This document shows positions 1-64,000 of a DNA stretch of 64,000 nt, in pieces. The DNA is from a bacterium (GTDB taxonomy: Bacteria; Patescibacteriota; Minisyncoccia; Phycocordibacterales; CAIZLB01). Position numbers and translations under genes: made by a program. Every line of letters begins with the position of its first letter. Position 1 is the stretch's first letter. The notes beneath the pieces were generated by a model. It ran no database searches, was not told the origin of the DNA, and worked only from the letters and a program-made list of their open reading frames with translations. The stretch is taken from NCBI GenBank assembly GCA_031411135.1, contig JANOAN010000013.1, forward strand, positions 152,424-216,423. Direction: 5' to 3'.

Positions 1-845
1 CGCGAGTGGTGAATCCAAATAAACCGGCAAAGTAGGCGTATGCTGTCTTTCAAAAAATTCATTAAAATAAAATAGAAGTTCTTGAGTCTTTTCCAAAGAA
101 AAAGCAGGGATCAATAGTGTGCCTTTAGTCCTTTCAATATCAAGCACTACTTGCTTTAGCTTTTCCACACGCTCGTCGCGTGCTTCATGATTCTTGTCCC
201 CGTACACGCTCTCCATTACCATGTAATCCGCATCGTCTATTACTTCAGTATCTCGCAACAACGGACTTGGTGTATTACCCAAATCCCCCGTAAATACAAT
301 TTTGCGCTTTCCATCCACAGCAGGTCCAGTATAAGTCACTTCCCACATAGTCGAACCCAAAACATGCCCTGCATCCTTGCCGTACACAGAAAATCCTGGA
401 AAAACTTCCATATTCTTGTGATACTCCAAAGTCTTCCATATGGAAAGCGCTTTTTTAACATCCTGCTCTTCATACATTGGGTCCTCATGCTTTTTCTCAG
501 CATCATGTAAAGACAACTTCAAAGCATCGGCCAACATATACACCGCCAATTCATAAGTTTCAGGGGTCGAGTAAATCACACCATTAAATCCATCACGAAC
601 TAACTTTGGAATTCGCCCAATGTGGTCCATATGGGCATGGGTGATAAACAGCACTTCAATTGATGCAGGGTCGTAGGTAAACTTACTATGATTAAAATCG
701 TGTGATTCTTGGGTTCCTTGTTCAAGACCACAATCAAAGGCGATTTTTCGCTCTTTTCCGTTAGTGTCTGGTCCGGTTAATATAAAGTTTGCCCCCGTGA
801 CAGATCCTACTCCTCCGCAGAATGATATTGATAGTTTACTCATTG
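1..845 (-). CDS. MBL-fold metallo-hydrolase (partial; C-terminus runs off window edge)
   Basis: Minus-strand translation from ATG at 843-845 gives MSKLSISFCGGVGSVTGANF...ITHAHMDHIG (HxHxDH metallo-beta-lactamase motif). No stop before the window edge. Confidence 0.7.
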
Positions 846-1231
846 ATTTTTTTATTACTAATCTTATCCCATGCTAAGTAAACCACCAAACCCCCTATCA
901 TATCCATCAATATATCCTTCGTAGAGTCCAGCATGTAATCTGGAATGAGCTGTGCCACTTTAAAATAAAATTCAATTATTTCCCAAATAAAGCCAAGTCC
1001 AAAAGAAAAGATCAGGGCGTAAATCCAAGGTATACTGTAATCCTTTCTCCACCAAGAAAAAACGATGTAAGCCACCCAACTAATCAATGCCCCTCCGATA
1101 AAATGCATTGGTAAATCTAGCCATCTATAGATCCAGTAAAGTGAAAGTTCTGCTGCGAAATTATTAAAAATAAACAAAACAATCAGTAAGAAGGTCACAA
1201 TATATAGTTGATCTCTAAGGTTTTTTTGCAT
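836..1231 (-). CDS. small integral membrane protein (hypothetical, 4 predicted TM helices)
   Basis: 131-aa ORF, strongly hydrophobic with aromatic-rich helices. An intrinsic terminator lies about 20 nt upstream of its start. Confidence 0.5.
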   Translation of the reverse strand: MQKNLRDQLYIVTFLLIVLFIFNNFAAELSLYWIYRWLDLPMHFIGGALISWVAYIVFSWWRKDYSIPWIYALIFSFGLGFIWEIIEFYFKVAQLIPDYMLDSTKDILMDMIGGLVVYLAWDKISNKKINE

Positions 1232-1246
1232 AGAGACATTATATCA

Positions 1247-1280
1247 AATTAAAACACCTCGATGGACGTCGAGGGGTTTT
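1247..1280 (-). terminator. intrinsic terminator hairpin immediately upstream of the membrane-protein start (possible attenuator)
   Basis: cctcga-tggacg-tcgagg stem. On the minus strand it is followed by a T-run (tgttttaatttg). Confidence 0.5.
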
Positions 1281-1502
1281 AATTCGGATCACCTAATGTA
1301 ATTGAACCTAGTTTAATCTAGGTGGGTGCTCTGCAGTGAAGGCTCAAAGCCGTCACTGACGTGAGTTCCCTTTTTATAAAATTGTAGATCAATTACAGAT
1401 AAATGATCCTGATATAATTATATTCCTTTCTTTTTTCTTGCAAACTTACCTAAACGTAAATTTTGTTTTATTATCACGCCTGAAGTAAGCCACTTTAAAA
1501 CA

Positions 1503-2081
1503 CTAGTACAAAACACCCTCACGTAGCAACGTATAATCGATGATTTCATTTTCAGAAAACCAGTGTTTGATTTCATCTTCAGCTTCTTTGACTGATCCAG
1601 AGGCGTGAACGAGGTTTCGGATTGGTCGATTGTCGTTATCGGAAAGCTGATATGAATCGTGTACATAATCACCACGAATTGTACCCACTTCTGATTTCAA
1701 AGGTTCAGTTCCTCCTGTAATTTTTCTAACGATTGATACAGCATGTGCGCCTTCCCAGACCATAACGAGGATGGGGCCGGCGGCCATGTAGGATTTTAAT
1801 TTTTTAAGTAGTGCGTTTGTCACCTCTAGTGGATCATTTAATGGAGGAGTAAGTCCTTTATCTAAATAACCTTTGATTGTTTTTTCTCCAGTGATTTTTC
1901 TCCATTCTGGGTCGAGGGTGTAGTGTTTTTCAATCATGTCTTCGGTAGCGACTAGCATTTTGGCTGCGACAATTTTAAGCCCTACCCTTTCGTATCGCTG
2001 GATTATTTCGCCGATTAAGTTTCGTTGAATGCCGTCTGGTTTGATGATGATGAGGGTTCTTTCGTGTTTTGGGTGTTGCAT
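1503..2081 (-). CDS. ndk: nucleoside diphosphate kinase
   Basis: MQHPKHERTLIIIKPDGIQRNLIGEII...NLVHASGS is a typical NDK. Start re-assigned to the internal ATG at 2079-2081 (the track ORF has a 29-aa spurious extension). Confidence 0.9.
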   Translation of the reverse strand: MQHPKHERTLIIIKPDGIQRNLIGEIIQRYERVGLKIVAAKMLVATEDMIEKHYTLDPEWRKITGEKTIKGYLDKGLTPPLNDPLEVTNALLKKLKSYMAAGPILVMVWEGAHAVSIVRKITGGTEPLKSEVGTIRGDYVHDSYQLSDNDNRPIRNLVHASGSVKEAEDEIKHWFSENEIIDYTLLREGVLY

Positions 2082-2155
2082 GGGGGTATTATAACATGAT
2101 TTTATATCTTGACTTTTTAAATCAAGTTTATTAATATTCAAATGTATTTCTACTG

Positions 2156-2199
2156 AAAAGCACTGCATGAGGTTTCGTCCTTATGTGGTGCTTTTCTTA
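2156..2199 (-). terminator. intrinsic terminator downstream of the T4SS-type ATPase gene
   Basis: Imperfect 12-bp stem (gcactgcatgagg / ccttatgtggtgc) followed by a T-run on the minus strand. Confidence 0.45.
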
Positions 2200-2218
2200 T
2201 TTATATTCAAGTTTATCA

Positions 2219-5074
2219 CTACCCAAACGGGTTCACCTTCGGTGCTGGTGCCACCGGATCCTTTCTATACTTCTTCATCACTTCCGTCTCAATCTCCTCT
2301 CTATTTCTTCCAAGCTTCAACCCTGAAAGCTCCTTCAACTTGTCTGCAATATCAGGATCTCCCTTATCAGGCCATGTAAATTCAATATTAAAAGGTCGAA
2401 CAGGCTTACCCCCTGAAAGCATTCTGAGGTAACAATTCATATTGTCGTTGTTCATAATATCGTTCGCCGTAAAAACAGGCTCAAATTGTTTCTGTAAAAA
2501 TTCTGCATCTTCAGAACCTACTCTGAATACCGCCATTGAACCGACGTTTCCAAAGACCGCATCTTTGATTTTTTCATCCAATTGTGCGATGAATTGGTGA
2601 GCGATATTTAAAGAAAGTTTATATTTTCGTGCCTCTGACAAAATGGTTGAAATCGAAGGAGTAGTGATGTTTTGGAACTCGTCGATATATAGGTAGAAAG
2701 GATTCATGTGTTTACCGAATGAATCTACTCGAGAAAGTGCTGCCATTAAAATCTTTCCTACAAGAATAAGACCGATCAAAGACGCGTTGATATCTCCCAA
2801 TCTTCCCTTCGCAAGATTCACAAGGAGAATTTTCTTACTGTCCATAATATCTCTGAAATCAAATGATGATTTTTCTTGCGCGATAATAGGGCGCATAATG
2901 TCGTTTGCTAGGAACACGTCGAATTTGCTGACGATATAAGGCACAATGTTGGCTAGTGATCCTTCCCCACCTGCCTTTTCAGCAATCTCCTTCCAAAATT
3001 GAACAATGATAGGATTTTTACATTTTGAAACCTTCATATCACGGAAGCTTTTCACTGAAAGCACTCGAGAAACTTCCAACAATGTTGATCCACTCTCAGG
3101 ATCTTCAATAACCAACATAGCAGCATTTCTAAAATATTGCTCGAACATTGGACCCATTGATTCTGGATTTGCACCATAGAGCTTTTGGAAAATACTAAAT
3201 AATTCATTTACAACAAAGATTTTTTGATCTGGGAACGAATGGTTGTATTCAAGCATGTTTAATGCCATCGGCCGATCAGTATTTGAAGGGTCAAAATAAA
3301 TCACATCATCATAACGCTCTGGTGGAATATGGGCCAAAATCTCTTGAACATCGGATCCGTGCGGGTCAATAAAGCACACACCATCACCATTTTTAATATC
3401 TTGAATAATCATATTTCGAAGCATTGTCGATTTACCAGTACCTGTCTGTCCAATTGCATAGAAATGTCTGAGGCGATCTTCCGGAGTAATAAAAATATCA
3501 GTCGTCAGATTGCGATGTTTATTTTTACCAAGGAATAGGCCATCCTTTGAAAGCCCGAGTGGAGCAGGCGCTGTCCCTGCCTTTGATTGTTTCAATTGAG
3601 GCGAATTGCTCTGCCCCACTGGGAAATGCACCAATGAAGTTAGTTCTCGAATCGAAGTCGGTAATGCACATTCAGAAACGAAATCACGGTAGGTAAAGTG
3701 ATGTAACGTATCGATCAAATCCGATTTCTTCTGACGCTTGAATTCCAAAGTGTTCCCGAGCGAATTTTGGAACTGATTAAAAGCTGATTCAATATCGGCC
3801 AAGATCGCTTCCGCTCTCATGCCATTTTCAGCACTCGCAACAATGCGAATATTTGATTCAATAACAGGGGTCGCTAATTTTAATTTGATTTGTTCGGATG
3901 TAATTTGATCCACTACCTGTTCCTTTTCCTTATTTTTTTCCTTTTCCTCCTGCTTTTCAGAACTAAATATTTCCTTGGCAAAATCTTCTCCGCTTTCTTT
4001 GACTGCTTTTGTGAATTCACCCCATAATGTATGCCTAATATCTAATGCCTTGTTAACCTTAGTACCCTTTTGAATTTCATCCAAAGCTTCCTTATAGAGC
4101 TTTACATAGTAATCCCCCATTGGATTAATTACGATTTGAACCGCAGCGCCCTCCCCGTCTTTTTTGATCTTTGAAAGTGTATTCAAGAGCACGTTCAATG
4201 GGTCGTAATCAAACTGATCATAAGTTTTTATAGGATAAATCGGGTTTTTAGATTGCTTGGCAATACTGGCAACTGACACTCCATCAGTATTAAAAACATT
4301 GTAGTCATCTTTTTTCTCGGCAATTTTGGCATTCGGAAAAATCGAAAGAATCTGTTTTTCAAAAAGCGCGGTTTTATCATCTGGAATTGAAACATAAAAA
4401 ATAAATTCTTCACTACCCTCAGAAACCGCCAGCTCAATCGTAAAGTGATTATTACTGTGCCCCGCTTCATTTGAAAGATCTGCGGTTGAAAGCATACCTG
4501 CATAAAATTGCTCCATCGATGAAAGCATTTCTTTCAGTTGTTTTTCTTTGTCTTCTTTTTTAGTTTCAGGAAGAGCCACTTCGTACAAAGTATGTCGCAA
4601 AGTCCTGTCAAGCGGCGTTTTTTCCTTTAAACCCTTTACGTCAAAACCTTTTTTGATGTACTCAACAATGAAACGGTGGAAGTCGTCATCAATATGAGGA
4701 TTCCCGAGGTGACGGATAATATCAATCGTGTTTTTGATACCTTTTTCATTAAGCAGAGAAAGCAGCTCTTCAATTTTTTTATCATGAGTTTCAGGGGTTA
4801 GTTCAAGTACAATTTCTTTTTTCTCAGTATCTGGAGTTTTGAAAGATTCATGAAGGACCCTGCTTGCATCATGTTTGGTGTAGTCTTTAATTTCTTCTTC
4901 AATGATTTTCTCACGCTCAAACTTCTCCCCTCTTTCGGTTGCAGTATTTTCACGCTCCGCGACCACTTTGCGTAAATAATTTAACTCCTCCTCGGCAGAA
5001 GTAAATTGTTTATTGTCATATGAAAAATGTTCTTGTTCTTTCATTTTTAGGCCTTTTAAACTATTATACTCCAT
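2219..5074 (-). CDS. large P-loop ATPase of the type IV secretion / conjugation family (VirD4/TraD- or VirB4-like), with long charged N-terminal region
   Basis: Walker A GQTGTGKST; CFIDPHGSD...YFDPSN; YLYIDEFQN; ARKYKLSLNIAHQ. These are characteristic of TraG/VirD4/VirB4-type DNA/protein translocation ATPases. 951 aa. Confidence 0.55.
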   Translation of the reverse strand: MEYNSLKGLKMKEQEHFSYDNKQFTSAEEELNYLRKVVAERENTATERGEKFEREKIIEEEIKDYTKHDASRVLHESFKTPDTEKKEIVLELTPETHDKKIEELLSLLNEKGIKNTIDIIRHLGNPHIDDDFHRFIVEYIKKGFDVKGLKEKTPLDRTLRHTLYEVALPETKKEDKEKQLKEMLSSMEQFYAGMLSTADLSNEAGHSNNHFTIELAVSEGSEEFIFYVSIPDDKTALFEKQILSIFPNAKIAEKKDDYNVFNTDGVSVASIAKQSKNPIYPIKTYDQFDYDPLNVLLNTLSKIKKDGEGAAVQIVINPMGDYYVKLYKEALDEIQKGTKVNKALDIRHTLWGEFTKAVKESGEDFAKEIFSSEKQEEKEKNKEKEQVVDQITSEQIKLKLATPVIESNIRIVASAENGMRAEAILADIESAFNQFQNSLGNTLEFKRQKKSDLIDTLHHFTYRDFVSECALPTSIRELTSLVHFPVGQSNSPQLKQSKAGTAPAPLGLSKDGLFLGKNKHRNLTTDIFITPEDRLRHFYAIGQTGTGKSTMLRNMIIQDIKNGDGVCFIDPHGSDVQEILAHIPPERYDDVIYFDPSNTDRPMALNMLEYNHSFPDQKIFVVNELFSIFQKLYGANPESMGPMFEQYFRNAAMLVIEDPESGSTLLEVSRVLSVKSFRDMKVSKCKNPIIVQFWKEIAEKAGGEGSLANIVPYIVSKFDVFLANDIMRPIIAQEKSSFDFRDIMDSKKILLVNLAKGRLGDINASLIGLILVGKILMAALSRVDSFGKHMNPFYLYIDEFQNITTPSISTILSEARKYKLSLNIAHQFIAQLDEKIKDAVFGNVGSMAVFRVGSEDAEFLQKQFEPVFTANDIMNNDNMNCYLRMLSGGKPVRPFNIEFTWPDKGDPDIADKLKELSGLKLGRNREEIETEVMKKYRKDPVAPAPKVNPFG

Positions 5075-5088
5075 TATTTTACGAAGGG

Positions 5089-5340
5089 CTAAGGAAAAGT
5101 GTAGTAAACGCCCTTTTTAACACCATGTTTGATTATTAGTTTTCTTTTAACTAATAATCCCAGCAATCTGACAATAAATTGACGCGATACATTAAAATGA
5201 TTAGAAATTTCTCGAGTTGTTACTATAAAACCATCTGGTAACTCACAAAAGCTTTTAAAGCTTTTGTCATTTTGAAGATTTCTATGAATTACATACATTT
5301 TCTTAATATGTTCATAAATACTATATTCAGATAAAAGCAT
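5089..5340 (-). CDS. small HTH-type DNA-binding protein (hypothetical regulator)
   Basis: 83-aa ORF. The segment REISNHFNVSRQFIVRLLGLLVKRKLIIKH looks like a winged-helix recognition helix. It sits directly downstream of the TTGWCAA palindrome locus. Confidence 0.4.
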   Translation of the reverse strand: MLLSEYSIYEHIKKMYVIHRNLQNDKSFKSFCELPDGFIVTTREISNHFNVSRQFIVRLLGLLVKRKLIIKHGVKKGVYYTFP

Positions 5341-5456
5341 AGATTTGGTGGATTATTTATTAAATTATCAAAATTATAGACAACATTGATTAAGCATAAA
5401 TAAAAATTTATATAAATTTATTTTAATTAAAAAACCAAGGAACATAGCAAGATTTC

Positions 5457-5551
5457 ACCCATTGTCAAAAAGTTGTCAAAGAAATACGGGTGCATTTACA
5501 TTTTTTGACAACTGTTTGACAACTTATTGACAACTTATTGACAATGGGCGA
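5457..5551. promoter_or_regulatory. palindromic motif locus 1: tcaCCCATTGTCAA ... TTGACAATGGGCGAC with internal TTGACAA repeats
   Basis: Inverted repeat with -35-like TTGACA cores facing outward. A near-identical arm pair recurs at 25534-25613. Confidence 0.45.
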
Positions 5552-5552
5552 C

Positions 5553-5693
5553 TCAGGACACATCACTTTCAACCATCAATTCATCCATAAAAACTGCAGG
5601 TAGATTTGTTTTCTCTGCCAGTTTTCTTGTAAAAGTAGATTTACCCGAAGCACTCACCCCAACTACCACAATTTTATTTCCTAAATTTTTCAT
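5553..5693 (-). pseudogene. truncated N-terminal fragment of a P-loop NMP/adenylate-kinase-like gene
   Basis: Minus-strand ATG at 5691-5693 gives MKNLGNKIVVVGVSASGKSTFTRKLAEKTNLPAVFMDELMVESDVS followed by TGA. That is a Walker-A kinase N-terminus of only 46 aa, and no continuation exists in any frame. Confidence 0.4.
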
Positions 5694-5695
5694 CT

Positions 5696-6478
5696 CTATA
5701 AAGTAAGTATCTCCACCCCATCCTCCGTAATCGCCACGGTATGTTCAAAATGACAACTCCTTTTTCCATCAACTGTTTTATAAGTAAATCCATCATTAGA
5801 AACCATAATCGCACCCTTACCTTCATTCAAAATCGGCTCAATGGCAATAACCATTCCTGCCTTCAAAGCGACCCCTTGCCCCTTTCTACCATAATTTGGA
5901 ATAAATGGATCTTCGTGAACATGCTTACCCACCCCGTGTCCTCCTAAATGTTCTGCAAATTCAAAAACTTTCCCTTGGCTCGCCTTTTTCATAGCTTGTT
6001 CAATAGCAAAACCAATATCCCCCGTTTTGACCCCCGGCTTGCAAACACTAATCCCTGCATCTAATGCAATTTTACAAGCTGATAACATTACCTTTGCTGT
6101 TGAATCGGCCTTGTCGATTCCACCAACAATCACAGTCACCGCTGAATCTAAAACCATCTTTTTATAAATAATTCCCATATCGATCGAAACCATATCTCCA
6201 TCTCGCAAAATTCTTCCTCCTGGAATTCCATGTACAATTTCCTCATTTACCGAAACACAAAGACATGCCGGAAAAGGAAACGGTGCCCCTGCTGGTTGAT
6301 AATTCAAAAACGCTGGGATCACGTCATTCTTTTTACACAATTCTGCGGCTTTGTCATTTAAATCTGCCGCAGTTACACCTGCAACTGTTGCTTTTTCAAG
6401 ATCACGAAGAATATCAGCCAGGATTTTCCCGCCTTTTCGCATAAGTTCTATTTCTTTTTCGGTCTTGATGTAAATCAT
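5696..6478 (-). CDS. map: type I methionine aminopeptidase
   Basis: 260 aa with MAP fold motifs (HGIPG, metal-ligand D/H/E pattern). Conserved position after adk. Confidence 0.9.
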   Translation of the reverse strand: MIYIKTEKEIELMRKGGKILADILRDLEKATVAGVTAADLNDKAAELCKKNDVIPAFLNYQPAGAPFPFPACLCVSVNEEIVHGIPGGRILRDGDMVSIDMGIIYKKMVLDSAVTVIVGGIDKADSTAKVMLSACKIALDAGISVCKPGVKTGDIGFAIEQAMKKASQGKVFEFAEHLGGHGVGKHVHEDPFIPNYGRKGQGVALKAGMVIAIEPILNEGKGAIMVSNDGFTYKTVDGKRSCHFEHTVAITEDGVEILTL

Positions 6479-6491
6479 TACCTATACCCTA

Positions 6492-7103
6492 CTATAAATA
6501 CTTCACGAGTCCAACCGCCTTCATAATGTCCTTCTTTACATCTTCAATTGGCTGTTCTCCGTTGATTCTACAGTAAGCAACTCTGTCGCTCTTACGATAG
6601 TGCTCCAAAACTGGTTCTACGTCTGTTTCATACCATTTCAAGCGTCTTCCTATGGCCTCTATAGCCTTATCATCGGCTCTATGACGCGCTTTAAGGCGTT
6701 CTTCCGCCCATTCCCGACTTACGTCCATGTGTACAATTAAGGGCTTGGTAAAGCTGTAAAAACCGAAGGAGGTGTCGATTACCCCCGCCTCAATAATCGA
6801 ACGAGGTGTTCCGTCCAATACCACATGCTGGCCTTTTTTTAACTGAGTTACAAACAAGTGAGTCCACATCCAAACTGCCAAGAAATCTGGCTGGCGACGT
6901 CCGTCCGTAGCATATTCTTTTGCAAGCTCATTCGTATAGCCAGACTGCTTTGTAAATTCTCGAAAAGCATCCCCTGTTTGCAAGTAAAACACTCCCGCTT
7001 CTTTAAAATCTGGGTGCTCTAGAAACAGTTTGTGAATCGCTTCTGATTGGGTACTTTTTCCGCAGCCGGATCGTCCGATGAAGATGATGGTTTGTTGGGG
7101 CAT
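6492..7103 (-). CDS. adk: adenylate kinase family protein
   Basis: P-loop IGRSGCGKST and NMP-binding YLQTGDAFREF (compare ISTGDMLR). Sits at the secY-adk-map position. Confidence 0.7.
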   Translation of the reverse strand: MPQQTIIFIGRSGCGKSTQSEAIHKLFLEHPDFKEAGVFYLQTGDAFREFTKQSGYTNELAKEYATDGRRQPDFLAVWMWTHLFVTQLKKGQHVVLDGTPRSIIEAGVIDTSFGFYSFTKPLIVHMDVSREWAEERLKARHRADDKAIEAIGRRLKWYETDVEPVLEHYRKSDRVAYCRINGEQPIEDVKKDIMKAVGLVKYL

Positions 7104-7108
7104 TTGGG

Positions 7109-7996
7109 TTAGTTGTTTTCAGTTTCTTTACTATCCAGTTTAGGTTTAGAATCTTCTTTTATTGTACCCAAGCCCGATACAAATTTGGTAAATTTTTCCC
7201 AGAAAGAAGGTAACTTCTCGCTTCCCTTTTGGATGTTTATACTTTCTGGTTTTTTCATTTGACTTGCAATCTTTTGCTTAATTTCTTCTGCCCTCTTCTC
7301 AGCCACTTTTTTTTCATTCTCAACCTTTGCCAAATCTTTAAACCACTTGTCTATTTCCCGCCTGCTTGAATCGTCTGTTTGTATATCTCGCATCTCATGC
7401 TTGTTCGCGTCTTGTGCCTCTTGAATGTATGTCTTTTTCTTATTTTCAAATTTAGCGCGCTGTTCCTGACGCAGATGTTTTTCAGGACGATGAATATTTA
7501 CCTGTTCCTTCTTGGGAATCTTCTCCTTTTTTTCTAAGACTACCTTTGGTGCTTCAGGTACTTTCTCTACTGGTGCTGAGCGAGGAACAACAACTTCCGG
7601 TTCTTTAATTTCTGCAACTACAGGTTCTGGTACTTCTTCTGCAGGCTGATGCTGAGCCATAATTTCAGGAAGATCTTTTAAAGTTGCTCCCGCGTTAATA
7701 TAACCTTCTCCTTTTTCGTTTTCTCCCATTCCTAAAGCCTCTACTGCTGCCTTCATCTCTTCTGCTGTTACAGGAGTTTCCTTTACAGTCTCAACTGCCC
7801 CTGCAGACTCTTCTTTATCTATGGATTCTTCTGCTACTGCCTCAGCGACACTCATTGGCTCTGCATCCGAAGCTCGAAATTGCTTCTTAGATTTCTTCTT
7901 TTTACTTTCGTTAAATGGTTTTTCTAATTCTGGGACTTCAAATTTCATTTTCATATACACCAATTCTAAACAACCACCTCCACTTTGTCCATCCAC
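7109..7996 (-). CDS. Lys/Glu-rich low-complexity hypothetical protein
   Basis: 295-aa ORF between secY and adk, highly charged (KE repeats). The true start may be MKMKFEV at about 7954. Confidence 0.45.
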   Translation of the reverse strand: MDGQSGGGCLELVYMKMKFEVPELEKPFNESKKKKSKKQFRASDAEPMSVAEAVAEESIDKEESAGAVETVKETPVTAEEMKAAVEALGMGENEKGEGYINAGATLKDLPEIMAQHQPAEEVPEPVVAEIKEPEVVVPRSAPVEKVPEAPKVVLEKKEKIPKKEQVNIHRPEKHLRQEQRAKFENKKKTYIQEAQDANKHEMRDIQTDDSSRREIDKWFKDLAKVENEKKVAEKRAEEIKQKIASQMKKPESINIQKGSEKLPSFWEKFTKFVSGLGTIKEDSKPKLDSKETENN

Positions 7997-8000
7997 ACAA

Positions 8001-8036
8001 AAGAAAAAGCTCTCCGTAGAGAGCTTTTTCTTTAAT
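8001..8036 (-). terminator. intrinsic terminator downstream of secY
   Basis: aaaagctctc-cgta-gagagctttt stem with a T-run on the minus strand. Confidence 0.5.
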
Positions 8037-8049
8037 AACTTTATATATC

Positions 8050-9321
8050 TTAATACTCCTCCATCGACAACTGCGCGTTCACTTTCTTGATTGTATCCAT
8101 CACAACCGATACTACGATTAGAAGGGCTGTACCTCCAACAGTTAGAGCCTGAATACCTGTAAGGGCGTGGACGATTACCGGAAGAACCGCGATCAAACCT
8201 AGAAATAGTGCTCCTACAAGAGTGATTCTTGTAACCACATGTGACAAGTACTGCATAGTTGACTCACCTGGGCGAATACCTGAAATAAAAGCGCCATTCT
8301 TTTGTAAGTTTTCAGAAATACTCTTTGGATCGAAAGTTACTGATGTGTAGAAGAACGTGAACAGAACTACAAGTACGAAGTACGCTCCTGCGTAGAACCA
8401 TGTGTTCTGCATCAAAGCAGAGAGATTAGCTGACCAAGTGTTTATAAAGGCATACTTAGTATTAGTTAGGAGAGAAAGAATCATCTGAGGGAACAACAAG
8501 ATTGAAATAGCAAAGATGATTGGAATAACTCCAGCTTGGTTAAGTCGAAGTGGTAGATATGTTGGAACCCCTGCCCCACCGCCATGCATTTGTTTTGTAT
8601 AAGTAACCGGAATTGGACGTTCTGCTTCTGTAACAAGAACCACGAAGTAGATAACCAGTAATCCTAATACGGCTGCCACTATGATTGTTGGGATCTGTGA
8701 AGCATCCAAAATAGAGCTTTGAACCTGCGTGATCATCTTAGGTAACGAGGCTACGATACCGGCAAAAATAATTGTTGAGATACCGTTTCCGATACCGAAT
8801 TCTGTTGCTAACTCTCCAAGCCACATAACCAAAACTGAACCTGCTACTATAATAGCCACGTTAGTTAGCATCTGGAACGGAGGAATATTCGCAGGGATTA
8901 CATCACTTCTTTGGAGAAGGATGATGTAACTAAAGGCCTGAATAATAGCCAAAGGAATAGTAAGCATTCGAGAATACTGCGTGAATTTCTTTCGTCCTTC
9001 TGCTCCACCTTCCTGTTGCATTTCCTTTAGTTTTGGGAAAATCATAGTCATCAACTGGATGATGATCGTTGATGTTATGTAAGGCCCAACTCCGAGCATA
9101 ATAATAGAAAGACTAGAAAGTCCACTTCCCGAGAAGAGACTAATAAGACTTAGGAATTGGTTACTATTGAAAAAGGCTGCCAATTTATCAGTTGGAATAC
9201 CTGGAACTGGGACATGAGAAAGGAATCGGTATACAACTAGAACACCGATAACAAATAGAATTCTATTCCTTAGGTTTTTGTTTAGAAATACCCTTTTAAG
9301 TTTATCTATGAATGTTGACAT
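8050..9321 (-). CDS. secY: preprotein translocase subunit SecY
   Basis: 423 aa, 10-TM SecY pattern, and conserved position after rplO. Confidence 0.95.
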   Translation of the reverse strand: MSTFIDKLKRVFLNKNLRNRILFVIGVLVVYRFLSHVPVPGIPTDKLAAFFNSNQFLSLISLFSGSGLSSLSIIMLGVGPYITSTIIIQLMTMIFPKLKEMQQEGGAEGRKKFTQYSRMLTIPLAIIQAFSYIILLQRSDVIPANIPPFQMLTNVAIIVAGSVLVMWLGELATEFGIGNGISTIIFAGIVASLPKMITQVQSSILDASQIPTIIVAAVLGLLVIYFVVLVTEAERPIPVTYTKQMHGGGAGVPTYLPLRLNQAGVIPIIFAISILLFPQMILSLLTNTKYAFINTWSANLSALMQNTWFYAGAYFVLVVLFTFFYTSVTFDPKSISENLQKNGAFISGIRPGESTMQYLSHVVTRITLVGALFLGLIAVLPVIVHALTGIQALTVGGTALLIVVSVVMDTIKKVNAQLSMEEY

Positions 9322-9330
9322 ATAGTTAGA

Positions 9331-9825
9331 CTATTTTTTTGCTACCTTCGATAGCTTTACCTTTGCTACGACTGTTGATTTCATTGCTTCTACTGTACCG
9401 CCCGCTTTTTCAATAAGAGCTTTTGCACCTTCTGAAACTGTGCAGTTTTTGAAATTTAATTTAATGCTAATTTCACCGTTTGAAAGAATCTTTACGCTAG
9501 GATTTCGTCCTTTTGAAGTCGATAGCAAACCCTTTGAAATTAATGTTGTTGGAGAAACAGTATCGCCTGCTTTATAAACAGAACCAAGATCACCTAAGTT
9601 GATTATAACAGGCTTAGTTTGGATAGAGAAGTTAGTGTTTTTACCATGACCTCTTAGTTTAGGAAGCTTTTTGATGTAATCTCTTAATTCTGGTCGGATC
9701 TTGTGACCAGCTCGAGCCTTCTGACCCTTTGTACCTCGGCCTGAAGTCTTTCCACGCTTTCCACCACGTCCAATCTGATTGGATGTTTTTCTTTTTGTCT
9801 TTGCTTTTAGATTATGTAATTGCAT
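9331..9825 (-). CDS. rplO: 50S ribosomal protein L15
   Basis: Gly/Arg/Lys-rich N-terminus GRGGKRGKTSGRG. Position in spc operon. Confidence 0.9.
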   Translation of the reverse strand: MQLHNLKAKTKRKTSNQIGRGGKRGKTSGRGTKGQKARAGHKIRPELRDYIKKLPKLRGHGKNTNFSIQTKPVIINLGDLGSVYKAGDTVSPTTLISKGLLSTSKGRNPSVKILSNGEISIKLNFKNCTVSEGAKALIEKAGGTVEAMKSTVVAKVKLSKVAKK

Positions 9826-9832
9826 GGCAGGT

Positions 9833-10465
9833 TTATTTAGTTAAAGTCTTAGGTAAATGAGATGCCTTTGGCTTTTTAACACTTGAAAGTGCCATAATAG
9901 CAGCCTGAGCATTGTTAAGCTTGTTCTTTGTTCCAGATCGTAATTTTGCAACTACGTCTTTCACGCCTCCAAGGATCAATACGTCTCGAACAGATGAACC
10001 AGCTGCCATTCCCTTTCCAGGAGCTGGTTGGATTTCTACGCGAGAAGATGAGTATTTAGCAGACACTTCGTGAGCGATACTGCCAGTCTTTGTCATATTG
10101 ATAGTAATCAAGTGCTTCTTGGCGTTTCGAAAAGCTTTTTCTACAGCAAGAGCCGTATCAGTTCCCTTTCCTGTTCCCACACCTACGCGACCCTTCTTGT
10201 CTCCTGCAACCATTGTCACAGCGAAGCTAAATCGTCGTCCTCCTGATGAAACTCGAGTTACTCGTCTAATGTCGATAATTTTCTGATCAAATTCTGATCG
10301 TGCGCGAGGCTCTCGTCGTGGCTTTCGGTCTCCACCTCTCTGGTTTCTCTCTCGGCGAGGTGCTTCAGCATTAACAACAGATGCGTGGGGTGCAATCTGT
10401 GCAGAGTGAGTAGCTGCTACTGTTTTTACTTCTGTATTTGTTTGTGGGTTGTTGTTTTCGTTCAT
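9833..10465 (-). CDS. rpsE: 30S ribosomal protein S5 (with N-terminal extension)
   Basis: Core RVTRVSSGGRRFSFAVTMVAGDKKGRVGVGTGKG is typical of S5. Confidence 0.9.
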   Translation of the reverse strand: MNENNNPQTNTEVKTVAATHSAQIAPHASVVNAEAPRRERNQRGGDRKPRREPRARSEFDQKIIDIRRVTRVSSGGRRFSFAVTMVAGDKKGRVGVGTGKGTDTALAVEKAFRNAKKHLITINMTKTGSIAHEVSAKYSSSRVEIQPAPGKGMAAGSSVRDVLILGGVKDVVAKLRSGTKNKLNNAQAAIMALSSVKKPKASHLPKTLTK

Positions 10466-10469
10466 ATAT

Positions 10470-10817
10470 TTAAAATTCTAGACCTCCTTCTCGAGCGCCT
10501 TCTGCTACTGCTTGTACTCGACCTGTGTAAATAAATCCACCTCGATCAAAGGTAACTTTTGTAATACCTTTTGACTTTGCAAGTTTTGCAATTTCAACAC
10601 CAATTGCCTTTGCAGATTCAGTCTTGTTCTTTCCTTTTGTATTCAAAGTAGAAGCAGCAACCAAAGTCGCACCCTTATCATCGTCAATTAATTGAGCGTA
10701 CATAGCAACGTTTGATTTGTAGATAGACAATCGTGGGCGTTCTGCACTACCTGAAACCTTAGCGCGGATTCGCTTTCTTCGTCTGTCTCTTGATGATGAT
10801 AGGATGATTTTTTTCAT
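10470..10817 (-). CDS. rplR: 50S ribosomal protein L18
   Basis: RLSIYKSNVAMYAQLIDD motif. Position in spc operon. Confidence 0.9.
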   Translation of the reverse strand: MKKIILSSSRDRRRKRIRAKVSGSAERPRLSIYKSNVAMYAQLIDDDKGATLVAASTLNTKGKNKTESAKAIGVEIAKLAKSKGITKVTFDRGGFIYTGRVQAVAEGAREGGLEF

Positions 10818-10826
10818 AAATTTTTA

Positions 10827-11360
10827 TTATGCAGTTTTCTTACCCTGCTTTCGGCGGATAACTTCTTTTTCGTATCTAAAACCCTTTCCCTTATATGGTT
10901 CAGGTTTCTTCATCGCGCGAAGTGTCGCAGCAAACTGTGTTACAGATTCCTTGTTGATACCAGTAATTGTAAGAAGTCCCTTTTCAGAAGTCATTGTGAT
11001 TCCAGCTGGAATTTCAACATTAACAGGATGTGAGAATCCAAGAGCCATTTTTAAGTTTGTACCTGATACTTCGGCCTTAAATCCAATTCCTTCTAGGATA
11101 AGTTTTTCTACGTAAGGTTCAACAACACCCTTGATCATGTTTTTAACATGAGAAGCGTAAGTTCCCCAAAGAGAACTTGTCTCGATATCGTTTCGGTTAG
11201 GAGTAAGAGTAACTTCAGAGCCGTTTACATTTACAGTAACAACTGGTTTGAACTCTCTCTTTAATTCACCCTTTGGACCCTTTACAGTCAAAAGGCCATC
11301 ATTGATTTCAACTGTGACTCCTGTAGGTATTGCGATGATTTGACGGCCAATTCTTGACAT
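10827..11360 (-). CDS. rplF: 50S ribosomal protein L6
   Basis: MSRIGRQIIAIPTGVTVEI is a typical L6 start. Confidence 0.9.
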   Translation of the reverse strand: MSRIGRQIIAIPTGVTVEINDGLLTVKGPKGELKREFKPVVTVNVNGSEVTLTPNRNDIETSSLWGTYASHVKNMIKGVVEPYVEKLILEGIGFKAEVSGTNLKMALGFSHPVNVEIPAGITMTSEKGLLTITGINKESVTQFAATLRAMKKPEPYKGKGFRYEKEVIRRKQGKKTA

Positions 11361-11370
11361 ATATTTATAA

Positions 11371-11766
11371 TTACCAAATTTTGAATAAAGTTTCTCCTCC
11401 GACCTTTTCTTTTCGAGCCTGACTTCCTGTCATAATTCCCTTTGGAGTTGTTAGGATCATTACTCCAAATCCGTTCTTTACCGGTCGCAATTCCTTTGCC
11501 TTACTGTAAAGTCGGCGTGAATTCTTTGAAATCTGCTGAACATCCTGGATTTTTCCTTCTCCGTTTTCGTCATATGCCAATTCAACGTCTAATTCGATAT
11601 TAGGAATAGTTTTACCCTTTTTTGCAACAGATTTAATAAAACCCTCTTTTTGTAAAACATTTAAAATGTTTTCACGGAATTTTGTGTATGAAAAAACTAC
11701 TGTGGCCTTCTTTGCGCGGTTAGCCATTTTCAATGAGTTCAAAAGTTGTGCGGTTGTGTCTACCAT
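11371..11766 (-). CDS. rpsH: 30S ribosomal protein S8
   Basis: 131 aa, [15 protein letters not shown]... is S8-like. Operon position. Confidence 0.9.
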
Positions 11767-11945
11767 GATGATTTCTTAATACCAGGAATTCTTCCTTCGT
11801 TTGCTAATTCTCTAAAACATATACGGCACATATCAAAGTCTCGCATATAGCCTCTTCCTCGACCACATCTAAAACATCGGCGAGTCAATCGGCTCTTGAA
11901 TTTTGGTGTCTTTTTTGACCTTGCTACTGTTGATGTTTTTGCCAT
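11760..11945 (-). CDS. rpsZ: 30S ribosomal protein S14 type Z (zinc-binding)
   Basis: 61 aa with CxxC...CxxC ([20 protein letters not shown]). Confidence 0.9.
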
Positions 11946-11998
11946 TTTGTGGGTTTTTTGAGCTTAGAGATACTAACAATTTAGTAGCTCAAAGTCAA

Positions 11999-12565
11999 TT
12001 ATTTTTTACCTTTGCCTTCGTCCTTTTTAAATAAGAATCCAAGGTGGCTCATGAAAGCCTTTGTTTCCTCTGCTTTCTTGGCCGTAGACACTATAGTGAC
12101 TGCGAATCCAAACACGTCCTTTAATTCTTCATCTGAAGTTTCAGGGAAAACTGTGTGCTCTTTAACACCTAATGTGTAGTTTCCCATAGCATCGACCGAT
12201 TTGTTGCTGATTCCTCGAAAGTCTCGAGTTCGAGGAAGCGCAATATTCACCAATTTTTCAAGGAAACTCCACATTCTTTCTCCTCGAAGAGTAACCTGCC
12301 ATCCTACTGAATCTCCCTGTCGAACCTTAAATGAGGCTACCGATTTCTTAGCAGACTTTACAGTTGCCTTCTGACCTGCAATTTTAGTTAGTCGGTTTCC
12401 GATCAAATCCTTTTTCTTGTTATCCTTTATAGAACCTGTTGCTGAAGACAAAACAACCTTCACCATCTTAGGTGATTGTAATTCGTTCTTGTAGCCGAAA
12501 ACTTCCTTCATTGTATTGTAGGTAGTTGCCGCTTTTTCTTTTAGTGTGATGTGTTTTGTTGCCAT
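11999..12565 (-). CDS. rplE: 50S ribosomal protein L5
   Basis: 188 aa, conserved L5 core (VTLRGERMWSFLEKL). Operon position. Confidence 0.9.
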   Translation of the reverse strand: MATKHITLKEKAATTYNTMKEVFGYKNELQSPKMVKVVLSSATGSIKDNKKKDLIGNRLTKIAGQKATVKSAKKSVASFKVRQGDSVGWQVTLRGERMWSFLEKLVNIALPRTRDFRGISNKSVDAMGNYTLGVKEHTVFPETSDEELKDVFGFAVTIVSTAKKAEETKAFMSHLGFLFKKDEGKGKK

Positions 12566-12569
12566 AAAA

Positions 12570-12794
12570 TTATTTTACAGTTGCTAGCTTTACATTAGAA
12601 ACATGGACTGGATGTGCCACTTCGACAATCGCACCCTTTCCTGCACCTTTAGTTGACTTTTGGTGTTTCTTTTTAAGATTTACGCCTTCAATCAAAACCA
12701 TATCCAATTTAGGGAAAGCCTTAATTACCTTAGCCTTTTTGCCCTTGTCCTTTCCTGTGATTACTATGATGTTGTCGTTTTTCTTGATCTTCAT
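12570..12794 (-). CDS. rplX: 50S ribosomal protein L24
   Basis: 74 aa KOW-type MKIKKNDNIIVITGKDKGK. Confidence 0.9.
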   Translation of the reverse strand: MKIKKNDNIIVITGKDKGKKAKVIKAFPKLDMVLIEGVNLKKKHQKSTKGAGKGAIVEVAHPVHVSNVKLATVK

Positions 12795-12804
12795 AAATTT
12801 AAAA

Positions 12805-13176
12805 TTACACTATTTCTGGTGCTAACGAGCCGATTTTCTGGAAACCTCTTTCTACGATTTCTCGTGGAATTGGACCGAAGATACGACCTCCCATTGGTTC
12901 TACTTTTGATTTGTCTAGTATAACAACTGCGTTTTCATCAAATCGAACATATGAACCATCCTTTCGGCGGAAAGCTTTTCTCTGGCGAACCACTACGGCT
13001 GTTAAAACATCTTTCTTTTTAACGGCTTTTCGAGGCTGAGCTTTTTGGATAGACAAAACAACCAAGTCGCCAATTTCAGCGTATCGCTTTGCAGCAGATC
13101 CTAACACTTTGAAAATACGGCCAATCTGACCTCCTGTGTTATCCGCTATAGCTACTATTGATCGTTCTAATATCAT
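12805..13176 (-). CDS. rplN: 50S ribosomal protein L14
   Basis: MILERSIVAIADNTGGQ is a typical L14 start. Confidence 0.9.
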   Translation of the reverse strand: MILERSIVAIADNTGGQIGRIFKVLGSAAKRYAEIGDLVVLSIQKAQPRKAVKKKDVLTAVVVRQRKAFRRKDGSYVRFDENAVVILDKSKVEPMGGRIFGPIPREIVERGFQKIGSLAPEIV

Positions 13177-13186
13177 ATATTTATAA

Positions 13187-13459
13187 TTATTTTATTACGG
13201 TGAAATGCTTATCCTTTGAAATTGGTCGACATTCTCGAATTGAAACCTTATCACCAACTTTGCAAGTATTTCCTGCGTCATGTGCCTTATACTTCTTTGT
13301 GATAGTTACGTATTTTCGGTATTTTGGAACTCGAACATATCTTCCGACAGACACAACGATTGTATCTTTCATCTTTGTAGAAGTGACAATACCATCCAAA
13401 ACCTTACCCTGCAATGGTTTTGTTTCTGCTTTTTCTGTTGTAGTAGTTTTCTTTACCAT
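13187..13459 (-). CDS. rpsQ: 30S ribosomal protein S17
   Basis: 90 aa, GKVLDGIVTSTKMKDTIVVSV is S17-like. Confidence 0.9.
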   Translation of the reverse strand: MVKKTTTTEKAETKPLQGKVLDGIVTSTKMKDTIVVSVGRYVRVPKYRKYVTITKKYKAHDAGNTCKVGDKVSIRECRPISKDKHFTVIK

Positions 13460-13466
13460 ATATTTA

Positions 13467-13664
13467 TTATTTAGTTTTCGCTGCTATTGTCAATTCTGTC
13501 ATGATTCGTGCGATATCCTTTCGAAGATTTCGACCTTTTTTCAAGTCCTTAGACTTTCCCCCAGCCAATTCATACTTGAAAGCCTGAAAAACATCTCTTT
13601 TTTCCTTAAGAGTTTTTAGAAGTTCGATTTTTGACTTTCCTTTGATTTCGCTTTTCTTTTTCAT
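13467..13664 (-). CDS. rpmC: 50S ribosomal protein L29
   Basis: 65-aa helical protein at the L29 position between rplP and rpsQ. Confidence 0.85.
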   Translation of the reverse strand: MKKKSEIKGKSKIELLKTLKEKRDVFQAFKYELAGGKSKDLKKGRNLRKDIARIMTELTIAAKTK

Positions 13665-13669
13665 ATATT

Positions 13670-14089
13670 TTATGTTCGAGCTACGACCTTACCTTTAATA
13701 GGAAGCTTTGTGCTTGCCTTTCGAAGAGCCTCCTTTGCAACGTCTTCTGCAATACCGTCAATTTCGAAGATTACACGACCTGGCTTAACTTCCATACAGT
13801 AGCCCTGTACATCTCCCTTTCCAGAACCCATGGGAACTTCTGGCGGTTTAGCTGTAATAGGACGATCTGGGAAAATTCGAATCCAGATTCGACCCGTCTT
13901 TCCAACGCTTCGAGAAATTACCTTTCGAGCAGATTCGATTTGGTTTGAAGTAATTCGAGCATAAGAAGCAGTTTTCAATCCAAACTGTCCGAAGCTAAGA
14001 GTTGTACCACGTGTGTCAACACCGATCGTCTTCATGTTTCGACGATTCTTGTGCCACTTTCGGTGTTTTACTTTTTTAGGGAGTAACAT
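13670..14089 (-). CDS. rplP: 50S ribosomal protein L16
   Basis: MLLPKKVKHRKWHKNRRNMK is a typical L16 start. Confidence 0.9.
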   Translation of the reverse strand: MLLPKKVKHRKWHKNRRNMKTIGVDTRGTTLSFGQFGLKTASYARITSNQIESARKVISRSVGKTGRIWIRIFPDRPITAKPPEVPMGSGKGDVQGYCMEVKPGRVIFEIDGIAEDVAKEALRKASTKLPIKGKVVART

Positions 14090-14099
14090 GGTAGTTTAA

Positions 14100-14759
14100 T
14101 TATTTTTTATTGAAAATGTCACCCTTGTAAATCCAAACCTTAATACCGATCTGTCCGTATGGGAGAATAGCTTCGTAACGCTTGAAATCAACATCGGCTC
14201 GAAGTGTCTGTAGAGGAATTCGACCTTTCTTTAAATCTTCTCTTCGGGCCATTTCCGCTCCTCCTAATCGTCCTGATAGGAAGATTCTCACTCCCTTTAC
14301 CTCTCGAGCAGCCATAACTTTTTCAATCATTTGCTTCATTACTCGGCGGAATGGCATTCTTTTCTCAAGACCTTCTGCCACCATTTGTGCTACGATTGCA
14401 GAGCTCGCTTCTGGAACTTTAACTTCTTCGATATCCATTTTGAATTCAATTCCCTTATCACCCTTATGTTTTTGAAGGAACTTAGTAATATCATTTTTAA
14501 GTTTTACTGCACCTTCTCCGTTTCGTCCGATGATAATTCCAGGTCGAGAGGTTTGAATAATGAGTCGAAGAGTTTTTTCATTTCGCTCGATCTGAATATC
14601 AGAGACATACTGCCCGCGCATTTTCTTTTCTAGCCATTCACGAAGAAGCACGTCCACCTTAAGGTTGGTTCGATATTTTGCATGTACTGAAAACCATCGA
14701 GATTTCCAATCTCTGACGATTCCTAGTCTATGTGCATATGGGTGGACTTTGTGTGTCAT
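14100..14759 (-). CDS. rpsC: 30S ribosomal protein S3
   Basis: MTHKVHPYAHRLGIVRDWKS is a typical S3 start. Start moved to the ATG at 14757-14759 to remove the 53-nt overlap with rplV. Confidence 0.9.
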   Translation of the reverse strand: MTHKVHPYAHRLGIVRDWKSRWFSVHAKYRTNLKVDVLLREWLEKKMRGQYVSDIQIERNEKTLRLIIQTSRPGIIIGRNGEGAVKLKNDITKFLQKHKGDKGIEFKMDIEEVKVPEASSAIVAQMVAEGLEKRMPFRRVMKQMIEKVMAAREVKGVRIFLSGRLGGAEMARREDLKKGRIPLQTLRADVDFKRYEAILPYGQIGIKVWIYKGDIFNKK

Positions 14760-14763
14760 GGGT

Positions 14764-15132
14764 TTATTTTGTAGTTTTTGTTTTTGTTGCCTTAACTTTC
14801 TTTGATGGAGCCTCACTTAGAACCAATGTTACGTGACTTGAACGCTTATTCAATTTTGAAGCACTTCCACGTGCTCTCGGAAGAGAGCGCTTCATAGTAA
14901 CACCTGCGTTTACTTGAACCATAGATATTTTCAAGCCTTCAGGAGCTGTATTACCAGAGTTTTTAGCATTAGACATAGCACTGTTGATCAACTTGATCAT
15001 AGTGATAGAGGCTCGTTTTGGAGTGATCGCCAAAGCCTTTAATGCGTCCCCCGCAGTCTTTCCTCTTACAAGGTCAGCCAAAAGGCGAACTTTACGAGGT
15101 GATTGTCTGTAGTTGTGTAAGTAGGCTTTCAT
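14764..15132 (-). CDS. rplV: 50S ribosomal protein L22
   Basis: MKAYLHNYRQSPRKVRLLADLVRGK is typical of L22. Confidence 0.9.
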   Translation of the reverse strand: MKAYLHNYRQSPRKVRLLADLVRGKTAGDALKALAITPKRASITMIKLINSAMSNAKNSGNTAPEGLKISMVQVNAGVTMKRSLPRARGSASKLNKRSSHVTLVLSEAPSKKVKATKTKTTK

Positions 15133-15137
15133 ACGAT

Positions 15138-15494
15138 TTATTTCTTAGCGGCGGCAGCGGCGTCCGGTGTAGCTGCTTTAGCAGCCTTAGCAGAAGCGAT
15201 TTCAGCCTCCTTTTTAGCCTGATCCAATTCTTTTTGCATTTTACCTCCGTGTCGAACGAATTTTCGTGTTGGAGAAAACTCACCCAATCGGTGACCTACC
15301 ATTTCTTCGGCGACCAAGACCTCATTGTGGATTTTTCCGTTGTGCACTCCAAAAATGAATCCCACCATTTCTGGTGAAATTTGGCTTCGGCGTGCCCAAG
15401 TCTTAATAACCCCAGTTTCTCGTGGGTTTTTGCCCGCGATCTTTTTGAGGAGATTTTCATCTACGTATGGTCCTTTTTTGAGTGATCGTGTCAT
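15138..15494 (-). CDS. rpsS: 30S ribosomal protein S19 (Ala/Lys-rich C-terminal tail)
   Basis: [18 protein letters not shown] is a canonical S19 start. Start re-assigned to the ATG at 15492-15494 (the track used an upstream TTG). Confidence 0.9.
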
Positions 15495-15576
15495 TGGTTT
15501 TTTGTAAAATGCACTGAAAAGTGCGTCTCGACATACTATCAAAATTGACAGCTAAGTCAATTTTTGTGGGTTTTTT

Positions 15577-15627
15577 GAGCACCACACTTTTGCAAAAATT
15601 CTAGATTCTTACAAAAGTGTGGTGCTC
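15577..15627. repeat. perfect 16-bp inverted repeat (hairpin) in the 143-nt rplB-rpsS spacer
   Basis: gagcaccacacttttg ... caaaagtgtggtgctc with a 19-nt loop. TTGACT-N17-TAGTAT promoter-like elements lie just downstream on the minus strand. Confidence 0.6.
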
Positions 15628-15637
15628 AAGGCGCCAA

Positions 15638-16480
15638 CTACTTGTTTTTTCCTACCTTTCGGCGAGAAATAATGAACGGGTTTGAGTACTTCTTTGATCG
15701 ACGTGACTTCTGTCCCTTTCCTGTTGGCTTTCCGTAGATAGAAATTGCGCGTCGTCGTCCTCGTCCCTGTCGTCCTTCTCCTCCTCCGTGTGGATGATCC
15801 ACTGGGTTCATCGCAGTACCTCGAACAGTTGGTCGAATACCCATCCATCTGCTTCGTCCAGCCTTTCCGTAATTCTGAAGTCTACTTTCTTCGTTTGAAA
15901 CAGATCCAATAGATGCCCATGCAGAGTCGATAATCTTTCGCACTTCAGTAGAAGGCATTTTAACTTGAGCGTAACCACCGTCGTGTGCGATTACTTCGGC
16001 AAAAGTACCAGCAGATCGAGCAAGCTTTGATCCACCTCCGGCTTTTACTTCGAGGTTGTAAATAAATGTTCCTACTGGGATGTTGATTAGAGGAAGTCGG
16101 TTACCAGCTTTGATTTCAACTTTTTCACCTACTTCGAATTTATCACCAACTTTCATAGACTTTGGAAGAACTACATATCGTTTTTCTCCATCAGCATAAT
16201 TAACAAGTGCAACGAAAGCTGTTCGGTTTGGATCGTATTCAATAGTTGCAACTGTTGCAGGAATGTTTTTCTTGTCGTAAACGAAATCGATTTCTCGGAA
16301 GTTTCGCTTGTGACCAGATCCTTTGTGTCGAGTTGTGATTCGTCCAGTGTTATTTCGTCCTACTGCTCGCTTGAAACCATGTGTAAGAGCCTTGTGAGGT
16401 TCAGTTGCAGTAATCACGTCTCGGTAAGAGATGGTGACCATGTTTCGTCTTGAGGGGCTTGTTGGATTATATCGCTTCAT
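15638..16480 (-). CDS. rplB: 50S ribosomal protein L2
   Basis: 280 aa, NPVDHPHGGGEGR motif. Confidence 0.95.
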   Translation of the reverse strand: MKRYNPTSPSRRNMVTISYRDVITATEPHKALTHGFKRAVGRNNTGRITTRHKGSGHKRNFREIDFVYDKKNIPATVATIEYDPNRTAFVALVNYADGEKRYVVLPKSMKVGDKFEVGEKVEIKAGNRLPLINIPVGTFIYNLEVKAGGGSKLARSAGTFAEVIAHDGGYAQVKMPSTEVRKIIDSAWASIGSVSNEESRLQNYGKAGRSRWMGIRPTVRGTAMNPVDHPHGGGEGRQGRGRRRAISIYGKPTGKGQKSRRSKKYSNPFIISRRKVGKNK

Positions 16481-16493
16481 ATATTTATAATTA

Positions 16494-16790
16494 TTATGCT
16501 AAGTCAATCTTGTCGCCTTTTTTAAGGTAGACGTATGCTTTTTTAATAGAAGCCTTAAGACCTGCGCGACCTCGGACAAAAGTTTTCTTCTGTGGACGGT
16601 TAACAATGTTAACAGCAATCGGAGTAACTTTGTACATTTCCTTGATAGCGGCCTTGATAGAAGACTTGTTCGCAGATTTCTGAACTTCAAAAATGTAAAT
16701 ACCTTTTTCAGCACCTAAAACTGCCTTCTCGCTAACGCGATTTTTCTTGATAACTTCTGATGTATGCTTTTTTATTGATAGATTAGTCAT
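16494..16790 (-). CDS. rplW: 50S ribosomal protein L23
   Basis: 98 aa at the operon position between rplD and rplB. Confidence 0.85.
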   Translation of the reverse strand: MTNLSIKKHTSEVIKKNRVSEKAVLGAEKGIYIFEVQKSANKSSIKAAIKEMYKVTPIAVNIVNRPQKKTFVRGRAGLKASIKKAYVYLKKGDKIDLA

Positions 16791-16799
16791 GGTATTGGT

Positions 16800-17558
16800 T
16801 TATTTCATTTTAGCTTCAAGCATTTCAACAGATTCTGCAGGATTTGAAAGTACAAGATATTTGTATTTCAAAAGTGAAACTGGATTAATGTTTCTTGTTT
16901 CAGATACTTCCATGTTGCTAAAGTTTTTGAAGCTTCGTTTTACATTTTCGCTGATTGTAGGAATCGCGATCAATGCAGAGTTAGCATTTTTAGTAAGAAG
17001 TCTCTCGAAACCAGAAACCTTTGAAAGGTTCATTGCGACCTTTACAGCAGAAGCTGTCTTTGGTTCCTTAACTTCTAAATTATTTACAAATAAAATTTCT
17101 CCGTCTCGGAATTTCTTTGAAAGAATAACGTAAAGTGCCTTTGCCTTCATTTTCTTGTTAACCTTTCGGTCAAAATTTTTGTCATTTCGTGGACCTCCAG
17201 AAACACCTCCACCAACCCAGATTGGTGAACGAGATGAACCGTGTCGAGCGCGACCAGTTCCCTTTTGCTGCCAAGGCTTTTTACCTCCTCCTCTTACCTC
17301 TCCTCTAGTTTTAGTGTGAGCGTAAGGCTTTCGAGCATCAGTCATCATTGAAGTAACAACCTGGTGAACCAAGTCTGCATTCCAATTCTGTCCGAAAACA
17401 ATTTCTGAAAGATTGATGTCGCCTGCAGATTTTCCAGCAGAGTCATATGAAGTCACCTTCAAAGAATCGGAAGAGGTAGACTTAACAGAAGCCTTCATTT
17501 TAGTCACAGCGCGAACTGCCTTAACTGGATTTTTCTTTTTTGTAGTTTCTTTTTTCAT
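16800..17558 (-). CDS. rplD: 50S ribosomal protein L4 (extended N-terminus)
   Basis: Core KPWQQKGTGRARHGSSRSPIWVGGGV is typical of L4. Confidence 0.9.
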   Translation of the reverse strand: MKKETTKKKNPVKAVRAVTKMKASVKSTSSDSLKVTSYDSAGKSAGDINLSEIVFGQNWNADLVHQVVTSMMTDARKPYAHTKTRGEVRGGGKKPWQQKGTGRARHGSSRSPIWVGGGVSGGPRNDKNFDRKVNKKMKAKALYVILSKKFRDGEILFVNNLEVKEPKTASAVKVAMNLSKVSGFERLLTKNANSALIAIPTISENVKRSFKNFSNMEVSETRNINPVSLLKYKYLVLSNPAESVEMLEAKMK

Positions 17559-17562
17559 ATAA

Positions 17563-18165
17563 TTATTTAGATCGTACTTCTACTACTGTTCCTCTTCGAC
17601 CTGGGATTGCTCCGCGGATGAACAACTCACCTGAAGTTGCGTCATATGACACAACAGTGAGATTTTTTACAGTAACCTTGTCACCTCCCATGCGTCCGGC
17701 CATTCTTCGGCCCTTGAACACACGCTGGTAACCACCGGCTCCGATAGAACCTGGTTCTCGTTCAGAGTGTTTCTGTCCGTGAGATCGTGGACCTCCACCG
17801 AAACCATGACGCTTTACTACACCTTGGAAACCCTTTGCTTTAGAGATTGCAGAAACTTCTACAACATCGCCTGAAGCGAATTCATCAGCGATTTTGTCGC
17901 CAACAGTTGTTGCGGATGTTCCCTTTAATTCTTGCAACTTTGCAAAGCTACCCAAACCTTTCATTTGTCCTGTCAAAGGTTTATTGATTCTTGATGCACG
18001 CTTTGTTCCAAAACCAATTTGAACTGCAGCATAGCCGTCTTTTTCGATAGTTTTAACCTGAGTCACAATCGCAGGAGCAGTTTTAACAACTGTCACTGGG
18101 TGAACTTTTCCGGTTTCATCGAAAAGCTGAGTCATATTCTGTTTCGTTCCTAGGATAAATTTCAT
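17563..18165 (-). CDS. rplC: 50S ribosomal protein L3
   Basis: 200 aa, [22 protein letters not shown] motif. Confidence 0.9.
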   Translation of the reverse strand: [200 protein letters not shown]

Positions 18166-18197
18166 TGGATTGTCAGTTAGTCAGTAAGAGCGACAGC

Positions 18198-18554
18198 TTA
18201 CATCATTTTTACATCGATATTAACACCGGTCGGAAGCGACAAGTTCGTTAATGATTCGATCACCTTTGCGTTTGGGTTAATAATATCGAGAAGTCTCTTG
18301 TGTACTCTCATCTCAAATTGTTCTCGCGCATTTTTGTAGACGAAAGAAGAGCGATTGACGGTGTACTTTCTAATTTCAGTCGGAAGTGGCACAGGACCAA
18401 CTACTGTTGCATCGAATCTAACTGCAGTATCAATGATTTGCTTTACAGAAGCATCCAGAATTTTTGCATCGTAAGCACGCACACGGATTCGAAGTTTCGA
18501 AACTGCGTCTGCTGATTTATCTGCGCTTTTCTTTTTTGTAGATGTTGTTGCCAT
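18198..18554 (-). CDS. rpsJ: 30S ribosomal protein S10
   Basis: RIRVRAYDAKILD...PLPTEIRKYTVNRSSFV... is an S10 core with a short N-terminal extension. Confidence 0.9.
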   Translation of the reverse strand: MATTSTKKKSADKSADAVSKLRIRVRAYDAKILDASVKQIIDTAVRFDATVVGPVPLPTEIRKYTVNRSSFVYKNAREQFEMRVHKRLLDIINPNAKVIESLTNLSLPTGVNIDVKMM

Positions 18555-18580
18555 TTTGACTTTAATTAGTGGTTGCGGTA

Positions 18581-19777
18581 TTACGCGTTGATTTTAGTTA
18601 CAACACCAGCTCCTACAGTCTTTCCTCCTTCTCGGATGGCAAATTTCTGCTGTACTTCTAGGGCGATTGGGGCTACCAATTTAACCTTGAAAGTAACTGT
18701 ATCTCCTGGCATAACCATTTCTACACCTTCATTCAAAGATACTTCTCCAGTTACGTCTGTTGTTCGTACGTAGAACTGTGGTTTGTATCCAGTAAAGAAT
18801 GGAGTGTGTCGTCCACCTTCTTCTTTCTTTAGAATGTAAACTTCAGCTTCGAAATCAGTGTGCGGAGTAACTGATCCGGGCTTAGCCAAAACCTGACCTC
18901 GAGTCAAATCCTCCTTTTTAACACCTCGAAGAAGTAGACCAGCGTTGTCTCCAGCCATACCTTCGTTAAGCTGCTTGTTGAACATTTCAATACCTGTAAC
19001 CGCTGATTTTGCAGTGTCCTTAAGACCTACAATTTCGATTTCTTCAGCTAGTTTTACGATACCTCGTTCGATTTTACCTGTAACTACTGTTCCTCGTCCT
19101 TCAATAGAGAAGATGTCTTCAATTGGCATAAGGAAAGGCTTTTCAGTTTCTCGAACTGGAGTTGGGATGTAAGTATCAAGTGCGTTTGCAAGCTCGATAA
19201 TCTTTGATGACCATTCATCTGTATTATCCTTTGCTTCCAAAGCCTTTAGAGCTGAACCACGGATAACTGGAGCGTTAGCACCGTCAAATCCGTTCTTGTC
19301 CAACAATTCGCGAACTTCTGTCTCAACCAAGTCCAACATATCAGCATCGTCAACCATGTCACACTTGTTCATGAAAACGATGATCTTTGGCACACCTACC
19401 TGTCGTGCAAGAAGAACGTGTTCTCGTGTTTGTGGCATAGGTCCGTCAGTCGCTGCAACCACTAGGATCGCACCGTCCATTTGAGCTGCACCAGTAATCA
19501 TGTTCTTGATGTAGTCAGCGTGACCAGGGGCGTCAATGTGAGCATAGTGTCTTGCTGGTGTTTCGTATTCAGAGTGAGAAAGTGAAATAGTAATTCCTCG
19601 AGCCTTTTCTTCAGGAGCCTTATCAATCTGGTCTACACCCTTAACTGTTGCCGAGAATCCAGCACCCTGTCGAGACAAAGTGTTTAGAATAGCTGCAGTT
19701 AGAGTTGTCTTGCCATGGTCAACGTGTCCAATGGTACCTACGTTAACGTGTGGCTTTGTACGGTCAAATGTTGCCAT
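18581..19777 (-). CDS. tuf: elongation factor Tu
   Basis: [22 protein letters not shown] GTPase motifs. 398 aa. Confidence 0.97.
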
Positions 19778-20239
19778 ATGTTTGTTAGTTAAGTTCGTTT
19801 TGAGATATTAGAGCGCGAGATTGCCTAATATCCAAAAACGAACCGAAATTTTATTAATTTATTAATTTTAAATCTTGTCAGTAGTGCTTTGAACGCCTTT
19901 TTTATGGCTTAAAATAAGGGTGAACCCTGATTTTTGTACCCAAATGGCGTTTCGAAGTTACCAGACAAAAAAACCGCTGTAAAAGCGTTATGTGCATACT
20001 AGCAGTACGCTTAGAGGTTGTCAAACGTAAAATGGTGATAAATAGAGGTGTTTTGAGGGATTAATCCACAGTTTGTGCACAGGGTGTCTATTATATACAG
20101 GCATATGCACGCTCCATGTGTGCCTTTTATAAATAAATTCATTTTTTATTCATGTCTACCTATTAAGAAACAAGAACATTGAAATATTTTTTCTTAATGA
20201 TGAATACCATAAGTTTTCTAGAAAAAACGCTACAACATA

Positions 20240-20282
20240 AAAAAGCCCCCGATGCAGACGTATCTGCATAAGGGTCTTTTTC
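20240..20282. terminator. bidirectional intrinsic terminator bounding the GC-rich island on the tuf side
   Basis: cccgatgcaga-cgta-tctgcataaggg stem flanked by A-run and T-run. Confidence 0.5.
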
Positions 20283-20422
20283 ATAGTGATAATGAAATTA
20301 TATACCTTTAGTATAACCAGTCAAGGTTGCCCTTTAAACCAAAAAATGGTTTGATTGCAAACGGAACAAGTTTCCAGTCACCCAACAAAATCAAAACCCA
20401 AACAAGAAAGGACAGGACAAAT

Positions 20423-20971
20423 ATGGAAAAATCAGCCAAAAAAAAACTACATGAGGCATTGAGAAAGGCTCTCGCAGCAGCAATTGAACACAAAGCCACC
20501 CTCCTGCGTGCGCTTTTCAGGACCAAGACTAAAGGATTGGTGGTCGTCGTTTTGACGAAAAACTCTCTTCGACCCGGCCGTGGAGTCGAGGCCTGCAAAA
20601 AAGGCCTTGGGGTGCACCAGCCTGTCACTGAAATCAGGGAAGCAGAGGCAAAAAAGCACCCGAGGACCCTTCCCGCTTCCATGGTAACGAAGGCTCATGC
20701 TACGGCTGAAAGTGCTCTGGTTACAAAACTCGGCCTGAACAGGATCAAAAATGAGCCTTATCGTGCATTCACCACTGAAGGTCTCAATGTTCTCCACGGC
20801 GGATGCTGCTCACCTTGCGGAGAATATTCGGTAGGCGTTTGGGGTGGCGAAGGTTGGCAGAATGCCCAGATTGCTCAACACTTCGTGAGTGAGATGAATG
20901 AATGGTTTCGATCCCGACTCGACATCTTCGAGATGAGAGACATCCTGCCAAGTGAGGATGCGCTCAAATAG
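20423..20971 (+). CDS. hypothetical protein encoded in GC-rich island (antisense to str operon)
   Basis: 182-aa ORF from ATG preceded by aaggacagg RBS-like sequence. GC clearly above the genome background. Own terminator at 20984-21027. Confidence 0.4.
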   Translation: MEKSAKKKLHEALRKALAAAIEHKATLLRALFRTKTKGLVVVVLTKNSLRPGRGVEACKKGLGVHQPVTEIREAEAKKHPRTLPASMVTKAHATAESALVTKLGLNRIKNEPYRAFTTEGLNVLHGGCCSPCGEYSVGVWGGEGWQNAQIAQHFVSEMNEWFRSRLDIFEMRDILPSEDALK

Positions 20972-20983
20972 AAGTCAAACTTC

Positions 20984-21027
20984 AGCCCCGGACGCGTTTG
21001 CACGCGCCGGGGCTTCATTATTTCTGT
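20984..21027 (+). terminator. GC hairpin plus T-rich tail after island ORF
   Basis: agccccgg-acgcgtttgcacgcg-ccggggct followed by tcattatttctgtc. Confidence 0.45.
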
Positions 21028-21242
21028 CACCAATTTTTTCGGTGACGTCGGGCAAACCTCCTTTCTCCATTTTTGATTCTTTGACGAGGAGGCTTTTGGA
21101 TTCTGAAATCCAAACTAGACTTACCTTCACGCTTTGGTTTTTCCGGAGGGACCCAACCAAAATAATCAGGGTGGCGTGGGTCGTAAACCCACAATTCTTC
21201 TTCGTCTTTCGGGACAAACAGGTTTCCGTTTGCCATTGTCAT
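21027..21242 (-). CDS. small hypothetical protein in GC-rich island
   Basis: 71-aa ORF MTMANGNLFVPKDEEELWVYDPRHPDYFGWVPP... Protein-like composition, but overlapped by other frames in the GC-rich DNA. Confidence 0.25.
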   Translation of the reverse strand: MTMANGNLFVPKDEEELWVYDPRHPDYFGWVPPEKPKREGKSSLDFRIQKPPRQRIKNGERRFARRHRKNW

Positions 21243-21371
21243 ACGATTCCCTCCTACAAACGGTGCGAAGGAAATTGCGATAAAAAAGCTGCCAGTGTTT
21301 TCATGATTTACCTTTCTGTATGTGTATTATTGAATTTTGGAACTAGAGCGACTTTAAATATTACATGAAAA

Positions 21372-21405
21372 CAAAAAACCGCCTAGCTGGCGGTTTTTTG
21401 TTTTG
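21372..21405 (-). terminator. intrinsic terminator immediately after fusA
   Basis: aaaaaaccgcc-tagc-tggcggtttttt. Confidence 0.7.
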
Positions 21406-21407
21406 CA

Positions 21408-23558
21408 CTACTTCTTCGCCTCGACAATCGTCTTCTCAACGTTCGGTGGAACAACATCATAGTGATGGAATTCCATCGTCATTGATCCTCGTCCCTGTGT
21501 CATTGATCGAATATCAGTTGTGTAACCAAACATTTCAGAAAGAGGCACCATTGCATCAATCACTTTGTTCAATCCTCTGTCTGACATACCTTCAATCTGA
21601 CCTCGCTTTGATGAAAGTGAACCTGTCACGTCTCCCATGAATTGTTCTGGCATCACACATTCAACTTTCATAATAGGTTCAAGAATAACGGCTTTTGCGC
21701 GTCGTGCACCTTCCTGGAAAGCCATAGAAGCGGCAATCTTGTATGCAATTTCTGAAGAGTCCACATCGTGGTATGAACCGAACAATAATTCACATGAAAT
21801 ATCTGTCATTGGGAAACCGGCGACTACTCCTCTTTGCATTGCTTCGATAATTCCCTTTTCAACTGCAGGAATAAATTCAACTGGAATAACTCCTCCCTTG
21901 ATTGAATCGATGAATTCAAATCCTTCTGATCGATGAATATTCTTAGGAAGTTTTTTATCTGCTGGCCATGGTTCCAACTTTTTCAATTTAATTCTTACGT
22001 GACCGTATTGTCCCTTACCTCCAGACTGCTTAACATATTTGTGATCAGCTTCAGCTTCTCCAATAATAGTTTCTCGGTAAGCTACCTGTGGCTTTCCAAC
22101 GTTAGCTTCAACTCCGAACTCTCTCATCATACGGTCGATCATAATTTCAAGGTGAAGTTCTCCCATACCTGAAATGATAGTTTCTCCTGTTTCAGTGTTT
22201 GAAGAAATTCGGAAAGTTGGATCTTCATCTCCAAGTTTCTTAAGAGCGATACCCATCTTTTCCTGATCAGCCTTTGTTTTTGGTTCGATTCTAAGAGACA
22301 CTACTGGGTCAGCGAATTTAATTGGATTCAAAATAATTGGATGAGCTTCGTCACAGAAAGTATGTGAAGTTTTTGCTTCCTTCAAACCTACCGCTGCAGC
22401 AATTTCTCCGGCGTACACCTTTTTAACTTCTTCTCGCTTGTTAGCCTGCAATCGTACGATTCGTCCAAGTCTTTCTTTGTTTCCAGTTGTTGAGTTATAT
22501 AAGTATGAACCAGCTTCTACTGTTCCAGAGTAAACTCGGAAGAAAGTAAGCTGTCCTACGAATGGGTCGTTCTGTAATTTGAATGCAAGGGCAGAGAAAG
22601 GTTCACTGTCTGATGCATGTCGAATAATTTCTTCATTAGTATGAGGATCAAGACCGATAACAGGTGGTACGTCCAGTGGTGAAGGCAAGTAATCTACTAC
22701 GGCGTCCAAAATCAATTGTGTTCCTTTATTTTTCAATGCAGAACCTGTGAACACAGGGTAAATTTTACCGGCAATTACCCCTTTTCGAAGAGTTTTCTTA
22801 AGATCATCAATAGAAAAATCTGTCTTTCCTTCCAAATATTGATTCATCATCACATCATCAAATTCGACAATTTTTTCCACCAACTGAGCGCGGTATTTAG
22901 TCGCATCGGCTACCATGTTTTCAGGAATTTCTTTTTCAACCACAGTTCCTCCCATTTCTCCTTCAAAGTGGTAAGACTTCATTTTCAAAAGATCCACAAC
23001 TGCTTCGAAATCTCCTTCAGATCCGATAGGAAGCTGCATTCGAACTGCGTTCTTGTTCAATCTTTCTAGAATTGATGCATATGATCGTTCAAAAGAAGCA
23101 CCTGTTCGGTCCAACTTGTTAATAAAACAAATTCGAGGCACATTATATTTGTCAGCCTGTCTCCATACAGTTTCAGATTGAGGCTCTACTCCGGCTACAC
23201 CATCGAAAACCACTACTCCTCCGTCCAAAACCTTAAGAGATCGTTCTACCTCTACTGTAAAGTCCACGTGACCTGGCGTATCGATGATATTGAATCGGTG
23301 CATTCCAGATTTATCAGTTCCGTTGTAAGTCGGATTCCAGAAACATGTAATAGCAGCTGCGGTAATTGTAATACCTCGTTCCTTTTCCTGTTCCATCCAG
23401 TCAGTTGTTGCTTCACCGTCGTGCACTTCACCGATCTTGTGTGACATACCAGTGTAGTAAAGGATTCGTTCTGATGTTGTTGTCTTTCCCGCGTCGATGT
23501 GGGCAATGATACCGAAATTTCTTACTTTCTCTAGTGGATAATCTCTTTTGGTGTCCAT
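21408..23558 (-). CDS. fusA: elongation factor G
   Basis: 716 aa, [22 protein letters not shown] GTPase motifs. Confidence 0.97.
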
Positions 23559-23673
23559 AAAATATTATTGAATAATAAAAGGCGTTTGATAAACGTCGTT
23601 AGGGTAAAATAGCATTATTTTGAGGCTTTTGCAATTAGGACTACGCCTCGAGTGTTATTTGAACCCTTTTCAC

Positions 23674-24027
23674 TTAAATATTCTTTTTTTCAGCACCATC
23701 TTGAATCAAATCTATGCAATTTTCCATAAGTTTACTATATATGGATTTACTCACTCTTAAATTCACATAAGAGCCCAAACCAATAATAACTAGAAAAATA
23801 ACAGTCACTTCTAAAGAAATAGAGCTGGTTGCAAAAGCGACTCCTGAAATTACCAGGGCGAGAATCGTTCCGTAAAAAACGTAATTCTTCATTGATAAAG
23901 CCCATGTTTTTCTAAGTTCAGTCGTGTCTACCGTATCCTGTTTTTTAAGATTTTTTCTCTGCAATGTAAAAATAATTGCAAAAACTGCAATAAAGAAAAT
24001 AGGTAAAATTAACTCGATGATATTCAT
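23674..24027 (-). CDS. small membrane protein (hypothetical)
   Basis: 117 aa with three hydrophobic helices. Inserted between rpsG and fusA. Confidence 0.45.
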   Translation of the reverse strand: MNIIELILPIFFIAVFAIIFTLQRKNLKKQDTVDTTELRKTWALSMKNYVFYGTILALVISGVAFATSSISLEVTVIFLVIIGLGSYVNLRVSKSIYSKLMENCIDLIQDGAEKKNI

Positions 24028-24046
24028 TTGATTTAATTATACCACA

Positions 24047-24334
24047 CTACCTCCAAGACGGATGGTCTTCTGGCTCATTACGATTTTCATCCAACCTCAA
24101 AAACACCTCATCAAATGACTTCTTGATTACCCCTGCAAATTCATCGAATTTTTGATCCATTCTCCAATATATTCTTTCTTCAAGTTTATATAACTTATCA
24201 TCAAATTTTCTTTCAATCCTCTCTTCAAACTCTCTAAATCTCTTATCTATCTTCAATTCAAATACATCAAAACGAGCATCTAGTCTCGAATCAATAAGCG
24301 CACCTATTAGCATTAAATCTTTCTCGGTTAACAT
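24047..24334 (-). CDS. hypothetical coiled-coil protein
   Basis: 95 aa, charged heptad-like repeats (FREFEERIERKFDDKLYKLEERIY). Confidence 0.4.
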   Translation of the reverse strand: MLTEKDLMLIGALIDSRLDARFDVFELKIDKRFREFEERIERKFDDKLYKLEERIYWRMDQKFDEFAGVIKKSFDEVFLRLDENRNEPEDHPSWR

Positions 24335-24403
24335 GCCCGCAATTATAAACCCCCGACATGAAAAAACAATAAAGAAGTTCTGAAGTTTTTATGTCGTAAT
24401 ATT

Positions 24404-24874
24404 TTACCAAGCCAAGTGAGCAAAAGCCTTGTTTGCTTCAGCCATCTTGTGTGTATTATCTCGTTTCTTCATCGCTTCACCTTCTCCTTTCATAGCAAGC
24501 ATAAGTTCATCTGCTAATTTCAAGTGCATTGGCTTTCCTTTCTTTCCGCGAGCAGCATCAATAACCCATCTCATTGATAGGTAACTGCTTCTCTCTGGTC
24601 GAACTTCTCGAGGTACCTGATAGTTAGCACCTCCGACTCTTCGTGAGCGCACTTCTACTGTAGGCGCAATATTTTTAAGAGCAGTTGTCAAAAAAGCAAT
24701 AGGATCCTCAACTGCGGCAACCTTCTTGATTTCATCCAACGCATTATAAACAACAGCAGTAGCGGTAACTTTTTTACCACTTACCATGATGTAGTTGATA
24801 AGTTTACCAACAACAAGTGAATTAAACTTGTCGTCTGGTTTTGCAATATTTCGATTTTTTACTTTTCTACGCAT
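24404..24874 (-). CDS. rpsG: 30S ribosomal protein S7
   Basis: 156 aa, S7 fold motifs. Sits at the rpsL-rpsG position. Confidence 0.9.
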   Translation of the reverse strand: MRRKVKNRNIAKPDDKFNSLVVGKLINYIMVSGKKVTATAVVYNALDEIKKVAAVEDPIAFLTTALKNIAPTVEVRSRRVGGANYQVPREVRPERSSYLSMRWVIDAARGKKGKPMHLKLADELMLAMKGEGEAMKKRDNTHKMAEANKAFAHLAW

Positions 24875-24975
24875 GAGGGTAATTTTTAATTTAATGATTA
24901 ATTTTGTATAGATTTTTTTCAGAAATACAAACCTTTATGTATTCCTTACTCTATACGCCCGATTGTGAGTGGAAA

Positions 24976-25398
24976 TTATTTCTTTCCTCCAGCCTTTGGA
25001 CGCTTCGTTCCGTAATTTGATCGTTCTTTTCGACGAGCTTCAACACCTGAACAGTCCAATCGTCCTCGTACAATAGTGTATCGAAGTCCGACATCTCGAA
25101 CCTTTCCTCCTCGAACGATTACCACTGAGTGCTCTTGCAAGTTGTGGCCTTCTCCTGGAATGTAGGCAGTGATTTCAGATCCGTTAGTAAGTCGCACTCG
25201 AGCAATCTTTCGAATCGCTGAGTTCGGCTTTCTAGGAGTCTTTGTCGTTACCTTTGTGCAAACACCTCTCTTGAATGGAGAGTTGAAGTACACAGGACGG
25301 TTTTTGATTGTGTTAAAGCCACGAGTAAGAGCAATCGCCTTAGATTTGCGAATCGTCTTTGTTCTTTTTCTTTTGACTAATTGACTTAATGTTGGCAT
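24976..25398 (-). CDS. rpsL: 30S ribosomal protein S12
   Basis: [12 protein letters not shown]...[10 protein letters not shown] is canonical S12. Confidence 0.95.
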
Positions 25399-25533
25399 TT
25401 GTGTTTGTAAAAATAAAATGCTTCGAAAAGCACTTAGAGGTAAGATACTATATTAGTGGGGGAAGTGCAAGGATTTTAGGAAGTTTTTTAAAGTGGAGTC
25501 GGAATAGAAGAATTTTGTCACCCATTGACAATT

Positions 25534-25613
25534 AATTCTTTAAATTAAGGATTAATTGATGTTTAAAGCGCTATAAAATTAAGCAGAGCGGGTAATTGTC
25601 AATGGGCGACAAA
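25534..25613. promoter_or_regulatory. palindromic motif locus 2: tcaCCCATTGACAAT ... ATTGTCAATGGGCGAC, upstream of rpsL and divergent ORF
   Basis: 12-nt arms with about a 66-nt spacer. Same arm sequence as locus 1. Arms contain outward-facing TTGACA -35-like hexamers. Confidence 0.5.
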
Positions 25614-25748
25614 ACTAGATCAACTTAACTTTTTATGACAAATCCCCTATGAAAAAGATTGACACAACCCCATTTTATGCTACAGTATAGGAGTCAGAAA
25701 AGACGCCGGTAAAGCCGGTACAACCTAAAAAGAAAAGGAGTACTTTAT

Positions 25749-26057
25749 ATGAATCAACTTGCCAGGCGATCAGACGTAAAAGCCTTGGTAGTATTGCGAA
25801 AGCTGAGAATGATCAGGGGGGTAGATCACCCACTCGGTCAGCTCATCGGTTTCGGTATCAGAAAAGTAGATGCTGATGCGACCCTTCCCCTTGAAGTCAT
25901 AGGAACGGTCAAGAGCTGTCCCTGTACAACATGGGGTCAACTGGAAAACGCCATTTACTACCTGCTGAAGATGGCCGGAGTACGTGACGCAAGTAGCGAC
26001 TACTTCGTGGAAACCGAAGCAGCAAAACTAAATCGTGATCTTCCGATTATGATCTAA
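25749..26057 (+). CDS. hypothetical protein (GC-elevated)
   Basis: 102-aa ORF divergent from rpsL, about 50 percent GC. No recognisable motif. Confidence 0.35.
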   Translation: MNQLARRSDVKALVVLRKLRMIRGVDHPLGQLIGFGIRKVDADATLPLEVIGTVKSCPCTTWGQLENAIYYLLKMAGVRDASSDYFVETEAAKLNRDLPIMI

Positions 26058-26113
26058 GCCCCCCCCTCAAGAGAAAAGTCCCTAGGACGCACTCTCGCGG
26101 CGGGCTTTTTCTT

Positions 26114-26716
26114 TTACATCCTCACAATCAAATTCAACACCCACTGAATCACCGGCGTAAAATACTGCCACAACACCACCGCAAAAATAATCGCAAACAA
26201 AAATCCCTGCCCTTCCATCGCCCTTTTAATCCCTTGAAAGCTTTCAGGTAAAAATGCGAATAATATATGCGAACCATCGAGCGGACTTACAGGAATCAAA
26301 TTATAAATTGCAAGAACAATATTTGTAATACAAATCATCAAAAGAAAACCACCGGTATTTTCTGGAATTTGCTCTGCAAAAAATCGCAGACTTAAACCAG
26401 ACGCTAGTGCAATTATTATATTAGAAAGTGGCCCCGCAGCTGACACTATCACATCCCCCCACTTTCCGTATTTCAAATTATAAGGATTAACCGGCACAGG
26501 TTTTGCCCATCCAAACATAAGACTTCCCGGGAGAAGAGCACAAAGTAGCGGAACAATGATAGATCCTAGAATATCTATATGTTTCAAAGGATTTAAGGTA
26601 AGTCTTCCTGCATATTTTGCCGTCGGATCACCTAATGCAAGAGCTGCAAGCCCATGAGAGACTTCATGAACAACAACCGAAAAGATGAGGACCAACAGAA
26701 AGAAGATAGTAGACAT
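26114..26716 (-). CDS. site-2 protease family (peptidase M50) zinc metalloprotease
   Basis: HEVSHG HExxH motif inside a TM helix. Multi-TM, 200 aa. Confidence 0.75.
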   Translation of the reverse strand: MSTIFFLLVLIFSVVVHEVSHGLAALALGDPTAKYAGRLTLNPLKHIDILGSIIVPLLCALLPGSLMFGWAKPVPVNPYNLKYGKWGDVIVSAAGPLSNIIIALASGLSLRFFAEQIPENTGGFLLMICITNIVLAIYNLIPVSPLDGSHILFAFLPESFQGIKRAMEGQGFLFAIIFAVVLWQYFTPVIQWVLNLIVRM

Positions 26717-26755
26717 ATTGATTAATATCGAAGATATGATAGCATGTGAACCTAT

Positions 26756-26998
26756 ATGACAAAAGTCTGCGCCATCACCAAAAAAGGATCTATCCGAGCC
26801 GGCGGATATTCAAACCGTACTCGAGCGACACAGTTTAACCCGACTGGTATTGTTCGAAAGTACCCTAACTTACAGAAAAAGAAAGTTTACGTTCCTGAAT
26901 TAAAGAAATTTGTTTCTATTACAGTTTCTGCAAGAGGACTTAAGACTATTACTAAGAATGGTGCGTTTGCTACTTTGAAGAAAGCTGGGTTGATTTAA
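26756..26998 (+). CDS. rpmB: 50S ribosomal protein L28
   Basis: MTKVCAITKKGSIRAGGYSNRTRATQ...VSARGLKTI matches the L28 pattern. Confidence 0.85.
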   Translation: MTKVCAITKKGSIRAGGYSNRTRATQFNPTGIVRKYPNLQKKKVYVPELKKFVSITVSARGLKTITKNGAFATLKKAGLI

Positions 26999-27068
26999 TT
27001 TAAGTAAAATAAACGACAAAAAAACGGCACTGAGGGATTGAACCCCAGCGCCGTTTTGAATTCCCTGA

Positions 27069-28292
27069 TTAGCTACCCCAGGGATTGTTTCGATGCCACA
27101 GAAGCACCAGGTTCCATATTTCCTTACGGAGTTTTTGGATTCTGGGCTCCTTCGACTTACCAAGAATAGCGTTCGTAAGTAGCACCATAGAGGTCATCAT
27201 AGTGGGGCATACCAGGAATCCGCACCCGGTGTATCCTCCAAACCCGAAGGTTCCCATAATCAGCGAAGCATCTTCTTGGTCGAAATCATCAGGATCTAGA
27301 AGATCCATTCCCAAGGAAAACCTTGGTTTAGATTTTGACTGATCTGCCTCGTTGTCACCTTTTGCAAGGATCCGTGGCACATCCCTCACGACGTTTGAAA
27401 CAAGAGTATGTCCGATGTCTGAACGAAACATTCTTGTTCCATTTACCCTGTCTTCACCACCATGAAGAATTATCCTGAGGATCCACGATACGAACTTGGC
27501 ATTCGCAAGCAGACCAGACACACCGCATGCAATTGGTGCAATCTGCCGAGTGAGACCATCGTGAGGAAGTATACTGGACTGGTCAGATCTCGTCGGTGCA
27601 ACCTGACGAGCAAGACTAATATCAGCCTCAGTGAACCACCTCGCCTCTGCACCATCTGGGCGACCTTTAGTCATCTCTCTGAATACTTCTGGGAGTGACA
27701 CCCCCGAGACTCGCTCGATGATTTGGCCCAAAACGACAGGAAGATAGTTTCCATAGCGATATCCTCGCCTAATCGGAGACTTCAATATTGCATCGATCGT
27801 TTCCGCACCCCTCGTTTCTGAGAAGTGCAGCGACAAGTCCACAACCGCTTGATGACTCGAGAGTTGTCCCACTGTTAGGTTACGCCAAGTCTCGTGACAC
27901 TCATTTGTCTGGAAAAAATCTCCGACTGGAGCATCCATTCTGAACTTTCCCTTATAGTCGAGGTAATGTGCGACGAGCGTCGTCGTGGGTTTAGTAATTG
28001 ATGCCACATCATAGCTAGTGTCCCACATAATTAGCGGACTATCCTTTTCGTAGGTGTAGGTTCCAATACAAATCGAGACATTGTTCACCAAAGAGTATCT
28101 ACGATTCGGGAGTTGAAGTTCAAACTGGGCACCTGGAAAAATTCCATCCTTAATTGCTCCCTTCAATTTCCTCCAAATCTCTCCTTCTAAATCCCCTGTG
28201 CTAAATCTTTTTTTCGAAGAACTCATGTGCCCTTCTCCTTTCTGGTCCAGTGGACCGGTTTGTTGTTGAATTACTGCACTATTTGAAATCAC
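27069..28292 (-). CDS. serine hydrolase / beta-lactamase-family protein
   Basis: SITKPTT (SxxK) active-site motif. 407 aa, GC-elevated. Confidence 0.6.
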   Translation of the reverse strand: MISNSAVIQQQTGPLDQKGEGHMSSSKKRFSTGDLEGEIWRKLKGAIKDGIFPGAQFELQLPNRRYSLVNNVSICIGTYTYEKDSPLIMWDTSYDVASITKPTTTLVAHYLDYKGKFRMDAPVGDFFQTNECHETWRNLTVGQLSSHQAVVDLSLHFSETRGAETIDAILKSPIRRGYRYGNYLPVVLGQIIERVSGVSLPEVFREMTKGRPDGAEARWFTEADISLARQVAPTRSDQSSILPHDGLTRQIAPIACGVSGLLANAKFVSWILRIILHGGEDRVNGTRMFRSDIGHTLVSNVVRDVPRILAKGDNEADQSKSKPRFSLGMDLLDPDDFDQEDASLIMGTFGFGGYTGCGFLVCPTMMTSMVLLTNAILGKSKEPRIQKLRKEIWNLVLLWHRNNPWGS

Positions 28293-28315
28293 TCTAACAG
28301 AGAACCCTTATCGTT

Positions 28316-29179
28316 TCAATCATTCAAAAATTTAATCATACCCATCTCACTTGTCCTCAAAATTTTTACATTTTCCTTTTCCAAAGTTTCAATCGTCTCT
28401 TTATGTGGATGCCCGTATCGATTATTTAATCCTGCAGAAATAATTGCGTAAGTTGGTTTTACTTCCTCAATAAATATCGAATCAGTAGAAGTTTTTGATC
28501 CGTGATGTCCTACTTTTAAAACATCTGCGTGAAGATTATCTTTTACGTTCACCAATTTTAGCTCCACTGATTTTGGTGCATCTCCTGTTAACATAAATGT
28601 TGTTGTGCCAACATGTGCAACTGCAACAATTGAAAACAAATTTGTATCTTTGTCCGAAGTCATTTTCATCTGACGGTTTGGATATAAAATATTTATATAA
28701 TCATTTCCAAAAGAAATCTTTGCTCCGCGATTAATTGTTGATGTCGAAACATTCGCACGTTGAAGCGAATCGAATAAATTTTTCTCAACAGTTTTTGAAG
28801 TGTGAAGATGCGAAAACAAAAACTTACCAACAGAAAAGTTTTGCACAATTTTTGTAAACCCTCCAACATGATCCTGGTCTGCATGCGTTCCGATCGTAAG
28901 ATCAATTCTTCGATCAAACCACGGGAATATTTTGTTGATTTCCTTAACAGACTTTCCGTCAACATTTCCCGCATCAATTAATATTCGATTTCCTGAACTT
29001 GAAATTATCAAAGTTGAATCACCTTGACCGACATCTAGAAAGTAGACTCCAGGTTTTATTGGGTGATTTACAACCATTACAAACAACAAAGAGGCAACTG
29101 AATATGCCACCACAAAAGCTACTACCTTGGCGTGATATAATGTGTCTATTAAAAATCTTAATTTATTAAAAAATGACAT
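28316..29179 (-). CDS. comEC: ComEC/Rec2 C-terminal MBL-fold (metallo-beta-lactamase) domain protein
   Basis: N-terminal TM segment then DVGQGD...HADQDH...GHHGS, which is a typical ComEC MBL domain. Confidence 0.7.
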   Translation of the reverse strand: MSFFNKLRFLIDTLYHAKVVAFVVAYSVASLLFVMVVNHPIKPGVYFLDVGQGDSTLIISSSGNRILIDAGNVDGKSVKEINKIFPWFDRRIDLTIGTHADQDHVGGFTKIVQNFSVGKFLFSHLHTSKTVEKNLFDSLQRANVSTSTINRGAKISFGNDYINILYPNRQMKMTSDKDTNLFSIVAVAHVGTTTFMLTGDAPKSVELKLVNVKDNLHADVLKVGHHGSKTSTDSIFIEEVKPTYAIISAGLNNRYGHPHKETIETLEKENVKILRTSEMGMIKFLND

Positions 29180-29736
29180 ATACAGAAAAGAAATTTAGCA
29201 TTGGTAACTTAAACGGAATTTCGACTAAAACAATTGAAGAACATCTGAAGCTTTATTCAGGTTACGTGAAGAATACAAATGCAATTTTAGAAAGTATTGG
29301 GAAGCAAGATTTTGAACTTGGAGTTTCAGAGGCTCAGCGTCGATTTGGATTTGAGTTTGATGGCATGAGAAACCACGAATACTACTTCGAGCAATTCGAA
29401 GGAAGTGCAAAGCCGTTATCTGCAGATTCGGAATTGGGCAAAGCGATCGCGACTGAGTGGGGGTCATTCGATGTGTGGATGGCACGATTCAAAACTTTAG
29501 CCATGACTCGTGGAGTAGGTTGGGCAATTCTTTACAAAGATGAAACTAACGGACGACTGTTAAATACTTGGGTTGAGGAACAGCATTTAGGACACCTTGT
29601 TGGACTAAAGGTCATACTAGCATTGGACATGTGGGAACATTCTTATATGCTCGATTATGTTCCATCTGAAAAGAAGAAATATATCGAAAGCTTCTTCGCA
29701 AACTTGAATGGAGAAGTGGTTGAAAAGCGATTCTAA
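29173..29736 (+). CDS. Fe/Mn superoxide dismutase family protein
   Basis: ALDMWEHSYMLDY (compare DxWEHAYY) and NHEYYF metal-ligand motifs. 187 aa. Confidence 0.7.
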   Translation: MTYTEKKFSIGNLNGISTKTIEEHLKLYSGYVKNTNAILESIGKQDFELGVSEAQRRFGFEFDGMRNHEYYFEQFEGSAKPLSADSELGKAIATEWGSFDVWMARFKTLAMTRGVGWAILYKDETNGRLLNTWVEEQHLGHLVGLKVILALDMWEHSYMLDYVPSEKKKYIESFFANLNGEVVEKRF

Positions 29737-29739
29737 GCT

Positions 29740-31071
29740 TTAAACAATAGGTTTCACAGCGGAAACATCCTTTTTATCGGGGGATGTTTTTGTTTTGGTT
29801 ACACAGAAATAAATTACAATCATTATAAAGTAGCAAATCAAAGTTTGCTTCCAAGTCCACTTGGGAAATTCAATCGCCGCAAATGGAAGGTTTGCGCATA
29901 TGTGAACAATCCACAATTCATAAGAAAGCAATGCAAAAGAAATAAAGGAAAATATTTCTGCGATAAAACTTGAAACAAAACTGATTAACATTGATGCCAC
30001 CACAAAAAACATAGTATAGGGTATGAAAGGAAGGACCACTATATTAGTGAAGAGAGAGATGAGCGAGACTATTCCAGAGAAGTGCATAATAAGCGGGGTA
30101 ATAGCAATCTGAGTTCCGAGTGTCGCGGAAATCGTTTCTTTTACCCCAAATTTTTCTGGTAAAAAAGACAGACGTTTTGAAATTTTATCGGACAAAACTA
30201 TGAGACCAAGAGTGGCCGTAAAACTCATCTGAAAAGAAGGATCGTAAAACAAAAGCATCGGATTAAAGGCCATCATGATAAGCCCTGCAATAAAAAGACC
30301 TTTAAACGGATCATACACCAGGTTCATGGTCCTTCCATAAATCGCAATCGCGTTCATAAATAGCGACCGCATGACTGATGCTCCACCACCCACCATCAAA
30401 CAAAAACAGGTCATGAAAAACATTCCGATGACGAAGCGGACGGTGGGAGGTAAAAATCCAAGAAGCGCCATCACTACAACCGCAATTATACTGACATTGA
30501 AACCAGACAATACAACAATGTGAATCAGACCGACTCTCTTAAACTCGTTTTGAAGTTCTGCATCGAGTGACCCCTTCCCGGTCAGAATTAGTCCGGCACC
30601 TAAAAAAGATTGAGGTTGGGGTAGAAGTGAATTTATTCTTTGGATGCAAATATTTTTTATACTGATTAAGGCGAGTTTAAATTTTGAAGGGGTGGAGTTA
30701 TCTATAAATTCAATCTTTGGATTTTTTATTTGATAAAAGATCTTACGAACTCGCATATAATCTCCGTAGGATGATTTTGGATCCCCATCGGAAATATTTG
30801 TAAGTTTTCCTTCAATTTTTAAGTTGTCGCCGTATTTAAGCGGAGTAAAAAAATACTTGGTGCTAACTTGAATTAAATTACCCTCGTGTGTTTTTGCAAT
30901 AAATCTTTGTGAGTCTTTTGATGAATCTGGTTCTTCGATAATCTGTACCGATAATGTAACTTTTTGATTAGAAAGTTTTCTTAAAACTCCATCATCCTTT
31001 GGCCACATAAAGAATCGAATTGTAATAATTACAAACAATATAAAAACGACAATCCATTTGGATTTATTCAC
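29740..31071 (-). CDS. comEC: ComEC/Rec2 N-terminal part (DUF4131-like + competence channel domain)
   Basis: Multi-TM competence domain (GLIHIVVLSGFNVSII... pattern). Separated from the MBL part by the antisense SOD gene. Confidence 0.7.
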   Translation of the reverse strand: MNKSKWIVVFILFVIITIRFFMWPKDDGVLRKLSNQKVTLSVQIIEEPDSSKDSQRFIAKTHEGNLIQVSTKYFFTPLKYGDNLKIEGKLTNISDGDPKSSYGDYMRVRKIFYQIKNPKIEFIDNSTPSKFKLALISIKNICIQRINSLLPQPQSFLGAGLILTGKGSLDAELQNEFKRVGLIHIVVLSGFNVSIIAVVVMALLGFLPPTVRFVIGMFFMTCFCLMVGGGASVMRSLFMNAIAIYGRTMNLVYDPFKGLFIAGLIMMAFNPMLLFYDPSFQMSFTATLGLIVLSDKISKRLSFLPEKFGVKETISATLGTQIAITPLIMHFSGIVSLISLFTNIVVLPFIPYTMFFVVASMLISFVSSFIAEIFSFISFALLSYELWIVHICANLPFAAIEFPKWTWKQTLICYFIMIVIYFCVTKTKTSPDKKDVSAVKPIV

Positions 31072-31125
31072 TAAATAATATTAGAGAAACAAGATGAAGA
31101 AAAAATGAATTTATTATGAAGATAC

Positions 31126-32058
31126 TTACTTCAAATTCTGATACCCCACAACTATTGCCTCGGCAATAAATAGTTCCAAGTGAGAGTAATTATCATGCTC
31201 TTGGGCTTGTTCAAGGTAAGTGTAGTATAGAATCTTTTTTTCTTTTTCAATAATAGAAGGAGAGATTTTGTGCGACAAAAGCATTGTATTAAGTAGTAGT
31301 CTCCTCACTCTACCGTTCCCATCGGAAAAAGGATGAATCTTTTCAAACCTCGCGTGTATTTCAGAGGATTTTTTTATGAAATCCCTGTTATTTAATTTTT
31401 TCGCTTCATTAATTTCATTAACTAAGATCTCCATTAATTCTGGTACTCTAATATAATTAGCTGTAACAACATTTGTTCCAGCAATTCTCACACCGTGATT
31501 TCTGTAATTTCCGGCATTATCCATAATGCCATTCATGAGTATTTCGTGAAGCCTTTTGATATACCTCCCATCTAGATCTTTTTTTGAAGCGAGAAAGTCA
31601 AACATGTACTGAATAGCCACTTTGTGGTTCTTGGCTTCTATTTGCTCAACAAGGGTTTTATTTTTAAGATTCGTATTCTCAAAAATTACCATAGCAGTTT
31701 CTCTTTCAGTTAAAGTACTACCCTCTATAGCATCAGAATGGTAAGTTGACCTGACGCAAAAATGTTCATATAAATCTTTTCTTTGTAAAACGAGATTCAA
31801 TGGATCACTTATTAGTTGTGAAAAGTTTAATATTTGATCGTAAACTTTTTCAAGTTCGAGACTGGAAACTTCACCTTTTCCTGTATATTTATCATAAAGA
31901 TCATTGATTTTATTCAAAGCTTTTGGTCGAGGTGAGGATTTACCGAGAAACCATGCATTAAACGCAGGAAAACTCACACCAAACATGCTAGCAAGCTCGG
32001 TCTGCGTAAAATTCAATTTTTCCTGAATTTTTCTTAATTTTTCCTGAGTTTCGGTCAT
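31126..32058 (-). CDS. Fic family protein with N-terminal HTH
   Basis: HPFSDGNGRVRR (HPFx[DE]GNGR Fic motif). N-terminal XRE-like HTH. Confidence 0.85.
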   Translation of the reverse strand: MTETQEKLRKIQEKLNFTQTELASMFGVSFPAFNAWFLGKSSPRPKALNKINDLYDKYTGKGEVSSLELEKVYDQILNFSQLISDPLNLVLQRKDLYEHFCVRSTYHSDAIEGSTLTERETAMVIFENTNLKNKTLVEQIEAKNHKVAIQYMFDFLASKKDLDGRYIKRLHEILMNGIMDNAGNYRNHGVRIAGTNVVTANYIRVPELMEILVNEINEAKKLNNRDFIKKSSEIHARFEKIHPFSDGNGRVRRLLLNTMLLSHKISPSIIEKEKKILYYTYLEQAQEHDNYSHLELFIAEAIVVGYQNLK

Positions 32059-32115
32059 GGCAACATACTATCAAACTTTATAAAGTTATACAAATATAGC
32101 CAAACTTTATAAAGT

Positions 32116-32838
32116 TTATTTACTAAATTCCCTTACAATCTCTTCCTCATCAACTTTTGAAATTGATTTTTTAAACAAAGCTTTCTTTCCGTGTACTCTT
32201 TTTTTACATTCATCCCAAGTTTGATCAATATTAATTTTTCCTTGAACCATGCTGACATATGAGAATGCTGGTGATTTATTCTTTGATGATTTTTTAGTTG
32301 GAACTCCAACTTTAATATTTAAAACCACATCCTTGTTTGGATACTCGGCTAAAAACCCACTGTACAAATCTGGCTTCTTTCCATCCGCATAAGCAGTCGC
32401 AATTTCATCGCACCTCTCGTTTCCAAAAATTTCGCTGTGCCCTTTCAAAAGAGTCCATTTGATTTCTTTTCCTTTTAATACAGAATCCATTTCTTGCCAC
32501 AAATCTATGTTTTTAACTTCTTCTTTTGTTGAACTGATCCAGTTTTTAGCTTTCCATCCGTGAAGCCATTTTGTAGCACCGTTTAACACATATGCGGAAT
32601 CTAATCTAACTTCATATTTTGTAACAGTACCTTTAGCATAGTAGTCATCAAAGAATTTTAAACCTTCAATTACAGCCTTTAATTCCATTCGGTTGTTGGT
32701 TGTTAAGTCCTCTCGGCCCCCTCTTTCGTCAATTCGCATTTCGTCAGCGTCGTTTGGGTATATACAGATAAAGCCGTAGCCACCAGGGCCAGGGTTTCCG
32801 CGAGATGATCCGTCGGTGTAGATGGTGATGGGTTTCAT
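32116..32838 (-). CDS. rnhA: ribonuclease HI with C-terminal RNA/DNA hybrid-binding domain (HBD)
   Basis: TDGSSRGNPGPGGYG...TNNRMELKA RNase H core. C-terminal FSYVSMVQGK...TWDECKKRVHG...KKF resembles the hybrid-binding (caulimovirus viroplasmin-like) domain. Starts 8 nt after the RT stop. Confidence 0.8.
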   Translation of the reverse strand: MKPITIYTDGSSRGNPGPGGYGFICIYPNDADEMRIDERGGREDLTTNNRMELKAVIEGLKFFDDYYAKGTVTKYEVRLDSAYVLNGATKWLHGWKAKNWISSTKEEVKNIDLWQEMDSVLKGKEIKWTLLKGHSEIFGNERCDEIATAYADGKKPDLYSGFLAEYPNKDVVLNIKVGVPTKKSSKNKSPAFSYVSMVQGKINIDQTWDECKKRVHGKKALFKKSISKVDEEEIVREFSK

Positions 32839-32846
32839 GAGGGGTA

Positions 32847-33830
32847 TTATAACACCTGGTCTATTTGCTCTACTAATTTTCTAGAATTTCCATGAGACAA
32901 AAGCCCTAAATATGACTGTGCCACCTCATCAATCTTGTTATCTTTTAAATTCCTAAACATCCTACGTTTTGCCGCGGATCTTAAAACCCGACAATCTGTA
33001 AAATGTACCCATCCCAAAAAATCTACACCTGGTGCAAGAGTCCGTATAAAAATTTTGTCCGGGTGAAGAGAAAGTTTTAGTCTTGATAGCAAAAAATCGT
33101 GAATTTTTGACAGCACATTTTCTAGCCACGACTTGTCCTTGTTCATAATTACAAAATCATCAGCATACCGGATATAATATTTCGCTTTTATCTTGTGTTT
33201 AACAAACTGGTCAAACTCATTCATGTAAATATTAACTAACAATTGAGACGTAAGATTACCTAAAGGCAACCCTTTACCTACAGCAGTGCTGTGAAAACTT
33301 GAAAGTATGCGATTGAGCAACCAAATAATATCCTGATCCTGTATGTGCACTTTTAATATTTCTACTAACACACTTTGATCAATTGAGGCAAAGAATTTCC
33401 TGATATCGCATTTTAAAACCCAAAGCGTTTTTGAATAATTATTACTCGCTTTATAGGAATATTTTCTAAACTGATTTAATGCTTTGTGTGTTCCTTTACC
33501 TAACCTGCACGAATAGGAGCTTGAACTAAATTTTCGATCAAAATACGGGTACAAGATTCGGTATATTGCATGGTGAAGCAACCTGTCTCTCACTTTTGCT
33601 TTATGAATATTTCTTGGCTTTGGGTCAGAAATATTGAAAGCTTCATACTCTCCATGCATATATGTCTTATGAACAAGGTCGTTATGTAGAGAAATAATAT
33701 TATGCATTAAATTACGCTCAAATTCCTGCGTATCCTTTCTTCCTCTTTTGCCACGGATAAATTCCTGCCAAGCTTCGAGCAAATTTTCCAAAGAGATGAT
33801 ATCTTTATACTTAAAAATAAAAAAAGACAC
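32847..33830 (-). CDS. DGR-type reverse transcriptase
   Basis: RT motifs DIRKFFASID, LPLGNLTSQ (DGR-specific [I/L]GxxxSQ) and YADDFVIM. GTG start. Adjacent to Avd and TR. Confidence 0.9.
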   Translation of the reverse strand: MSFFIFKYKDIISLENLLEAWQEFIRGKRGRKDTQEFERNLMHNIISLHNDLVHKTYMHGEYEAFNISDPKPRNIHKAKVRDRLLHHAIYRILYPYFDRKFSSSSYSCRLGKGTHKALNQFRKYSYKASNNYSKTLWVLKCDIRKFFASIDQSVLVEILKVHIQDQDIIWLLNRILSSFHSTAVGKGLPLGNLTSQLLVNIYMNEFDQFVKHKIKAKYYIRYADDFVIMNKDKSWLENVLSKIHDFLLSRLKLSLHPDKIFIRTLAPGVDFLGWVHFTDCRVLRSAAKRRMFRNLKDNKIDEVAQSYLGLLSHGNSRKLVEQIDQVL

Positions 33831-33833
33831 ACC

Positions 33834-34223
33834 ATGAATACTACACCCCCCCCGAGAATGCTACCAGTGCTTCAGCGTCTAAAAAGCCTCTATATCTTGT
33901 GGCATGACTACTACCAAACCATACCAAAAATCCACAGACACTCTCTTGGTCAGAGAATCGATACTTTATTTGTGGAAACCATCGAGGCAATATCGGTTGC
34001 AAGCTTTTTATCTAAAGATGAAAAGCAACCTTGGGTTCGGTTAGCTATACGAAAAGTTGATACTACTAAGATACTTTTGATGGTGTTATGGGAAACCAAA
34101 TCTCTAGATAATAAAAAATATATAGCCCTTTCTGGACCCATAGATGAAATAGGAAAAATGCTTGGCGGATGGCAAGGACAGATAGCAGCGCAACTTTCTA
34201 AACAAAACTCCTCCGCCATATAG
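33834..34223 (+). CDS. avd: DGR accessory variability determinant (Avd)
   Basis: 129-aa four-helix-bundle-like protein that aligns with Bordetella-phage Avd (YILWHDYYQTIPK..., ...IDEIGKMLGGW). Encoded divergently from the RT. Confidence 0.75.
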   Translation: MNTTPPPRMLPVLQRLKSLYILWHDYYQTIPKIHRHSLGQRIDTLFVETIEAISVASFLSKDEKQPWVRLAIRKVDTTKILLMVLWETKSLDNKKYIALSGPIDEIGKMLGGWQGQIAAQLSKQNSSAI

Positions 34224-34243
34224 ACAGAGGAGAAATGAAAAGA

Positions 34244-34371
34244 TTTGCGAAACCCAAAGCAGTATTGTTGGCGTTACGGTTGTTGTCGAGCCAGTTGGCA
34301 TTCCAGTTCCAGGAGCCATCATCGTTCCGATAGAGATACAGGGCGTTCCGGTTGCCGTTCGGGTTGCGAAG
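34244..34371 (-). repeat. DGR template repeat (TR), 128 nt, adenine-rich on minus strand (AAY codons)
   Basis: Identical to 34772-34899 except at 21 positions that are all T on the plus strand (A on the minus strand). Encodes NRNALYLYRNDDGSWNWNANWLDNNRNANNTALGFAN. Confidence 0.9.
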
Positions 34372-34641
34372 AATTGTATAAAGCACCGCCTATTTCACCA
34401 CCCCTTGAAGTCCCGTGACGATCTCAGGATTGAATCGTATTCGGCATCGTAATGCCATAGTGCCTTACACCAAGTATCTTCATTTTTGTTGAAGTGTCTG
34501 CATGCACCACTCTACCTGAAGCCTTGACCGCAGATACTCTCGATGCACGGATACTGGATTCGGTAGGAAGAAACCTTAATCTCTTCCATATTCACCTACT
34601 ACCGCTTTTTATCTTATCCTAAAAAATTAAATTTTGATATA

Positions 34642-34670
34642 GAAAAACCCCGCGCAAATGCAACGGGGCT
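34642..34670 (-). terminator. intrinsic terminator downstream of the DGR target gene
   Basis: ccccg-cgcaaatgcaa-cgggg with a T-run on the minus strand. Confidence 0.6.
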
Positions 34671-34767
34671 GGAAGATTTGGAGTTGTATCTTGCCATAAC
34701 TTACTTTTTGAGCCGAAGAGCAAAGTTCAAAGGGTCAGAGGAGACCACAGTGTCCAAAGCCCGAGAG

Positions 34768-35397
34768 CTACTCTGCGAAACCCAAAGCAGTATCGCTGGC
34801 GCTACGGCTGCGGTCGAGCCAGCCGGCACTCCAGTCCCAGGAGCCACCATCGCGCCGATAGAGACACAGGGCGCCCCGGCGGCCGTACGGGCTGCGAAGG
34901 GTGGTTCCGAGGAATTCGATCCAGCTGACGTTGAGGGTCTTGTGGAGCCACTTCAAGGTCGTCTGGTTCTCTTCCTTGTAAAGCGCTTCGCCGATCTTGG
35001 CATCCGCTTGGATCGCTTTCAGCAGGAGCCGTGCGCGTTTCTCTTCGCCGGTGACTGTGGTTTCGTCATCGATGAGGCCCGTCTGTGCGATGAGCTTCGT
35101 CGGGTCGAGTTCGGTGATGGCGAGCGAGCTCTTGTCCTGCTCTTCGTCGCCTTTGAGTCCATCGCCGTCCTTCGGTCCGCGCCAGATGCTCCAGCCTTCG
35201 CCGGTGAACGTGGCGGGGTCGAACGGAGTGGTGCGGTCGATCTTCAGGACTTGTGGTTTAAGGACGTGTTCGAGGGGAACGACGACGGTTTCGCCACGAA
35301 GGAATTTCAACGCTCCTGGCGTTCCTCCGAGCTTTTTTACGATTGCATTCAATTGCCCACCTGTAAGGTCGGCCATTGCGAATTTATCTTCTGACAT
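34768..35397 (-). CDS. DGR target protein (hypothetical, C-terminal C-type-lectin/FGE-like variable region)
   Basis: 209 aa, about 58 percent GC. C-terminus LYRRDGGSWDWSAGWLDRSRSASDTALGFAE is the VR-encoded counterpart of the TR peptide. Confidence 0.85.
   Translation of the reverse strand: MSEDKFAMADLTGGQLNAIVKKLGGTPGALKFLRGETVVVPLEHVLKPQVLKIDRTTPFDPATFTGEGWSIWRGPKDGDGLKGDEEQDKSSLAITELDPTKLIAQTGLIDDETTVTGEEKRARLLLKAIQADAKIGEALYKEENQTTLKWLHKTLNVSWIEFLGTTLRSPYGRRGALCLYRRDGGSWDWSAGWLDRSRSASDTALGFAE
34772..34899 (-). repeat. DGR variable repeat (VR) at 3-prime end of target gene
   Basis: 128-nt ungapped match to the TR with substitutions only at TR adenines (17 A>G, 3 A>C, 1 A>T). Confidence 0.9.
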
Positions 35398-35606
35398 GTT
35401 TCCTCCTTGTGCTTAGTTGCACGTTGGATTTTTCCCCTAATCCGGGGCAGAACCATGACCGTGGTAGTCATAGCCAGAAAACGTTGATAAATCAAGGTCT
35501 TTTGGCTATGACTACTGAAAAAATTGTAAGGTTCTGAACTGTTTAATATTATATCACATCATATATCTTCTTGTCAAGCTCAGCGTAATGGTTCAATACC
35601 TTTGCA

Positions 35607-37262
35607 TCACCTCCCTTTCAAAATCTCCACCGCCCTTAACCTCAACTCCGGTCGCCCTTTAAAACTCGACTTCTCAACCGTCGCAACCATATCAATCACA
35701 TCATTCACCGCCACCACAATATCACTGAAAAAACTAATCGCCGGAAGTATCGCACCATTCTCGTCACCTACCCTAACCTCAACATGCTCCTGCGCCTTTC
35801 CAAATTTTTTATACCCAACCACCGTCACCTTCTGAAGCATAAAAAGTGGTTTTGAATTATTCACCCCAAACGGCACCATCTTCTCAAGAGCATCCCAAAA
35901 CTTCCAATTAATGTCGGATACATTTAGTAAACTATCAACTTCAACTGTCGCATCAACATCACTTAATGAAACCTTACTCATCGCATTAACGAGGTGTTCT
36001 GAAATTAAATGAATATGATCATCGTTTACTGCAAAGCCTCCAGACATCGCGTGTCCACCCGCTTCTTTAAATACCCCCTCTTGAACTGCATTCATTAAAT
36101 CTACCAAATGATACGATCCATTTGATCGGCAAGAACCTTTAATAACCCCCTCTTCATCCCTTCCCCACACAAACGCCGGTTTGTTATAATCTCTCATCAA
36201 ACTATTTGCCACAAGTCCCAATAGTGCCGGCTTCCAATTTGGATTTCCAACCACAATTAGTGGTGCATTATTAAAATCCTCATCTTTGTGATTTTTCTTT
36301 ATATCCTTTGAAATCAACGCAACTTGGACTTTTCTCTCGGTATTTATATCTGTTAAAACTTTGCAAAGACTTTTTGCTTTAACGACATCATCTGTTGAAA
36401 GTAATTCAAAAGCAATCACAGGATCTGCCATTCGAGACGCTGCGTTAATGCGAGGGGTAACCAGAAATTGAATATCATCCTCAGTTGCTGTTTTCGGATC
36501 CAGTTTTAAAGAAAGAAAAAGTTGCTGCAAACCTACACGCATATTTTTCTTCATCACCTTTAATCCATACGAAGCTAAAATTCTATTCTCTCCAATCAAA
36601 GGGACCATGTCAGACAAAGTCGCAAGCCCCACCATATCCAAGGACCACTTCTCCATTCCATCTTTTATCTCAAATTTTTTGTACAGTGCTTGAATTAATT
36701 TGTAAACTACACCCGAACCACACAAAATCTTTTCAGGATATGTGCACCCCGGTTGTTGCGGATCCAAAATCGCATAAGCTTCTGGAAGTTTCTCATGAGG
36801 TAAGTGGTGATCGGTAATTATGACCTGTATTCCCAATGAATTTGCATGTGCAACCTCATCAACGTCAGCAATTCCGCAATCTGCTGTAATTAACAATTTC
36901 GCACCCTGAGATGCAATCTTTTCAACCGCATCACTATTCAATCCAAAACCTTCCTTGTGTCGATGTGGGATATAGAACATAACATTGTCATATGAAATCT
37001 TTTTAAAGAAATCATGAAAAACCACTCCGGCAGGAATTCCATCTGCATCGTAATCTGTGTAGATACAAATTTTTTCTTTATTTTTTACAGCCTCAAATAC
37101 CCTTAGAACCACCTTCTCCATGTCTTTCATTAGATACGAATCATAAGTTCCCTTGTCATAATCAGGGTTTAAAAAGGCCTCCTTATCCTTAACTCCTCTG
37201 TGAAAAAGTAGATGATCAATCAAACTTCCCTCTGCCATGTCTCGAATGCGGTATTTTGCCAT
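35607..37262 (-). CDS. recJ: single-stranded-DNA-specific exonuclease RecJ
   Basis: DHH (ITDHH) and DHHA1 (GGHAMSGG) motifs. 551 aa. Confidence 0.85.
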   Translation of the reverse strand: MAKYRIRDMAEGSLIDHLLFHRGVKDKEAFLNPDYDKGTYDSYLMKDMEKVVLRVFEAVKNKEKICIYTDYDADGIPAGVVFHDFFKKISYDNVMFYIPHRHKEGFGLNSDAVEKIASQGAKLLITADCGIADVDEVAHANSLGIQVIITDHHLPHEKLPEAYAILDPQQPGCTYPEKILCGSGVVYKLIQALYKKFEIKDGMEKWSLDMVGLATLSDMVPLIGENRILASYGLKVMKKNMRVGLQQLFLSLKLDPKTATEDDIQFLVTPRINAASRMADPVIAFELLSTDDVVKAKSLCKVLTDINTERKVQVALISKDIKKNHKDEDFNNAPLIVVGNPNWKPALLGLVANSLMRDYNKPAFVWGRDEEGVIKGSCRSNGSYHLVDLMNAVQEGVFKEAGGHAMSGGFAVNDDHIHLISEHLVNAMSKVSLSDVDATVEVDSLLNVSDINWKFWDALEKMVPFGVNNSKPLFMLQKVTVVGYKKFGKAQEHVEVRVGDENGAILPAISFFSDIVVAVNDVIDMVATVEKSSFKGRPELRLRAVEILKGR

Positions 37263-37289
37263 TCATCGATTTTAGCATAGAATAGTCGC

Positions 37290-37703
37290 ATGAACTCAGA
37301 TTGTATATTTTGCAAAATCGTGACGGGAGAAGTACCTGCTACAAAGATTTATGAAGACGCAGAAGTGTTGGCTTTTATGAACTTACACCCTACTCACAAG
37401 GGGCAGGTTTTGGTTATTCCTAAGGATCACGTTGAGAATATCTATGGATTCTCAGAGGAAATGGCTGCGAGGATTATGCTTGCGACTAAGAAACTAGCGA
37501 TTGCGGTTAAAAATGGAGTGGATGCTGATGGGGTGAACCTAATTATGAACAATGAGGAAGTGGCTGGGCAACAGATTTTCCATGCACATATGCATATAAT
37601 TCCGAGATTTAATGATGATGGGTTAAAGCACTGGCCGGCGAGTGATTATAATGAGGGAGAGATTGAGGAGTGGGGTGAGAAGGTGAGGAAAGAGATTATT
37701 TAA
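37290..37703 (+). CDS. HIT family (histidine triad) protein
   Basis: HAHMHIIPR histidine-triad motif. 137 aa. Confidence 0.85.
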   Translation: MNSDCIFCKIVTGEVPATKIYEDAEVLAFMNLHPTHKGQVLVIPKDHVENIYGFSEEMAARIMLATKKLAIAVKNGVDADGVNLIMNNEEVAGQQIFHAHMHIIPRFNDDGLKHWPASDYNEGEIEEWGEKVRKEII

Positions 37704-38545
37704 GAAAGTTTCACCTTTTCTATTAGCTCACCGATATATTTATTCTGATCGATATGTTTTCCATACCCCTTGGCTAGTGAGAATAATTCTCTAAGGAAAT
37801 TGATAATGGTTTTATTCTTAATGCATATAGAAACCTCTTCTTTCCAGTTTGTGATATAGGCAGAATCAGGAAGTATAAACATTTCAGTTGCCAGGTTTAG
37901 GAAATCCTTCTTGATAAATGTCATGTCTGTTGCTCGTCCTAAAAAACTCTCTAGAGTTTTCAAAAGTAAACTTTTATCATTTTTGTAAAAATCAACAAGG
38001 AAAGGATAGTAGTCTTCAGATAAAAGACCTTCGATAATAATTGGCTTACTACGAATATTTTCTTGCAAATGTTGAATTTTTTCTGACCACTCAAGCTTCT
38101 GTAAACTTTCTCTAATTGACGCAGTTGGTTGAAATCCTTGAACTCGAGTGTTTGCAGGAAGTTCTAGTAGTGCTTCCCAGACTTTGTAAAGGCTATCGAC
38201 ACCGTTGTATATAGTAAATTCCGAATCTGAAACACCAATTGTAACTTGAGAATGCTTATCTATCTCTTGAGAAATATTTGCAAACTTTTTTATTAAGTTT
38301 TCAGGAGTGATTCTGTACCATAGTTTTCTTTTACCCACTCTTTTGTAATCAATAAGTCCTCTTTCTTTAAGACTTTTCAGGGCTATATGAGTACTCATAC
38401 GGGGAATGTTTAATTGTTTAGATAAGTCAGCCGTTGATTTAAACAAGTCAGTATTTTCATAGGAAAGCCCCTCAAACACTTTCCAGTCATTTTTACTGAG
38501 TTTTAATGTCTTAACGAAGTTGTTATGAATGCTTTTCATGCTCAA
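37700..38545 (-). CDS. winged-helix transcriptional regulator (TrmB/MarR-like N-terminus) with uncharacterised C-terminal domain
   Basis: N-terminal LSKQLNIPRMSTHIALKSLKERGLIDYKR HTH. Divergent from the radical-SAM gene. Confidence 0.5.
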   Translation of the reverse strand: MSMKSIHNNFVKTLKLSKNDWKVFEGLSYENTDLFKSTADLSKQLNIPRMSTHIALKSLKERGLIDYKRVGKRKLWYRITPENLIKKFANISQEIDKHSQVTIGVSDSEFTIYNGVDSLYKVWEALLELPANTRVQGFQPTASIRESLQKLEWSEKIQHLQENIRSKPIIIEGLLSEDYYPFLVDFYKNDKSLLLKTLESFLGRATDMTFIKKDFLNLATEMFILPDSAYITNWKEEVSICIKNKTIINFLRELFSLAKGYGKHIDQNKYIGELIEKVKLS

Positions 38546-38717
38546 ATCCTATCAAATGACATAAAATATGTCAATTATTTATACTAAATAGCCTTTAATG
38601 GTAAGGATAATATGGAAATATTGGAAAGATTTACGAAAAAGTTACTAGTTATTTAATATAAGACCATACTATGGGCGGAAAGTAAATAAAGAAAAGAACA
38701 TTAAAAGAAAGGAATTA

Positions 38718-39743
38718 ATGACAACCAAACATCTTCAACTATGGCTTCAGGGAAGACTCTCCGAGGCTAGAACAATTACACCAGTAAGAATCGTTGCAAC
38801 AGCCGATGCCAGCTGCAACCTTCAATGCGAACACTGTTATTGGGAACACGATATCCCGAACAGTCCGCACCAAGTCGACTGGCTTCCTGCAATCGAGAGA
38901 ATCAACCAGTTTCATGCAGAAGCAAAGGCACACGAAGCAACACTTCAAGTCCCCTACGCCGGCCGGATTCTTTCAAAAAGGGGAATTAGGTTTTTGAAAG
39001 CTCTCGTAGAGCATGGACAGATCAAAAGAGCAGATGAAAATGATGGAATCATCCTCGCAATAATTGACAATGGGTACACGGTCTTCAATTGCCCAGAGTT
39101 TCTTACTCTGTGCCAATACATCAACATCTCTGTTGACGGTTGGCGAGCAGGACACGATAGGCAGAGAAGGAAGCAGGGATCGTTTGATGTGGCTTGGGGG
39201 GCAATCCTCAGGCTCAAGGAAATGGGTCACGACCCAATCTCTGCCTCAGCAGTCGGTCCACTTACTTGGCCTGACTGGGATAAGTTCGAAAATCTCCTAG
39301 TGGAACATGATGTTCGTTCAAGCGTGACGTTCGTGTGGGACATGGCTGCAACAAAAAAGCGCGACGTGTCGAGTATTCACGGAGATGCGGAACTCATCAA
39401 AATCTTTGAGACATTGACGAGGGGTGTTCCCAAGTTGATTAATCTCTACGATCTAGATCACGTGAGGGTGCTCATGCCATTTCTCAAAGAACTGAAGTGG
39501 GAAGCCGACAACTATTCGGGCGATGGTTTGGTCGCAGAATGTAACGGCTCGAAAATAATGTATCGACCTTGTGCCCCAGCATTTTTTCGAGAAATCGAAG
39601 TGTTGTGGGATGGCTCTTTCAAAACCATCGAATCATGCGGGAGAGCTCAAATTGATTCGGTTACTGACGAGCACTTTCAAAAAGTGTATTCGATTGCTCG
39701 CGAAGAACGCGATGTATGGAAAGACGTTTCCATACAAAACTGA
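38718..39743 (+). CDS. radical SAM protein (possible peptide-modifying enzyme with C-terminal Cys-containing auxiliary region)
   Basis: CNLQCEHC = CxxxCxxC radical-SAM cluster motif near the N-terminus. Additional Cys in the C-terminal region (CAPAFF...ESCGRAQ). GC-elevated. Confidence 0.7.
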   Translation: MTTKHLQLWLQGRLSEARTITPVRIVATADASCNLQCEHCYWEHDIPNSPHQVDWLPAIERINQFHAEAKAHEATLQVPYAGRILSKRGIRFLKALVEHGQIKRADENDGIILAIIDNGYTVFNCPEFLTLCQYINISVDGWRAGHDRQRRKQGSFDVAWGAILRLKEMGHDPISASAVGPLTWPDWDKFENLLVEHDVRSSVTFVWDMAATKKRDVSSIHGDAELIKIFETLTRGVPKLINLYDLDHVRVLMPFLKELKWEADNYSGDGLVAECNGSKIMYRPCAPAFFREIEVLWDGSFKTIESCGRAQIDSVTDEHFQKVYSIAREERDVWKDVSIQN

Positions 39744-39785
39744 AAACGTACTTTAACGTGAAGTACGAAAATATGGAGGTTCCAT

Positions 39786-39914
39786 ATGGCCACTGTATCT
39801 GGCAGTAAGGGGATCAGCCCTCCGCGTCCAGTAATCCAAGGAGCACTTGGAGCGGGAAGCAAGGGGATTGATCCACCTCGCCCGATTCACCCTGTGGTGA
39901 AGACGGGTAAATAA
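39786..39914 (+). CDS. 42-aa repeat peptide, candidate RiPP precursor
   Basis: GGAGG RBS 6 nt before the ATG. MATVSGSKGISPPRPVIQGALGAGSKGIDPPRPIHPVVKTGK contains a duplicated GSKGIxPPRP motif. It lies 42 nt after the radical-SAM stop and is followed by a terminator. Confidence 0.45.
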   Translation: MATVSGSKGISPPRPVIQGALGAGSKGIDPPRPIHPVVKTGK

Positions 39915-39928
39915 CAGGTTCGTCCTGG

Positions 39929-39964
39929 GGTAGGTCACGAAAGTGGCCTACCTTTTTATTTTGT
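39929..39964 (+). terminator. intrinsic terminator ending the rSAM-peptide transcript
   Basis: ggtaggtcac-gaaa-gtggcctacc then ttttta tttt. Confidence 0.65.
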
Positions 39965-40078
39965 ATTACATTATTCCTTCAGTAAAAACTTGACACCTAC
40001 CACCCTTTTGCTAAAATCACACCACTACGGCCCTTAGGCCAATTGAGATTCCCCCTCCAAAAGAGGGGGTTTCGTTTT

Positions 40079-40471
40079 TTATGGTTTAACTAATTTGATA
40101 ATTTTGTCTTGGATTAAAGAAAACTGATACTGGGATATCTTTCTTATTAACCTTCTAAATCTTTTTACACTTACCAGCCTTAATTGGGACAAAATAACCG
40201 ATGACGTAACTCCTTCATGTTCTAATTGGTGATGGAAGTCACTATCTACATTCTTTGTTGTCATAGGTAATACCCAAGCCATTCTATTGTTGAATTTTCT
40301 GAGTACCAAAACTGGTCTTTCATATAATTTATTTTTACCGTCCTGTTCAGATCCAATATTTACCCCAATAGAACACCATCATATTTCACCTTTGTGGAAT
40401 ATAAAATCATTTGGACCATTAAGTTCCAAATTTTGCTTTTCTATATTCCAATTATCGAAATCTTTCGACAT
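40079..40471 (-). pseudogene. MazF/PemK-family toxin gene interrupted by an in-frame TGA (codon 31)
   Basis: MSKDFDNWNIEKQNLELNGPNDFIFHKGEI-TGA-WCSIGVNIGSEQDGK...RPVLVLRK... The intact paralog 56816..57208 has W at that position (GEVWWCSVGANIG), so this is a TGG>TGA mutation at 40379-40381. Confidence 0.7.
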
Positions 40472-40611
40472 CAAGTAACTGTATAGCTGTCTTGTTAAAT
40501 TTTTATTAAGAAAAATCTAAATTATGCACACCCATGGACAAAACTACCTGATCATCTTACTATCAATCCAGAAGCCTGTAGCAATCCCGCTCCAGGAAAC
40601 CACAAAAGGAG

Positions 40612-40863
40612 GTGGTAACAATTAAACCGTTCTTAATGCTCATAGGCTTTGCCTACTTTGCGCTCTTCATGATCTTCGGCGTCGAACCTCAGATCACCTG
40701 GTGGAAATCAGGAAAGACAAGGAACTTCAACCTCACCGAGTACATGCAGGCCAGCGCAAAAGTTAACGGCAACGGCCTGCCGGCTCGGACCGTCACCCTG
40801 CTCGCCTATCCTGGCGCAAAGGTCGGTCGCCTAATCTACAACGCAATGGCGAAGGAAGGCTGA
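40612..40863 (+). CDS. small GC-rich membrane-anchored hypothetical protein
   Basis: One N-terminal TM helix. The C-terminal half is about 58 percent GC. Followed by a compound GC hairpin plus T-run. Confidence 0.35.
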   Translation: MVTIKPFLMLIGFAYFALFMIFGVEPQITWWKSGKTRNFNLTEYMQASAKVNGNGLPARTVTLLAYPGAKVGRLIYNAMAKEG

Positions 40864-40886
40864 AAAACTCTTCCGATCAGTACAAT

Positions 40887-40928
40887 GCCCGCCTCTGCAA
40901 ATGCAGGGTGCGGGCGTTCTGTTTTTTA
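40887..40928 (+). terminator. intrinsic terminator
   Basis: cccgc-ctctgcaaatgcaggg-tgcggg followed by cgttctgtttttt. Confidence 0.55.
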
Positions 40929-42011
40929 TTCGAGTGCTTTAATCCCCACCAAACTCTCCTCCTCCAAAAACTCCAACATCGCTCCACCACCACTCGAAAT
41001 AAACACATTCGGATTCTCCACCTTCAAACTCTCAATCGCCGCAACCGTATCCCCTCCTCCAACCGCACACTTCGCCCCAGACTCCATAATCAACTTTGCC
41101 AATTTCAAAGTCTGATCCTTAAATCCCTTTTCATACAAACCCAAAGGTCCATTCCATAAAATAAACTTCGCAGTTTTTATCTTGTCAGCAAAAGCATCAA
41201 TCGAAGCAGGACCAACATCCATAATAATTTCATCTTTCTGAACTTCTTTAACACCACACACTCTATTACTATCAACCACCACATCTGTAGGAATTATAAT
41301 CCTCTGATCAGCCACAATGTTTTTTATATCAACTTCCTCTTTTGAAACAAGTGACTTCCCAACCTCATACCCTTTCGCCTTAAAAACATCATTCATCAGT
41401 GCCCCACCAACAAAAATATAATCTGCGGTATTTGAAAACTTTTCAATCAAAGGAAGTTTTGTTTCAAACTTTGCACCACCTAAAATAAAAATAAATGGAT
41501 GAGCTGGATTAAAAAATGCGCTGAGGTTTTCAATTTCCTTTAACAATTGAAATCCTGCATAGTGTGGCAACAATTTTGGAACCCCAACAACTGATGCATG
41601 CTCTCGATGACAAACAGGAAAAGCATCGTTTACATAAATATCAGCGTAACTGGCTAAAACCTTTGCAAATTCAGGGTCATTTGCCTTTTCACCAGGGTTT
41701 GAACGTAGGTTTTCAAAGAGCATCACCTCTCCCTCTTCAATCTTTTGATCCCAATTCATAAAATCCTTAACCAATTTTATTCCCATTTTTTCTGCAACTG
41801 GTTGTAATGTCGGATTCTCCTTTGTCTCAATATGTGAAATCAAAATCACTTTTGCTCCTTCTGATTTTAAATATTCAATCGTTGGCATCGCCACTCGAAT
41901 TCGTAGATCATCAATAATCTTTCCGTCCTGAACCGGAACATTGAAGTCCACTCTGACAATCACTTTCTTTCCCTTCAAACTTCCTGCCTCTTTGATTGAT
42001 TTTATTTTCAT
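40926..42011 (-). CDS. pgk: phosphoglycerate kinase
   Basis: N-terminal KVIVRVDFNVP motif. 361 aa. Confidence 0.9.
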   Translation of the reverse strand: MKIKSIKEAGSLKGKKVIVRVDFNVPVQDGKIIDDLRIRVAMPTIEYLKSEGAKVILISHIETKENPTLQPVAEKMGIKLVKDFMNWDQKIEEGEVMLFENLRSNPGEKANDPEFAKVLASYADIYVNDAFPVCHREHASVVGVPKLLPHYAGFQLLKEIENLSAFFNPAHPFIFILGGAKFETKLPLIEKFSNTADYIFVGGALMNDVFKAKGYEVGKSLVSKEEVDIKNIVADQRIIIPTDVVVDSNRVCGVKEVQKDEIIMDVGPASIDAFADKIKTAKFILWNGPLGLYEKGFKDQTLKLAKLIMESGAKCAVGGGDTVAAIESLKVENPNVFISSGGGAMLEFLEEESLVGIKALE

Positions 42012-42013
42012 CT

Positions 42014-42835
42014 TTATTTTCTTCGTGGTGGTTTAACTTTTGTAACCTGTCTTGCTCTCTTTTTTAATTCTTTCACTGCTTCTGCTGTTCCTGAAAACAC
42101 CCCTTTAAAAGTCTCCGCCTCCCAACTTGATCGTCCTGGTAAAAATCCGCTCACTCCTCCGTTTAAATATAGGTCATATGCGTTTTCTGGTGTCACTGAA
42201 CCTCCGTAAATAATTCGGATCAAGTCCCCTGCAATTCCGAGCACCTCCTTCAAATACTTTCTGATGAAAATCGCCATCTGATGCAAATCATGTGAAGTAA
42301 TCGCCACATTATCTGTTCTTCCAATCGCCCAAACTGGTTCATACGCCACAATTACCTTGTGAACTTCCTGCTTTGAAACTCTTCCTAAACTCTTTTTAAT
42401 CTGAGACTTAATAACCTCTAAATAGTTTCCCTCTTCATCGCGTTCTGTTTCACCAACACAAACAACTGCGATCATTCCGCATTTCACTACCTCTGCCACC
42501 TTTTCAGCAACCACCTCATCTGTCTCTCCCATCGCTCGTCTTTCAGAGTGTCCAACGATAGAATATGTCGCTCCGCATGAACGCACCATTGAAGCCGAAA
42601 TTTCGCCTGTTTTTGACCCAGTTGTCCAAAAAGAAACATTCTGAGCACCTAAACTGATATCTTTATTCTTCAAACTACTAATAAAGCTTGCTGGTGGGCA
42701 CACAACAGCATCAATCACCGATTTATACTTCTTATAAACCTTCACAATGTCCAAATATCGTTCTTTTGCTTCGTTTAATGTGTTCGGGGTTAACTTCCAA
42801 TTACCAACAATCAGGGGTTTTGGTGACTTTTTCAT
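42014..42835 (-). CDS. tpiA: triose-phosphate isomerase
   Basis: IVGNWKL...YSIVGHSERR TIM motifs. C-terminal extension. Confidence 0.85.
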   Translation of the reverse strand: MKKSPKPLIVGNWKLTPNTLNEAKERYLDIVKVYKKYKSVIDAVVCPPASFISSLKNKDISLGAQNVSFWTTGSKTGEISASMVRSCGATYSIVGHSERRAMGETDEVVAEKVAEVVKCGMIAVVCVGETERDEEGNYLEVIKSQIKKSLGRVSKQEVHKVIVAYEPVWAIGRTDNVAITSHDLHQMAIFIRKYLKEVLGIAGDLIRIIYGGSVTPENAYDLYLNGGVSGFLPGRSSWEAETFKGVFSGTAEAVKELKKRARQVTKVKPPRRK

Positions 42836-42849
42836 TCACCTATTGTACT

Positions 42850-44643
42850 TTACTCAGATACTTCCTGCCAACTATCTATTGACCATAAAGATGATGTAGC
42901 ACCAGTTGAGCCTAGTGAGAAATATTGAAGCTTTGAATTATAGTTAACGTTGGCGTTATTAGACAAAGTTGCACCAAGCGCTGAGATTGAATCAGCTGAT
43001 GCATTATTATCCAGTTTTACAAGACCATTCGGAGCCATTAAAGCCTCAGCGTTAGCGTTATTAGACAATATAATACTTCCAGTTGGGCATGCAGCAGTGG
43101 TGCAACGAGAGGTTAGTAATAAGAAACTATCTACATTTCCAGAACCTTGAGCATTAGCATTATTATCAAGACTAATAGAGCCATCTACCAGAACAACAAG
43201 GTCCTTTGCTCCCATACTTGGATCAATCTGAATTAAAGCATTGTTCGACAAAACTAAATTTCCCGTGATCCACAAATTTCCAGTCAAATATAGCTGGGCA
43301 TTATTACTAACATTAACGTTACCTATCACCTTAGTATTAAACATGGTTTTTGAACCACTAACAGTAACGCTCCCTGTTGTTGTTCCTGAAACTGCAGACG
43401 ACTCCCAAGACGTGTAGTCATTAACTGCAACTACACTTCCAGATATTGTTGGGTCAGGACGAGATTCATCACACACTGATGGAGTCGAGCTTACCGAGTT
43501 TTGGCAATAAATTTTTCCTGTACCAGCATTTGAACTGTAAATTTCACGAGCCCATTGAAAATATGGACTGCCAGAAGTAGTCACGTTTGTAATTGTACTA
43601 ATATTTCCGTTATAAAAAAGACTAAAGAAAATATCCGCTGCAGTACTTGAAGGTGTTGACCAAGTGCCTCCTCCTGAAGAGCTCCATGTGCCCGTTTGGA
43701 CTTTTCCATTTGCATACGTAGCAGTTGTTGAAGAAACAGCTTCTGCTAAAAGATATGCTGATGAACTTGTCTGAGATGGCAGATCAACAACAATCCAATA
43801 AGTCACACCCGGAGTTAGATTAATCGTTGTATTTAAAGGAAGATAAGGACTTCCAAAGGCAGAGGTAGAAACAGATCCACTGGATAAGGTGGCGCTACCA
43901 TAAACAGTCACACCTGGGTGACCACTTGTGTCATTTACAATCTTTACAGTCACACCACTCCAACTTGTTGAGGTCTTTTTCAAAGATAAACTAACAGCAT
44001 TGATTGGCGTAGCGGACGATATTTTAAAGCTCTGTGCAATATCCTCTACGACTGGAGTTTTATTCCAAAATTTTATAGAAGTTAAACCTGCTGAAGTACT
44101 AGCAACTTGAAAAGATTCAACCGTCACCGGGTCGATCAAGTTTGCAGCAATTACTGAACCACCTGTTACGTTTAGCCCGGAAATACTTCCGTTAACATAA
44201 ACATCCCCTGTAATATTCGCATTATTTGCCGCTGTTACAGAACTTGTGCCGATCTGCATGGCGTACAACATCGCCACTGATCGAGGGCGCGTGAAAACTG
44301 TTTTTGTTAATCGCTGATATGTTCCAGCCAAACCAGTTGAAGTTACAATCTCACTATCTCCATTATCTACGACAACCACACTCGCTGTGGCACCAGTAAT
44401 ACCAAGTGAGATTGTTGAAGGAATTGTTTTTCCCTTATTCAAGCGATAGTAAATTTCCTCGTTACCAATTTCTGCGGTGGCATACGAACGTCGAGAAACT
44501 TCTAGGTCACTTGATACTTTAATTTGATTAGCAATTGGCATAGACATACCAAGAATTACAGACAGGGAAAGTGTGAGGAACAAAATAACTGTTGCCATTA
44601 AAACTTGTCCACTTTGTTTATTTTTATTTGAAATTTTTTTCAT
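42850..44643 (-). CDS. large Ser/Thr/Asn-rich secreted protein, pilus-associated (hypothetical)
   Basis: 597 aa, N-terminal TM/signal anchor, low-complexity S/T/N-rich repeats. Last gene of the pilin operon. Confidence 0.4.
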   Translation of the reverse strand: MKKISNKNKQSGQVLMATVILFLTLSLSVILGMSMPIANQIKVSSDLEVSRRSYATAEIGNEEIYYRLNKGKTIPSTISLGITGATASVVVVDNGDSEIVTSTGLAGTYQRLTKTVFTRPRSVAMLYAMQIGTSSVTAANNANITGDVYVNGSISGLNVTGGSVIAANLIDPVTVESFQVASTSAGLTSIKFWNKTPVVEDIAQSFKISSATPINAVSLSLKKTSTSWSGVTVKIVNDTSGHPGVTVYGSATLSSGSVSTSAFGSPYLPLNTTINLTPGVTYWIVVDLPSQTSSSAYLLAEAVSSTTATYANGKVQTGTWSSSGGGTWSTPSSTAADIFFSLFYNGNISTITNVTTSGSPYFQWAREIYSSNAGTGKIYCQNSVSSTPSVCDESRPDPTISGSVVAVNDYTSWESSAVSGTTTGSVTVSGSKTMFNTKVIGNVNVSNNAQLYLTGNLWITGNLVLSNNALIQIDPSMGAKDLVVLVDGSISLDNNANAQGSGNVDSFLLLTSRCTTAACPTGSIILSNNANAEALMAPNGLVKLDNNASADSISALGATLSNNANVNYNSKLQYFSLGSTGATSSLWSIDSWQEVSE

Positions 44644-44644
44644 A

Positions 44645-45175
44645 TTAATATGTACCTCTCATTATCGCTGTTGCATAAAAAGTTTTCGACCAATTTGCCT
44701 GACTTTCGTCTGATGACTCTAGAACTAATTCTAGTCTGATCCCGGTCGCAGTGTTATTTGTAGAACTAATCATGCTGTAGTTTATAAGAGTCACTTTTAC
44801 GTCATCTGGAGATAAAGGCCCCAATTCAACACCATCTCGGCTTATATAAAGCCTAGAACTTGAAGCGTAGATGCGTGTATTGTAGCTTCCGGTACTAGAG
44901 GCCACGTTCAGTGACAACTTTCCAGAATCAGAATCCATAATCGAATTCGATAAGTCTACACTAGTAGAGTTTTTAATTTCTCGAGTTAATCGATCTAATG
45001 TTGAAATAGCCCCACTTTCTATCTGACGCAATGAATCGATGTTTCTATAAGTTGTGTACAAAGAATTAGTTGCTTGAGACATTGCAACCATTAAAAGAGT
45101 ACTGATAAAAATTACAATGAGGAGTTCGACCATAGTGTAGCCTTGCTGATGATTATTCTTCATATTAATTTGCAA
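44645..45175 (-). CDS. prepilin-type N-terminal cleavage/methylation domain protein (minor pseudopilin)
   Basis: GYTMVELLIVIFI prepilin motif. Confidence 0.7.
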   Translation of the reverse strand: MQINMKNNHQQGYTMVELLIVIFISTLLMVAMSQATNSLYTTYRNIDSLRQIESGAISTLDRLTREIKNSTSVDLSNSIMDSDSGKLSLNVASSTGSYNTRIYASSSRLYISRDGVELGPLSPDDVKVTLINYSMISSTNNTATGIRLELVLESSDESQANWSKTFYATAIMRGTY

Positions 45176-45659
45176 ATAAATTATATAAATACGTCTCGAT
45201 ACTCTTAGAAGAAGTCCCGGCCTCGTCTACCCATTCAACATACATAGTTATAGAGCGCATGTCTGTATCAATAGTTGCTCCAGCTGTAGTTGATTCAACG
45301 ATATTAAAACTTGCATCTCTGTACACATTAGAAAGTTTAAAATATCTTAAAAATTGACCGTCAATCAATGTAGATGAAGCATTAACATTCCATGAATGAT
45401 TATTCCAATACAAATAATATTTTGAACCTATAGTCAAATTTTTTACATATGTATTCCAAGATGCATTTCTTAAAGTTTTCACAGCCTCAATTCCTTCGTC
45501 AGCTAAAAACGAAGCTTGTATGCGTGCAGTATTTCTGTACTGTAAACGCGCCATCGTCCCAAAAACTCCAAGGGATGCGAGAACAGAAGTAGAAATGATC
45601 GCAGCTGCAATTAGAACTTCTATCAATAAAGATCCTTTATTTTTTTTATAAAAACTCAT
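45165..45659 (-). CDS. prepilin-type N-terminal cleavage/methylation domain protein (minor pseudopilin)
   Basis: KGSLLIEVLIAAAII prepilin-like N-terminus. Confidence 0.6.
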   Translation of the reverse strand: MSFYKKNKGSLLIEVLIAAAIISTSVLASLGVFGTMARLQYRNTARIQASFLADEGIEAVKTLRNASWNTYVKNLTIGSKYYLYWNNHSWNVNASSTLIDGQFLRYFKLSNVYRDASFNIVESTTAGATIDTDMRSITMYVEWVDEAGTSSKSIETYLYNLFAN

Positions 45660-45689
45660 TGGAATTATTCCTTAATTGTAGAGTGCATT

Positions 45690-46142
45690 CTACTGTATGT
45701 CCACTATTCCAGTCTTATATATAACAACTGTTCTTCGATCATCCGTATTACTTTTGGAACTAATCATAATTGTACCCGTGGCATTAGGTTCCCCGGTAAT
45801 TTTGTTAAAGTAAATTGTACTTCCTCCTCCTGCGAAATTGATGTTAATAATACTTTGGTTTGGATCGATTGTATAAATCTGATCACTTGAACTTGCTGTA
45901 ACAAAAATTGTACCTTGAAAAACTATTGCTGATGTAGAGGAAAAGTATACTCCAAATGACGAATTGTTTTTTGAAGCAAGAGTAAAGATTCTTGCTCTTT
46001 CGATATGAGAGCGAACGGATTGAGCTTGAGCCTCGATAGATGTGTAGTTAATAATTTTTCCAAAAGACACAAAAGCCACTGAGCCTAGAATAGCAGTGAT
46101 GGATATTACTATAAGCATTTCAATGAGAGTAAAACCTTTCAT
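45690..46142 (-). CDS. type IV pilin
   Basis: MKGFTLIEMLIVISI is a canonical class III signal peptide and N-terminal helix. Confidence 0.8.
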   Translation of the reverse strand: MKGFTLIEMLIVISITAILGSVAFVSFGKIINYTSIEAQAQSVRSHIERARIFTLASKNNSSFGVYFSSTSAIVFQGTIFVTASSSDQIYTIDPNQSIININFAGGGSTIYFNKITGEPNATGTIMISSKSNTDDRRTVVIYKTGIVDIQ

Positions 46143-46145
46143 TTT

Positions 46146-47357
46146 TTAAATATTATTCATCACCGAATACATTGGAGTGATCATAGATACTGCGAAAAAT
46201 CCAACAGATAGTCCGATAATAACCATAAGAAACGGTTCGACGATTGTAGACATGTCTTTGGTTTTTTGCTCTACTTCGTTTTCATAAAAATTCGCTACCC
46301 CGACAAGCATGGTCGCCAGCTTTCCCGTCTCTTCTCCCACATTCATCATTTCGCTCACGAAAATTGGAAATAATTTTTCTTCTTTTTCAAAAACAGTAGA
46401 AAGTGGTTGACCCCTCTCAACAATTCCTTCAGTTTTTTCTAGTACTTCTTTAAAGTACGAGTTTTGAAGAACTTCTCCTGTTATTTTGACGGCGACCAAA
46501 AGGTCTACTCCGGCTGTTAGCAATGATGACAATGTTCTTGCTGTCTGGGCTGAATTACTCTCTTTAACAATCGTGTTAACAACCGGAATCTTTAGAACAC
46601 AAAAATCAATCACCCTTTTCCCTTTTTTGGTTTTTGAAGCATATATAAGGCCAAATATCGCCCCAACAACTATAGCGATTCCGGTTATATAATGGTTACT
46701 TAAAAAGTCACTTAACCAAATGACAAGCTTCGTAGAACCCGGCAACTCTGTCTTCATGTCCTTAAAAGTTTTTGTTAAACGTGGAACCACAAAAATCATC
46801 ATGAGCACTCCAATAAGGACCATAATTGAAAGAATGATTCCTGGATAAATCATCGCACCTTTTACTTTTTTCTTGATCTGGTAACTTTTCTCCATCTGAT
46901 TTGAAACTTGTCTTAAACTCTCCGCTAAGTTTCCAGATTCTTCTCCGGCTCTTGCCATTGAAATAAAGATCGGTGGAAATATATCGGTATGGAGCGCCAT
47001 GGATTCGTGAAAAGTTTTTCCTGCTGAAATATTTGCATTCAAATCCACAAAAATTGCTTTCAATTTTGGATTCTTTGTCTGACGTTCAGAAACAGTTATG
47101 GCGCGAGATAACGAGAGTCCTGCCTCGAGCATTCCTGCCAAGTTTCTCGCAAAAACTATTTTGTCGATAATTTTAATACGACTAAAACTTATATTAAAGT
47201 TTAACTTTTTAAATTTACTTTGCGATTCTTCTTTTATTGTTACAAGCTGCTCATTCAGTTTTTTAAACTCTCCAAAAAAACCAGTGCGATCAGCGGCTTC
47301 TATTGTGCCAGAATGTTCTGTGCCATCAGTTTTTTTTGCTGTATAAAAATATTTCAT
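46146..47357 (-). CDS. pilC: type II secretion system F family / type IV pilus assembly platform protein PilC
   Basis: 403 aa, duplicated GspF domain with 3 TM segments. Confidence 0.85.
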   Translation of the reverse strand: MKYFYTAKKTDGTEHSGTIEAADRTGFFGEFKKLNEQLVTIKEESQSKFKKLNFNISFSRIKIIDKIVFARNLAGMLEAGLSLSRAITVSERQTKNPKLKAIFVDLNANISAGKTFHESMALHTDIFPPIFISMARAGEESGNLAESLRQVSNQMEKSYQIKKKVKGAMIYPGIILSIMVLIGVLMMIFVVPRLTKTFKDMKTELPGSTKLVIWLSDFLSNHYITGIAIVVGAIFGLIYASKTKKGKRVIDFCVLKIPVVNTIVKESNSAQTARTLSSLLTAGVDLLVAVKITGEVLQNSYFKEVLEKTEGIVERGQPLSTVFEKEEKLFPIFVSEMMNVGEETGKLATMLVGVANFYENEVEQKTKDMSTIVEPFLMVIIGLSVGFFAVSMITPMYSVMNNI

Positions 47358-47362
47358 AATTA

Positions 47363-49108
47363 TTATTCTGAAGCTACTCGCAAAATTTCTTCAATTGTAG
47401 TCTGCCCCATCACGCACTTAAAAATACCGTCTTCAAACATAGTAATCATGTTTTCCTTTCGAGCCTGCGCCTGAATTGCATCAGAGGTTCCACCCTTAAT
47501 CACAATATCCTTAATTGTGGGCGTCATTTTAAGCACCTCGTGAATTCCGATTCGACTCTTGAAACCATCATCTGAATCAGAGACTGGCTTTGCTCTATAG
47601 AACGGAACCTCTTTCCAAGTAGCCTCTTTCGGTACAATATTTTCTGTTTTTAATTCGGCAAGCACGCGGTCGATATCAATTTTTTTTGCTAATGCTGCCA
47701 GTTCCGCTTCATTCAAGAAATATTTTTCCTTTGTATCAGACAGCTTTCTAACAAGTCTTTGCGCCACAACAACTGATAAAGTAGAGACCAAAAGGAACGG
47801 CTCGCAGTGCATATCGATAAGTCTTGGAATCGATCCCGCCGCACTGTTAGTGTGCAATGTTGAAAGGACCAAGTGTCCGGTAAGTGCAGCATTAATACCG
47901 AGGGATGCCGTTTCATTGTCTCGAATTTCTCCTACCATAATCACATCTGGATCCTGTCGCATCAATGATCGAAGACCGTTCGCAAAAGTAAACCCGATTT
48001 CAGGCTTTACCTGAGTCTGATTAATTCGCTTCATTTGATATTCAATCGGGTCTTCAACAGTGGAAATATTAACATCAGGAGTATTCAAAAGATCTAGAAT
48101 TGTATAGAGGGTTGTAGATTTTCCAGAACCTGTTGGTCCTGTAACCAGAATCATACCGTGCGATAAATTTGTTGCTTGATGTAAAAGTTCTAATCCCCGA
48201 CCGTGAAAGCCTAATTTCTCGAGAGTAAACCCAGAAACATTCTCTCGAAGAAGTCGCATTACGGTTTTCTCTCCATAGTTAGTTGGCAAAACAGAAACTC
48301 GAAACGAAACTTTTTCGCCATTTAATTCGATTTTAAATCTTCCATCCTGTGGTAAACGTTTTTCGTCCAATTTCAGACTTGAAAGCACTTTGATACGAGC
48401 GGTGATAGAGGGTCCAACATTTTTTGGAAGGATCATCGCATCGTGAAGCATACCGTCGATTCGATAACGCACAATAACTTCTGTTTCCATTTGTTCAATG
48501 TGAATATCAGATGCATCTTGTAAAATCGCGTGTTTCAACAATGTGTCCACAATTCGGATAACAGGAAGGTCGTCTGCCATCTTTCGTAAGTCATCTCCGG
48601 AGATGTCTCCTTCTGGAATAATAGTTTTTAAATTTGCTGATTCTTGCTGAATGATGTCACCAAAATCTGCTTTCAAAGTTTTTTGGTACTGAACAAGTGC
48701 GCTCTTTATAGAATCAGTTGTTGTCAGTCGAGAAAATATTTTTAGGTTTGTTTTCTTTTTTACAAAGTCAATTGCAGCGAGGTCGCTTGGGTCAAGCATC
48801 GCTACCTCAAGTGAGTCTGTGGTTTTTTTATATGCGACTATATTGTGATTTCTCGCGATCGGTTCGGGGATAAGTGAGAGGACAGAAAATTCTAGTTTTT
48901 CTTTTTTTAGGTCAATAAAGGGAATAGCGAGGACTTTGGCCTGAACACGACGAAAATCATCTTCACTGATTTTAGCATTAGAAATTAAAATATCACCGAG
49001 AGGTTTATTTTTTTCTGCTGCCTCTTTTATAGCAGCATCAACATCAGCACGAGAAACTAGAGATGAATCAACCAAGCCTTTTTTTAGCTGTTCGGGTTCA
49101 ATATACAT
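47363..49108 (-). CDS. pilB: type IV pilus assembly ATPase PilB (GspE family)
   Basis: N-terminal GSPII_E_N-like domain, Walker A GPTGSGKST, and typical Asp and His boxes. Confidence 0.9.
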   Translation of the reverse strand: MYIEPEQLKKGLVDSSLVSRADVDAAIKEAAEKNKPLGDILISNAKISEDDFRRVQAKVLAIPFIDLKKEKLEFSVLSLIPEPIARNHNIVAYKKTTDSLEVAMLDPSDLAAIDFVKKKTNLKIFSRLTTTDSIKSALVQYQKTLKADFGDIIQQESANLKTIIPEGDISGDDLRKMADDLPVIRIVDTLLKHAILQDASDIHIEQMETEVIVRYRIDGMLHDAMILPKNVGPSITARIKVLSSLKLDEKRLPQDGRFKIELNGEKVSFRVSVLPTNYGEKTVMRLLRENVSGFTLEKLGFHGRGLELLHQATNLSHGMILVTGPTGSGKSTTLYTILDLLNTPDVNISTVEDPIEYQMKRINQTQVKPEIGFTFANGLRSLMRQDPDVIMVGEIRDNETASLGINAALTGHLVLSTLHTNSAAGSIPRLIDMHCEPFLLVSTLSVVVAQRLVRKLSDTKEKYFLNEAELAALAKKIDIDRVLAELKTENIVPKEATWKEVPFYRAKPVSDSDDGFKSRIGIHEVLKMTPTIKDIVIKGGTSDAIQAQARKENMITMFEDGIFKCVMGQTTIEEILRVASE

Positions 49109-49222
49109 TTCAATAGATATTATAGCAGAAAAAAATTAAGAAAAGTTAAGATCTTTTTGATTATTCTTAGCCTATCATTTATTAGAATTTTCCTAGTTAC
49201 AGAAAGGCCAAAGCTGTAACGC

Positions 49223-49292
49223 GGGGGTGCTTGCTGGAGCAGTGTCCATGCCTTGCCATCATGGACGGCGGGTTCGATCCCCGTCACCTCCA
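49223..49292 (+). ncRNA. tRNA-like minihelix (non-canonical; tmRNA-like T-arm and acceptor end with G3:U70)
   Basis: 5-prime GGGGGTG pairs with 3-prime CACCTCC (G3:U70 wobble). T-arm GCGGG-TTCGATC-CCCGT. The 3-prime end GGACGGCGGGTTCGATCCCCGTCACCTCCAC resembles tmRNA 3-prime ends. The D-arm is only 3 bp, and the anticodon-arm analog has a 7-bp stem with a 9-nt loop, so this is not a canonical tRNA. Confidence 0.3.
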
Positions 49293-49355
49293 CAACAATT
49301 GACAGGGTTTTAAGATTAAATATAATGTAAACTTGGTGGCAAGGCATGGATAAAA

Positions 49356-49385
49356 GAAAAACCGCTCGAGAGGGCGGTTTTTCAT
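49356..49385. terminator. bidirectional intrinsic terminator
   Basis: aaaaaccgc-tcgagagg-gcggttttt. Confidence 0.6.
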
Positions 49386-49763
49386 TCTACTGAGTTCAAC
49401 AAGTAAGTGCACCACTCTGTTAACCTAGAGTGATATGAATTACAAGCATTTGAGCATCGAAGAACGCGAAAAGATTCAAACAATGATATATACCGTCGCG
49501 CTAACCCTTCACTTGGTCACTCAACCAAAAACGAGCATCTCAATGACGTTCGAAACAAAAGAAAGGGTAAACTAAACAATCATCCACCAGACACTACCAA
49601 ATCAAGCCGGTGGACACGTGGCTACACCACGATAACCTTCAAGGACGCATCTCCTTTTGGTGCACTGAACAAGGTCGCAGCAACTTGCATTGAGGCCACA
49701 CTTATGCCAGTCATTCCAGCAGGAGTGATCATTTGTGGAGACGTCGAGTAACTCCACCACCAC

Positions 49764-49812
49764 AGCCCGCTCATCAGGATCGCCCCCTGCTTGCAGCGGG
49801 CTTTCCTTTTAT
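49764..49812 (+). terminator. intrinsic terminator in nusA leader
   Basis: agcccgct ... agcgggct 8-bp stem followed by ttcctttt. Confidence 0.5.
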
Positions 49813-49850
49813 TTGACACCACCCCTAAAATCCTTTATATTACTGTCACG

Positions 49851-49881
49851 AAAGATGTCCAGTTCGCCCCCAAAGGCGGAC
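49851..49881 (+). terminator. second intrinsic terminator 40 nt upstream of nusA start
   Basis: agttcgcc-cccaaa-ggcggact followed by ca ttttttt. Confidence 0.5.
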
Positions 49882-49920
49882 TCATTTTTTTAAAAAAACA
49901 ATTAAATAACAACTAAATAT

Positions 49921-51081
49921 ATGTTTGACTTAAAAGTAATCAATTCGGTATTAGATCAGCTAGAAGAAGAAAGAGGAATTCCTCGAGCAAAAGTAATGGA
50001 GGCAATCGAAATGTCTCTTGCTACTGCTTATAAAAAGGAATACGGACGACGTGGGCAGTTTATCCGCGCGGTTTTTGACTTGTCGACAGGTCAGACTGAA
50101 TTTACTCAGATAAAGATCGTAGTTGAGCCTTCTCAGGTTATAACTGACGAGCAATTAGAGGAAAATCCTGAATTAGCTTCAAAATTAGAGGGTGAAACAC
50201 CTGAAATGATCCGCTTTAGTGATGAACAGCACATATATTTGGAAAATGCCCAGAAGATCAAGAAAGACGTCAAAGTTGGCGACGAAATGATTTTCCCATT
50301 GGAATACAGAGATGATTTCAGCCGTATTTCTGCTCAGACTGCAAAGCAAGTAATCATCCAGAAGATCCGAGAAGCAGAGAAAACATCCGTTTTGGCTGAA
50401 TTTGGTAAAAAAGAAAATGAAATTGTTTCAGGTTCTGTTCAGCGAATGGAACGTGGAAACGTTTTTGTTGATATGGGACGAGCAGTTGGAATGTTGCCAT
50501 ACGAAGAACAAATTCCTAACGAACACTACAATCAGGGTGAAAGACTTCGAATGTTATTGGTTCGCGTAGAAGAAACTCCTAAGGGGATTTTCCTACGATT
50601 GTCTCGTTCTCATCCAAAATTCCTAGGTGAACTTTTCAGACTTGAAGTACCTGAAATCGCAAACGGTTCAGTTGAAATCAAATCGATTGCTCGTGAAGCA
50701 GGTGCAAGATCAAAAATTGCGGTTGCATCAGTAGATGCTCATATTGATCCAGTTGGTTCAATGGTAGGTCAGCGAGGAGTTCGAGTAAACACTGTTATGA
50801 GTGAGCTTGGTGGAGAAAAAATCGACATAATCGAATGGAATGCCGACCCAGCAGAATTCATCAAAGAATCCCTTTCTCCTGCAAAAATCCTAAATATCAC
50901 TATCAATGAAGCTGAAAAATCAGCGAAGGTAGAAGTTGCACCTGATCAGCAATCTCTTGCGATTGGAAAAGGTGGACAGAACGTACGCCTTGCAGCAAAA
51001 CTTACTGGATGGAGAATCGATATTCAGTCTACTGCAGCACCCATTGTTACAGAAGAACCAGCTCCCGAAGTTACAAATTAA
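49921..51081 (+). CDS. nusA: transcription termination/antitermination factor NusA
   Basis: 386 aa with N-terminal domain, S1 and two KH regions (LAIGKGGQNVRLA). Confidence 0.9.
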   Translation: MFDLKVINSVLDQLEEERGIPRAKVMEAIEMSLATAYKKEYGRRGQFIRAVFDLSTGQTEFTQIKIVVEPSQVITDEQLEENPELASKLEGETPEMIRFSDEQHIYLENAQKIKKDVKVGDEMIFPLEYRDDFSRISAQTAKQVIIQKIREAEKTSVLAEFGKKENEIVSGSVQRMERGNVFVDMGRAVGMLPYEEQIPNEHYNQGERLRMLLVRVEETPKGIFLRLSRSHPKFLGELFRLEVPEIANGSVEIKSIAREAGARSKIAVASVDAHIDPVGSMVGQRGVRVNTVMSELGGEKIDIIEWNADPAEFIKESLSPAKILNITINEAEKSAKVEVAPDQQSLAIGKGGQNVRLAAKLTGWRIDIQSTAAPIVTEEPAPEVTN

Positions 51082-51100
51082 TTAATTTCTAAAAAAATAT

Positions 51101-51631
51101 ATGTCAATGAACTTATGGCACGATCTTGAACCAGGATCAAAGGATTCAATTACAACTATTATCGAAATTAATAAGGGATCTAAAAACAAATACGAAATTG
51201 ATAAAAAAACAGGATTGATTGCACTTGATCGTGTACTTCACACTGCTCAGGATTACCCTTTCGATTATGGATTTGTTCCACAGACTTTGTGGGATGATGG
51301 AGACGCATTAGATGTGGTACTTCTTACAACATACCCTCTATTCCCAGGTTGTATGGTGAAGGTTCGACCTGTTGGAGTGATGTGGATGATTGATGGAGGA
51401 GACAGTGATGCAAAAATTATAGCTGTTCCTGAGGAAGATCCACGATTTGATAAAGTTAAAGATTTGAAAGATGTTAATCCACACTTTTTGAAAGAAATGG
51501 AACACTTCTTCTTAACTTACAAACAATTGCAGAAAAAGAGTGTCACAGTTGAAGGTTTCGATGGAGCAGAGAAAGCCATGGAAGCATTCGAGAAATCAGT
51601 CAAAGCTTACAAAGATAAATACGCAAAATAA
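51101..51631 (+). CDS. ppa: inorganic pyrophosphatase (family I)
   Basis: DYGFVPQTLWDDGDALDVVLL signature. Confidence 0.9.
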   Translation: MSMNLWHDLEPGSKDSITTIIEINKGSKNKYEIDKKTGLIALDRVLHTAQDYPFDYGFVPQTLWDDGDALDVVLLTTYPLFPGCMVKVRPVGVMWMIDGGDSDAKIIAVPEEDPRFDKVKDLKDVNPHFLKEMEHFFLTYKQLQKKSVTVEGFDGAEKAMEAFEKSVKAYKDKYAK

Positions 51632-51633
51632 AA

Positions 51634-52695
51634 ATGTCATCATTCAAAATCATAAGCAACAAACCAGTAGAAAACGAAGACTGCCGACAAGAAATTGTCA
51701 TCTCAATCGATAAAAAAACTGTTAATGAATACCGAGAAGAAGCAATTTCCAATGTTGGAGAAGGAATGAAAATTGACGGCTTTAGACCAGGACATGTGCC
51801 TGAGAAAGTTATCGTTGAGAGATTTGGTGAAGTTTTAATTACCGAAGAGGCAGGGAGACTAGCACTTGAGAAAATCTACCCAGATGTAATTGCAGAATCA
51901 AAGGTTGAAGCTATTGGAAATCCAGAAGTTGCGATTAACAAAATCGTTCCAAATGAAACTTTCGAAGTTAAAATTACTACTGCTACTCACCCGGAAATTA
52001 AAATCGCTGATTACAAAAAATTAGCGAAGGAAGTTAATGGCAAGAAGTCTGACGATACTGAAGCGACTGAAAAGGAAATTGAGGATGCAATCAAGGAATT
52101 ACAGAACCAGGTTGCTCACGATGATCACCACAAGAAAAACCCCGAGATCCAGGGCCACGATCACGGTGATTTAGCACTTCCAGAAGTGAATGAAGAATTT
52201 ATTAAGAAGTTTGGTGACTTTAAAACTGTTGATGAATTTAAGACAAAGATAAAAGACAGCATCAAGATTCAAAAAGTTCGAAAGGAACAGCAGAAAAAAC
52301 GAGTTGAACTTCTAGATGCAGTTATCACAAAGAGCACAATCAAAATGCCAAAAATTTTGGTTGAAAATGAACTTCATAGAATTGAATCAGAGATGACTCA
52401 TCAGATTGGGCAGATGGGATTGAAAGTTGATGATTATTTGAAGCATATTGGAAAGACAATTGAGGATTTGCGAAAGGATTGGGAGCCTGAGGGGTTGAAA
52501 CGTGCGCAGACTCAGGTTGTATTGAATGAGATTGCGAATAAGGAGACGATTAAACCTGAAGAAGAAGCTGTTAATAAAGAGGTGGCGATAATCATGAATC
52601 AGTATAAGGATACGGACAAGTTGCGCGCGATGATTTTCGTCGAGACGATGCTGACGAATGAGAAGGTGTGGCAATGGTTGGAGGGGGTTAAGTAA
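51634..52695 (+). CDS. tig: trigger factor (short form)
   Basis: N-terminal ribosome-binding GFRPGHVP signature. 353 aa. Confidence 0.75.
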   Translation: MSSFKIISNKPVENEDCRQEIVISIDKKTVNEYREEAISNVGEGMKIDGFRPGHVPEKVIVERFGEVLITEEAGRLALEKIYPDVIAESKVEAIGNPEVAINKIVPNETFEVKITTATHPEIKIADYKKLAKEVNGKKSDDTEATEKEIEDAIKELQNQVAHDDHHKKNPEIQGHDHGDLALPEVNEEFIKKFGDFKTVDEFKTKIKDSIKIQKVRKEQQKKRVELLDAVITKSTIKMPKILVENELHRIESEMTHQIGQMGLKVDDYLKHIGKTIEDLRKDWEPEGLKRAQTQVVLNEIANKETIKPEEEAVNKEVAIIMNQYKDTDKLRAMIFVETMLTNEKVWQWLEGVK

Positions 52696-52718
52696 TAATT
52701 CAAATTAAGTTATATTAC

Positions 52719-52746
52719 AAAAGCCCCGAGAGGGGCTTTTGTTTTT
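52719..52746. terminator. bidirectional intrinsic terminator after tig
   Basis: aaaagcccc-gaga-ggggcttttgttttt. Confidence 0.75.
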
Positions 52747-52759
52747 ATTAAGTAAAATA

Positions 52760-53005
52760 CTAATACTTATTATAAGTATTATCATCTCGATAGCCTATAA
52801 AGATAATTTCAGTATATTTTTCTATAGAAATATATATCACCCTTATCTTGCCAAGTTTCACTCGGAATAGGTTCTCGTGCCCTTTAATCTTCTTAACATT
52901 CAGTACTGAGGTTGACCTAGACTTAATTAAGAGAAGAACTTGCTCTACTCTTGATCTTTCCCTTGGATTTAGTTTTTTTAGAAACTTGTCGTTTTTGTCT
53001 GTCAT
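52760..53005 (-). CDS. RelE/ParE-family type II toxin
   Basis: 81 aa. ...KKIKGHENLFRVKLGKIRVIYISIEKYTEIIFIGYRDDNTY matches the RelE/ParE C-terminal pattern. Confidence 0.6.
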   Translation of the reverse strand: MTDKNDKFLKKLNPRERSRVEQVLLLIKSRSTSVLNVKKIKGHENLFRVKLGKIRVIYISIEKYTEIIFIGYRDDNTYNKY

Positions 53006-53276
53006 TCTCTATATATTTTTGGACCATTGCAATCGCATCATCTATTGGCATACCACGCCCTTTCTTATCTCTAAGGTCTAAGTTGTTCCAATGTCCCTCA
53101 TCTCCCCATTGATCCACGGGTTTGATTTTAAATACAGGTTTTGATTTGCGAAGTACCAAGAAACTTTCGCCCTTGCTAATGCGTTCTACATATTTGTCCA
53201 TGTTTTCTCTAAGTTCACGCAAGCCAACAACTTTTGGTTCCATATTTGATTGCTTTTTTTGTCTAGTATTTTTCAT
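52923..53276 (-). CDS. type II antitoxin (Phd/YefM- or RelB-like)
   Basis: VVGLRELRENMDKYVERISKGESFLVLRKSKPVFKI is an antitoxin-like N-terminal domain. Lys-rich tail overlaps the toxin start by 83 nt. Confidence 0.45.
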   Translation of the reverse strand: MKNTRQKKQSNMEPKVVGLRELRENMDKYVERISKGESFLVLRKSKPVFKIKPVDQWGDEGHWNNLDLRDKKGRGMPIDDAIAMVQKYIENDRQKRQVSKKTKSKGKIKSRASSSLN

Positions 53277-53384
53277 GTAACAAGTTTAACATAAGATTAA
53301 CATGCTACAAGTTCCCTTCGACCCACTATTATGTTGGGATTTTGGAATTTTATATAAAGGAGATGAATTTTTGATAAAGAAAAA

Positions 53385-54128
53385 CTAAAAAATAAATGAG
53401 GCAACCCCCACAATCGCCGCAGTTTCCGCCCTCAACACATTCTCTCCAATACTAGCAACTATCACACCCTTATTTTTAAACATACTTCTCTCATCATCAG
53501 ACCACCCTCCCTCTGGACCAATAAATAGCAAAACTTTTTCACCAGAAATATTTTGCAATTTCTCACCATCCATATCTAAAATGACTTTTTTATCATATTC
53601 ATTTGAATCTAGTAGTGATTCCAAACTGTCTTCAGTTTTTATCTCCGGTACATCAACCCTTCCACACTGCTCGCTCGCTTCAATGGCAATCTTCTGCAAT
53701 CTCTCCAAATTCACTCCTTTCTTAACCACTCGATCAGTCAAAACCAAAATAATCCCTGAAACTCCTAACTCCGTAGCCTTTTCAACCACCATATCAGTGT
53801 GTTCCCCCTTCAAAATAGATAAAGCCAAGTAAACTTTAGACTTAGAATTAACAATGGGCGACTTCACCTCATCTAAAACTAACTTCGCTTTCTCATCTTT
53901 CTTTGAAAGTTCCACAATCTTTGCCTCAACCTCTATCTTTCCATCAAACAGAACCACCTCACTCCCTACTTCATACCTAAATACCCTCTTCCATTGCCTT
54001 ATAATCTCCTTTTGGTGATTTATAACTGCATTACCCTCCCCAACCTCTGGGTCAAAGTCAAAAACCGCAGGATTCCTTCCTAAAACTTCGCTTAAATCTT
54101 GACCTACAAAAAATCTATGGTGTCTCAT
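53385..54128 (-). CDS. rsmE: 16S rRNA (uracil1498-N3)-methyltransferase RsmE
   Basis: 247 aa, C-terminal [13 protein letters not shown]...[13 protein letters not shown] motif. Confidence 0.8.
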
Positions 54129-54187
54129 GCGTTTTTTATAAAAAATTTGACAGGGGTGTTATACTGTCTAAAACTAACACAAAAACA

Positions 54188-54760
54188 ATGCTTATACCAA
54201 CAGTAATCGAAAAATCACAGTTTGGGGAACGGGCTTATGACATTTATTCACGACTTCTAAGGGAAAATATAATTTTCTTGGGAGGACCAATTGATAGCAA
54301 CGTCGCCAGTATCGTTATCGCACAAATGCTATTTCTGCAATCAGAAAACCCAAAGAAAGACATCCAGCTTTATATAAACTCTCCTGGAGGTAGCGTGACA
54401 GATGGATTAGCCATTATTGATACTATGAACCATATTAAAAATGATGTTTCGACTATTTGCGTAGGAATGGCTGCCTCTATGGGAGCACACATTCTTTCAG
54501 CTGGAGCAAAAGGCAAGCGTCTTTCTCTTCCAAATTCAGAAATAATGATTCACCAACCACTAGGCGGAATCGAGGGACAGGCATCAGATATTGAAATTAC
54601 TGCAAAAAATATTATCATGATTCGCGAAAGACTTAATAAGATGATGGCAAAGAACACAGGGCAATCTGTTGATAAAATTGCAAAAGACATGGATAGAAAC
54701 TTCTGGATGACTGCAGACGAAGCTAAAAAATATGGAATTGTCGACAAGGTACTCTCTTAA
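54188..54760 (+). CDS. clpP: ATP-dependent Clp protease proteolytic subunit
   Basis: [19 protein letters not shown] ... [13 protein letters not shown] catalytic Ser/His context. Confidence 0.95.
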
Positions 54761-54775
54761 CTAAAACAAAATCAA

Positions 54776-56308
54776 ATGATAAGCCTAAAAGCAGCACTCC
54801 TCGTAGCAACCCTCGCAGGAGGCTTAGGCTTTTCACTTGGATATATCATTAGAATATTAATTGCTATTGGTAAAAAAGGCTCTCTTGAAATTGATATTAG
54901 AAAAATGATGGTAAGTGCAAAGGAAGAAGCAAATCATGCTGTACTTAAGGCTGAAGAACAAGCAGCAGACACGTTAAAAAATGCTCGCGAAGAAGTAAAA
55001 GAACGAGAAGAAAATATTAAAAAAACTGAAGAACGTCTAGTCAAAAAAGAAGAGTTCTTGGACACACGCCAAGTAGAGACTGACAAGCAAATCGATGACG
55101 TAAATAAGGCTAAATTGGAAATTGAGGAAAATAAAGAGGAGGCAGAGAAAGCCTTAGAGAAGGCAGAGAAGGAGTTAAAGCGCATTGCAAAACTCGACAA
55201 GAAAGAAGCCCAATTCGAACTTTTCAAAAAAATTGAAGAAGAGGAAGAAGAAGCAATCAATTCTCGCCTTCGCAAATTAGAAATTGCGGGTGAAGATACG
55301 GTAAAAAGAGCTTCACAAGAAATTCTAGCTACAACTATTCAACGCCTCGCAACATCTGTATCATCAGATTTCTTTACATCATCAGTTCACATTGATTCAG
55401 AAGAAACAAAAGGAAAGATAATCGGTAAAGAAGGTAGAAATATTAAAACTTTTGAAAAAGAAACTGGAGTTGAAGTGGTTATCGATGACACGCCAAACAC
55501 TATTACCCTATCATCGTTCGACCCGGTTAGACGAGCTATTGCTAAACTCGCACTTGATGCCCTAATCAAAGACGGGCGCATACAACCTGCACGAATCGAA
55601 AAGGAGGTTGAAAATGCAAAAAAAGAAATCGGAAAAATTGTTAAAGAAAAGGGCGAGGAAGCAACTTACGCATGTGGAATTTTGAATCTTGATCCGCGTC
55701 TTGTTTCAATTTTGGGACGATTACACTTCCGAACTAGCTACGGACACAATGTTTTACAACATTCGATCGAATGTTCACATATTGCGGGTATTATTGCAGA
55801 AGAAATTGGTGCAAACGTTCGCGTCGCAAAGACAGCAGCACTACTTCACGATATTGGAAAGGCACTGGACCATGAGGTAGAAGGCACTCACGTTGAAATT
55901 GGAATAAAACTCCTCAAAAAGTTTGATGTTCACGACGATATTATTCGCGCAATGCGTTCTCACCACGAAGAATATCCTTATGACACAGTAGAATCACGCA
56001 TAGTTCAAACAGCGGACGCTATCTCTGGAGGACGACCTGGTGCAAGAAAGGATAACATCGAAAGCTACATGAAACGCCTAGCGGAATTGGAGCAAATTGC
56101 AACATCGTTTACAGGAGTAGAAAAGGCTTATGCTCTCCAAGCAGGCCGAGAAATAAGGGTTTTTATCAATCCAGCTGATATTGGAGACGTAGAGGCACGA
56201 AACCTTGCAAGAGATATCGCCCTTAAAATCGAATCCGAACTTCGCTACCCTGGTGAAATAAAGGTAACAGTCATACGAGAGACTCGAGTAATTGAAGTTG
56301 CAAGATAG
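54776..56308 (+). CDS. rny: ribonuclease Y
   Basis: N-terminal TM, coiled coil, KH domain (IIGKEGRNIKTFEKETG), and HD domain (LLHDIGKA). Confidence 0.9.
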   Translation: MISLKAALLVATLAGGLGFSLGYIIRILIAIGKKGSLEIDIRKMMVSAKEEANHAVLKAEEQAADTLKNAREEVKEREENIKKTEERLVKKEEFLDTRQVETDKQIDDVNKAKLEIEENKEEAEKALEKAEKELKRIAKLDKKEAQFELFKKIEEEEEEAINSRLRKLEIAGEDTVKRASQEILATTIQRLATSVSSDFFTSSVHIDSEETKGKIIGKEGRNIKTFEKETGVEVVIDDTPNTITLSSFDPVRRAIAKLALDALIKDGRIQPARIEKEVENAKKEIGKIVKEKGEEATYACGILNLDPRLVSILGRLHFRTSYGHNVLQHSIECSHIAGIIAEEIGANVRVAKTAALLHDIGKALDHEVEGTHVEIGIKLLKKFDVHDDIIRAMRSHHEEYPYDTVESRIVQTADAISGGRPGARKDNIESYMKRLAELEQIATSFTGVEKAYALQAGREIRVFINPADIGDVEARNLARDIALKIESELRYPGEIKVTVIRETRVIEVAR

Positions 56309-56422
56309 TCAAAACTACACCATATTTTAAATATTTTGCATGGTTTGCATTCAAAAAACCTTGATATATAATGGAATTACGCTAGGTGGTCGAAATTAGT
56401 CAAAAAGAAATTTAAAAAAATC

Positions 56423-56695
56423 ATGAACAAAGCAGGTCTTGCAGATGTAGTACACGGTATCATTAACTCAACTAAAGTTCAGGCTGAACAAGTAGTTGAT
56501 TCTGTTATCGATGCTATCATCAAGTCAGTTAAGAAAGGAGATGAAGTCTCTATTGCTGGTCTTGGTATTTTCTCTGCTAAGCAGAGAGCAGCTCGAACAG
56601 CGAGAAACCCTAGAACTGGAGAAGCAGTTAAGGTTCCAGCTATGCGAGTTCCAAAGTTCCGAGCAGCAAAGGCGTTTAAAGACGCAGTTAAATAA
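56423..56695 (+). CDS. hup: HU family DNA-binding protein
   Basis: 90 aa, GLGIFSAKQRAARTARNPRTGEAVKVPAMRVPKFRAAKAFKDAV HU arm. Confidence 0.9.
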   Translation: MNKAGLADVVHGIINSTKVQAEQVVDSVIDAIIKSVKKGDEVSIAGLGIFSAKQRAARTARNPRTGEAVKVPAMRVPKFRAAKAFKDAVK

Positions 56696-56725
56696 TCTTT
56701 TGGTTATTTAAACCCACTTAACAAA

Positions 56726-56757
56726 ATCGCTCACCGAAAGGTGGGCGATTTTGTTTT
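56726..56757 (+). terminator. strong intrinsic terminator after hup
   Basis: atcgctcacc-gaaa-ggtgggcgat (10-bp stem, GNRA loop) followed by tttgtttt. Confidence 0.8.
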
Positions 56758-56815
56758 GAGGAGAAGTTTAAGTTTTCTTTACAATTTCTTAATCTCTAAG
56801 TGATATACAGAGACC

Positions 56816-57208
56816 ATGAAGAAGGATTTTCCTATGTGGTTCGAATTAAAACAAAAACTTGATTCTAAAGATCCACATCCACCGTATTTTAATGAGGGAG
56901 AAGTGTGGTGGTGTAGTGTAGGGGCTAATATTGGAACAGAAGTAAATGGAAAAAGTGAACTTTTTACTCGGCCTGTTATTATTCTAAGAAAGTTATCAAT
57001 TGATTCATTTATTGGAATACCCATGACTAGTAAAATTAAAGTTGGAAGTTGGTATGTATCAATTACATTAAATGGAAGTTCGAGTACAGCTAATCTGGCT
57101 CAAATAAAAACCTTCAGCTATAGAAGACTTTCTACTAAGTACGGGCAACTAGATATGGACTCTTTCTTGTATATTAAAGCTGGATTAAAAGAATTATTGA
57201 ATCTTTAG
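56816..57208 (+). CDS. MazF/PemK-family type II toxin (endoribonuclease), intact paralog
   Basis: 130 aa. GEVWWCSVGANIGTEVNGK...RPVIILRKL is a PemK/MazF signature. No cognate antitoxin ORF was recognised upstream. Confidence 0.65.
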   Translation: MKKDFPMWFELKQKLDSKDPHPPYFNEGEVWWCSVGANIGTEVNGKSELFTRPVIILRKLSIDSFIGIPMTSKIKVGSWYVSITLNGSSSTANLAQIKTFSYRRLSTKYGQLDMDSFLYIKAGLKELLNL

Positions 57209-57519
57209 GTAAAAATATTCCCCGCCCCTTGTGGGGGCGGGGCCGTGGGAAGTCCCAAAAATGCTATAGGCTAATCAATGATTAAGCTATAGCTTGGTAC
57301 AAGTATAGAAAATCGATATGAAATGTCAATAAAGAAAAGATGAATGAAAATTCATATATTTGCACAAACTTTAAAATTAAGTTAACCTTAATCCCGTGAT
57401 ACAACTTACTAACTCATTCTTTAGTTTCTGGAATCAATCGGCAAACCGAAGAGCGAATTAGCATTGCAAAAACCTTTTAAAGAAACCGCTAATCCTCTCC
57501 GGACCGGCGGTTTTTTTAT

Positions 57520-58398
57520 TTGAGGTATCACAAAACAACAACCAACCACATGAAAAAACACAAAATCACATTCCTCGGCCCCATCGGGGCAACCTTCTCG
57601 CATGATGCATATACTGCATTAGCGGAAATCTACGGCGCTCCTGCGGTAAGTGAAGAAAACTACGTTGAAGCAAAAAATAACGGAGAAGTTTTACGACTGA
57701 TCGCACAACACGGCGGTTACGGAGCAATTGCCATGGAAACACTGAAGGAAGGTAGGGTGCCAGAACCAGTGGAGGCATTCATCGAGCTATTAAAGTCTGA
57801 TGAGTGCACGTTTCACATCGTCGGCGCGATACAGATGAAACTTCACTTCTGCCTCATGGCAAGGGAAGGTGCTGAGATCACAGCGGTGATTGCTCATCGG
57901 AGGGCTCTGGGAGCTTGCAGGGTAAAAATTACGCTTCCTACAATAGTTGCTGAGAGTAATGGCGAAGCGGCGCGACTTGTAGCTACAAGCGAAGAAAACA
58001 AAGACTATGCAGCGCTTGGGCCTCGTTCAGCGGCTCTGAAATATGGTTTGAAAATTCTAGATGAAGCTTTCGAAGAAGAAGCGGCTTTCACCACCTTCTT
58101 TTTGATTGCACCGAAGGATCACAAAATTGCGCTAGGAAAGAAAAATCGTGCACTGATTGTGTACAAAGTGCCACATAAACCGGGAGCTCTCGTTGACTCG
58201 CTCATTCCGTTCAAGACGGAAGGTTTGGACTTGATACAGATACATTCGGTGTACATCGCAGATGGTGTGTATCATTTCGCAATTGAGGTGGAGGTAAAGG
58301 AAAATGAAATGGATGCGTGGCAGAGAGCAATGGAGGTTTTCCAAGGTTGTGTTGAAAAACATTTTACTTTCGGTCCTTTTGAAGTTCTTTTGAGGTGA
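57520..58398 (+). CDS. pheA: prephenate dehydratase (PDT + ACT domains)
   Basis: KITFLGPIGATFSHDAY PDT start and C-terminal ACT-like region. Likely true start is ATG at 57550. A terminator-like hairpin lies about 30 nt upstream. Confidence 0.75.
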   Translation: MRYHKTTTNHMKKHKITFLGPIGATFSHDAYTALAEIYGAPAVSEENYVEAKNNGEVLRLIAQHGGYGAIAMETLKEGRVPEPVEAFIELLKSDECTFHIVGAIQMKLHFCLMAREGAEITAVIAHRRALGACRVKITLPTIVAESNGEAARLVATSEENKDYAALGPRSAALKYGLKILDEAFEEEAAFTTFFLIAPKDHKIALGKKNRALIVYKVPHKPGALVDSLIPFKTEGLDLIQIHSVYIADGVYHFAIEVEVKENEMDAWQRAMEVFQGCVEKHFTFGPFEVLLR

Positions 58399-58403
58399 CA
58401 GCA

Positions 58404-58444
58404 GGGGCTCGCGATGCAAGTCGCGGGCCCTTTCTTTATTTTAT
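58404..58444. terminator. bidirectional terminator between convergent pheA and downstream gene
   Basis: gggctcgcga-tgcaag-tcgcgggccc followed by tttctttatttt. Confidence 0.7.
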
Positions 58445-59149
58445 CGTCCCAATTGCAGTATATATTTTATATTTTGATGCGAAAGCATCTTCAAAAACCA
58501 TTGATTCAGTAATATCTAGATACTTATTGAGATAGTCTCGAACCTCAGTTTCACTTAAAAACACTAAGTGGTGTGATGGAATTTTTTCTCCTATAGGTAA
58601 ACTTAAAATCAAACGACTTCCTTTAAGTCTTCCTATTTCATTCCAAAATATTTCTGGATGTTCAAAATGTTCTATTGTCTCAAAAGCAGTGAAAAGTTTA
58701 TTCTTTGTAGATAAATATTTATTTATCTCCCTCCAAGTAGTTGGATTATTTACATCTCCTGTTACAAAATCTGCGCTATTTCCACAATGTTCAAGGATAA
58801 TCTCTGCAACTTGCTTTGAAGTTTCATTAATATCTACATATAAAAGCTTTGGCATCTGACCAATTTTATCTATATTATTCAAATAAATAGGCAGGTACGG
58901 GACACTAAATCCAATATCAATAATTTGATCGAATTTACAATAATCTCTCCATAGATAAAAAAATCTATGGTTCCAAAAATTTTCTCTTAAGAAGTTATCA
59001 AGATGAACCAGTCTTACTTTAATATCCTCATACACCTCATTACCGTAGGCTCCATAATCTCCATTGTAATAATCCGAAAATTTTTTAAAATCTTCCCACG
59101 ATATACCGACCCTTGAAGACACAACCTCAAACAATTTATCTTTTTTCAT
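58436..59149 (-). CDS. hypothetical protein (possible class I SAM-dependent methyltransferase-like)
   Basis: 237 aa. Weak motif-I-like IIDIGFS. No firm assignment. Confidence 0.3.
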   Translation of the reverse strand: MKKDKLFEVVSSRVGISWEDFKKFSDYYNGDYGAYGNEVYEDIKVRLVHLDNFLRENFWNHRFFYLWRDYCKFDQIIDIGFSVPYLPIYLNNIDKIGQMPKLLYVDINETSKQVAEIILEHCGNSADFVTGDVNNPTTWREINKYLSTKNKLFTAFETIEHFEHPEIFWNEIGRLKGSRLILSLPIGEKIPSHHLVFLSETEVRDYLNKYLDITESMVFEDAFASKYKIYTAIGTIK

Positions 59150-59173
59150 AGTAAGTATCCAAGACCTCTCTAC

Positions 59174-59247
59174 GTGGTGCAGGATAAGGGAATCGAACCC
59201 TTGTCTACTGCTTGGAAGGCAGTCATTCTACCACTAAACCAATCCTG
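59174..59247 (-). tRNA. tRNA-Gly (anticodon UCC), CCA encoded
   Basis: GCAGGAT...ACTGC-CTTCCAA-GCAGT...AAGGG-TTCGATT-CCCTT-ATCCTGC-ACCA cloverleaf. Confidence 0.85.
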
Positions 59248-59288
59248 CATGTGAACAATATAGCAGAGAGTTCCCTTTTATACAATTT

Positions 59289-59636
59289 CTACCTTTTAAG
59301 CTTCCAGCTCTCTATTTTCTCTTTAGCAAACTCCTTGGCTACATTTGCCACCGCCTCTATATCATCATCTTTCTGAATCTTATTGTTTTTCTCCGCTGCG
59401 CACTTTACACACTTGTGAACTATCTGCATCTTATCAATCCCAGTCCCCTCTACCCTGACAGGTTTCATAAGAGCACAGCATTCATTTGCACGGTCCCCAG
59501 GTGAAACATCTACATGCTTACTATAAAGACACTGCGGGCAGTGGTTGGTGAAACCTGTCCCTTTAACCTCCTTTCGGCACTTTTCACAAGTAAAATCCTC
59601 CTTGTTTTTGATAAACTTTTTCATTGATATTGCCAA
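59289..59636 (-). CDS. RNHCP domain-containing Cys-rich protein
   Basis: TNHCPQCL plus additional CxxC pairs. 115 aa. Confidence 0.6.
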   Translation of the reverse strand: MAISMKKFIKNKEDFTCEKCRKEVKGTGFTNHCPQCLYSKHVDVSPGDRANECCALMKPVRVEGTGIDKMQIVHKCVKCAAEKNNKIQKDDDIEAVANVAKEFAKEKIESWKLKR

Positions 59637-59651
59637 TATAGCACAAAGTGG

Positions 59652-60206
59652 CTAATCTGCACGAAATCCCATAGGGCCCTTAGGGGCCTCTTTTTCTGTG
59701 ATAAGCAGCCTAATAGACCTGAATATTTCACTAAAATTGACCTCATTGTTCTTTTCCATCTCTTCGACCTTCTCACGAAGTTCCTTATATGCATCGATCA
59801 TCTCACGAAGTTTGGTGAAAATTCGGATGATTTGGATGTTGACTTGGATGGCACGTTTACTGTTTAGAACACTTGAAAGCATTGCGATACCTTGCTCGGT
59901 GAAGGCTAATGGTGGCTTTCTAAGGCTCTGTTTAAGCGTATAATTGGATGTACCAAATTGGTACATCCAATTCTTAACTTCATCCTTAGTAAGTTCAAAC
60001 ATAAAATCTTCAGGAAATCTATCGAGGTTTCTTCGTACTGCTCTATTCAGATGTCGAGTATCAACCTCGTATAATACAGCTAGATCTCTATCTATCATCA
60101 CTTTTTTACCCCTAATAATGTAGATCCTTTCCTTTATAATTTCGGGATTTAGAGAGGTTTCGGTGATTATGTTTTCGTTCATATCAACTATGGTACAGTC
60201 ACGCAT
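59652..60206 (-). CDS. ORF6N-domain DNA-binding protein (phage antirepressor-like)
   Basis: IIRGKKVMIDRDLAVLYEVDTRHLNRAVRRNLDRFPEDFMFELT is a typical ORF6N/KilA-N-like N-terminus. Confidence 0.6.
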   Translation of the reverse strand: MRDCTIVDMNENIITETSLNPEIIKERIYIIRGKKVMIDRDLAVLYEVDTRHLNRAVRRNLDRFPEDFMFELTKDEVKNWMYQFGTSNYTLKQSLRKPPLAFTEQGIAMLSSVLNSKRAIQVNIQIIRIFTKLREMIDAYKELREKVEEMEKNNEVNFSEIFRSIRLLITEKEAPKGPMGFRAD

Positions 60207-60240
60207 GAAGAGAAACTAAAGAAGTATTAAAATCACCGTA

Positions 60241-60331
60241 ACTTGAAGTCGCAAATTGCGACTTCAAGTTGTATATGGGTTCAAGGTCACAAATTGTGAC
60301 CTTGAACTTAGAAGTTGCACTTTGGAACTTC
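60241..60331. repeat. three consecutive palindromic hairpins (two related 13-bp perfect palindromes)
   Basis: acttgaagtcgca-aat-tgcgacttcaagt. gttcaaggtcaca-aat-tgtgaccttgaac. gaagtt-gcactttgg-aacttc. Confidence 0.6.
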
Positions 60332-60359
60332 CAATTCTCCAAAAAATTGTCGGGGTGCA

Positions 60360-60432
60360 GGGATTCGAACCCTGAGTCGCCTGTTCCCAAAACAGGAATG
60401 TTAACCGTTACACTACACCCCGATTCGTTGAA
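60360..60432 (-). tRNA. tRNA-Pro (anticodon UGG)
   Basis: CGGGGTG...CCTGT-TTTGGGA-ACAGG...CAGGG-TTCGAAT-CCCTG-CACCCCG-A. No encoded CCA. Confidence 0.8.
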
Positions 60433-60456
60433 TCCTAACACAGTTATCCTTATATC

Positions 60457-60927
60457 TCAATCTATTAAAGTATTTTGATAGCAGCCAAAGACCTCCCTAT
60501 CTATATTTTCCATATAAGTAGCCAAAATTCTCATCTTTCCCTCAGTGAAACATTGTTTCAAGTCGTCTAACGTCGAAACATCTCTTATGTTGTCAGGAAC
60601 AATTTGTAGGAAATAAGCGTCAAACTGCCTCTTTACGTAAGAATACTGACCAACTTCCTTCCTTGAGAACCATTGGGCACACTTTATAATCTTGGACATC
60701 TTGTGTCGTGTTAAGCCAATGTTTTGAAGATCTGTTTCATCTTTGGCCTTTTTAACCAATCTGGTTTTGACCTCGTTAAAGTACAAAGTACCATCCTTTG
60801 TAGAAACAACGTCTATCTCCCCTTCCCATTTTTTATACCTAGTCCTTAAAATTTTATGACCTTTAGACTCTAGTCTTTTAGCGACCAGTAGTTCACCGAA
60901 GTCTCCCAATATTTTTGTACTTATCAT
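60457..60927 (-). CDS. YraN family (UPF0102) endonuclease-like protein with C-terminal extension
   Basis: GELLVAKRLESKGHKIL...GEIDVV N-terminal YraN signature. Confidence 0.65.
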   Translation of the reverse strand: MISTKILGDFGELLVAKRLESKGHKILRTRYKKWEGEIDVVSTKDGTLYFNEVKTRLVKKAKDETDLQNIGLTRHKMSKIIKCAQWFSRKEVGQYSYVKRQFDAYFLQIVPDNIRDVSTLDDLKQCFTEGKMRILATYMENIDREVFGCYQNTLID

Positions 60928-61190
60928 CTCAAAATTCTACTTTTATCAAGACAAATAAAGCTTAAATTAAAATGAAGGATTCTTAAGCTATTTATGTTTC
61001 ACGTGCCACATAGCAAATCGTATTTTTACTATTATACGTTGACAAATAAGGCTATAATGTCAAAAAGACCATATTTCTTATGTCTTTTAAACCTTGTCTT
61101 TTATACACATATCCCCTTAGTTATCCACAGTTTTGCCCCTTTTGGCAATACCTATTTCCATGAAACCCTTATCATCTAAAGCTAAAAAAT

Positions 61191-61264
61191 TGGTGCAGGT
61201 AGAGAGAATCGAACTCTCGTCTCGTCCTTGGCAAGGACGCATTCTACCACTAAACCATACCTGC
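61191..61264 (-). tRNA. tRNA-Gly (anticodon GCC), CCA encoded
   Basis: GCAGGTA...CGTCC-TTGCCAA-GGACG...GAGAG-TTCGATT-CTCTC-TACCTGC-ACCA. Confidence 0.85.
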
Positions 61265-61282
61265 TTATTGTCCCTTATCCTA

Positions 61283-61358
61283 TTGGTGCGCTCGGCAGGA
61301 TTCGAACCTGCAATCCCTTGGTCCGAAGCCAAGTGCTCTATCCATTGAGCCACGAGCG
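61283..61358 (-). tRNA. tRNA-Arg (anticodon UCG), CCA encoded
   Basis: GCGCTCG...CTTGG-CTTCGGA-CCAAG...GCAGG-TTCGAAT-CCTGC-CGAGCGC-ACCA. Confidence 0.7.
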
Positions 61359-61416
61359 CATAAAAACAATCATACATTAAATTGATAAAAAAACAAAAAG
61401 ATACTAGTATTCATGG

Positions 61417-62877
61417 GTGAAGATAGATACAACTAAAATTCCACAGGAAATCAAAGATGTTTCTGCAAAATTAATTGCGGGAGGTTTTGAAGCGTATATT
61501 GTTGGTGGATGCGTCCGAGATCTTGTCATTGGTAGAATTCCAAAAGACTGGGATCTCACGACCAACGCCACACCCGAGCAAATGATTCCCCTCTTTGAGA
61601 AAACTTTTTATGAAAACGACTTTGGAACAGTCGGTGTGGTAATTTCTGAAGACAGAACAGTTGAAGTAACCCCTTATCGCTTAGAATCGGCCTATAGCGA
61701 CAACAGACATCCTGACAAGGTGACTTTCAGCGATAAACTTGAAGATGACCTTAAACGTCGAGATTTTACGATTAACGCGCTGGCAGCGGATGTGATTAAA
61801 GGTGAAGTTGTAGATAATTTTGATGGACTTAAAGATATTGAATCAAAAACAATCCGCGCTGTAGGAAATCCTGATAAACGTTTTACAGAAGATGCCCTAC
61901 GACTAATCAGAGCGATCCGTTTTTCAGCAGAGCTTGGTTTTACTATCGAACACGAAACGCAGAATTCGATTATTAAACATTCAGACTACATCAGAAATAT
62001 TTCTATTGAACGCATTCGAGATGAGCTTACTAAAATAATTGCATCTGATAACCCGATGATGGGTTTTGTATTTCTTGAGAAGCTTGGATTGCTAAAGCAT
62101 TTTCTCCCGGAAATTTCTACTGCAGTTGGTGTAACTCAAAACCAAGCGCATTCATTCGATGTGTTTGAACATTTATTGCGAAGCCTTCAGTGTGCAGCGG
62201 ATAAAAAATACCCTTTTTACGTTCGTGTTGCTGCCCTTTTCCATGATATTGGAAAGCCTGCAAGTAAACGCAACATTAAAGGCGGAAAGGATTGTACATT
62301 TTACGGACATGAAGTTGTCGGAGCAAAAATGACAGCGGAAATTCTAAAGAGAATGAAGTTTACAAATGAAAATATTAAACTTGTTGTTAGTTTAGTTAGA
62401 TGGCATATGTTTTTCTCCGACACGGAACAGATTTCCCTTTCGGCGGTACGAAGAATTATTCGAAACGTTGGACCGGATCATATTTGGGATTTGGTTAACC
62501 TTAGAATCTGCGATCGTATTGGAACAGGGCGGCCAAAGGAGGATCCTTATAGATTAAGGAAGTACATGTCGATGATTGAAGAAATATTACGAGAACCTGT
62601 GTCTGTTTCAAAATTAAAAATTGGAGGAAATGAACTTATGAAGCTTGCTGATTTGAAACCGGGACCAAAAATCGGTTTTATTTTGAATATTTTGTTGGAG
62701 GAAGTAATTGATGATCAGGGAAAAAATACAGAAGAGAATTTGAAAAATAGAGCTCTTGAATTAAACAAACTTAGTTTGGAGGATTTAAAGTTGATGAATG
62801 CGAGAGCACTACAGGCAAAAGAAAATGCGGAGAGTTTGGAGATACAGGAGTTGCGGGATAAGCATAGGGTGAATTAA
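61417..62877 (+). CDS. cca: CCA-adding tRNA nucleotidyltransferase with HD domain
   Basis: GGCVRDL...D head-domain motif and LFHDIGKP HD motif. 486 aa. Confidence 0.85.
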   Translation: MKIDTTKIPQEIKDVSAKLIAGGFEAYIVGGCVRDLVIGRIPKDWDLTTNATPEQMIPLFEKTFYENDFGTVGVVISEDRTVEVTPYRLESAYSDNRHPDKVTFSDKLEDDLKRRDFTINALAADVIKGEVVDNFDGLKDIESKTIRAVGNPDKRFTEDALRLIRAIRFSAELGFTIEHETQNSIIKHSDYIRNISIERIRDELTKIIASDNPMMGFVFLEKLGLLKHFLPEISTAVGVTQNQAHSFDVFEHLLRSLQCAADKKYPFYVRVAALFHDIGKPASKRNIKGGKDCTFYGHEVVGAKMTAEILKRMKFTNENIKLVVSLVRWHMFFSDTEQISLSAVRRIIRNVGPDHIWDLVNLRICDRIGTGRPKEDPYRLRKYMSMIEEILREPVSVSKLKIGGNELMKLADLKPGPKIGFILNILLEEVIDDQGKNTEENLKNRALELNKLSLEDLKLMNARALQAKENAESLEIQELRDKHRVN

Positions 62878-62881
62878 GTAT

Positions 62882-63343
62882 TTACTTAATTGTTTCAAGA
62901 TATAGATCTAAAACTTTTTTTGTATGTTTCGATAAGTTAGTTGGCAGATTAGAAATATTAAACCATTGCCCTTTTTTAATTTCCACCTGATTAAAATCAA
63001 TTTCTCTAGAATCAGTTTTAATTTCAAAAACTTGGATATTATCGTGGTGATATGAATGGTACACCTCAACACTACCGATATTTTTTAATTCTATTGTATC
63101 AATTTTTAATTCCTCTTCTGTTTCTCTCTTTGCTGCCTCGAAAGAGTTCTCCTTTTCTTTAATACCACCACCGGGTAAATCCCATAGTCCTCTATGCATA
63201 TATGTATGTTGTATCAACAGCAAATCATTATTATTTCTCAATAGAATTTGTACTCCAAAGGTCTTAGGGCGAAAAATAAACCACTTAATGTAGTAACCAG
63301 CATAACCAATCTTATACATAAGCTTTCCGAGCAATATTTTCAT
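62882..63343 (-). CDS. NUDIX hydrolase
   Basis: GGGIKEKENSFEAAKRETEEELKI Nudix box. Confidence 0.85.
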   Translation of the reverse strand: MKILLGKLMYKIGYAGYYIKWFIFRPKTFGVQILLRNNNDLLLIQHTYMHRGLWDLPGGGIKEKENSFEAAKRETEEELKIDTIELKNIGSVEVYHSYHHDNIQVFEIKTDSREIDFNQVEIKKGQWFNISNLPTNLSKHTKKVLDLYLETIK

Positions 63344-63365
63344 TTCTAAATATTACCACCCAAAA

Positions 63366-63400
63366 CAAAAACCGCCAGTGGGAAGATGTGGCGGTTTTTT
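63366..63400. terminator. bidirectional intrinsic terminator
   Basis: aaccgcca-gtgggaagatg-tggcggtt flanked by A- and T-runs. Confidence 0.6.
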
Positions 63401-64000
63401 AGACCACCACGAAAACGTGATGATCCCCATGTTGTACTTCAAGTGTGAAGTAACAATTTTTGATTGTAGAAAGAACATTTTTGGGATTAGACCCTGTTGT
63501 GTACTCACGGAATGGACTCCGTGATCGTTGCGGTTTTGGAGAATCGACGCACGATTTTGGCATAAGAACGAACATTTATAAGCAAATGCAATATTGTGTT
63601 TCGCCTGCCGAAATTGTCGACTGTCTGTTGCTGCTTCGATGACACCAAGTTCGACGCCCTCCATGACACTGATCTGAATCTGTGTCGGTACTGAAAGATC
63701 TCTAACTGCTTAACTAACGAACTAACTAAATGAAACGAATCGAATTGATTGGAAATCAACTCGCAAGGAAACAAAGAACTACTGGTAACTTAATTCTATT
63801 AACGGTCCGCTAGGTGCACCGTTAAATTGAATTTTCGAATTCGAAACTGAAACTGACTACTAACCAAAACAAATGATCTAATTGCGCGAATCTGTTTTGC
63901 CGCCATCTGATAAACATTATAGTCCTATATAAATTATTTGTATAGGACACTATGTGTGGATAAGTGTCTTTTATTTAAATTATGTCCTTTATATAGGACA

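What the first reader, a model, noticed from the sequence alone, without database searches (positions are those of the whole stretch)
37700..39970. Radical-SAM enzyme followed by a tightly coupled 42-aa repeat peptide: candidate RiPP-like locus
The rSAM (CNLQCEHC) protein is immediately followed by an unannotated small ORF. This ORF has a GGAGG RBS with 6-nt spacing, encodes MATVSGSKGISPPRPVIQGALGAGSKGIDPPRPIHPVVKTGK, and is followed by a terminator. The peptide contains a duplicated GSKGI[SD]PPRP[VI] core and no Cys. That argues against sacti- or ranthipeptides and leaves C-C/C-N cross-linking, epimerisation or another rSAM chemistry on Lys, Pro or His. A divergently encoded winged-helix regulator (37700..38545) and elevated GC suggest an acquired cassette. 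A MazF pseudogene lies just downstream.
Basis: partly seen in the sequence, partly recalled or inferred. Interest (0 to 1): 0.65.

Follow-up and report, generated by a model that had tools for sequence, protein, structure and literature searches.

The report
Radical-SAM enzyme with leaderless repeat peptides
A rare three-gene cassette, found almost only in ultra-small Patescibacteria (CPR bacteria), pairs an unusual radical-SAM enzyme with tiny cationic peptides built from a conserved AGSKGxxPPRP unit; it looks like an undescribed family of enzyme-modified peptides whose chemistry is still unknown.

Summary
A 341-aa radical-SAM (rSAM) gene lies at 38718..39743. After a 42-nt gap comes an uncalled 42-aa ORF (39786..39914) with a GGAGG ribosome-binding site and a terminator. 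A TrmB-like regulator is encoded divergently.

- The rSAM matches no housekeeping family.
- Every rSAM homologue with enough flanking DNA, down to 33% identity, has 1-4 tiny ORFs beside it. They carry the unit phi-x-A-G-S-K-G-x-x-P-P-R-P (49 units, 35 peptides, 26 loci).

The family is very small: 22 clusters among 1.84 billion representative proteins, nearly all from Patescibacteria.

The fold is closest to peptide-modifying SPASM/twitch enzymes (anSME, SkfB, SuiB). However, only the three SAM-cluster cysteines are conserved, so no auxiliary cluster is expected. There is also no N-terminal peptide-recognition domain, and the peptides have no leader.

Best reading: a new leaderless rSAM-modified peptide family in which the enzyme recognises the repeat unit directly. 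The reaction itself is unknown. The canonical sacti/ranthipeptide, cyclophane, sulfatase-maturase, cyclopropyl-synthase and Cys-dependent epimerase mechanisms all fail a defining feature. Nothing comparable was found in Pfam, NCBIfam or the searched literature.

The parts
37700..38539 (-). TrmB-like transcription regulator (279 aa from the ATG at 38539; the ORF opens at a TTG at 38545). It has an N-terminal winged helix and a C-terminal PLD-like effector domain.
38555..38574 (.). Palindrome ATGACATAAAATATGTCAAT in the divergent promoter region; candidate operator of the regulator.
   Evidence: Inverted repeat I3. It is the only block conserved in the otherwise diverged intergenic regions of L001 and L002. 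It overlaps promoter-like hexamers on both strands. Binding has not been tested.
38718..39743 (+). Radical-SAM enzyme of 341 aa. It has the CxxxCxxC motif at C33/C37/C40, a C-terminal twitch-like beta-hairpin region without cluster cysteines, and no N-terminal peptide-recognition domain.
39747..39767 (+). Intercistronic 9-bp stem-loop between the rSAM stop codon and the peptide ribosome-binding site.
   Evidence: The folded 50-56 nt intercistronic segment (this stem plus a second one) has an MFE of -14.6 kcal/mol, z -3.8 to -3.9 against shuffles. Equivalent hairpins with different stem sequences occur in L001 and L002 but not in L003 or L004.
39775..39779 (+). GGAGG ribosome-binding site, 6 nt upstream of the peptide ATG.
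   Evidence: Read directly from the sequence. AGGAGG-type sites precede most homologous peptide ORFs.
39786..39914 (+). 42-aa leaderless precursor-like peptide (net charge +5) with two core units.
39798..39830 (+). Core unit 1, SGSKGISPPRP (residues 5-15).
   Evidence: Motif alignment.
39852..39884 (+). Core unit 2, AGSKGIDPPRP (residues 23-33).
   Evidence: Motif alignment.
39927..39964 (+). Intrinsic terminator: a 12-pair stem followed by a T-run, ending the rSAM-peptide operon.
   Evidence: Similar GC-rich hairpins followed by T-runs can be read after the peptide genes of L001-L004 in the sequences printed; these were not scanned with a tool.

Best explanation
This is a self-contained three-gene cassette for a new family of radical-SAM-modified ribosomal peptides (RiPP-like), restricted essentially to Patescibacteria.

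Proposed working, with the status of each step:

1. Regulation (inferred). The TrmB-like regulator binds the conserved palindrome in the divergent promoter and controls the rSAM-peptide operon. It probably responds to a small ligand through its PLD-like effector domain.

2. Transcription (inferred from RBS, hairpin and terminator). The operon yields the enzyme and, from a strong ribosome-binding site, the short cationic peptide.

3. Recognition (inferred). The enzyme has no N-terminal recognition domain and the peptides have no leader. The enzyme therefore recognises each phi-x-A-G-S-K-G-x-x-P-P-R-P unit directly, much as the anaerobic sulfatase maturase reads its short substrate motif. It acts once per unit on peptides carrying 1-4 units.

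4. Chemistry (inferred, weakest step). The single [4Fe-4S] cluster on C33/C37/C40 cleaves SAM. The 5'-deoxyadenosyl radical abstracts a hydrogen within the near-invariant G-x-K-G segment, most likely from the Lys (rarely Arg) side chain or an adjacent alpha-carbon. No auxiliary cluster and no conserved Cys hydrogen donor exist. So the radical must be resolved either by electron return to the SAM cluster (an intra-unit C-C or C-N link towards the invariant Pro, or a dehydrogenation) or by hydrogen return from a non-Cys donor (epimerisation).

My split of probability: enzyme-substrate relation about 0.7. Within that, Lys-centred functionalisation or cross-link about 0.3, alpha-carbon epimerisation about 0.2, and other outcomes (adduct, cleavage) about 0.2.

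5. Product and target (speculative). The product is a small, protease-hardened, Pro/Arg/Lys-rich cationic peptide. Its target is unknown.
For: Gene linkage:
- Every rSAM homologue with enough flanking sequence has motif peptides beside it. Loci L001-L005 are, L006-L011, the GTDB loci L012-L027, and the divergent variants in L022, L023 and L027.
- These ORFs are 16-83 aa, mostly preceded by AGGAGG-type sites, with up to four tandem genes (L015).
- Motif statistics over 49 units: P9 49/49, K4 47/49 (R in 2), G2 46, R10 46, P11 46, G5 45, A1 43.
- Coding selection: 13 synonymous and 9 non-synonymous changes between window and L001, with motif residues changed only synonymously.
- The peptide profile finds only 6 called peptides in 5.8 billion proteins. 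Two of them are the rSAM-adjacent peptides of L001 and L004; the other four lie on contigs of 0.36-1.8 kb whose context was not examined.

The enzyme belongs structurally to the peptide-maturase clade:
- PDB profile search: SkfB E 4.5e-13, plus TigE, YydG and anSME.
- All best NCBIfam hits are peptide or protein maturases, and all are far below their cut-offs.

Single cluster: only C33, C37 and C40 are conserved among 32 family members.

No recognition domain: the SAM-cluster motif starts at residue 33.

Discrete rare family: 22 clusters at E<=1e-30 among 1.84 billion representatives, followed by a sharp drop to hits covering only the N-terminal core.

The cassette is modular: flanking genes differ in every locus.

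Precedent: rSAM enzymes acting on short repeated motifs exist, namely TvgB/TVGG and TigE/TIGSVS (PMC10878394).
Against: - No modification has been observed; everything rests on gene linkage and fold.
- The cassette has no protease, transporter or immunity gene, which is unusual for a secreted RiPP.
- All characterised cross-linking RiPP rSAM enzymes carry auxiliary clusters, and this family has none.
- Known rSAM peptide epimerases need a conserved non-cluster Cys (PMC8326336), which is absent.
- The peptide offers no aromatic ring, Cys or other classical radical acceptor.
- Pfam Radical_SAM scores only 18.2 bits against a 29.5 cut-off.
- A complex model could not be computed, so the targeted residue is a guess.
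- The regulator subfamily also pairs with an unrelated 331-aa gene, so it says nothing specific about peptide chemistry.
Confidence: 0.7

Rival explanations
1. The linkage is real, but the peptides are not the enzyme's substrate. The rSAM would act on a small molecule or another protein, as the single-cluster relatives BlsE or viperin do. The cationic PRP-containing peptides would be unmodified effectors (antimicrobial, nucleic-acid- or ribosome-binding), or partners or regulators of the enzyme.
Against: The motif is conserved residue by residue with the enzyme across 33-74% identity, including the variant enzyme clades. The motif is repeated 1-4 times, as in known rSAM repeat substrates. The top structural and sequence neighbours are mostly peptide maturases. 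The cassette contains no nucleotide or sugar pathway genes.
Confidence: 0.15
2. The rSAM is a viperin-like or other defence or conflict enzyme sitting in a mobile or defence-rich neighbourhood, and the cassette is an anti-phage or toxin module rather than a natural-product locus.
Against: The pVip hit is insignificant and covers only the cluster-binding core. No nucleotide kinase or other pVip partner is present. The neighbourhood is not conserved in other loci. The peptide linkage is left unexplained.
Confidence: 0.05
3. The rSAM is a housekeeping maturase (anaerobic sulfatase maturase, heme or cofactor enzyme, tRNA/rRNA modifier), and the small ORF is incidental.
For: The weak best hits include anSME, NirJ and QhpD. 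anSME is the top structural match.
Against: Scores are 26-31 bits against cut-offs of 349-650. No SPASM cysteines are conserved. The peptide motif lacks a conserved Cys or Ser at the C/S-x-P/A-x-R spacing.
Confidence: 0.02
4. The small ORFs are not translated products with a function. They would be chance ORFs, or cis-regulatory leader or stalling peptides (PPR/PRP stalling).
For: They are very short and mostly uncalled by gene finders. Diprolyl stretches can stall ribosomes (general knowledge).
Against: The amino-acid motif persists where the DNA is unalignable. The substitution pattern is biased towards synonymous changes. Strong ribosome-binding sites are present. In most loci the ORFs lie at the 3' end of the operon just before a terminator, so there is nothing downstream to regulate.
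Confidence: 0.03

Closest known systems
Anaerobic sulfatase-maturating enzyme (anSME, PDB 4k36) and the SPASM/twitch peptide maturases SkfB, SuiB, CteB and ChlB
   Different: None of the auxiliary-cluster cysteines is conserved. Sequence scores are more than 10-fold below the family cut-offs. The substrate motif has no Cys or Ser target at the sulfatase spacing and no thioether or aromatic partners.
Repeat-motif rSAM RiPPs: TvgB/TVGG and TigE/TIGSVS cyclopropylglycine synthases (PMC10878394)
   Different: Those enzymes are SPASM proteins with a diagnostic GYW motif that ligates an auxiliary cluster. GYW occurs in 1 of 32 sequences here, and in another context. Their targets are a conserved Val or Ile, whereas here no aliphatic position is conserved. 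The taxonomic range is different, and these peptides are leaderless.
Radical-SAM peptide epimerases (PoyD; YydG/EpeE, PDB 8ai1)
   Same: Hydrogen abstraction and return is the simplest chemistry for an enzyme that lacks an oxidising auxiliary cluster. There is weak N-terminal similarity to YydG (E 2.5e-4). PoyD works without the leader on short core peptides (PMC8326336).
Proline-rich antimicrobial peptides of animals (pyrrhocoricin [20 protein letters not shown], oncocin, Bac7)
   Same: Short, cationic (mean +5) and rich in PRP motifs. The K-x4-P-R-P spacing of the unit also occurs in pyrrhocoricin's KGSYLPRP. This is a resemblance only.
   Different: The window peptide is 17% Pro, and only 5 of 33 family peptides reach the 25% threshold of the published definition. 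PrAMPs are eukaryotic and are not rSAM-modified. Activity and target have not been tested.
Streptococcal RaS-RiPP operons under Rgg/SHP control (streptide and relatives)
   Same: The architecture is similar: a regulator next to a compact rSAM-plus-short-precursor operon named by a short conserved core motif (PMC9389541 and PMC13361665, listed).
   Different: Those enzymes are SPASM proteins with recognition domains. Their precursors have leaders, and exporters are encoded. The regulator family differs (Rgg versus TrmB-like), as does the phylum.

Membership tests
Radical SAM superfamily | CxxxCxxC motif binding the SAM-cleaving [4Fe-4S] cluster | tested here: met
   C33, C37 and C40 are invariant in 32 family sequences.
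Radical SAM superfamily | Pfam PF04055 at or above its gathering score | tested here: not met
   18.2 bits against a 29.5 cut-off for the window protein. Some homologues carry precomputed PF04055 hits.
Radical SAM superfamily | Partial TIM-barrel rSAM fold | tested here: met
SPASM/twitch subfamily | C-terminal Cys motif(s) ligating one or two auxiliary Fe-S clusters | tested here: not met
   No Cys outside the CxxxCxxC motif is conserved. The window's C-terminal Cys residues (C268, C285, C306) are not conserved in the 18- and 32-sequence alignments. The beta-hairpin YRP...LLWDG.F is retained.
Anaerobic sulfatase maturase (TIGR03942) | Equivalog HMM score at or above the cut-off | tested here: not met
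   27.1 bits against 349.45.
Anaerobic sulfatase maturase (TIGR03942) | Substrate motif C/S-x-P/A-x-R with a Cys or Ser target | tested here: not met
   The position five residues before the conserved Arg is variable (V, R, I, E, Q, K, H, A). The semi-conserved Ser lies at a different spacing and is Pro or Thr in 10 of 49 units.
Sactipeptide / ranthipeptide systems | Conserved Cys donors in the precursor | tested here: not met
   There is no Cys in the window peptide. Cys occurs in 4 of 35 peptides, at non-conserved positions.
Cyclophane or Trp/Tyr cross-linked RiPPs (triceptides, streptide, darobactin) | Conserved aromatic residue in the core motif | tested here: not met
   No aromatic position exists in the 13-residue unit. 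23 of 35 peptides have no W, Y or F at all.
rSAM peptide epimerases (PoyD, YydG) | Strictly conserved non-cluster Cys acting as hydrogen donor (PMC8326336) | tested here: not met
rSAM cyclopropylglycine synthases (TvgB/TigE) | GYW motif ligating auxiliary cluster I, and a conserved Val or Ile in the repeat (PMC10878394) | tested here: not met
   GYW occurs in 1 of 32 sequences, inside the DNG motif. No conserved Val or Ile exists in the unit.
RiPP biosynthetic locus (general) | Short precursor gene adjacent to, and co-conserved with, a modifying enzyme | tested here: met
   26 loci or contigs.
RiPP biosynthetic locus (general) | Leader peptide and/or RiPP recognition element | tested here: not met
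   Core units start at residue 4-6 of the peptides. The enzyme has only 32 residues before the cluster motif.
RiPP biosynthetic locus (general) | Demonstrated post-translational modification of the peptide | not testable with these tools
   Needs mass spectrometry or NMR of co-expressed or in vitro-treated peptide.
Proline-rich antimicrobial peptides (definition of PMC7736402) | At least 25% proline | tested here: not met
   The window peptide is 17% Pro, and 5 of 33 family peptides pass.
Proline-rich antimicrobial peptides (definition of PMC7736402) | Net charge of at least +1, with the PRP motif as an indicator | tested here: met
   Charge +5 and two PRP motifs in the window peptide. 32 of 33 peptides are cationic.
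Proline-rich antimicrobial peptides (definition of PMC7736402) | Antimicrobial activity with an intracellular target (ribosome or DnaK) | not testable with these tools
   Requires synthesis and assays.
TrmB family regulators | N-terminal winged helix (PF01978) plus a C-terminal effector-binding domain | tested here: met

The most novel reading that the evidence does not exclude
A Patescibacteria-restricted class of leaderless ribosomal peptides is matured by an auxiliary-cluster-free radical-SAM enzyme. The enzyme performs a reaction not yet known for RiPPs on a motif without Cys or aromatic residues, for example a Lys/Arg-to-Pro sp3 cross-link, or a Cys-independent epimerisation. The resulting protease-resistant cationic PRP peptide is used by these episymbionts on host or competitor cells, possibly at the ribosome in the manner of animal proline-rich peptides.
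Probability: 0.35. Interest if true: 0.8.

Novelty: new variant of a known kind. Interest (0 to 1): 0.62.

Why it matters
**Biology of the hosts.** Patescibacteria have tiny genomes and few recognised natural-product loci. A dedicated, horizontally shuffled peptide-modification cassette would be one of the few handles on how these episymbionts act on hosts or competitors.

**Enzymology.** This is a peptide-maturase-like rSAM that has lost the auxiliary-cluster cysteines. It has no conserved Cys hydrogen donor, yet it stays strictly linked to a Cys- and aromatic-free Lys/Pro/Arg motif. No current mechanistic template fits that combination, so characterising it is likely to reveal either new chemistry or a new way of completing a known reaction.

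**Practicality.** The system is minimal and directly testable: one enzyme and a substrate unit of 11-13 residues.

Tried and rejected
1. **Metagenome scan for the peptide.** None lay near an rSAM homologue. They were chance matches in 58-73% GC DNA, plus a GC-cluster repeat in very AT-rich contigs.

2. **Enzyme-peptide complex model.** The targeted residue therefore could not be modelled.

3. **AFDB fold search.** The afdb50 library was not available.

4. **Family libraries for the peptide.** Pfam, NCBIfam, PADLOC and PHROGs gave nothing meaningful.

5. **Defence-system membership of the rSAM.** Only a 15.6-bit pVip hit was found, so this was rejected.

6. **Rfam on 30-46 kb.** No RNA family was found.

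7. **Literature searches.** I searched for rSAM RiPPs in CPR, Patescibacteria and Parcubacteria, and for SPASM-less peptide maturases. No description of this family turned up.

8. **The TrmB-like protein as a dedicated peptide-recognition partner.** This was rejected as the main reading. A 45%-identical homologue pairs with an unrelated gene. Several rSAM loci use a different TrmB paralogue. The fold matches TrmB including its effector domain.

9. **Consensus fold of the intercistronic hairpin.** My first alignment used wrong coordinates and gave nothing. Individual folds were used instead.
Full report
**1. What is in the window**

ORF listing and direct reading confirm the elements below.
- A 341-aa ORF at 38718..39743 (+) carries CNLQCEHC at residues 33-40.
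- After a 42-nt spacer comes a 42-aa ORF at 39786..39914 (+). It encodes MATVSGSKGISPPRPVIQGALGAGSKGIDPPRPIHPVVKTGK.
- GGAGG lies at 39775-39779, six bases before the ATG.
- A 12-pair hairpin with a T-run follows at 39927..39954.
- A divergent ORF at 37700..38545 (-) has weak TrmB, MarR and winged-helix hits. The database version of that protein starts at the ATG at 38539.
- The exact 42-aa sequence is absent from a 15-billion-protein collection, and it was not among the hits of a peptide profile search. It is therefore indeed uncalled.
- Composition: the rSAM has GC 0.473 and the peptide 0.558, against a window mean of 0.395. Only 3% of 1-kb bins reach the rSAM value. The regulator has 0.333.

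**2. The enzyme**

*Sequence matches.* Pfam Radical_SAM scores only 18.2 bits, below its 29.5 cut-off. The best NCBIfam hits are QhpD, anSME, NirJ, PapB, DynA and other peptide or protein maturases. All score 15-31 bits against cut-offs of 225-725, and all match only the N-terminal core.

- SkfB (17.9)
- SuiB (17.8)
- ChlB (17.7)
- CteB (17.2)
- viperin (17.2)
- BlsE (15.8)

A profile search of PDB sequences gives SkfB at E 4.5e-13, then BlsE, TigE, YydG and anSME.

*Cysteines.* In alignments of 18 and 32 family members, the only conserved cysteines are C33, C37 and C40. The three C-terminal cysteines of the window protein are not conserved. The C-terminal beta-hairpin segment (YRP...LLWDG.F) looks like a twitch/SPASM remnant without ligands. 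The enzyme is therefore a descendant or relative of the SPASM/twitch maturases that should hold a single cluster. Its cluster motif begins at residue 33, which leaves no room for an N-terminal RiPP recognition element.

**3. How big the family is**

The word-indexed search of 5.8 billion proteins found 23 proteins. An exhaustive profile search of 1.84 billion representatives found 22 clusters at E<=1e-30. After that comes a sharp fall to generic rSAM hits that match only the N-terminal core.

Nearly all are labelled Patescibacteria, Paceibacteria, Nomurabacteria, Moraniibacteriota, Parcubacteria or, in third-party assemblies, 'Saccharibacteria'. Two MAGs are labelled Colwellia and Bdellovibrionales, and I suspect mis-binning. 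That the window itself comes from a Patescibacterium is an inference from these relatives.

**4. The decisive comparative result**

I read the DNA around homologues spanning 74% down to 33% identity.

*Close relatives (L001-L005).* Each has one or two small genes just downstream of the rSAM, carrying 1-3 copies of AGSKGxxPPRP.

*Distant relatives.* These have them too:
- MPAPAGSKGQQPPRPRPRKPKG and MPVPAGSKGQTPPRPKRKPRA (L009)
- MPIPAGPKGTHPPRPKPKSKKG (L010)
- four tandem genes such as MAVVAGSKGRIPPRPKR (L015)
- an 83-aa peptide with three matching units (L014)
- upstream-located genes in L006/L021 and L008/L026

*Most divergent enzymes.* These have variant units:
- AGTKGEKPPIA (L011)
- ATTKGCFVPRP and ATRSHFVPRP (L022)
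- AVSRGHYIPRP (L023)
- GGNKFKKVPAP (L027)

Only L020 gave nothing, and there the contig ends about 130 nt after the rSAM.

*Motif statistics.* Over 49 units from 35 peptides in 26 loci or contigs, the unit is phi-x-A-G-S-K-G-x-x-P-P-R-P. The counts are Pro9 49/49, Lys4 47/49 (Arg twice), Gly2 46, Arg10 46, Pro11 46, Gly5 45 and Ala1 43.

*Peptide properties.* The median length is 21 aa and the mean net charge is +5. No Cys or aromatic position is conserved, and the first unit starts at residue 4-6, so there is no leader.

*Coding selection.* Between the window and L001 the peptide gene has 13 synonymous and 9 non-synonymous codon differences. Every non-synonymous one falls at a variable position.

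*Peptide search.* A profile of the peptides finds only six called proteins in 5.8 billion. All have the same type of sequence, and two are the rSAM-adjacent peptides of L001 and L004.

**5. The rest of the cassette**

*Regulator distribution.*
- Full-length homologues (20-69% identity) sit divergently next to the rSAM in about 15 loci.
- The other loci have a different TrmB paralogue in the same position.
- A 45%-identical homologue is paired, twice in tandem, with an unrelated 331-aa gene.

The protein is therefore best seen as a local ligand-responsive regulator. It is not a peptide-recognition partner.

*Operator.* A palindrome, ATGACATAAAATATGTCAAT (38555-38574), is the one block conserved in the diverged intergenic regions of the three closest loci. 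It is a plausible operator.

*Intercistronic hairpin.* A 9-bp hairpin lies between the rSAM stop codon and the peptide ribosome-binding site (39747-39767; z about -3.8 for the folded intercistronic segment). It recurs with different stem sequences in L001 and L002, but not in L003 or L004.

*Neighbourhood.* Flanking genes differ in every locus. The rSAM is more GC-rich than its flanks in most loci. Both fit a mobile module. No protease, exporter or immunity gene is conserved.

**6. Mechanism**

*What is shown:* a strict and ancient linkage between a peptide-maturase-like single-cluster rSAM and a short repeated peptide unit.

*What is inferred:* the peptide is the substrate, and the enzyme reads the unit itself. 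This is leader-independent recognition, as anSME does with its sulfatase motif and as PoyD can do on short core peptides.

*What is guessed:* hydrogen abstraction occurs in the G-x-K-G segment, at the Lys (or Arg) side chain or an adjacent alpha-carbon.

Known templates each fail a defining feature:

| Template | Feature that fails |
|---|---|
| Sacti- / ranthipeptide | no Cys in the peptides |
| Cyclophane, streptide, darobactin | no conserved aromatic residue |
| anSME | wrong motif spacing, no SPASM cysteines |
| Cyclopropyl synthases | no GYW motif, no conserved Val or Ile |
| Cys-dependent epimerases | no conserved Cys hydrogen donor |

What remains is either a redox-neutral outcome using a non-Cys donor (Tyr282 is present in 29 of 32 sequences), or an oxidative outcome with electron return to the SAM cluster. 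I put the enzyme-substrate relation at 0.7 and leave the chemistry open, with a Lys-centred modification as my first guess.

**7. Comparison with what is known, and novelty**

The closest kinds are the rSAM-modified RiPPs, especially the repeat-motif TvgB and TigE systems and the compact streptococcal RaS-RiPP operons. This family differs from them in several ways:
- it lacks auxiliary-cluster ligands, a recognition domain, a leader and an exporter;
- its motif is made of Ala, Gly, Ser, Lys, Pro and Arg;
- its regulator family is different;
- it is confined to Patescibacteria.

The peptides recall animal proline-rich antimicrobial peptides in charge and PRP motifs. The K-x4-P-R-P spacing also occurs in pyrrhocoricin. 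But most of them, including the window peptide at 17% Pro, fail the 25% proline criterion, so this is a lead only.

No Pfam, NCBIfam, PADLOC or PHROG model fits, and none of the searched papers describes the family. I rate it a new variant of a known kind, with interest 0.62.

**8. Limits**

- No experiment or complex model was possible.
- The metagenome motif scan was swamped by chance matches.

Noticed in passing
window 32847..35397: A complete diversity-generating retroelement. It comprises a reverse transcriptase at 32847..33830 (-) (RVT_1, E 9e-24) and a bAvd-like accessory gene at 33834..34223 (+). The template repeat at 34246..34371 and the variable repeat at 34774..34899 are 84% identical. 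All 20 mismatches fall at T of the template on the + strand, which is A on the gene strand. The variable repeat lies in the C-terminus of the GC-rich target ORF 34768..35397 (-).
   Followed up: yes
window 40079..40480 (-): A PemK/MazF-like toxin gene is interrupted by a single in-frame TGA (…FHKGEI*WCSIG…). The distal 76-aa part still matches PF02452 (E 4e-7). The rSAM gene itself ends with TGA at the position where homologues end, so TGA is a genuine stop codon in this genome.
   Followed up: partly
window 39990..40078 (+): An 11/12 sigma-70-like promoter with an extended TG (39990-40017) is followed about 35 nt later by a second terminator-like hairpin, CCCCCTCCAAAAGAGGGGG plus a T-run (40051-40069). 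This could be a roughly 50-nt small RNA, sitting between the peptide operon and the MazF pseudogene. There was no Rfam hit.
   Followed up: no
window 31126..32838 (-): A Fic/DOC protein with an N-terminal HTH_3 (31126..32058) and an RNase H gene (32116..32838) lie next to the retroelement. Together with the MazF remnant, this makes a conflict- and mobile-element-rich stretch.
   Followed up: no
L152 1..3816: Two tandem copies of a TrmB-like regulator (45% identical to the window's) are each paired divergently with an unrelated 331-aa protein that has no Pfam hit. This suggests that Patescibacteria reuse this regulator subfamily as a one-regulator-per-operon switch. L001 also holds four to five TrmB-like genes within 9 kb.
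   Followed up: partly
L072, L077, L110, L119, L120, L131, L148 (metagenome contigs): Contigs that are mostly very AT-rich (15-31% GC; L110 is 40% and L119 46%) share a GC-rich repeat that happens to translate as …RAGTRPATRAGSKGTYPPRPA…. This is a chance match to the peptide pattern. It may be a mobile GC-cluster element.
   Followed up: no
window 39771..39787 (+): A second small hairpin pairs AUAUGGA with UCCAUAU. It would sequester the GGAGG site and the start codon of the peptide gene, and so might modulate peptide translation.
   Followed up: no
window 59175..61359 (-): A cluster of four tRNA genes on the minus strand within about 2.2 kb: Gly-TCC, Pro-TGG, Gly-GCC and Arg-TCG. These are the amino acids that dominate the peptide motif, which is probably coincidental.
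   Followed up: no
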